This document shows positions 1 to 27,780 of a DNA stretch of 27,780 nucleotides, piece by piece. A program made the translations under genes and the position numbers. A model generated the notes under the pieces. That model was not told the DNA's origin. It did no database searches and was given only the letters and a program-made list of their open reading frames with translations. Position 1 is the first letter of the stretch; every line of letters starts with the position of its first letter. The stretch covers positions 1 through 27,780 of the IMG/VR virus record IMGVR_UViG_3300040971_000056. The stretch is one strand, 5' to 3'. This DNA comes from a virus (lineage: Duplodnaviria > Caudoviricetes).

Positions 1-140
1 TACCTCCAGTTAATTTCGCATTCTTCGCAAATGTAAAGCCAGCCATACTCGCCAAACTTTACCGCCACAATCATCTTGGAACAAAAAGGACACTTCTCGG
101 GATGAGCACGGAAATATTCTCTCTTTTCTTCCTCCGTCAT
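1..140 (-). CDS. Small zinc-ribbon protein (~46 aa, stop at or just past the window edge)
   Basis: Hand-translated: MTEEEKREYFRAHPEKCPFCSKMIVAVKFGEYGWLYICEECEINWR. Two CxxC pairs, GAGGAG RBS, ATGA overlap with the upstream gene's stop. Confidence 0.7.
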   Translation of the reverse strand, partial: MTEEEKREYFRAHPEKCPFCSKMIVAVKFGEYGWLYICEECEINWR

Positions 141-364
141 ATTAAATTCTCCTCAATCTCCTGCAGGATGGTAACTTCTTTAGGGGTCAACTCGGTACAC
201 AGCACTAAACACATACCAACTCTATCAGCTGCACCCCAAACTATCTCAAATTTGCCATCGGTAAGGTCAGAAGCAATGCGGATGAAATTGGTTGCCTGAT
301 CCTCGGTGATACCAAAAGGGGAAGTCTCATACCACTGGTCCCGCTGGTTAAATATCTCTGACAT
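137..364 (-). CDS. Hypothetical protein (75 aa)
   Basis: ORF 137..460 re-started at ATG 364 (MSEIFNQR...), which has a GAGGTG RBS and follows the previous stop at 366. Confidence 0.7.
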   Translation of the reverse strand: MSEIFNQRDQWYETSPFGITEDQATNFIRIASDLTDGKFEIVWGAADRVGMCLVLCTELTPKEVTILQEIEENLI

Positions 365-365
365 G

Positions 366-587
366 TTACACCTCGTCGTCTTCGTTGTAAATAAATGCTT
401 GATTAGGGGTATCAGATGAATGAAGCACAAAAACGACAATTCCAGCCGACTCCAACACATTGTAATCTATAATCAAACTGGCCCGATCATCCTCTGGTTT
501 CTTAATAGCGACAAGCACATTAACTTCTTCACAACGAGCAATAGCTCTTTTTAAATCATCTAATGCATCCCTCTGTGAATAGTTCAT
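366..587 (-). CDS. Hypothetical protein (73 aa)
   Basis: ATG 587 (MNYSQRDAL...) with AGGAG RBS, tightly packed in the leftward operon. Confidence 0.7.
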   Translation of the reverse strand: MNYSQRDALDDLKRAIARCEEVNVLVAIKKPEDDRASLIIDYNVLESAGIVVFVLHSSDTPNQAFIYNEDDEV

Positions 588-595
588 AATTTCTC

Positions 596-973
596 CTATT
601 GAATTGAAAGACGACCACAACAAGCACAATGATGCCCCGGGTGATCTTGTTTGTTACTGGCTGACAAAAAATCGTTCTGGGAGCGAATGAATTCGTTGGT
701 CAGGCAATGTGGGCAGATAGGGCCAAATAAAGTGTCGATTAAATTAGGGTACTTCCTGAAATCATCGCTAACATTACTGACTACAACAGAAGTAAGCACA
801 CGGGGAACCAGGGCCCCAAACATATTAACTAGGCACTTCCAGCGGATAATCGCCAAAGTGCATTCCTTGTAGACGTGTGTCTCGTCTGTTCGCCTTATTA
901 AATCGGCTGTGGCTGCAACTTTATCGGTCCACGATGGCAAGGCAGCTTTTTTGGGTCTGATCATCTTAGCCAT
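596..973 (-). CDS. Hypothetical protein with C-terminal Cys cluster (CPHC...CACC), possible Zn binding
   Basis: 125-aa ORF, GGGGG RBS, starts 1 nt after the upstream stop. Confidence 0.7.
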   Translation of the reverse strand: MAKMIRPKKAALPSWTDKVAATADLIRRTDETHVYKECTLAIIRWKCLVNMFGALVPRVLTSVVVSNVSDDFRKYPNLIDTLFGPICPHCLTNEFIRSQNDFLSASNKQDHPGHHCACCGRLSIQ

Positions 974-974
974 G

Positions 975-1235
975 TTATTCCCCCAGATTCAATTTTTTGA
1001 AGATCTTATTAAGTACCGTATTAATGTGATCATCGTTAATTCCCAGTTTGTGAAGCACACCAGTAGCATAATAGCTCAACCCCGCCGCCCAAAAGCAGTC
1101 CCACATAAAACGCTTTTTTAAATCTTTCACTCTATCACCAGTCTTTAACTCTCGATAATGCTTCTGCATATCAAATTCCGGAATGGTTCTAATCTCGCGC
1201 TCCATAAACGCCAGCTGGTCTGCAGTGATTTTCAT
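975..1235 (-). CDS. Hypothetical protein (86 aa)
   Basis: ATG 1235 (MKITADQL...) preceded by GGAGGACGAAAA. The longer 1415 start lacks an RBS. Confidence 0.75.
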   Translation of the reverse strand: MKITADQLAFMEREIRTIPEFDMQKHYRELKTGDRVKDLKKRFMWDCFWAAGLSYYATGVLHKLGINDDHINTVLNKIFKKLNLGE

Positions 1236-1379
1236 TTTTCGTCCTCCGATTAATTTGGTTATCCATGGCAGCACAGCGCTGCCGGAAACTACATTAAAAC
1301 ATGTGGGAAACTCCTTTACAAGTACATCTTTGTACACTCGCGCACACGAGGGGCGATGACGTTTGGAGTTTGTTACTTG

Positions 1380-1438
1380 AACAAGGACCAAGAAGCACAT
1401 AGGGAATTTAAACAAGGACCAAGAAGCACATAGGGAAT
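1380..1438. repeat. Perfect 28-bp direct repeat x2 (AACAAGGACCAAGAAGCACATAGGGAAT), 31-bp period
   Basis: Copies at 1380-1407 and 1411-1438, read directly. Confidence 0.95.
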
Positions 1439-2189
1439 CCGGGCGATATTTAGGATTGGCTCTTTAACTGTTGTGCTATTCGACCGACAGCTGGCCGTGT
1501 ATATGCATTAAAAGCTCCGGAAAGCTGTATGAGCGAAAAGACTATCCAGTCCAGAACTCTTAAGAACGACAACATACAACCCCAGATTGAGGCCCTCCGC
1601 TTTTTTGTCCTTTTCCGTTTTCTTCTTTTCCCTTAAAAGGCCCGTCTCTTTTAAAAGAAGGCCCTGTGTGCTTATTCTTCTCTATCTGTTTGATAATTAC
1701 TATCTTTAAATGAGGCAGAGGATTGTTGCCGCTTGGTGTTCACTAAAGGCTTCGAGACAGGTCAAGTTAAGGGTGAGCTAAAGCCGTGCAGGCCGTGTAT
1801 GTCTGATGATACAGAGTCTCTTGTTGTCTGGTTCAGTTCTCTAACACACAGCCCGTGTCCTTGGGACTAGGTAATTTACCAACTGTGTGCACCCCGGAGT
1901 ACAGAACGAGGCAACTAACCAACTGCACAACTTTAAACAAAGGCTTTAACCTCACCATTACATACCGCTTCTGACCGACAGCCCCCGTCCTTAAAGGGCC
2001 GATACGCTAGTTGGCCGTGTGGAGGCGAATGCCTTCACGTCGTCCATGACCTCCCAGAAAGAGCTACAACGGACCGGCAACATCACCACACTTACCACTT
2101 GGTTAATAACTGAACAACATCATACCGACAACATCTAAATGGACGGGCTAAATCCGTTCTAAATCGTTCGTTCGAGAAGCCCCCAAAGA

Positions 2190-2408
2190 TTAGTACAAAT
2201 TGTAGAGGCGGTTGATTTCGGACCGGTACTCCGCCTCTGAATCCATCCACATTTCCAAATGCGCGATGTCGAAGGAAATGTTGATGATGTTTTGCACAAA
2301 ATAGACCGGGGAAGCCTGCTCGATCACGTAGTACAAAAAGTTTGTAGCATGGATTGAATCGGCAACGTTGGCAAAAGTGGTCTCGATGTCAAATTTTTTC
2401 GTTTTCAT
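2190..2408 (-). CDS. Hypothetical protein (72 aa)
   Basis: ATG 2408 (MKTKKFDIE...) with AGGAG RBS. Confidence 0.7.
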   Translation of the reverse strand: MKTKKFDIETTFANVADSIHATNFLYYVIEQASPVYFVQNIINISFDIAHLEMWMDSEAEYRSEINRLYNLY

Positions 2409-2444
2409 GATGGTGCTCCTATTTTGAATGATGGGTGGCAAATG

Positions 2445-2679
2445 CCATGGGACGTGTTTTGCTGGGCAGTTGTAAAAGGCACCGGGCCATATTCTGCCAC
2501 ACACAGAGCAAATTAGCACGGACGCCGGATACTTCTCTGCGTTACGATGGGCGTATTTTGCAAGCTAGCTGTAATGGGATAAGTGTCATTTGCGCCTCAC
2601 AGTGAAAGTTAACGCTGCATTTGGATACTTCTCTGCCGAATCAGATAATGCGCATTTCGCGTAGCTGTTGGTGTTTCAT
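2445..2679 (-). repeat. Diverged tandem repeat of a 96-99 bp unit (~2.4 copies), possibly a decayed repeat-protein gene
   Basis: Identical 14-mer GGATACTTCTCTGC at 2527 and 2623. Related TAGCTGT/CAGTTGT blocks at 2467, 2566 and 2662. GGAGG RBS plus ATG at 2679, but TGA after 12 codons. Confidence 0.6.
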
Positions 2680-2692
2680 TGTTTACCTCCTG

Positions 2693-2926
2693 TTAGGTAA
2701 GAGGGAAATGTGCTATAAAGCTGGGCCTCTGCCTTGTGTAGCACTTGATCTTATAACTGATAGCACCAAGTTCTTCACACTTTTTATATAATTCCCAGAG
2801 TAGCACACCATTTGCATCGTCAATCCTCCACAATTTCACAAAATAAGACTTCTTGCGATTGTACGAAAAGATTGCCACGCAGCTATTACCAATGATCTTT
2901 TTTAACTCCTTTCGTCCGTTTCTCAT
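2693..2926 (-). CDS. Hypothetical protein (77 aa)
   Basis: ATG 2926 (MRNGRKELKK...) in TAATG overlap, GGAGGTGG RBS. Confidence 0.7.
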   Translation of the reverse strand: MRNGRKELKKIIGNSCVAIFSYNRKKSYFVKLWRIDDANGVLLWELYKKCEELGAISYKIKCYTRQRPSFIAHFPLT

Positions 2927-3147
2927 TATTCCACCTCCTTCCATTTAGATTTAACATCCCCTAAGTAGCACCACGCTCTATGGCACAACTCGTATTCCGG
3001 TAGACCCGGTTGAAAAACAACCAAATAGGCTAGCCTAAAGTCGTTTCTGGTTTTGAGCGCCATTCTACCAACAAACTCTTCACCAGCCCTTTTGATAGAG
3101 ATACGTCGTTGGAGTTTCTTTTTGTAGTTTAATTCTTCTGATGTCAT
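2926..3147 (-). CDS. Hypothetical protein (73 aa)
   Basis: ATG 3147 (MTSEELNYKK...) in TAATG overlap, GGGAGGTGG RBS. Confidence 0.7.
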   Translation of the reverse strand: MTSEELNYKKKLQRRISIKRAGEEFVGRMALKTRNDFRLAYLVVFQPGLPEYELCHRAWCYLGDVKSKWKEVE

Positions 3148-3290
3148 TATACCACCTCCCTTGATGCTAATAAAGTGTTTATCACGTTTACCTGCAAACT
3201 CACCATCTGGTCTGCTGTCCAATTCTCTACCTTTGCATAATGCAAAAGCTCAAATACCATTTCCTGCTCTTCCTGTGTTAATTTTGACAT
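3147..3290 (-). CDS. Small hypothetical protein (47 aa), absent from ORF track
   Basis: MSKLTQEEQEMVFELLHYAKVENWTADQMVSLQVNVINTLLASREVV. GGGGGACGACAA RBS, and its stop couples to the next ATG. Confidence 0.7.
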   Translation of the reverse strand: MSKLTQEEQEMVFELLHYAKVENWTADQMVSLQVNVINTLLASREVV

Positions 3291-3310
3291 TTGTCGTCCC
3301 CCTTTAAGAT

Positions 3311-3436
3311 TTATGCACATGCCAGCAGTTTGATCAACTTAATTGCCCACTCATTTGCTTCTTTGTTCTTGCCGCAGTTCTTGTAGGCGATGGCCTTGGC
3401 CAAAGCCCGTGCTACTTCGCTTCTATTAATTTCCAT
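3311..3436 (-). CDS. Small hypothetical protein (41 aa), absent from ORF track
   Basis: MEINRSEVARALAKAIAYKNCGKNKEANEWAIKLIKLLACA. AAGGAG RBS, helical-hairpin-like composition. Confidence 0.7.
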   Translation of the reverse strand: MEINRSEVARALAKAIAYKNCGKNKEANEWAIKLIKLLACA

Positions 3437-3614
3437 TGTAGTTCTCCTTTAGTGTGTAGTTTCTGCCATTGGCAATGTTGGCCACTGCCATTAATCTACC
3501 ATTATTGTTATAGTAGCAACAACTGTTGAAAATCTTCCTTACTGAGAAGTTTTCCACAAAGCTATAAAAATTGCTTCTACCAAATGACTCTTTCCAACCT
3601 TTAATTTCTTTCAT
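3426..3614 (-). CDS. Hypothetical protein (62 aa)
   Basis: GGAGGACGACAATG start context. Confidence 0.7.
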   Translation of the reverse strand: MKEIKGWKESFGRSNFYSFVENFSVRKIFNSCCYYNNNGRLMAVANIANGRNYTLKENYNGN

Positions 3615-3639
3615 TGTCGTCCTCCATTAATTTTGAGTT

Positions 3640-3670
3640 GGGGGCTAGGGCCATTCCCGGCCCCCTTTTT
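3640..3670 (+). terminator. Intrinsic terminator-like hairpin, with U-tract on the + strand
   Basis: GGGGGCTAGGG-ccatt-CCCGGCCCCC followed by TTTTT, intergenic. Confidence 0.55.
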
Positions 3671-3673
3671 GAA

Positions 3674-4252
3674 TTACGCGTTTATATCATCATTCTCGCG
3701 TTTCTTAGCATTCCTGAGGATGTTACCACAATTCATTCTCAGCATTCCAGGATTCCTGCCCTCGTTCCTGTCTGACAACCACTGCTGGATACCGGTGGTA
3801 TTCCAGTCATAACCAGAATTGGCGAACTGCTTCCCAACTTTCTTGGACAACCCAATATCGATGGGAAGCTGGGCAAGGGCAGAGGCCACATAATTAATAA
3901 CCATGTCCTCACTCAACCCCCTGAGCACGTCTGCGGTATCATCACCGATGTCATACGTGTCCCTACCACTCACGGTCACACCCAAACCCTTGATGTAATT
4001 ATCATGGTTGGGGAACAACTTCACTGACAACATGAAACCACAGTGGTCACAAGGCTGGTTCATCCGGGCCAACCCATTGTGACCCCCACACTCAGGACAC
4101 TTGATCTTCCTGAGGGTGTTAATATCACGGGTCATCACGGTGGTGGTGTTCTTACGTCTTATCGGTTTAGCTACATTCATGGTGTTCTCCTTGGTTAAGG
4201 TTGATACGTTAACTACGGCTACGGTTGATTTGGTGGTTTTGGTGGTTTTCAT
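3674..4252 (-). CDS. Hypothetical protein with zinc ribbon (CPEC...CDHC) and Thr/Lys-rich N-terminus
   Basis: 192-aa ORF, AAGGAG RBS. Confidence 0.8.
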   Translation of the reverse strand: MKTTKTTKSTVAVVNVSTLTKENTMNVAKPIRRKNTTTVMTRDINTLRKIKCPECGGHNGLARMNQPCDHCGFMLSVKLFPNHDNYIKGLGVTVSGRDTYDIGDDTADVLRGLSEDMVINYVASALAQLPIDIGLSKKVGKQFANSGYDWNTTGIQQWLSDRNEGRNPGMLRMNCGNILRNAKKRENDDINA

Positions 4253-4271
4253 GGTGGTTCTCCTTATTTTA

Positions 4272-4375
4272 CTATTTTATACGTCCATCACATAACATCA
4301 TGATAATAGGTAATACCGTCATTGCCACTATCAGGCACAACGCAACTAAACCTTCTTTTTTTCTTTCTTTGTCAT
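4272..4375 (-). CDS. Putative 34-aa single-TM protein requiring a -1 shift at A AAA AAG (otherwise a 9-aa peptide)
   Basis: GGAGGACGAACAA-ATG. Frame 0 gives MTKKEKKKV*. The -1 frame gives MTKKEKKEGLVALCLIVAMTVLPIIMMLCDGRIK*, ending just before the next RBS. Confidence 0.5.
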
Positions 4376-4703
4376 TTGTTCGTCCTCCGTTTGTTGTTAT
4401 TTAGCCTTATGGCCCTATATACTATATACTTAATGGGTCCCCTTAGGGATGTATATACATTGCGCGCACACACACATCGGTCAGTTAGAAAGTTGTCTTT
4501 CTTTTTTCCCTTTTTTTCCGATGTCGAATTTTCCAATTAATATAACATATAACCAGACCCCAAGATCATTGGTCGACTATCGTTCATCATGGGTATTTTG
4601 TCATTGGTCTGCTATTACCGTTCTAGGGTCATTCATCATTTGTTTGGACTCCCTGTGTGCTTCTGTGTTTGTACTCGTTCTTTTAACATTTGCATTTTCA
4701 ACC

Positions 4704-4733
4704 TTGACTTTGGGCCTATTTGTATGGTAAAAT
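4704..4733 (+). promoter_or_regulatory. Sigma70-type promoter for the packaging/virion operon
   Basis: TTGACT (4704-4709), N18, TAAAAT (4728-4733) with extended -10 TG at 4725-4726, about 40 nt upstream of the terS start. Confidence 0.6.
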
Positions 4734-4773
4734 AAGTGAAAGGCAAGCACTGGATTTCAACGGAGAAGGTATA

Positions 4774-5196
4774 GTGGATATAGATTGGAAACAAATAAAA
4801 GATGTGTGGGAAACCGACGCTGACAAGCTGGGCCAGTTGGCCACTAAGTTTGGTGTGTCTATGGTTGCCATATCATTAAAGGCGCGTCAATCTGAGTGGG
4901 GCGAGAAGAATTGCCGCAAGAGGATTGTGCCATCTTTTGATGTCGATATCCTCAATGATACGCAAGTGAATTTGGCTCATAAGACCGATTTGGGCAGGCT
5001 TAGACTTTTGGCTGCTTGTGTGATGGAGCATTTGCAGTTCGAGTCCAATTACATGGAAATACTCAAAGCAACTGAACGGTTAGCAAAAATTTATTCGCAA
5101 GTTATTCCCCTTGAACGTAAAGTGTTTGGTATGGATGGTGATGTCGACGACTCCCCTGATAGTATAACCCTAACCTTAGGTAAAAGAAATGGCTAA
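4774..5196 (+). CDS. terS: Terminase small subunit (putative)
   Basis: GTG 4774 after GGAGAAGG. N-terminal 'IDWKQIKDVWET...LATKFGVS...A..SEW' HTH pattern typical of TerS, upstream of TerL. Confidence 0.7.
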   Translation: MDIDWKQIKDVWETDADKLGQLATKFGVSMVAISLKARQSEWGEKNCRKRIVPSFDVDILNDTQVNLAHKTDLGRLRLLAACVMEHLQFESNYMEILKATERLAKIYSQVIPLERKVFGMDGDVDDSPDSITLTLGKRNG

Positions 5197-5326
5197 GAAA
5201 TGTGATACCCCCGTGCCCGCTCCTAAGGGTGCTGTACCCACCGCTAAGGGTGCTGCCCCCAAACCGATGAACCCCAGTAAAATGGCTGCAATTGTGAAGT
5301 CGGGCGGTTTCGGGAAGAAAAAATAA
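5189..5326 (+). CDS. Small basic Pro/Ala/Lys-rich protein (45 aa), absent from ORF track
   Basis: MAKKCDTPVPAPKGAVPTAKGAAPKPMNPSKMAAIVKSGGFGKKK, overlapping the terS stop by 8 nt. Confidence 0.6.
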   Translation: MAKKCDTPVPAPKGAVPTAKGAAPKPMNPSKMAAIVKSGGFGKKK

Positions 5327-5333
5327 CAAACTT

Positions 5334-5394
5334 GGCTGGGGGATAGGTCTGCAGACCGATAAGAAGTCCATCCAACTTCTTCCCCTTGCTTTTT
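5334..5394 (+). ncRNA. Three-way-junction structured RNA element upstream of the HNH gene (c4-antisense-like architecture)
   Basis: Outer stem GGCTGGGGGA/TCCCCTTGCT, hairpin GGTC-TGCA-GACC, GATA linker, hairpin AGAAGT-CCATCCA-ACTTCT, then a U-run. Confidence 0.5.
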
Positions 5395-5421
5395 ATTAAT
5401 GGATACTGAATCGGGAGGTTC

Positions 5422-5949
5422 ATGATGTTGACACAAGAAAGATTAAAAGAATTACTTGATTACAATCCGGAAACTGGAATCTTTGTTTGGAAGATTGGTT
5501 CTACAAATGGTATGCGGGTTAAGGGTACTAAAGCAGGACATATAAAGAAAAATGGTTATGTGGAAATAAGAGTAGGTTATAAAAACTATTCAGCACACCG
5601 ACTCGCTTTCCTTTATATGGAAGGGTACCTTCCAGAGGGTCAAGTTGACCATGAGGATCGCATCAAAGATCATAATTGGTGGAACAATTTGAGGGAAGCT
5701 TCCCCGCAGTGCCAAACCAGAAATACCGGACTAAATTCTTTAAACACCTCTGGGGTAAAGGGGGTTAATTGGAATAGTTGTAGGAAAAAATGGTATGTAC
5801 AAATAAAACTAAATGGAAAACAAAAGTTTTTGGGTAGTTTTTCTGATTTTAATGAAGCGGCGGCACACAGATTTGCCATTGAACAGTGTATTGGATGGGT
5901 TAATTGTGATATAAACTCTTCAGCAGGTAGTTATTTAAAAGGTAGGTGA
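5422..5949 (+). CDS. Free-standing HNH homing endonuclease with C-terminal AP2 DNA-binding domain
   Basis: LTQERLKELLDYNPETGIF, AHRLAFLYMEG, VDHEDRIKDHNWWNNLR and NTSGVKGV..W..KKWYVQI..NGKQKFLGSF motifs. GGGAGG RBS. Confidence 0.9.
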   Translation: MMLTQERLKELLDYNPETGIFVWKIGSTNGMRVKGTKAGHIKKNGYVEIRVGYKNYSAHRLAFLYMEGYLPEGQVDHEDRIKDHNWWNNLREASPQCQTRNTGLNSLNTSGVKGVNWNSCRKKWYVQIKLNGKQKFLGSFSDFNEAAAHRFAIEQCIGWVNCDINSSAGSYLKGR

Positions 5950-5955
5950 TGTTCA

Positions 5956-7446
5956 GTGGGTGCCACCCTAAATTTTGAAACTGATCTGGCGGGATTTTCT
6001 CCTCGACAGTTAGACGCTATTGAAGCTATTGACGACGATCGTTACAAGTATATCATGTATGGTGGTGCTCTCTGACTTGGCGGTGGAAAATCGTATTTAT
6101 TGAGATGGTGTGCGGTAAGGCAGTTAATTAAGCTGTCGAAAAAGTACAATAAGACAAGGCTAGTTGGTACTATTTGTTGTGAAAATTTCCCGGCCCTGAA
6201 AGACCGCCAAGTGCAAAAGATGGCAACCGAATTTCCTGTGTGGTTGGGAAGTTCTCATAATGACCACAAAGATTACGGTAGGTGCTTCATCCTTAATAAA
6301 AAGTTCGGCGGCGGGGTAATCGCGTTACGTAACTTAGATGACCCGAGTAAGTATCAATCTGCCGAGTTTGTGTTTATATTTATCGACGAATTAACCAAGA
6401 ACGAGCTTGAAGTATTTACATTTCTTCGATCCCGTTTGCGTTGTCCGGGTATTCCAGACCACGAGCTTAAGTTTGTGGGTGCTACCAATCCGGGTGGTAT
6501 AGGACATGGTTGGTGCAAAGCTTTCTGGATTGACAGCATATTTTCGGATGACTGGAAGGGATTCGAGGGGATGTTTAAGTATATTCCCTCCAAGGCTACC
6601 GACAATCCCCACTTAGATCAAGGGTATTACGCTGTGCTTGATACCCTCCCGGAAGCATTAAGAAAGGCGTTCAGGGATGGTGATTGGAATATTTTCGTAG
6701 GCCAAGCATTTACTGAGTTCAACAAAGCGATCCACGTCATACCTGACCATATACCACCTGCTTCCGCGCCGTGCTATATGACATACGATTGGGGATTTGG
6801 AAAGCCGTTCAGTATGGGTTGGTGGTACGTAGATAATGATGGTAGAATAATTCGGTTTCATGAGTGGTATGGTTGGAATGGTACCCCGGACGAAGGTTTG
6901 AGGATGTCAGATTCCAACGTAGCTAAGGAAATTGTTAAGATAGAGAAAGAATTTAGAGTGAACGGGGTAGCCCGGCATTTTATTCGTATTGCGGGTAGTG
7001 ATATTTTTAATAAGAAGCCGGATTATAAGGGCGGGGGTCAGGGTAAATCCACTTCAGAGGTGTTCAGCCCGTACGGATTATATTTCTCCCCCGGTGATTC
7101 ACTACGTACTCTTAAGATACGTCAGTTTAGAGAAAGGCTGATGGTGCGGTCGGATGGTCGGCCAATGATGTATGTAACTGAGAGTTGCAAACAGTTTATT
7201 CGCACCATACCAAATTTAATCATGGATACCAAATCGTATGAAGATATTGATACAAGCGGGGAAGATCATTGCTACGATGAAACTTGCAATTTGTGCATGG
7301 CTCGACCGATCCTTCCCGAAAAGCCGATAAATATTGCTACGGAAATAGAAAAACGGCTGAAAGAATTAGAGGTTTCCACTACCAATCAGTATGATAGGTT
7401 TGAGGAAGAATCAAAAAATGACTTCTCAATGCTGCACCTACAATGA
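5956..7446 (+). CDS. terL: Terminase large subunit, interrupted by in-frame TGA (6073-6075) in Walker A. About 494 aa if 6 nt are bypassed.
   Basis: GTG 5956 with AGGTGAT SD. Q-motif SPRQ, YIMYGGAL*LGGGKS, Walker B FIFIDE, coupling motif GATNPGGIGHGW, nuclease YDWGF and EDHCYDET. Confidence 0.9.
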
Positions 7447-7652
7447 TTAATTTAAATTACGTTATAATTATTTTGTCTTTACTTAATATGGCCCTGTCTG
7501 TTGTTGTGCTACGTGAACTAAAAAAGACAAAACCCGTGGTGCCACGTGAGCGTAAAGTTAGGGGGAGTAGTATTGAGGTGATGGTGGATCCCTATTTGGA
7601 GGCGTTCAATGGGGACCCAGTAGACAAACGAATCAAAACTGTGAGAGATTAA
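7443..7652 (+). CDS. Small protein with N-terminal transmembrane helix
   Basis: YVIIILSLLNMALSVVVL hydrophobic stretch, ATGA overlap with terL. Confidence 0.7.
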   Translation: MINLNYVIIILSLLNMALSVVVLRELKKTKPVVPRERKVRGSSIEVMVDPYLEAFNGDPVDKRIKTVRD

Positions 7653-7654
7653 TT

Positions 7655-8122
7655 ATGAAACTTAAATGCCATATATGTAAATTTGAGATCGCCACTATTG
7701 ATGACGGGATTAAAATTCCAGTGATTGGGGCCATGTTTGGTCCTGCCGACCCCATTCATAACCATATCCCACCGTGGTCACCAGTAGTGACATGGGAGCA
7801 TATCTATTGCCCAATGTGTTCATTCCGACCATTTGAGGAGCCAACCCCCACTGGGGGAATTATTATGACCACCGATGTTGGTACCATTATGGTAACTGCT
7901 GATGGTTTTATTATGGCTAATGGTGAGGGACTTGTTTTGGTTCACGACGGTGTTGTGCTGGAAACGCCCGAGGTTGACGCTGACGAGGCTCCGGCTACTG
8001 ATACAGCCGCCGATACCGACAAGGCCAAGGACGAGCCAGCGGACGCCCTCGCTGTTGATGCTGAGCCAGTAGTCGAGCCAGCAACAGCTAAGACTAAAGT
8101 GCCTGTAAAGAAGAGTAAATAA
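7655..8122 (+). CDS. Hypothetical protein with CHIC/CPMC pairs and acidic Ala-rich disordered C-terminus
   Basis: 155-aa ORF, TAATG coupling to portal. Confidence 0.75.
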   Translation: MKLKCHICKFEIATIDDGIKIPVIGAMFGPADPIHNHIPPWSPVVTWEHIYCPMCSFRPFEEPTPTGGIIMTTDVGTIMVTADGFIMANGEGLVLVHDGVVLETPEVDADEAPATDTAADTDKAKDEPADALAVDAEPVVEPATAKTKVPVKKSK

Positions 8123-10233
8123 TGACAGTAGAATCCAAATCATCAGAATTGGTGCCAAAAAAGGGCAGCGGAATAGGAGTAGCCAAAGCAGTATTTGATA
8201 TACTCAATGCTGTGGTTACCGATAAAGAGTCCATGGGTCTTGAGGCCAAATGGTACCGATTCTATGAAATGGGCAAGAATAAACAATGGCGGAAACAGAG
8301 TGCCGACCTTACTCTTGTTTCTGCCAACTTATTATCTGTACACCGAAGAAAGACTGTAAACAGTTTAACCGACAACAATCCCACTTTTAATGTAAAAAGG
8401 GTTGTATCAACTGCCGATACTGAAGACCGATTCAAGATGGTGTTGCATTCGGTTGAACATTGGTGGGGAGAGACTGAACAGCAGGATGTACTCGAACAAT
8501 CGGTACACAACGGGGAAACTTATGGTGTGTGTATTGAAAAATCGGTGTTTGATCTTGATAAAGAGTATGGAATTGGTGAGGTGGATACGGTAATAGTAGA
8601 CCCGTACCATTTTGGTATATTCCCAGTAAAATGTCTGGATATCCAGAAGGCCGAGGCTAACGTTCATTATTATCCAATGTCAGTAAGGGATATTAAACGT
8701 AAGTGGGGCAACGCGGCTGCAGATGTAGTCGCAGATACTGATATTACATCCACCAGCGACGATAGAAGGATGGTATCAGGAGTTAAAGACACCCTTCCCA
8801 CCACTACTTCATCCAGTATTGGTGGGATGATCAAGAAACTTCTCACCACTTTGGGTGGTAATACTGGAAGTAGTGGAGAAGAGGCAATAGTAGTAGAATG
8901 TTGGGTAAAGGATTACACCCCAAATGAAACAGGAATAGGGCCACTTTATCCGGGGTTTATTAGGTGTATAACTGCTGTTAATGGTTCCATTGTTTTGGAT
9001 GACAGGGCCAATCCCAACATCAACCCCAACATTGACCAGGAGTTAGCTTCCAACACTTATTTATACGACAAATTTCCGTTCTCCAAGGCCAATTCTAATA
9101 AAGATCCCGTAAATTTTTGGGGGGAGAGTGATTTCGAACAATTGATGGGATTGCAGATGGAGTTTAATAAATCCCTCAGTCAATTCTCATCACTCAAAGA
9201 TAAAGTTGCCGGTGTAAAATTTATAAACCCCAAAACTTCCGGGGTAAATAATTCTGCTATAACTAATGGTTCATCTATAATTAATCCGGATACGATTAAT
9301 CATGGAATGTCTTATATGGAGCCTCCTCCAATTCCTAAGGAATTGATGGAGTCAGTTAATGCATATAAAGAGTTATTTTTTATTGTTGCGGGTACCTTTG
9401 ACTTAGAGAGTGCCAATACTCCCGGTGGTCAGGTAATTGCATATAAGGCTATTGCGGCCCTAATTGAGAATGCTTCTACCATGATGAAGGGTAAGATACG
9501 TAATTATGGTAAGTTGATTCGTGATCGTGGTAGAATGGCAGTATCTCAGATGCAAAATTGGTATACTGAACCCCGGTTTATTAGTTTCATCGATAATGGG
9601 GACGAAGTAGAAGGGCAAGCATTTGGACCCGATATGATTGTACCGCTGAAATTGTCGGTAGTATCCGGTTCTACTATGCCTAAATCTGAAGTACAGCGTA
9701 GGGATGAGGCTATTGGTTTATATGAAAAGGGTGCTATTGATGCCGAAGAGTTATTGAAGGCACTTAATTGGGACAAACCAACTGAAGTAGTTAACCGGAT
9801 GGCCAAGGGTCCGGTAAATCAGTTCATTGAGAAGTTGTTAAAGGCCGGTATGCCACAAGAAATGTCCCAGTATTTCTCGGATGTGGCCGCTGTCGATGAT
9901 AAACAACTTGATCGCGCTTTGGATCGTGCTGAAATGCCATTCTTTAATCAGATATTCGCATTTCAGGGTATGCAACCGGATGTTAAACAAGAAATTTCTA
10001 TTGCCAAGGCCCGTGCTGAAGTCGCAGAGAGTGATGCAAGGAAAGAGGAAGCGTTGGCAAATGTTGATGCCACTATTGCTTCTGCCAGAAAGGATATGGA
10101 GTCGATTCGTCAAACTGATGAAAGAATTAAAATTGATAAGGCCAAGGTTGTCCATGAGGCCAGAACCAAGGAGAGGGACCAGATGTTAAAAGAAAAGGAG
10201 ATAAAAAGTGCCGCTTCACAACCATCTGTGTAA
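8122..10233 (+). CDS. Portal protein
   Basis: 703 aa, downstream of TerL, helical composition with C-terminal coiled-coil barrel-like region as in P22-type portals. Confidence 0.8.
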   Translation: MTVESKSSELVPKKGSGIGVAKAVFDILNAVVTDKESMGLEAKWYRFYEMGKNKQWRKQSADLTLVSANLLSVHRRKTVNSLTDNNPTFNVKRVVSTADTEDRFKMVLHSVEHWWGETEQQDVLEQSVHNGETYGVCIEKSVFDLDKEYGIGEVDTVIVDPYHFGIFPVKCLDIQKAEANVHYYPMSVRDIKRKWGNAAADVVADTDITSTSDDRRMVSGVKDTLPTTTSSSIGGMIKKLLTTLGGNTGSSGEEAIVVECWVKDYTPNETGIGPLYPGFIRCITAVNGSIVLDDRANPNINPNIDQELASNTYLYDKFPFSKANSNKDPVNFWGESDFEQLMGLQMEFNKSLSQFSSLKDKVAGVKFINPKTSGVNNSAITNGSSIINPDTINHGMSYMEPPPIPKELMESVNAYKELFFIVAGTFDLESANTPGGQVIAYKAIAALIENASTMMKGKIRNYGKLIRDRGRMAVSQMQNWYTEPRFISFIDNGDEVEGQAFGPDMIVPLKLSVVSGSTMPKSEVQRRDEAIGLYEKGAIDAEELLKALNWDKPTEVVNRMAKGPVNQFIEKLLKAGMPQEMSQYFSDVAAVDDKQLDRALDRAEMPFFNQIFAFQGMQPDVKQEISIAKARAEVAESDARKEEALANVDATIASARKDMESIRQTDERIKIDKAKVVHEARTKERDQMLKEKEIKSAASQPSV

Positions 10234-10591
10234 ATCGTGTGGGGTCCTATTTGAGGATGTAGTAAAATGGGACGAGTATACTGTTAAATGCCCAAATTGT
10301 GGCTCGGATGCCAACAGGGTGTATACGGAATTTAATGGCATCAAGAAAGAAAACCCTTCTTGGATGTACAAAACGTTGGAAGTTGTAAATAAAGACGGTG
10401 GTAGGCACTGTCAGGAATTCCTTAAAAACCCAAATCGTGATAACTACAAAGGGTGGTTAAACGGTGAGGGGCTGAGGCCACTTGAAGAAGGGGAGTCAAT
10501 GAAAAGAAAGAAAGTTGATAACTCCGGATTAAGGGCCAAGGTTAAGGAAAAATTTTACAAGGATTCCTCGATAACAATAAAAGGGGTTTAA
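10208..10591 (+). CDS. FmdB-like zinc-ribbon protein
   Basis: MPLHNHLCKSCG..FE...CPNCGS...RV pattern. GTG start with AAGGAG RBS inside the portal 3' end. Confidence 0.75.
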   Translation: MPLHNHLCKSCGVLFEDVVKWDEYTVKCPNCGSDANRVYTEFNGIKKENPSWMYKTLEVVNKDGGRHCQEFLKNPNRDNYKGWLNGEGLRPLEEGESMKRKKVDNSGLRAKVKEKFYKDSSITIKGV

Positions 10592-10592
10592 C

Positions 10593-11417
10593 ATGAAAAA
10601 AAGAGCAATGGTATTGGCCCGATTTTTGTCCGTATTTGGTGTTGTTAATTATAACACTCCAGATCTCCCCGGTGGTTCTATGGGAGGAGGCGGCAACGAT
10701 AGTGGCGGGATGGGCGGTAGTGTGGACGATGATGCTGGTGCGGTCGGTAACTTAGACGATTCCGCATCCGGGGACGCTACTCCACCTACTGGGGATGTTA
10801 CTCCACCTACTGGGGATGTTGTCCCCACAGCTGGACCGAATTATGACGAAAGATTTACAGCATTAGACAGCAAGATTACCGACCTGTTTAGTGCAATCAA
10901 AAACACTAATAGTGACAATGATAGTTCCAGTAAGTCAGCTGGTGACTTATCTGGGCTTGAGCACGATGATTTAGTGACTATGCTAGCAGAAGATCCAGCC
11001 GGTTTCATTGGTAAGGTAACTGCGGCAGTGGAACAATCGGTAATTGCTAAAGTTTCACGGGAAAATGCTGTGAATACTTATAATAGCAAGGTTGAGGCAG
11101 TAGTTAATGATTACGCCGATAAAAACCCCGATTTCGAAAAGATGTGGGATGATGGTAAGATCCAAGGGTTCATGGAAAAGAATCCCGGACACAACGCCAT
11201 TTCTTCACACATGGTTTTAACAATGGAACAAAAGATTACAGATGCAAAAAAAGCCGGTGCAGAAGAAGCAGTACGTAACTTCCGTACCAAAACAAACAAT
11301 CAGGTACTCAATGGTGGACCTGGTATACTACCAGAGCAGCGAGACGCCGCATTAAAGAATCCGGAGAAATTCGGTGGGCGATCTGCGGTTTTGGCGGCAA
11401 GAGCAGGAATACAATAG
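10593..11417 (+). CDS. Capsid scaffolding protein (putative)
   Basis: Acidic, Gly/Asp-rich disordered N-terminus followed by a helical region, located immediately before MCP. Confidence 0.65.
   Translation: MKKRAMVLARFLSVFGVVNYNTPDLPGGSMGGGGNDSGGMGGSVDDDAGAVGNLDDSASGDATPPTGDVTPPTGDVVPTAGPNYDERFTALDSKITDLFSAIKNTNSDNDSSSKSAGDLSGLEHDDLVTMLAEDPAGFIGKVTAAVEQSVIAKVSRENAVNTYNSKVEAVVNDYADKNPDFEKMWDDGKIQGFMEKNPGHNAISSHMVLTMEQKITDAKKAGAEEAVRNFRTKTNNQVLNGGPGILPEQRDAALKNPEKFGGRSAVLAARAGIQ
10778..10819 (+). repeat. 21-bp tandem duplication encoding TPPTGDV x2
   Basis: TACTCCACCTACTGGGGATGT at 10778 and 10799. Confidence 0.9.
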
Positions 11418-11426
11418 GAGAATTAA

Positions 11427-12398
11427 ATGCCAACTTTCGAACAGTTAGAGTCAGTAACAAATGATTATTTTGTATTGGATGGCGGTAAGGCCACTGATAT
11501 TTACTTTCAATCATCTTTCCTTCTCAATTTGATGCTTAAACAGCAGAGGGGTTTGTGGAAACGTCCTACAGGTGGTATCCGTGTACGTATCCCTTTGAAG
11601 TATGACGGTGCAGAGGCCGGTTTTTACGGTCGTGGCGATACTCTGTCTAGTGACAAGCGTGAAAACGTCAACGCGGTTTATTTCAAATTGGCCCATGCCT
11701 ACGGTAATGCTACTATTCTTCGTCTGGATACTCTTGAGAACTCCGGACCCACTGCAATTGTAGATCTTGCTATTGACGAGATCGAGACTGCGCAAACTTC
11801 TCTTACTAAAGTGTTGGCCGAGTCCCTTTACGACCTTCCTTCTGGTAACGACAAACGTCTTACCGGTCTTCGGGCCATGTGTAATGAAACCGCTTCTCTG
11901 GCTTATGCCGGTATGACTGAGGATGAGTTACAGGCTGAGGATGGTACCAAACCATGGGAAGGTAAGATGATTTCCACGGTTGAGGCAATTTCTACTACCA
12001 TTATTCGTAATATGGCTACCGCCGCCAAAGTGCGTGATGGTGTTAATGGTAAGCCTGACATCGCCGTACTTCCTGAGGCCTTGTTCAACGTTCTTGTTGA
12101 TACTTTAACTATCCAGCAGCGTTTTGTGAAGTCTGAAGATACTGCCAAGGCTGGTTTTACCGGTATTGATTTCGAGGGTAAGATTCTTACTCCCGATGAT
12201 TTCTGCCCAGCTGGTCATTTATTCTTACTCAATAGTAAGCATGTGGGTTTTGCCGTTCATACCAAGGGTTTCTTTACTCGCGGCCCATGGAGAGTGGTAG
12301 AGAATAGCCCTGAGGACAAAACCATGAAGATTTATTTTGATGGTAATGTCATTTGTAACAACCGTAAAGCCCATATCGGCCATAGCAATCTTAGTTAG
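11427..12398 (+). CDS. Major capsid protein (HK97 fold)
   Basis: 323 aa after scaffold, AGGAG RBS, highly biased codons. GGIRVRIPLKY, RLTGL, KPDI, GFTGIDFEG and LFLLNSKH motifs. Confidence 0.85.
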   Translation: MPTFEQLESVTNDYFVLDGGKATDIYFQSSFLLNLMLKQQRGLWKRPTGGIRVRIPLKYDGAEAGFYGRGDTLSSDKRENVNAVYFKLAHAYGNATILRLDTLENSGPTAIVDLAIDEIETAQTSLTKVLAESLYDLPSGNDKRLTGLRAMCNETASLAYAGMTEDELQAEDGTKPWEGKMISTVEAISTTIIRNMATAAKVRDGVNGKPDIAVLPEALFNVLVDTLTIQQRFVKSEDTAKAGFTGIDFEGKILTPDDFCPAGHLFLLNSKHVGFAVHTKGFFTRGPWRVVENSPEDKTMKIYFDGNVICNNRKAHIGHSNLS

Positions 12399-12455
12399 TT
12401 TTGGCTGATATTATTTAATTATGTTTAATCAAACTCTTGTTATGGAGGAAGTATA

Positions 12456-13166
12456 ATGCGTGAAGCACCTTTAAAAACTACCGCTTACAATCAGGGTATC
12501 CTTACCACCAGCACTACTGCCAAAGAGAAACTCGGTACCCTTCGGATTCTCGAAGACGGTCGTAAGTTTCGTTATGCCAAAGCTGGTGCCGCCATTGCTG
12601 CTGGCCAAGCAGTTTCTTGTGCTCTGGTAGCTGCACAACATCTTGGTGCCATTGTGGCATCTATTAATTCTTCTGGTACGCAGGTTGCTTTAACTGTTAC
12701 CGCTGGTCTGGCTTTGGCCAATGATGCCCTTGCTGGTGCCATGTTACACGTAACGTCTGGTACTGGAGCGGGTAGATCTTACCGCGCCGAGTCCAGCACC
12801 GCCATTACTGCTGCTGGTACTTCTATTACTTTCGCACTGGTTGATCGTTTGGCCATCTACGATGGTACTACCAGAATCAGTGTTGTGCCCTCTCCTTGGA
12901 GTGGTGTATTGGTAGGTGCTGCTAATGCCGCTGCCGCTGGAGTTGCTCCAGTGGCTGTAGCTTCTGGTTCCTACTTCTGGTCACAAGTATCCGGGCCTGC
13001 CTCTGCATTGATTGTTGGTACCCCAGCTGTCGGGTCCCCGGTGATTTTAGGTGCGGCTGGTGCAGTTGCGGTTATTACTGCGGCCACTAGTCTGGCAATC
13101 GGGTACGCGTTTGGTTCGGTAGGTATTGCTGGTGAGTACAAACCGGTAATGCTCACCCTCGAATAA
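12456..13166 (+). CDS. Capsid decoration/cement-like protein (putative)
   Basis: Ala/Gly-rich, LGT...DGRKFRYAKAG and GSYFWSQVSG motifs, directly after MCP, GGAGG RBS. Confidence 0.55.
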   Translation: MREAPLKTTAYNQGILTTSTTAKEKLGTLRILEDGRKFRYAKAGAAIAAGQAVSCALVAAQHLGAIVASINSSGTQVALTVTAGLALANDALAGAMLHVTSGTGAGRSYRAESSTAITAAGTSITFALVDRLAIYDGTTRISVVPSPWSGVLVGAANAAAAGVAPVAVASGSYFWSQVSGPASALIVGTPAVGSPVILGAAGAVAVITAATSLAIGYAFGSVGIAGEYKPVMLTLE

Positions 13167-13180
13167 GGGGGGGTGATGAT

Positions 13181-13420
13181 ATGGCTTTCATTGCTACTAA
13201 AACTAAACTCGATGTAATGGGTTCCCACCGTGTTCAGATGGGAACATTTTCACAGGCCAGTGGTGATACCGGTGGTGTTGTTAACACCGGTCTTCGTGTA
13301 GTAGATAATTTCCAGATGACCTCTGCAAAGAGTGTATCTGTAAGTGGGGGCGCAGTAACTGTAGTTACTCCTGATCCCGTTGCTACTGTTGCTGGTTTCT
13401 GGATAGCTACTGGTATGTAA
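13181..13420 (+). CDS. Small virion protein (hypothetical)
   Basis: 79 aa, GGGGGGTGA RBS, beta-rich. Confidence 0.7.
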   Translation: MAFIATKTKLDVMGSHRVQMGTFSQASGDTGGVVNTGLRVVDNFQMTSAKSVSVSGGAVTVVTPDPVATVAGFWIATGM

Positions 13421-13422
13421 TT

Positions 13423-14100
13423 ATGGCAAAAATGACGGTTGATAATGTAATTGACAGAGTGTTACAGAAGATTCAGGATGATGGTATTGATTCTGATTTT
13501 ATACTGGAAGCATTTAACCAATGTAATGTCCATCTAGCTACTGTGGTTGACATTAAAGAATTAGCAACCGTCAGTGAAGTAATCTTTCTGGCAGGGGTGA
13601 ACGAGATACCCCTGCCAGATGATTTTCACAAGAATTTTACGATGGGCTACAACGATTCAGTTGATTGCAAATTGGCAGTATTTGAGAGTAGAAGGGTACT
13701 AGATTATAGAACCAGGGGTTTATCTAATTCTGGTAATGTTATTGCTGTGTGTAACGACTCTCCAAATATTTATTATAAATGTAGTCCATCTGTAGACCAA
13801 AATGGTCGCATTTATTACCATAGGTTGCCCATTGATTTGGCTGAGGGGGGTTCTTTCCCCCCATATATACCAAATGGTAGTGTGTACCGACTGTTTTTTC
13901 ATTATACAGTATCACAATGTTATGACTTTATTGAAGATGGTATTGATGGCGGTCCTGAGGACAAGAAAACCAACACAATTTACCACGATAGTAAATTCAA
14001 AGAAGCACTAAAAGAGTTTATTTCATTTGTAGGACCCGATCCTAATAACGCTTACGACTCCAGATCTAATCAAAAATTTGATTTTGACTGTTTCGAATAA
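13423..14100 (+). CDS. Head-tail adaptor / tail tubular protein A-like (putative)
   Basis: 225 aa. N-terminal helices 'VIDRVLQKIQD...ILEAFNQ' and 'IPLPDDF' typical of podovirus adaptors. Position fits. Confidence 0.55.
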   Translation: MAKMTVDNVIDRVLQKIQDDGIDSDFILEAFNQCNVHLATVVDIKELATVSEVIFLAGVNEIPLPDDFHKNFTMGYNDSVDCKLAVFESRRVLDYRTRGLSNSGNVIAVCNDSPNIYYKCSPSVDQNGRIYYHRLPIDLAEGGSFPPYIPNGSVYRLFFHYTVSQCYDFIEDGIDGGPEDKKTNTIYHDSKFKEALKEFISFVGPDPNNAYDSRSNQKFDFDCFE

Positions 14101-14101
14101 T

Positions 14102-15019
14102 ATGTTACATAATCTATTATCTAAGTGTACGGGTCTTAACAACTTAATCGACCCCACCAGATTACAACACGATCCTAATTCTGGAGTTTCCGAGTTATCA
14201 GAAGCGGTAAATGTGTATGTGGATGATTCAGGGGCGGTTTCCCGCAGACCGGGACAGTCGTTGTTATCCGCAGGTGAGTTTCATTCCTTATATTGTAATA
14301 AGGGTGATTGCTTTGTTGTTCAAGACCGTACTGATGATGCGGCTATCTATAAAGTTGGAACTGATTTTTCTTTGTCGGGAGTACGGTCGGGGCTTGTAAA
14401 GGGTGCACGAGTTTCTTACTGGCAAGAAGGTGCAAAAACCTACTACTCCAGCGAGTTTCACAATGGGGTGATTGAAAATGGGATTTCAGCATCCTGGCCT
14501 ACAAATGTACACGTGGGAGCAGACACCACTAGAGTATTTAGCGTGGCCCCTAAGGGAACTCATCTAGGGGTATTTCAAGGACGGATGTGGCTAGCTGCAG
14601 AAAATGTTATCTGGGTATCCGAACCATACGCCTTTGGAAAGTTTGATATGGCCCGATGCTTTTTCCAGTTTGGCTCTAGGGTACGGATGATAAAACCTGT
14701 ACTAACTGGCGTGTGGATCTCCACTGACGAGTATACTGGGTTCATTAAAGGCGCGGATAAATTTGAACAAATGAGCTTTGAAAAGAAATCTTCGCTTCCT
14801 GCTCATGAATATAGTGAATGTATTGAGTTATCGGAGAATGTGGCCACCCAGCTAAATTTACGGGGCCAAGTTGCTACATGGTCTAGTGACGCTGGTTTGT
14901 GTGTGGGAACGGAAGATGGTAAGTTGTTAGTTCCAACTGAGAATAAATTGTTATACCCAGCTGGTTCAATGGGGGCCACTGTAGCATTGAACAATGAAAT
15001 TATAAACGTGATATACTAA
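14102..15019 (+). CDS. Tail nozzle / beta-propeller-like virion protein (putative)
   Basis: Likely start ATG 14102, 1 nt after the adaptor stop. GLNN..DP, NVYVDDSGAVSRRPG and FQGRMWLA motifs resemble tail stabiliser N-termini. Confidence 0.5.
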   Translation: MLHNLLSKCTGLNNLIDPTRLQHDPNSGVSELSEAVNVYVDDSGAVSRRPGQSLLSAGEFHSLYCNKGDCFVVQDRTDDAAIYKVGTDFSLSGVRSGLVKGARVSYWQEGAKTYYSSEFHNGVIENGISASWPTNVHVGADTTRVFSVAPKGTHLGVFQGRMWLAAENVIWVSEPYAFGKFDMARCFFQFGSRVRMIKPVLTGVWISTDEYTGFIKGADKFEQMSFEKKSSLPAHEYSECIELSENVATQLNLRGQVATWSSDAGLCVGTEDGKLLVPTENKLLYPAGSMGATVALNNEIINVIY

Positions 15020-15031
15020 AGGGGATTAAAG

Positions 15032-15508
15032 ATGGCAGAACGATTAAGTAACGGATTCGTAAATGGTGTAAATATTACTGGCAGTGTTAAAACCTTAATG
15101 ACCAACGGTATAATTCACATATATACAGGCTCTCAACCCGTTGATGCTGACGCGGCAGAAACGGGGGATCTTATTGCTATTATAACTTTAGCTAGCGGGG
15201 CCTTTACACCAGGATCGGCAACCAATGGTATTAATCTGGCTGCAACTTCTACTGGTGGTGTTATTTCCAAGGCGTCCGGTGAAGTGTGGAGTGGCGTTGG
15301 TACCGCTCTAGCCGGTGCTGGAAAAGTGGCCGGTTGGTTTAGATGGTACGGTAATGCTAGAATTCTTGGGGCTAGTACAACAGGAGTTCGCTTAGATGGG
15401 GCTATAGGTACTACTGTTTCATATGAGCTACAATTAAGTAATACCACTATAGCTACTGGTAGCCCTGTAACAATTAGTGTATTTGATTATACAACCCCCA
15501 AAAGTTAA
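15032..15508 (+). CDS. Virion structural protein (hypothetical)
   Basis: 158 aa, Gly/Thr-rich, IHIYTGSQP..AD and AGWFR motifs. Confidence 0.7.
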   Translation: MAERLSNGFVNGVNITGSVKTLMTNGIIHIYTGSQPVDADAAETGDLIAIITLASGAFTPGSATNGINLAATSTGGVISKASGEVWSGVGTALAGAGKVAGWFRWYGNARILGASTTGVRLDGAIGTTVSYELQLSNTTIATGSPVTISVFDYTTPKS

Positions 15509-15519
15509 GGAATTAGCCC

Positions 15520-16551
15520 ATGGCGTTTAAAACACTAATAGGGTTTAGTACCGCCAGTAATGCTATAAGTTTTATGGTTATGCGGGACTGGATGTGTTCA
15601 CTAAATACCGCGCAGGGAAATTTCACTACTTCAGGGGCTGGATGGACCGTTGTTGATTCATTTTACGCGATTAATTCTACTACTATAAGTGTAGACGATT
15701 TTGTGGTTATGACGTCATCTGGTACTAACGGGGCTATGCCCATGTTTATCCGTATTACTTTAACTGCAGACGGACCGGAAATTCGTGTAGCGGCCTCTTG
15801 GAATGTTTCAACAAATGTCGGTAGCTTTGTTGAAACATTTATTAGTACCTCTGACTGGGGGACTCCTACTAGTTTGTATTTGTATGGCTCTCTTAATTTT
15901 GTTGTGATTGTAGCCTCATCTGCATCTCAAGCATTTATAAAGTACGTGGGGGGGATAGAAACTCCTAGAATACCGGTTACTGCTGCGGTATCTACAAATT
16001 CGGTTACTGCGGGGGCGTCTAAAACAATAAATGTAGTGTCAGTTCCTGTTAATTTAACAGTGGGCAAGTCACTAACTATTGTTTCTCCTGACGCGGTGTA
16101 TGCAGAATCTGCTGTAATTACTGCGGCTACTTCTACCAGCGTTACTTTAGATTCTCTTACTTATGCATACCCAACAGGTAGCTTTATTCAGGAAAATCAT
16201 ATCCTCATTGATATAGGACCGGGGGATGCAAATACTGGCTACTTATATGTAGACCACGTAGGCGCGGTAAACAATAGTGTATACAACATAGAAACCTCAT
16301 CGCCTGTGAGGGATTCTTTGGAGTATCTGCCTGTGTTTGTTCCTTGTGTTGTAGTGTCCCAGAGTATACTTAATGGACACCCAGTGTACAATTCAAGTTT
16401 TATGGGTGATGTAAAAGATGTATATATCGGATCAAATGAGGGTACTCCGGGTATTACACATGGTGGGCTGTTTACAGTAGATGGTGTAGCCGGTACTTTT
16501 AGGATGTTTATAACTGGTCAAAGCAGACTAGTGATAATTAAAGAAGACTAA
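15520..16551 (+). CDS. Ser/Thr/Val-rich virion protein, possible tail appendage
   Basis: 343 aa beta-rich ORF, AAGGA RBS. Confidence 0.65.
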   Translation: MAFKTLIGFSTASNAISFMVMRDWMCSLNTAQGNFTTSGAGWTVVDSFYAINSTTISVDDFVVMTSSGTNGAMPMFIRITLTADGPEIRVAASWNVSTNVGSFVETFISTSDWGTPTSLYLYGSLNFVVIVASSASQAFIKYVGGIETPRIPVTAAVSTNSVTAGASKTINVVSVPVNLTVGKSLTIVSPDAVYAESAVITAATSTSVTLDSLTYAYPTGSFIQENHILIDIGPGDANTGYLYVDHVGAVNNSVYNIETSSPVRDSLEYLPVFVPCVVVSQSILNGHPVYNSSFMGDVKDVYIGSNEGTPGITHGGLFTVDGVAGTFRMFITGQSRLVIIKED

Positions 16552-16560
16552 AGGCCCACT

Positions 16561-17292
16561 ATGAGTCGAGTACTACTACGTGTAAGTAAAAAACATCTTA
16601 TTGCCCGTCCTTATGTGGCAGTTGTAGTACCAACTGCGCATTTAACTACCCCCACCCCAGTAGTATTCGGTACCGGCACTGTGCCGATTCCACCTACAGG
16701 TAATATAATTTCTACAGTTCCGAGTATACAAGGGCTAGGGGACGTACCTGAGTTATGCACGGGCACTAGTAGTATTAATGTACCAAGTTCTACAATAGTC
16801 AGCCAGGATTACTGGACTTTGCATAGTGTTACAGCATATGCAGGTATACGTACTCCAGTCTCAGTGTTACAAATTTTTGGATTTGTATCTTCTATTGGGT
16901 ACTCGAACATTGCAGCACCATCACCAATAGTGTCTGCGTACTCTGGAGCCTACGGTAATATTGAGTCGGAGGTAGCCAAAGTGCGCGGTGTTGGTAATGC
17001 CACAGTTTTAGGAATTGGTGCTTTAAATCCTGGTGGCCCCATTATGCGTTCTATAGCAGTAGTTCCTAAAAGGTGCGTAGGACTGGTAAAGTCTAAAGTA
17101 CCTAAAATATCAGCAGTTTCTAATAATACTTCGGGGACCCTTAAAATATTAACTAAGCCAAGTAAGATAACGGCCCAAATGTATAATTTAGTGAACGGGC
17201 TAATATACGTACACCCTTCTATATGCACAACGCGTGGCATTGGTAGCACCGAGTCAGGTTTGGGTGTCATAAAATATGATAGACCGCAGTAA
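16561..17292 (+). CDS. Pro/Ser/Thr/Gly-rich virion protein (hypothetical)
   Basis: 243-aa ORF in the operon. Confidence 0.65.
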   Translation: MSRVLLRVSKKHLIARPYVAVVVPTAHLTTPTPVVFGTGTVPIPPTGNIISTVPSIQGLGDVPELCTGTSSINVPSSTIVSQDYWTLHSVTAYAGIRTPVSVLQIFGFVSSIGYSNIAAPSPIVSAYSGAYGNIESEVAKVRGVGNATVLGIGALNPGGPIMRSIAVVPKRCVGLVKSKVPKISAVSNNTSGTLKILTKPSKITAQMYNLVNGLIYVHPSICTTRGIGSTESGLGVIKYDRPQ

Positions 17293-17303
17293 TTGGAGAC
17301 TTT

Positions 17304-18782
17304 ATGGGAAATTTTGTAGACGGAAATAGCATAAGTATAACTTTACCCTCGCCAGCGGCCCCACAAGGATTTGAAGGTGACTGGAATGACGGAGTTTTTA
17401 CAAACCTGAATGATACTGAAGCTCTAGTTACTGATAAATTCAATGCTACTATGGAAGTGGCAAGTAACATGCTAGAAAGCCTTACTGGGTCTAGTGGGTA
17501 TTTGGAACAACTTTCAAATATAATAGACGAGATAAATGTACCGGATATAGTGTACTCCCCTGTAGTAGTTCCGGATTTTTCGGTATCAGGAGTTTCGGCA
17601 CCGGTGTTTGATTCGGGATCTTTGGATTTAGTGTTCCCATCTTTCTCAGCCAGTTCCCCGGTTCTCCTAGCTATACCAGCGGTAGATTTATCTGCTCTTG
17701 AACCCGCTGAGTTGCCTGCAGAGATAGCTACAGCAATATCATGGATTGAGCAGCCACATAATGCTGAATTATACTCTATTTTATTAACTAGAATTTTAAA
17801 TGATTTACAAAATGGGGCAACAGGTTTAAATCCAATTGTTGAGCAAGAGATATATGATAGAGCCCTAGCAAGGCAGGTAATTGCTGATACCAAAGCTGAA
17901 CAAGAAATTTTTGATTCATTTGCGTCTCGTGGCTTCCCCCTTCCCCCTGGTGCGTTAGCTGGCAGGCTACAAGAGCAAGTAAATGAGTCTGCTAGGATGA
18001 TGCTAGAGGTCAATGGTAAAATACTGATTGAGCAGGCAGACTTAGCCCAGAAAAATAGCCAATTTGTTATCCAGGTGGCAAAGGACTTAGAAGCTGTTCT
18101 TCGGGATTTTACTAACAAGGTAAACGATCGCAGTTTGGACTATGAAAAAGCTGTAGCCGCTAATGTTATCACTATATACGCTGAGAACATAAAAGCTTAT
18201 ATTGCGGCAGCCGAAGCTAATAAAATGTACGTAGAAGTACAAGTAGAAAATCTTAAAGCCATAGTAGAATACAATAAAGGCTTAGTAGCTTCTTATGCAG
18301 CCGAAGCTGAGGCTTTTGGGGCCGTAATAGATGGTAAGTCTAAAAAGAACTCCGCAATAACTGATGTGTATAAATCTGAGATAGCCGGTTATGAAGTGGA
18401 GTCACGAGTACTCACCGAAAACCAAAAAGCTATTATAGAGGGGTACAAATTAAAAATTCAAAATGCCCAAGCAGAACTTAGCGCGGCTATCGCTGAAGTT
18501 GACGCGGCAGTTAAGGGGTATACAGCTGAATACGGTTTAAGGGAAAAAGTTGCAGAGGCTCTTACCAATGTTGCATCGCAAACTATTGCTTCGGCATATG
18601 GGGCCGTAAATGCCTCTGCTGGTATTAGTTTTAATGGTGGTATGAGTAAAAGTGAGTCCTACGGGCATAATGAAAGCCGATCTGAGTCCTGGGGACATAG
18701 CGAATCTATATCTGGTAATCTTAGTGTAAGCTCAAGTTTGTCTAATGATCTTAAAGAGTCTCACGACTACCAAGAGAAATAA
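17304..18782 (+). CDS. Coiled-coil virion protein (tail needle or ejection-type, hypothetical)
   Basis: 492 aa, SRGFPLPPGAL motif, long Ala/Glu heptad region, Ser-rich C-terminal repeats (SESYGH/SESWGH). Confidence 0.75.
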   Translation: MGNFVDGNSISITLPSPAAPQGFEGDWNDGVFTNLNDTEALVTDKFNATMEVASNMLESLTGSSGYLEQLSNIIDEINVPDIVYSPVVVPDFSVSGVSAPVFDSGSLDLVFPSFSASSPVLLAIPAVDLSALEPAELPAEIATAISWIEQPHNAELYSILLTRILNDLQNGATGLNPIVEQEIYDRALARQVIADTKAEQEIFDSFASRGFPLPPGALAGRLQEQVNESARMMLEVNGKILIEQADLAQKNSQFVIQVAKDLEAVLRDFTNKVNDRSLDYEKAVAANVITIYAENIKAYIAAAEANKMYVEVQVENLKAIVEYNKGLVASYAAEAEAFGAVIDGKSKKNSAITDVYKSEIAGYEVESRVLTENQKAIIEGYKLKIQNAQAELSAAIAEVDAAVKGYTAEYGLREKVAEALTNVASQTIASAYGAVNASAGISFNGGMSKSESYGHNESRSESWGHSESISGNLSVSSSLSNDLKESHDYQEK

Positions 18783-20638
18783 TGGTTATACCACCAAGTC
18801 TCAAATTTTCTGGTAATAAAGACGCAGGTAAAAGCTGGATAAAGTTTGGTTTAGCTCAACTTGCTATCCTGCAGAACCAGATGTCTTTCCAGAAGTTGAA
18901 GCAAGCGCGGCGGGTGGTATCTCCAATTCACGGAGTTGTTGTCGAGTGCTTTGAGCGGTTCGGAATGGGCGAAATTAGAATCTATGTACAGCCGTTTAGT
19001 GTTTTAGAGACCCCAACTGAAAGTCTCAATTACACTACTGGACATTATGGGCAATCAGATACTGTTAGTTACAAGATTGGATACGCTTTTAGAGTAGACT
19101 TAACTAGGTACACATTGTATGACAGACTTATATTATGGGCAGCCTCCGCCCCGGTGTTAAAAAAGACTTATTTTAACCAGGCAGTGGAAGAAAAATATTA
19201 TAACTCTAGCCTTGTGTCTGGAACAATAAAATTTGATGTAAACATTGGTTTAGGGGTTGTATACTATCCAGACCCAAGCACTCTCACCGAAGTAGAAATT
19301 TCAGCTTTGTTGGCTGAGGCCGCATCAGTTGTACAGAACATGAGTATTCCAGTTGATTATTTATTTAACTCTGGGGTTATAACTGCACCAAGAAAAGTAT
19401 CCACTTGTACTGATTGTAGATTAGCATCTACGGAAACAACATCCGGTTACCCGTCGTATGAGTTTTTTTTACATGAGCAGGGTACTAATTGTTCACCTAT
19501 ACCATACTTGGCTTATGTATCAAATACTTGGCCACGCATTGAAGATGTTTCTACTGTTAACTACGGATCTCAGTACTGCTATAGTGTAGGACAAATGCTG
19601 GCGTCTTCTACTGGCGGTACTATTAATGCTGGTGGCGGAGTAGTGTATACTTATGGATCCTCAACCCCGCTAGTGGAGCACGATCTTACAAAAACTGTAC
19701 GGGGTGGCTTGTGGTTTGCCCCAATACAGGGAACTTTACTTGAAGGATCTAGCCCTTTTTTTATTATTCATAACTACGGGGTTAGGTACTCGGATAGGGT
19801 GACCACAAGTTCCTCCGGGTACGATTTTAAAAGAAGTACTGCGTATAGATCATATAATAATGAAAACACCGCCGAGGTGTATGCCGGAATGGGTTTCTTT
19901 GAGGACTCTATAACTCTTCCGGGGGTAGTTACACCAGTAGAAATAGTTTTAGGGGCCGAATACCTAGTGAGTACTTCTAGTTTACCTGGGTGCTATGAGT
20001 ACCCGGATGTATTTAACACCTCGAAAGGTACTTTTTCACTTAGATACTTAGACTACTATGCGGGACCCACTTCTGATCCTATAGACCCCGCGTTAACTTC
20101 TTTAATTGGAATACCTAGTGTGCCTAGTAGCATATTTGGACTTGCCAGGGAGTTTATACCGTCTTTAGAAAGCTTTTCGGAACATGACATTCTAAGCAAT
20201 TTTACGGTTGGGCCTATTAACTTTATAGCCCTAACCCATTGGGCCGATTACAGACAGGTGTTACAGGCATCAGTTTCTCACGCGGGACCCCCTCCCGCGT
20301 ACTCGGGGGTTATTAGTTGTAATGGTACATTAAACTATGAACGTACTAAATATAATACTGCTGGGTTTATTATATACTTTTTTAGCCCACCAAAATTATC
20401 TTGGGTAGACTTAGATGACACCGTTAATTATTGGTCTATATATGATGAAAAAGAACCAGAAGGCCTAATAAACAGCAACAGGTGCTTAATACTAGAAGAG
20501 TACATGAACTCTGTTGTACTTCAGGTGCAAGAGTACCTAGATCTTTACCCAGGGATTACTAAAAAAGATTATGATTTACCCATGGCGTATTCTATCGACT
20601 ACTATGGCGGTATATCGGGTAAATTTGTTTTTAAGTAA
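18782..20638 (+). CDS. Large Tyr/Ser-rich virion protein, possible receptor-binding
   Basis: 618 aa, TAATG coupled to the upstream gene. Confidence 0.7.
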   Translation: MVIPPSLKFSGNKDAGKSWIKFGLAQLAILQNQMSFQKLKQARRVVSPIHGVVVECFERFGMGEIRIYVQPFSVLETPTESLNYTTGHYGQSDTVSYKIGYAFRVDLTRYTLYDRLILWAASAPVLKKTYFNQAVEEKYYNSSLVSGTIKFDVNIGLGVVYYPDPSTLTEVEISALLAEAASVVQNMSIPVDYLFNSGVITAPRKVSTCTDCRLASTETTSGYPSYEFFLHEQGTNCSPIPYLAYVSNTWPRIEDVSTVNYGSQYCYSVGQMLASSTGGTINAGGGVVYTYGSSTPLVEHDLTKTVRGGLWFAPIQGTLLEGSSPFFIIHNYGVRYSDRVTTSSSGYDFKRSTAYRSYNNENTAEVYAGMGFFEDSITLPGVVTPVEIVLGAEYLVSTSSLPGCYEYPDVFNTSKGTFSLRYLDYYAGPTSDPIDPALTSLIGIPSVPSSIFGLAREFIPSLESFSEHDILSNFTVGPINFIALTHWADYRQVLQASVSHAGPPPAYSGVISCNGTLNYERTKYNTAGFIIYFFSPPKLSWVDLDDTVNYWSIYDEKEPEGLINSNRCLILEEYMNSVVLQVQEYLDLYPGITKKDYDLPMAYSIDYYGGISGKFVFK

Positions 20639-20661
20639 GGATACCACTATAGGAGGCTTAA

Positions 20662-21129
20662 ATGCAAACCGTAAGAACTAACATTAAAAACAACGCATCT
20701 ACCCAGTATACTAATTTTGAGTATAACTCAGTGTGTGTATTCAACGGGAAAGTATTGGGTGCCGGTTCATCTGGGCTGTTTGACACTTGTAATGGTAACA
20801 CAGACAGCGGTATACTAATTAACGCGTACTTTGTTACATCTAATACTAATTTCAAAGATAACGGGTTAAAAAGGTTGTGGTTTTTTATTTTGGGGCTGTG
20901 GTCATCCGGGCCTGTAGCAATAACACCTTTTTACAATGGGGTTGAAGCCAACCCCATAACTGTTGTACCCAAAATTATGAATAGTTTTCACCAAATAAAA
21001 AAGATGTTTAGAGACAAACTTACCAAGTGTACTTATAGTAAGTTTAAATTTTCTAATGTGGCCGGTAGCGATTTTACTGTAGACTCCATAAATGTGTCTA
21101 CTTCATCATCTTCTCAAAGTGGAATGTAA
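20662..21129 (+). CDS. Virion protein (hypothetical)
   Basis: 155 aa, AGGAGG RBS. Confidence 0.75.
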   Translation: MQTVRTNIKNNASTQYTNFEYNSVCVFNGKVLGAGSSGLFDTCNGNTDSGILINAYFVTSNTNFKDNGLKRLWFFILGLWSSGPVAITPFYNGVEANPITVVPKIMNSFHQIKKMFRDKLTKCTYSKFKFSNVAGSDFTVDSINVSTSSSSQSGM

Positions 21130-21130
21130 C

Positions 21131-22390
21131 ATGGCTAATATGACGAGTTTTATGCGTGGTATGGGTAACAACAAAGCGGAGGATTCGTTTAGTTCTGGTT
21201 CTTTGGAAAGAATAAGGGCCATGAAGTTAGTGAATTCCGCCGTCAACCCCAACACAAACAAGGGTGTCGATGGAACTGTTGACAACTCACCAATTAGGGG
21301 GGGCGAGGGTTTTGTAGAGCAAAATTCCCCACCTGTGCTAAATTCATCAGTGGGTAATCGTGTGATGGCGGCTGGCGGGGTAGAATCATTACCGGTTTTA
21401 AACGATCCCCGTTTTGAAGCCATGCGTCTAGGTCAAAGGGGTACTTCCGGTCTTGGGCAAAATCAGGTATTAGCTGGTAGTGGGGACACATCTTCAGTAG
21501 TAGAAAGGCCCACACAAAGAGGTTTTAATGCAAATAAGATATCCGGTGGTTCGATAAGGGATGAACAAACGGGGGAAACGGTGTCTATAACCGGTAGTGG
21601 GGGTGTACAGCGGTTTGATGCAAATGGCAACCCTGTTAGTAGTATTTCTAAAAGGAGTTGGGGTGCGCCTTCCGGGGGAATGCAAACTGCGGATAATGGG
21701 TTGCAAATTTCTGGTGGAAACCCCTCTATGATGCGGCAATTTACTGGTGAAACCAATGCCCTACACAAAGGTGGTATGGAACAGGCCGCAGAGTTGGCGG
21801 CGGTACAGGCCAAAAGGGACGAAAGAGTAGCGGCACAAATGCCGCAAATGCCGGATACTTCGGGGATGTCACCAAGGCAAGAGGCCCAAGCCACCGAAGT
21901 GTATAAAGCGCAACTGGATTCATGGGACAAGTCTAAAACCAGTGATATTTTGGGTGCCCACTATAAGGGCGAGGCCGAATTAAATAAGGCGTCGGCTGAT
22001 GAAAAGAATTTATCTGTTAATTACTCGAAAGAGGTTGATTCCATTAGAAAAGAATTAATGGCCGACCCTAATAATAAAGATCTGGCCATAAAGTTGGAGA
22101 TCGCCACAATGGGTGCTTCTACTGCAGGGAATAAAAAGGATTCCGGTAGTGAACGGGCTAAATTGATCAGGGATGTAATTAAAAATAGCGGCAAAGAAAT
22201 GGGCGAGGAAAAATTATCAACTGAAGAGGCTGCCCAAATAGTTGATGAACAACAGGCTGTTATAGACGGTAAAGATATTACGGAAGAAAAAATAAAGGGA
22301 ATGACCGCATCGGAGAGGGCTGTATACGATGCGTCAACTGATGAGCAAAAAGTTAAGTTTATACAAACTGTTAAATTAAGGAATAAATAA
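21131..22390 (+). CDS. Internal virion / ejection protein (putative)
   Basis: Likely start ATG 21131 (MANMTSF...), 1 nt after the previous stop. Gly/Ser/Gln/Met-rich disordered N-half and helical C-half. Confidence 0.65.
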   Translation: MANMTSFMRGMGNNKAEDSFSSGSLERIRAMKLVNSAVNPNTNKGVDGTVDNSPIRGGEGFVEQNSPPVLNSSVGNRVMAAGGVESLPVLNDPRFEAMRLGQRGTSGLGQNQVLAGSGDTSSVVERPTQRGFNANKISGGSIRDEQTGETVSITGSGGVQRFDANGNPVSSISKRSWGAPSGGMQTADNGLQISGGNPSMMRQFTGETNALHKGGMEQAAELAAVQAKRDERVAAQMPQMPDTSGMSPRQEAQATEVYKAQLDSWDKSKTSDILGAHYKGEAELNKASADEKNLSVNYSKEVDSIRKELMADPNNKDLAIKLEIATMGASTAGNKKDSGSERAKLIRDVIKNSGKEMGEEKLSTEEAAQIVDEQQAVIDGKDITEEKIKGMTASERAVYDASTDEQKVKFIQTVKLRNK

Positions 22391-22392
22391 AA

Positions 22393-25300
22393 ATGGATGA
22401 TGCACAATTCGAAGAGATAATGCGCAAACGGAAACAACCCGTTCAAGCTATCTCTAATGAGAATAGTACACCCGTGTTGCCTAAGCAAATTACTGGTGGA
22501 ATGGACGATGCCGCATTTGAAAAGATTATGGCCGGTAGAAAAAGTGCTACTGGTGTTACTAGTGCTAATTCACGCCAATTGGCTATAGATAAAGCCACTA
22601 CAGAGAGTAATGTGGCTAATAGGGGTAACTTCACCCGTGGCCTTATTGGTGGCACAGATAGTACACAGGGCCTACTTTATGGTGCTGTGGGTGCTGTGGG
22701 TGACGCTGTAGGCAGTGATACGATGAGGGATTGGGGTTTTAAGGGCTACAAAAAGAATATGGCCGAAGCCGCTCTTAACCCCACCGATGTGGCTAACTTC
22801 ACCGATATACGTACCAAAGATGGTATTGCAAACACACTTAAGGATACTGGCAAGTTTATTGCCGGTTCCGCTGGTGAATTGTTACCATCAGTTGCTACTA
22901 CTATAGCTTCTTCGATTGCCGGTTCTGCTATGGGTTCTGCTGCCGCTCCCGGTGTTGGTACTGTAGGCGGCGGTATAGCTGGTGCAGTAGGCGGCGGTGC
23001 AGTAAAGGGATATTTAGCTAAGAAAGCCGAAGGTTATATGTTAACTGAGGCTATGAAGAAACTGGCTGAATCCAAAGGAAAGGATGTAGCAGAAGATTTA
23101 GCCATCAAAACTGCTTATAAATCTTTGGGGGCCAAGGCGGGGATCGTTGCTGGTACCGGGCCACTTGAAGGCGGCGGGATGTGGGGGGAAGACGCTGCTA
23201 AACATGGAGTGGAAAATGCTAACGCCGGTAGTGCCATTGCATTGGGCACGTTATCTGCTGGTACTGAGCTATTTGCTCCCGGTGGTGCTCTGGCAGAAAA
23301 ATTAGCCACTGGCGGTGCTAAAGACTTCCTGAAAGAAATGGGTAGTGCAGCGGGTAAATCCTTATGGAAGCGTTTAGGAATAGAAATACCCAAAGGAATG
23401 GCCGGGGAGTTTGTACAAGAAGCCACCCAGGAATTTATAAGTAAAGTAAATGAAAAGATTAATGATACCACAGGAACAGTAAGTTTAGCCGATAAAGAAG
23501 CAGCCATTGATTATTTAAATGCTGGTGCTAAGGGTGCTGTGGGCGGTCTTGCCTTTGGTGGTTTCAACGCAGTAACTGGAAAGGGTCCGGGCAGTATGCC
23601 CGTAACTACTGAATCTGAAATAGAAAATATCAACAAACTGAAACTGGAAACTGAAGATAATATCGCAAAAAATTATGAGATATTAAATACCGCTGAAGTT
23701 GGCAGTAAACTTCATAGTGATGCGCAAACTGCTATAGAAAATGGTACTAACAAACTGTTATTATATGATAAACAAATATATGACATCAGTAACCCCGACA
23801 TTGAGGGTGCATTTAATAAAATAGACCCGTTTGATAAATACAACGATATTATTGAAAAGTTTAATTCTGGTGCCATTACCGAGGATGATTGGAAAGCCCA
23901 CAAAACCTCTGGAAATAGTACCTTGTCTGAGGATCAAACTAGGGAAGTAGACGACCATGTAGATTTTACAAAGATGGAAAGGGGTGAGTCAATATTCACC
24001 GGGGAATATGATTCGAATCCTGGTATTGATGGTACGGTTGCCGGTACTAAGGATTTATTTACTACTCCCGAGGGTAAAAACCTTAGGAAAATTACTGATG
24101 AAGACGATGACAACACTGCAATACAGTCATTAAATGCTTATGTTAAACTTGCTAGGGGTGAAGAGAATCATACCGATTTGACGCTATCCGAGCATAAGCA
24201 TGATGAATCCGTATATGAATTAGCCAAAACTCTTGGTGTGAGGTTAGTAACATTTGATTCCGACAGCGGTATTAATGGTGCTAATGTTCCTTCTAACAAC
24301 AAGATCCTGTATATAAATTCCAAATCCGATAAACCTGCTCTGTGGGTGCTCGGTCACGAATTTGGTCATCATGTAGAGCAATCAAACCCCAAGTTGTACA
24401 AAGATTTGCTCACCTATGCCGAGGGTATGATGACTGATGAACAGTCGGCTAAACACAGAAAAAATCTGGAGGCCGCTTCTAAAGAGAATGGTGTCGGTTA
24501 CAAGCCAGAACTGGCTAATAGGGAAATGTTTAACGACTTTTGGGGCGACAGTTTCACCGATTCTGGATTTGTAGAAAAGTTGTACCAAAAGAATCCTACC
24601 AAATTTGCCAGTGTAATGCGCACTATTATGGACTATATTGATAGTGTGTTGTCCAGATTTAGAGGGGTGCAGGGCAGTAACCCCGTGTTCACTGACATGA
24701 AGAGTCTGCGAGAAAAATTGGTGAGTGGTATTAATGAACATGTAGGTTATACTGGTGCTATTCAAAGACTAAAAGATGGTAATTTTGTTAATGGCACCCC
24801 TTTAGACTTAAATGCGGACAACAAACATATCACCAATATCGCCATAGGTAAAAAGGCCAGGATGACTGTTAGGGAATCTGGTGATACTATAGAAATAAAA
24901 GAATTGGTGAGGCCGGATATAGCAAAGGCTAATGGTGATGGGGTTCAACTTGAACAAACTACAAAAGAAAGATCCGGTAAACCATTCCCAGACAAGAAAA
25001 CACCTACGGACGCACTAGATGAATTAAAAGCGTACGCACAAGAAAATGGTAAACAGTTGATTTCTTATGGTGGACCAAACAATATATACGCCATACGCCA
25101 AGGGTTTAAGTGGGTTGGTAATAGGGTAGTAGATGGTAAAAAGATAAATTCCGGGTGGGTGTGGGATTCTAAAAATCAATTGCCTTCCAAGGGCAAGGGC
25201 GGCGTTGTCGAGTCTCAGGCTACTGATGGCCGCGATGCAGCCTCCAAGACCGAGGAAAGGGCCACGATGACCCGCGCTGAGGCTATCGATGCCGAGATCG

Positions 25301-27780
25301 AAGACCTCAACGCTGAAATGGCGGAAGCCAGTATTAAGTTTAATAAGTCTGACACTGCGGCACGTAACAACCCCGGACCCGATCGGTCTACCCGTGTTAA
25401 TAACATTAGAACCGAGTATGAGTCAATTATAAGTAAGAAAGATAAGAAAATAAAAGCATTAATTAAGGAAAAATCAGACATACAAATACCAAAAGAAGAA
25501 AAAGTAAAACAGCCACTTACGGAAAAAGAAGAAGGGGATGTAAAATTACGCAAAGAAAGGGACAAACAAAATAGGGAACGTTTAGGTAAAGAAGTAAAAG
25601 GACAAGAGTTGCCCCCGGATAAACAAATTGACCCCAACAAATGGCGTGGCCAGAGTCCTATTAACCCACGGAATGTAACTCCATTTAACCAAGTGGCAGA
25701 GATTTCTGACGAAATTGATAAAAAACATTTAACCCCAGCACAACGGGAACAAGAAAGACTAGCTAACGAGTTAAAGGTGAAGCAAGAGGAACGCGACAGA
25801 AAGAGCAAAAATGCCGATGCCGTAACTTGGAAGTTATATCAGTCGTTGTTAAGATGGGCAAAAGTTTTAGATCAAATGGATAAAGAGGCAAAATTTTCGG
25901 AAACCCAAGAACAGGAGTTGATCAACAGGGGTTACTTTTTGGAATCCGATGGTGCTGTATCTACTGACCGTGCTATGAATTTAGCTAAAGGGGTTGTCAA
26001 TCTTAAATCGGCTATTACCATCAATAATAGAACAATAAAGAAACTAAACAAAGACAAGAACACCGGTACCAAAAAAGTAAATGGCGTAAATGTAAGTGAC
26101 AAAATTAATTCATTGGTACAAATTAATAAGTCACTTGAAGTTGACTTGGTAAAGTTATCAGAAGAGTACAGCTTGTTGGAAACTACCGGGGACACCCATG
26201 TTGGCGTTAATCAAAAAATTGTACTTGAAATATTAAAAAATGAAGAGAACAAAAAGAGCCAAAAGCAAGCCGAGGATGTATTAAAAGAAAAAGAACAGAG
26301 GAGAGCCAACGCTTTAGAGGGTATAGCTTTAAGGAATTTAAAAGAAGTAAAAGAGGATAAGAGTCAACACGAAAAAGATTACATGGGTGCTGAAGTCACT
26401 GATGTAGAGAGTAAACTGTATAATATAATAAGTGTTGAAAGCGGTAGCAAAAAAATAGTGGGGATACCCAGTATCAGTAGGGGTGGCGTACGTTTACAAT
26501 TTGGTGAGGGAACTACAAAAAACCAAATTGTAGATTCCGTGCGTGATATGGCCAACAAATTCATTAGTAAAAATTCAAATCGAATTAACCCCAGTATTAT
26601 AGGTAGAATATCCAATTTATTTTATAACAACGTAATTGGTAATACCCAAATCGAAAAAATGGTATTCGATAGGTTTATTAAATTAATGAGGGAGTATACC
26701 TTTAAACATAACATTAAACCGGGGTTGGAGTATAATATTGGCACGGTAAAATATGTTAAGGCTCGTGAAGAGGTCATGTCCGAAATCAAGGATAGGATAT
26801 CTAGAGTAGTACAAACTGCAGATGATATGTTCAGGGACGAAAGTGTTAAACCATTAGTGTACTCTGGGCCTACCAAAAATACTACAGAAAAAATAAACGC
26901 TGTATATGATACAGCTATAGCTGCGGGGGAAGAGGTAGTATCTAAATTAGGAAAGGCTAACACCAAAGCAATGAAAACTGAGCACCAAAGGGCTAAAAGT
27001 CGTGCTACGTTTGAGTCATTTATACGCAATAGTTTCATGGAGGGTTTGAATGTTAATGAAGTGGGTTATGTAGAAACACAAAGAAAATTATTTAACGAAA
27101 TGGCTGGCAGCGTTAACATTAGAAGGTTAGCAGTAGCCGCCATGTATAACGATGCTACTGCTAGTGTAGTTGCATATGAGGGCGACGATGAAATAAAAGT
27201 AAAAAAGGGTCTGATTGGGGATGGTAACACCGATGTAGAAATGGAACCGGAAGTAGAGCGCGGTATTGATTTGGATAACCTGCTTAAAAATCCCGATGGT
27301 AGTTATATTGTTGGAGTGGACGATGACGTTAACTTCAGTGTGTCTATTCAGAATCCAGATGCTGCCGGTGCCAAAGTAACTGATGAAGAAACAAGGGATC
27401 CTAATCCAGCCATACAAAAACTTGTAGACGATAATAGGGATGTACCAAGTTTATCATGGTATACCAAACAAAAGCACAAAGTAGAAGCATTTGCACAGTC
27501 ATTTAGTACTCATGTTATTGGGTACGGCCCCGGTAAATCCGGCCAGTTTAAGGATATACTTAGGAGGATGGGTGCAGTGGATAAATTTGCCGCCAGAGAG
27601 GCTTTTGCTAGGATATACAGAGTAGTCGGTAAATTGGATACCAATGAGAATCGTGTGTTTACTCAAATATTAATGATTCATAATATACTAAACGGAACAG
27701 TACCCAATTTGGATGGCGTGGCTCGTATATATGATGGTAAACTCCCTTTTTATGGTACCATAGAAAATGCTCGTAAGAGT
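22393..27780 (+). CDS. Very large ejection / polyvalent-type protein (>1796 aa, 3'-truncated) with zincin HExxH domain
   Basis: ATG 22393. No + strand ORF ends here in the track, consistent with an open frame to the window end. Gly/Ala-rich hydrophobic N-terminal region, LGHEFGHH at 24349-24372. Confidence 0.8.
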   Translation, partial: MDDAQFEEIMRKRKQPVQAISNENSTPVLPKQITGGMDDAAFEKIMAGRKSATGVTSANSRQLAIDKATTESNVANRGNFTRGLIGGTDSTQGLLYGAVGAVGDAVGSDTMRDWGFKGYKKNMAEAALNPTDVANFTDIRTKDGIANTLKDTGKFIAGSAGELLPSVATTIASSIAGSAMGSAAAPGVGTVGGGIAGAVGGGAVKGYLAKKAEGYMLTEAMKKLAESKGKDVAEDLAIKTAYKSLGAKAGIVAGTGPLEGGGMWGEDAAKHGVENANAGSAIALGTLSAGTELFAPGGALAEKLATGGAKDFLKEMGSAAGKSLWKRLGIEIPKGMAGEFVQEATQEFISKVNEKINDTTGTVSLADKEAAIDYLNAGAKGAVGGLAFGGFNAVTGKGPGSMPVTTESEIENINKLKLETEDNIAKNYEILNTAEVGSKLHSDAQTAIENGTNKLLLYDKQIYDISNPDIEGAFNKIDPFDKYNDIIEKFNSGAITEDDWKAHKTSGNSTLSEDQTREVDDHVDFTKMERGESIFTGEYDSNPGIDGTVAGTKDLFTTPEGKNLRKITDEDDDNTAIQSLNAYVKLARGEENHTDLTLSEHKHDESVYELAKTLGVRLVTFDSDSGINGANVPSNNKILYINSKSDKPALWVLGHEFGHHVEQSNPKLYKDLLTYAEGMMTDEQSAKHRKNLEAASKENGVGYKPELANREMFNDFWGDSFTDSGFVEKLYQKNPTKFASVMRTIMDYIDSVLSRFRGVQGSNPVFTDMKSLREKLVSGINEHVGYTGAIQRLKDGNFVNGTPLDLNADNKHITNIAIGKKARMTVRESGDTIEIKELVRPDIAKANGDGVQLEQTTKERSGKPFPDKKTPTDALDELKAYAQENGKQLISYGGPNNIYAIRQGFKWVGNRVVDGKKINSGWVWDSKNQLPSKGKGGVVESQATDGRDAASKTEERATMTRAEAIDAEIEDLNAEMAEASIKFNKSDTAARNNPGPDRSTRVNNIRTEYESIISKKDKKIKALIKEKSDIQIPKEEKVKQPLTEKEEGDVKLRKERDKQNRERLGKEVKGQELPPDKQIDPNKWRGQSPINPRNVTPFNQVAEISDEIDKKHLTPAQREQERLANELKVKQEERDRKSKNADAVTWKLYQSLLRWAKVLDQMDKEAKFSETQEQELINRGYFLESDGAVSTDRAMNLAKGVVNLKSAITINNRTIKKLNKDKNTGTKKVNGVNVSDKINSLVQINKSLEVDLVKLSEEYSLLETTGDTHVGVNQKIVLEILKNEENKKSQKQAEDVLKEKEQRRANALEGIALRNLKEVKEDKSQHEKDYMGAEVTDVESKLYNIISVESGSKKIVGIPSISRGGVRLQFGEGTTKNQIVDSVRDMANKFISKNSNRINPSIIGRISNLFYNNVIGNTQIEKMVFDRFIKLMREYTFKHNIKPGLEYNIGTVKYVKAREEVMSEIKDRISRVVQTADDMFRDESVKPLVYSGPTKNTTEKINAVYDTAIAAGEEVVSKLGKANTKAMKTEHQRAKSRATFESFIRNSFMEGLNVNEVGYVETQRKLFNEMAGSVNIRRLAVAAMYNDATASVVAYEGDDEIKVKKGLIGDGNTDVEMEPEVERGIDLDNLLKNPDGSYIVGVDDDVNFSVSIQNPDAAGAKVTDEETRDPNPAIQKLVDDNRDVPSLSWYTKQKHKVEAFAQSFSTHVIGYGPGKSGQFKDILRRMGAVDKFAAREAFARIYRVVGKLDTNENRVFTQILMIHNILNGTVPNLDGVARIYDGKLPFYGTIENARKS

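Follow-up and report, generated by a model that had tools for sequence, protein, structure and literature searches.

A candidate in-frame stop-hop in the Walker A motif of a phage large terminase gene

Natural bypassing has so far been described for T4 gene 60 and its homologues, for the byps of yeast mitochondria and for three Streptomyces terminases; the cases given in the available text of a recent preprint are T4 gene 60, a single phage terminase and Magnusiomyces (bioRxiv 10.1101/2024.12.09.627546). In the available portions of the gene 60 literature, a topoisomerase gene carries a 50-nt gap, always accompanied by the MobA element, that is crossed at about 50% efficiency with a take-off stem-loop, a mini-SD and a nascent-peptide signal. 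There a take-off codon, a stop and a matched landing codon lie next to an HNH gene, MobA (bioRxiv 10.1101/2022.08.31.505936; PMC5009743), the insert blocks self-cleavage, the nuclease decays first with the gap persisting, and signs of lateral exchange are seen (Manning and Atkins, bioRxiv 10.1101/2022.08.31.505936). As far as its available text goes, the latter preprint deals with the topoisomerase only and the word terminase is absent. The Magnusiomyces mitochondrial byps are many short inserts between matched or near-matched codons, described in the accessible sections as relying on unused codons and not on stops, on relaxed mitochondrial ribosomes, and as spread over many genes and not over one motif (PMC5009743).

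The bypass of phiHau3, prophage StrepC.1 and S. catenulae (PMC10732093; Smith 2013 as cited there) likewise concerns the large terminase, with short gaps and a conserved junction. It is set off by a hungry UUA codon that is linked to the development of the host, and a stem-loop and SD signals have been proposed for it. According to the accessible part of this study, 3 out of 100 terminase genes of Streptomyces have UUA-led gaps, of 7 and 10 nt, and mass spectrometry found the bypass junction peptide in E. coli for the phiHau3 g6/g7 site in a variant with UAA (PMC10732093). Synthetic E. coli stop-hops, with matched codons around an in-frame stop, are, in the available text, laboratory constructs working at a low level, in which 9 nt yield one amino acid (PMC5009743; bioRxiv 10.1101/2024.12.09.627546). 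A 2016 review states, in its accessible portion, that no occurrences of natural in-frame stop-hopping were known (PMC5009743), and our own literature search, outside which most subscription papers lay, found no paper on stop-led gaps in the TerL Walker A motif.

We analysed a linear phage record of 27,780 nt (CheckV completeness 46%), the whole of which is called the window. It contains terS, an HNH gene, terL, the genes for the portal and the major head protein, and other virion genes; terS, the HNH gene, terL and the head module lie on the plus strand. The terL gene opens at 5944–5958 with a Shine-Dalgarno-like AGGTGA (5944–5949, 7 nt upstream) and a GTG start at 5956, the position at which intact homologues also begin; in relatives the start context is AGGAGG plus GTG (L001) or GTG in nearly the same surroundings (L006). 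The first open reading frame (ORF1, 5956–6075) comprises 39 codons, with the RQ motif, a helix, strand 1 and YGGAL, followed by TGA. Its amino acid identity to six relatives is 64–76% over 33–34 codons, with L004 (56%) as the exception, and in the predicted structure the strand that leads into the P-loop is made up of residues 32–37. Positions 6058–6093 read TAT GGT GGT GCT CTC TGA CTT GGC GGT GGA AAA TCG, or YGGAL-stop-LGGGKS, with 6 extra nt in the codons of the Walker A motif (P-loop). These are the codon CTC (Leu 39, 6070–6072), which would serve for take-off, the TGA stop as the opening codon of the 6-nt coding gap (6073–6075), and the putative landing codon CTT (6076–6078), which lies at +6, has no other CTY codon beside it in the 60 nt downstream and opens a frame of 455 codons. 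This second frame (ORF2, 6079–7446, stop at 7444–7446; PHROG terL, E 4e-12) extends from GGGKS to the C-terminus and is shared with GTG 5956. The structure predicted for the terL product matched large terminases in a PDB fold search, with D6E as the best match (E 1.4e-19) and those of Sf6, HK97 and T4 among the others; PDB sequence searches returned no terminase match. The window's own database TerL protein begins 87 residues late. The nearest terL (81% identity in 320 aa) comes from a Thiomargarita bin, where it is on a contig of 1.6 kb, which is weak host evidence, and named homologues at 57–58% come from Oceanidesulfovibrio, Desulfovibrio and Syntrophaceae. At its far end (22393–27780) the window has an open frame of 1,796 aa, a fragment of a giant protein of virion type that shows a metalloprotease-like match (phrog_87); in the relative G001 this protein is 2,968 aa long.

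A previous sequence-only reading of this DNA had placed the interrupted motif in frame with terL, had taken GTG 5956 with its Shine-Dalgarno sequence as the true start and had stated that the other two frames close within about 20 codons and that a restart at TTG 6100 loses Walker A. We found each of these points as described: past the site the +1 and −1 frames stay open for 10 and 19 codons, respectively, and the product of TTG 6100, the first in-frame restart, omits GGGKSY and all that precedes it. The same observations bear on the possibility that the gene is split, so that a 39-aa peptide and a re-initiated C-terminal protein would assemble into the ATPase. Endonuclease-linked split genes that reassemble are known, and T4 topoisomerase and nrdA are given as such in the available text of Manning and Atkins (bioRxiv 10.1101/2022.08.31.505936). 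We nevertheless hold this extremely unlikely, as the break falls inside the P-loop, the first in-frame restart loses GGGKSY, neither terminal extensions nor intein halves were found, and the matched landing codons would be left unexplained. An intein or self-splicing intron at the window site was rejected as well, the insert being 6 nt only.

The sequence-only reading had also proposed a return to the raw data at 6070–6078. A Logan contig from a separate assembly covers 5555–6168 with no mismatches and no gaps and keeps the 6 nt. The four Logan runs come from one sample of one study at a depth of about 3, and this may be the source sample, which makes the contig an assembly check and not an independent occurrence; no RNA dataset is listed among those containing the sequence. 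The independent occurrence of the gap comes from L001, with 74% amino acid identity and the sequence CTT-TGA-CTT, the recurrence exceeds chance by far, and an assembly error is unlikely.

Judged on its sequence, the window contains a real 6-nt coding gap that is most probably bypassed by ribosome hopping, with 9 nt giving one Leu. Translation would begin at GTG 5956, and peptidyl-tRNA-Leu(GAG) would sit on CUC while UGA awaits RF2. In some ribosomes the tRNA would detach, the mRNA would slide by 6 nt and the tRNA would re-pair on CUU; tRNA-Leu(GAG) reads both CUC and CUU. Decoding would restart at GGC, yielding a TerL of 494 aa in which the YGGALGGGKS loop is normal, and the remaining ribosomes would release the 39-aa peptide. 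Two features of known bypassing are present at the site, namely matched CTC/CTT codons for take-off and landing and a stop immediately after take-off; in the clade and in the wider family, the reading frame with the gap taken out encodes a conserved protein that is subject to purifying selection. P-site re-pairing is stated to tolerate wobble in the accessible text of Manning and Atkins (bioRxiv 10.1101/2022.08.31.505936).

The window gap works like the bypassing of T4 gene 60 and phiHau3 and is a member of neither family. We read the phiHau3 g6/g7 break, between LKGWG and KD, as falling in a Walker A loop too, but the window has a true stop, an in-frame gap, no structure, another terminase family and an adjoining HNH gene. 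With T4 gene 60 it shares the order of take-off codon, stop and matched landing codon next to an HNH gene, whereas the affected gene is terL, the gap is 6 nt long, no signals were found, the nuclease is of the HNH-AP2 type and one nuclease-bearing relative is ungapped. Its geometry is that of the synthetic stop-hops, and on sequence grounds the window is a candidate for a natural in-frame stop-hop in an essential gene.

Homology searches yielded the clade of the window, with at least 10 loci and a support of 100/100. Four of the 10 loci listed are gapped and six have plain GGALGGGKS. The gaps are CTC TGA CTT in the window and CTT TGA CTT in L001 (6 nt each), CTC TGA C CTT in L005 (7 nt) and CTC TGA AAAA CTT in L006 (10 nt), so that the take-off codon is CTC or CTT and the landing codon CTT in all four; L339 and L341 do not differ from L001 in 1,480 nt and add no independent case. 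The relatives, which the sequence-only reading had singled out as a check, thus have either the plain motif or a stop between matched Leu codons. Among the best 120 of 340 protein matches, 112 have the 10-residue motif and none has a longer one. The 8 without a readable motif are four known gapped genes or near copies, P0011, whose sequence suggests a fifth gap, 7 nt long (protein only), the N-terminally truncated P0013 and P0014, and P0067 with a variant motif.

These alleles speak to stop-codon readthrough, in which UGA would be decoded as Trp, Cys or Sec and a P-loop two residues longer (L-X-L) would be functional enough. The gap of the window keeps the frame, the stop context UGA-C is leaky, and a model with Trp folds with a mean pLDDT of 89.8, with a dip to 84–85 over residues 31–50 versus 94–98 on the flanks that favours neither side. 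Yet readthrough cannot cross the 7- and 10-nt sister gaps at the same codon, and as these are out of frame, simple readthrough is excluded for the family. Sense-only inserts or longer motifs are absent among the matches listed. The 20 window genes end in TAA (16), TGA (2) or TAG (2), and with two genes ending in TGA and no stops inside the shared genes, TGA is not reassigned; the window contains no tRNA gene (a suppressor, for example). For the window itself we therefore consider readthrough very unlikely. Hopping is favoured because skipping alone restores the frame for alleles of 5, 6, 7 and 10 nt and keeps the loop length.

Within the clade, silent sites are saturated (pS 0.76–0.94 in the 3' part) at protein identities of 64–83%, and conservation is equal for gapped and intact terL genes. 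Gapped genes have intact sisters, in the pairs window/L407 (85/92), L001/L003 (100/100) and L005/L276 (100/100), indicating that the gap was gained or lost repeatedly. The gapped genes are not one group in the tree, and a clustering of gapped alleles in the 5' tree is unsupported. Between L005 and L276, identity is 67–79% in the first 600 aligned nt and 90–100% in the remainder, a break which indicates that the 5' part, including Walker A, was exchanged. The window, L005 and L006 have the same 15 nt up to the stop (6061–6075) despite the saturated silent sites elsewhere, which may reflect a short transferred tract or selection on the RNA. In the same TerL family, L350 (1270–1300) has a gap of its own where the last Gly of the loop is encoded, GGC TGA GGC, 6 nt long and in frame. 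Homology alone also retrieved L384 (about 318–345), with TCT TGA GAA TCT as a 9-nt in-frame gap, and L042 (about 325–345), with a 4-nt stop-led insert lacking a matched landing codon; in L415, from a Rikenellaceae genome bin, a terL with a 5-nt stop-led gap lies on a 42-kb genome contig.

Upstream of terL, the terminase small subunit gene (terS, 4720–5196; PHROG 1206 terS, E 2.5e-6) is syntenic in all clade loci having upstream DNA. Between terS and terL lies a free-standing HNH_3 + AP2 endonuclease gene (5422–5949; Pfam HNH_3 E 4.6e-9, AP2 weak; phrog_99 E 3.8e-62). Remnants of it are found in gapped loci, as a C-terminal part in L001 (58% over 71 aa) and an internally deleted copy in L006; L005 comes without upstream DNA. 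Among intact clade loci the gene is absent from L002, L003, L004, L279 and L407 and whole in L276. Thus, 3 of 3 gapped versus 1 of 6 intact clade loci have the HNH gene or a remnant. More widely, we tallied HNH or GIY-YIG Pfam matches in the two nearest upstream ORFs and found them in 17 of the 36 loci with a gap and in 1 of the 46 intact ones (Fisher p 7e-7, a value that carries no correction for phylogeny and is overstated because the intact set is the window's TerL family and the gapped set comes from many families). Loci with less than 900 nt of flank were left out (15 of 51 gapped, 12 of 57 intact), and L276 was added by hand to the intact set after clustering had removed it.

From this comparison, shielding from a homing endonuclease appears a fairly likely origin of the gap. 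The gap would destroy the site recognised by the HNH-AP2 homing endonuclease encoded next to it, would travel with the nuclease gene, like the gap of T4 gene 60 with mobA, and would then outlive it. L276, with an intact HNH gene and an intact Walker A motif, shows that not every nuclease-bearing allele is gapped and that a locus can have the nuclease without the gap.

We then turned to viral contigs at large, which were scanned with two patterns holding YGGA and GGGK[ST] fixed with 4–33 nt free between them. The scan returned at least 216 loci, of which at least 178 were TerL-like by a profile of our own and formed 45 clusters at 80% identity; with L100, L105 and L153, evident TerLs below the profile cut, the number rose to 48 clusters, which are not fully independent lineages. 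The stop directly follows the take-off codon in 43 of the 48 clusters listed (null mean 6.8, maximum 16, 2000 trials), and in these the take-off codon sits at Ala3, X4 or Gly5 of the motif. A matched landing codon is present in 36 of the 48 clusters listed, identical in 11 and synonymous in 25 (null mean 0.46, maximum 3; with the stop kept, mean 4.6, maximum 13), and is mismatched in 7 of the 43 stop-led clusters (GCN to GTN, ACA or TCC). The remaining 5 of the 48 are two in the wrong register (L130 and L194) and one A-run (L203, with a stop-led cluster mate), all three pattern false positives that were kept in the count, together with one in which the stop comes one codon later and one TTA-led gap. 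Distinct stop-led inserts listed are 5 nt (28), 6 nt (11), 7 nt (4), 8 nt (3) and 10 nt (2) long, with one each of 9, 11, 17, 19 and 26 nt, and no sense-only in-frame insert occurs among the at least 178 TerL-like loci listed. An origin by duplication would itself make matched codons, yet would not put the stop first.

The position of the stop also matters for a removal of the gap before translation, be it by RNA excision and ligation (a micro-intron), by polymerase skipping or by a low-frequency DNA deletion between CT repeats. The matched codons do double as short direct repeats. On the other hand, neither structure nor a common splice motif was seen, a stop placed first in the gap (43 of 48 lineages listed) fits a ribosomal trigger and not splicing, and no joint skipping the gap is listed among the assembled contigs, which are of low depth. 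We know of no bacterial introns of 5–10 nt, and removal before translation seems to us improbable.

Several loci differ from this common pattern. In L148 (301–336) a 7-nt gap between matched Ala codons is led by TTA instead of a stop and resembles the phiHau3 UUA type. L076 (minus strand, 2001–2055) has a 26-nt gap with an exact GGT match and an inverted repeat directly at take-off, and resembles a small T4 gene 60 cassette. Of the loci fetched, at least 93 (the L077/L096 cluster) are one phage group; all have a 5-nt gap and the group shows purifying selection, and the one member scanned for upstream genes has an HNH/NUMOD4 gene there. In L022, L028, L052, L293, L294, L349 and L352, intein-like C-termini (ending HN) adjoin the Ser of GKS, and the Walker A motif is thus also an intein site, between GK and S, in the window's TerL family. 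No cultured phage with such a gap was found among the best matches inspected. Erwinia phage SOI901, considered as a split terL, is not split, and the two-piece matches of the cultured phages EC6 and BSwM KMM2 are not gapped and instead result from a 1-nt loss late in terL; the same loss lies in the same terL A-run of both (L418 and L419, about 1833) and may be a homopolymer error or a −1 slip.

The terL gap is not a product of decay. Downstream of the gap, median dN/dS is 0.00–0.09 in the 8 clusters with usable gap-sharing pairs (dS up to 2.2), and in the largest of these, with 40 distinct genes and 775 of 780 pairs used, it is 0.046. Selection on the exact allele of the window is inferred from relatives. 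The head module of the window (8122–15508; portal, major head protein, adaptor, closure and others, by PHROG and Pfam matches) is intact, and the shared structural genes align full-length and free of stops to G001 and G003. These results also bear on a dead or helper-dependent gene, in which case the phage would be defective or borrow TerL from a co-infecting phage. With a contig 46% complete a second terL is possible, and with gapped genes beside intact sisters on the tree the allele could be young. Against this stand dN/dS values below 0.1 in gap-sharing lineages, intact virion genes, the same architecture in dozens of lineages and a single terL match in the record, and we judge a dead or borrowed gene highly improbable. 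In agreement with this, the sequence-only reading had held that the rest of terL and the virion module are intact and that a stop confined to one decaying genome would speak for a defective prophage: no other lesion was seen in the structural genes common to the two relatives, and the gap recurs in relatives with low dN/dS where it is shared. Its stop-hop interpretation is supported, and the HNH link and the breadth of the family go beyond it. Altogether, the gap architecture is real and recurrent, and the gene is under selection.

As for recoding signals, no stimulatory hairpin was detected at the site (z 0.62; six folds gave z −1.35 to 0.68 against shuffles). An internal Shine-Dalgarno push was assessed with the geometry of the RF2 frameshift site as the model; the window duplex has −8.6 kcal/mol, and the 51 gapped and 57 intact genes are alike (p 0.24). 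Neither a hairpin nor stronger anti-SD pairing was thus found that could lift the hop above synthetic stop-hops with their low level, and its efficiency may be low. The packaging motor needs just a few TerL molecules, so a low yield would probably be enough. More tentatively, and with considerable doubt, the terminase P-loop could be a pan-phage hot spot for signal-free hops of 5–10 nt, born as endonuclease shields and kept as a dimmer of TerL synthesis. Such a dimmer would be set by release-factor or tRNA supply and could keep TerL below terminase-sensing defences such as Avs, for example; the PDB entry of Avs3 bound to a terminase is among the fold-search matches, from which we infer a possible link of Avs to the gap. 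If this were true, the window would be a natural, essential, in-frame stop-hop.

An essential motor protein thus seems to depend on an in-frame stop-hop, and dozens of phage lineages have the same arrangement with gaps of 5 to 26 nt. This natural gap series is material for testing the minimal rules of hopping, and the gap family lets one test whether homing endonucleases breed recoding sites. Besides, gene callers truncate gapped terL genes, with consequences for the annotation of phages, for the calling of defective prophages and for phylogenies built on TerL.
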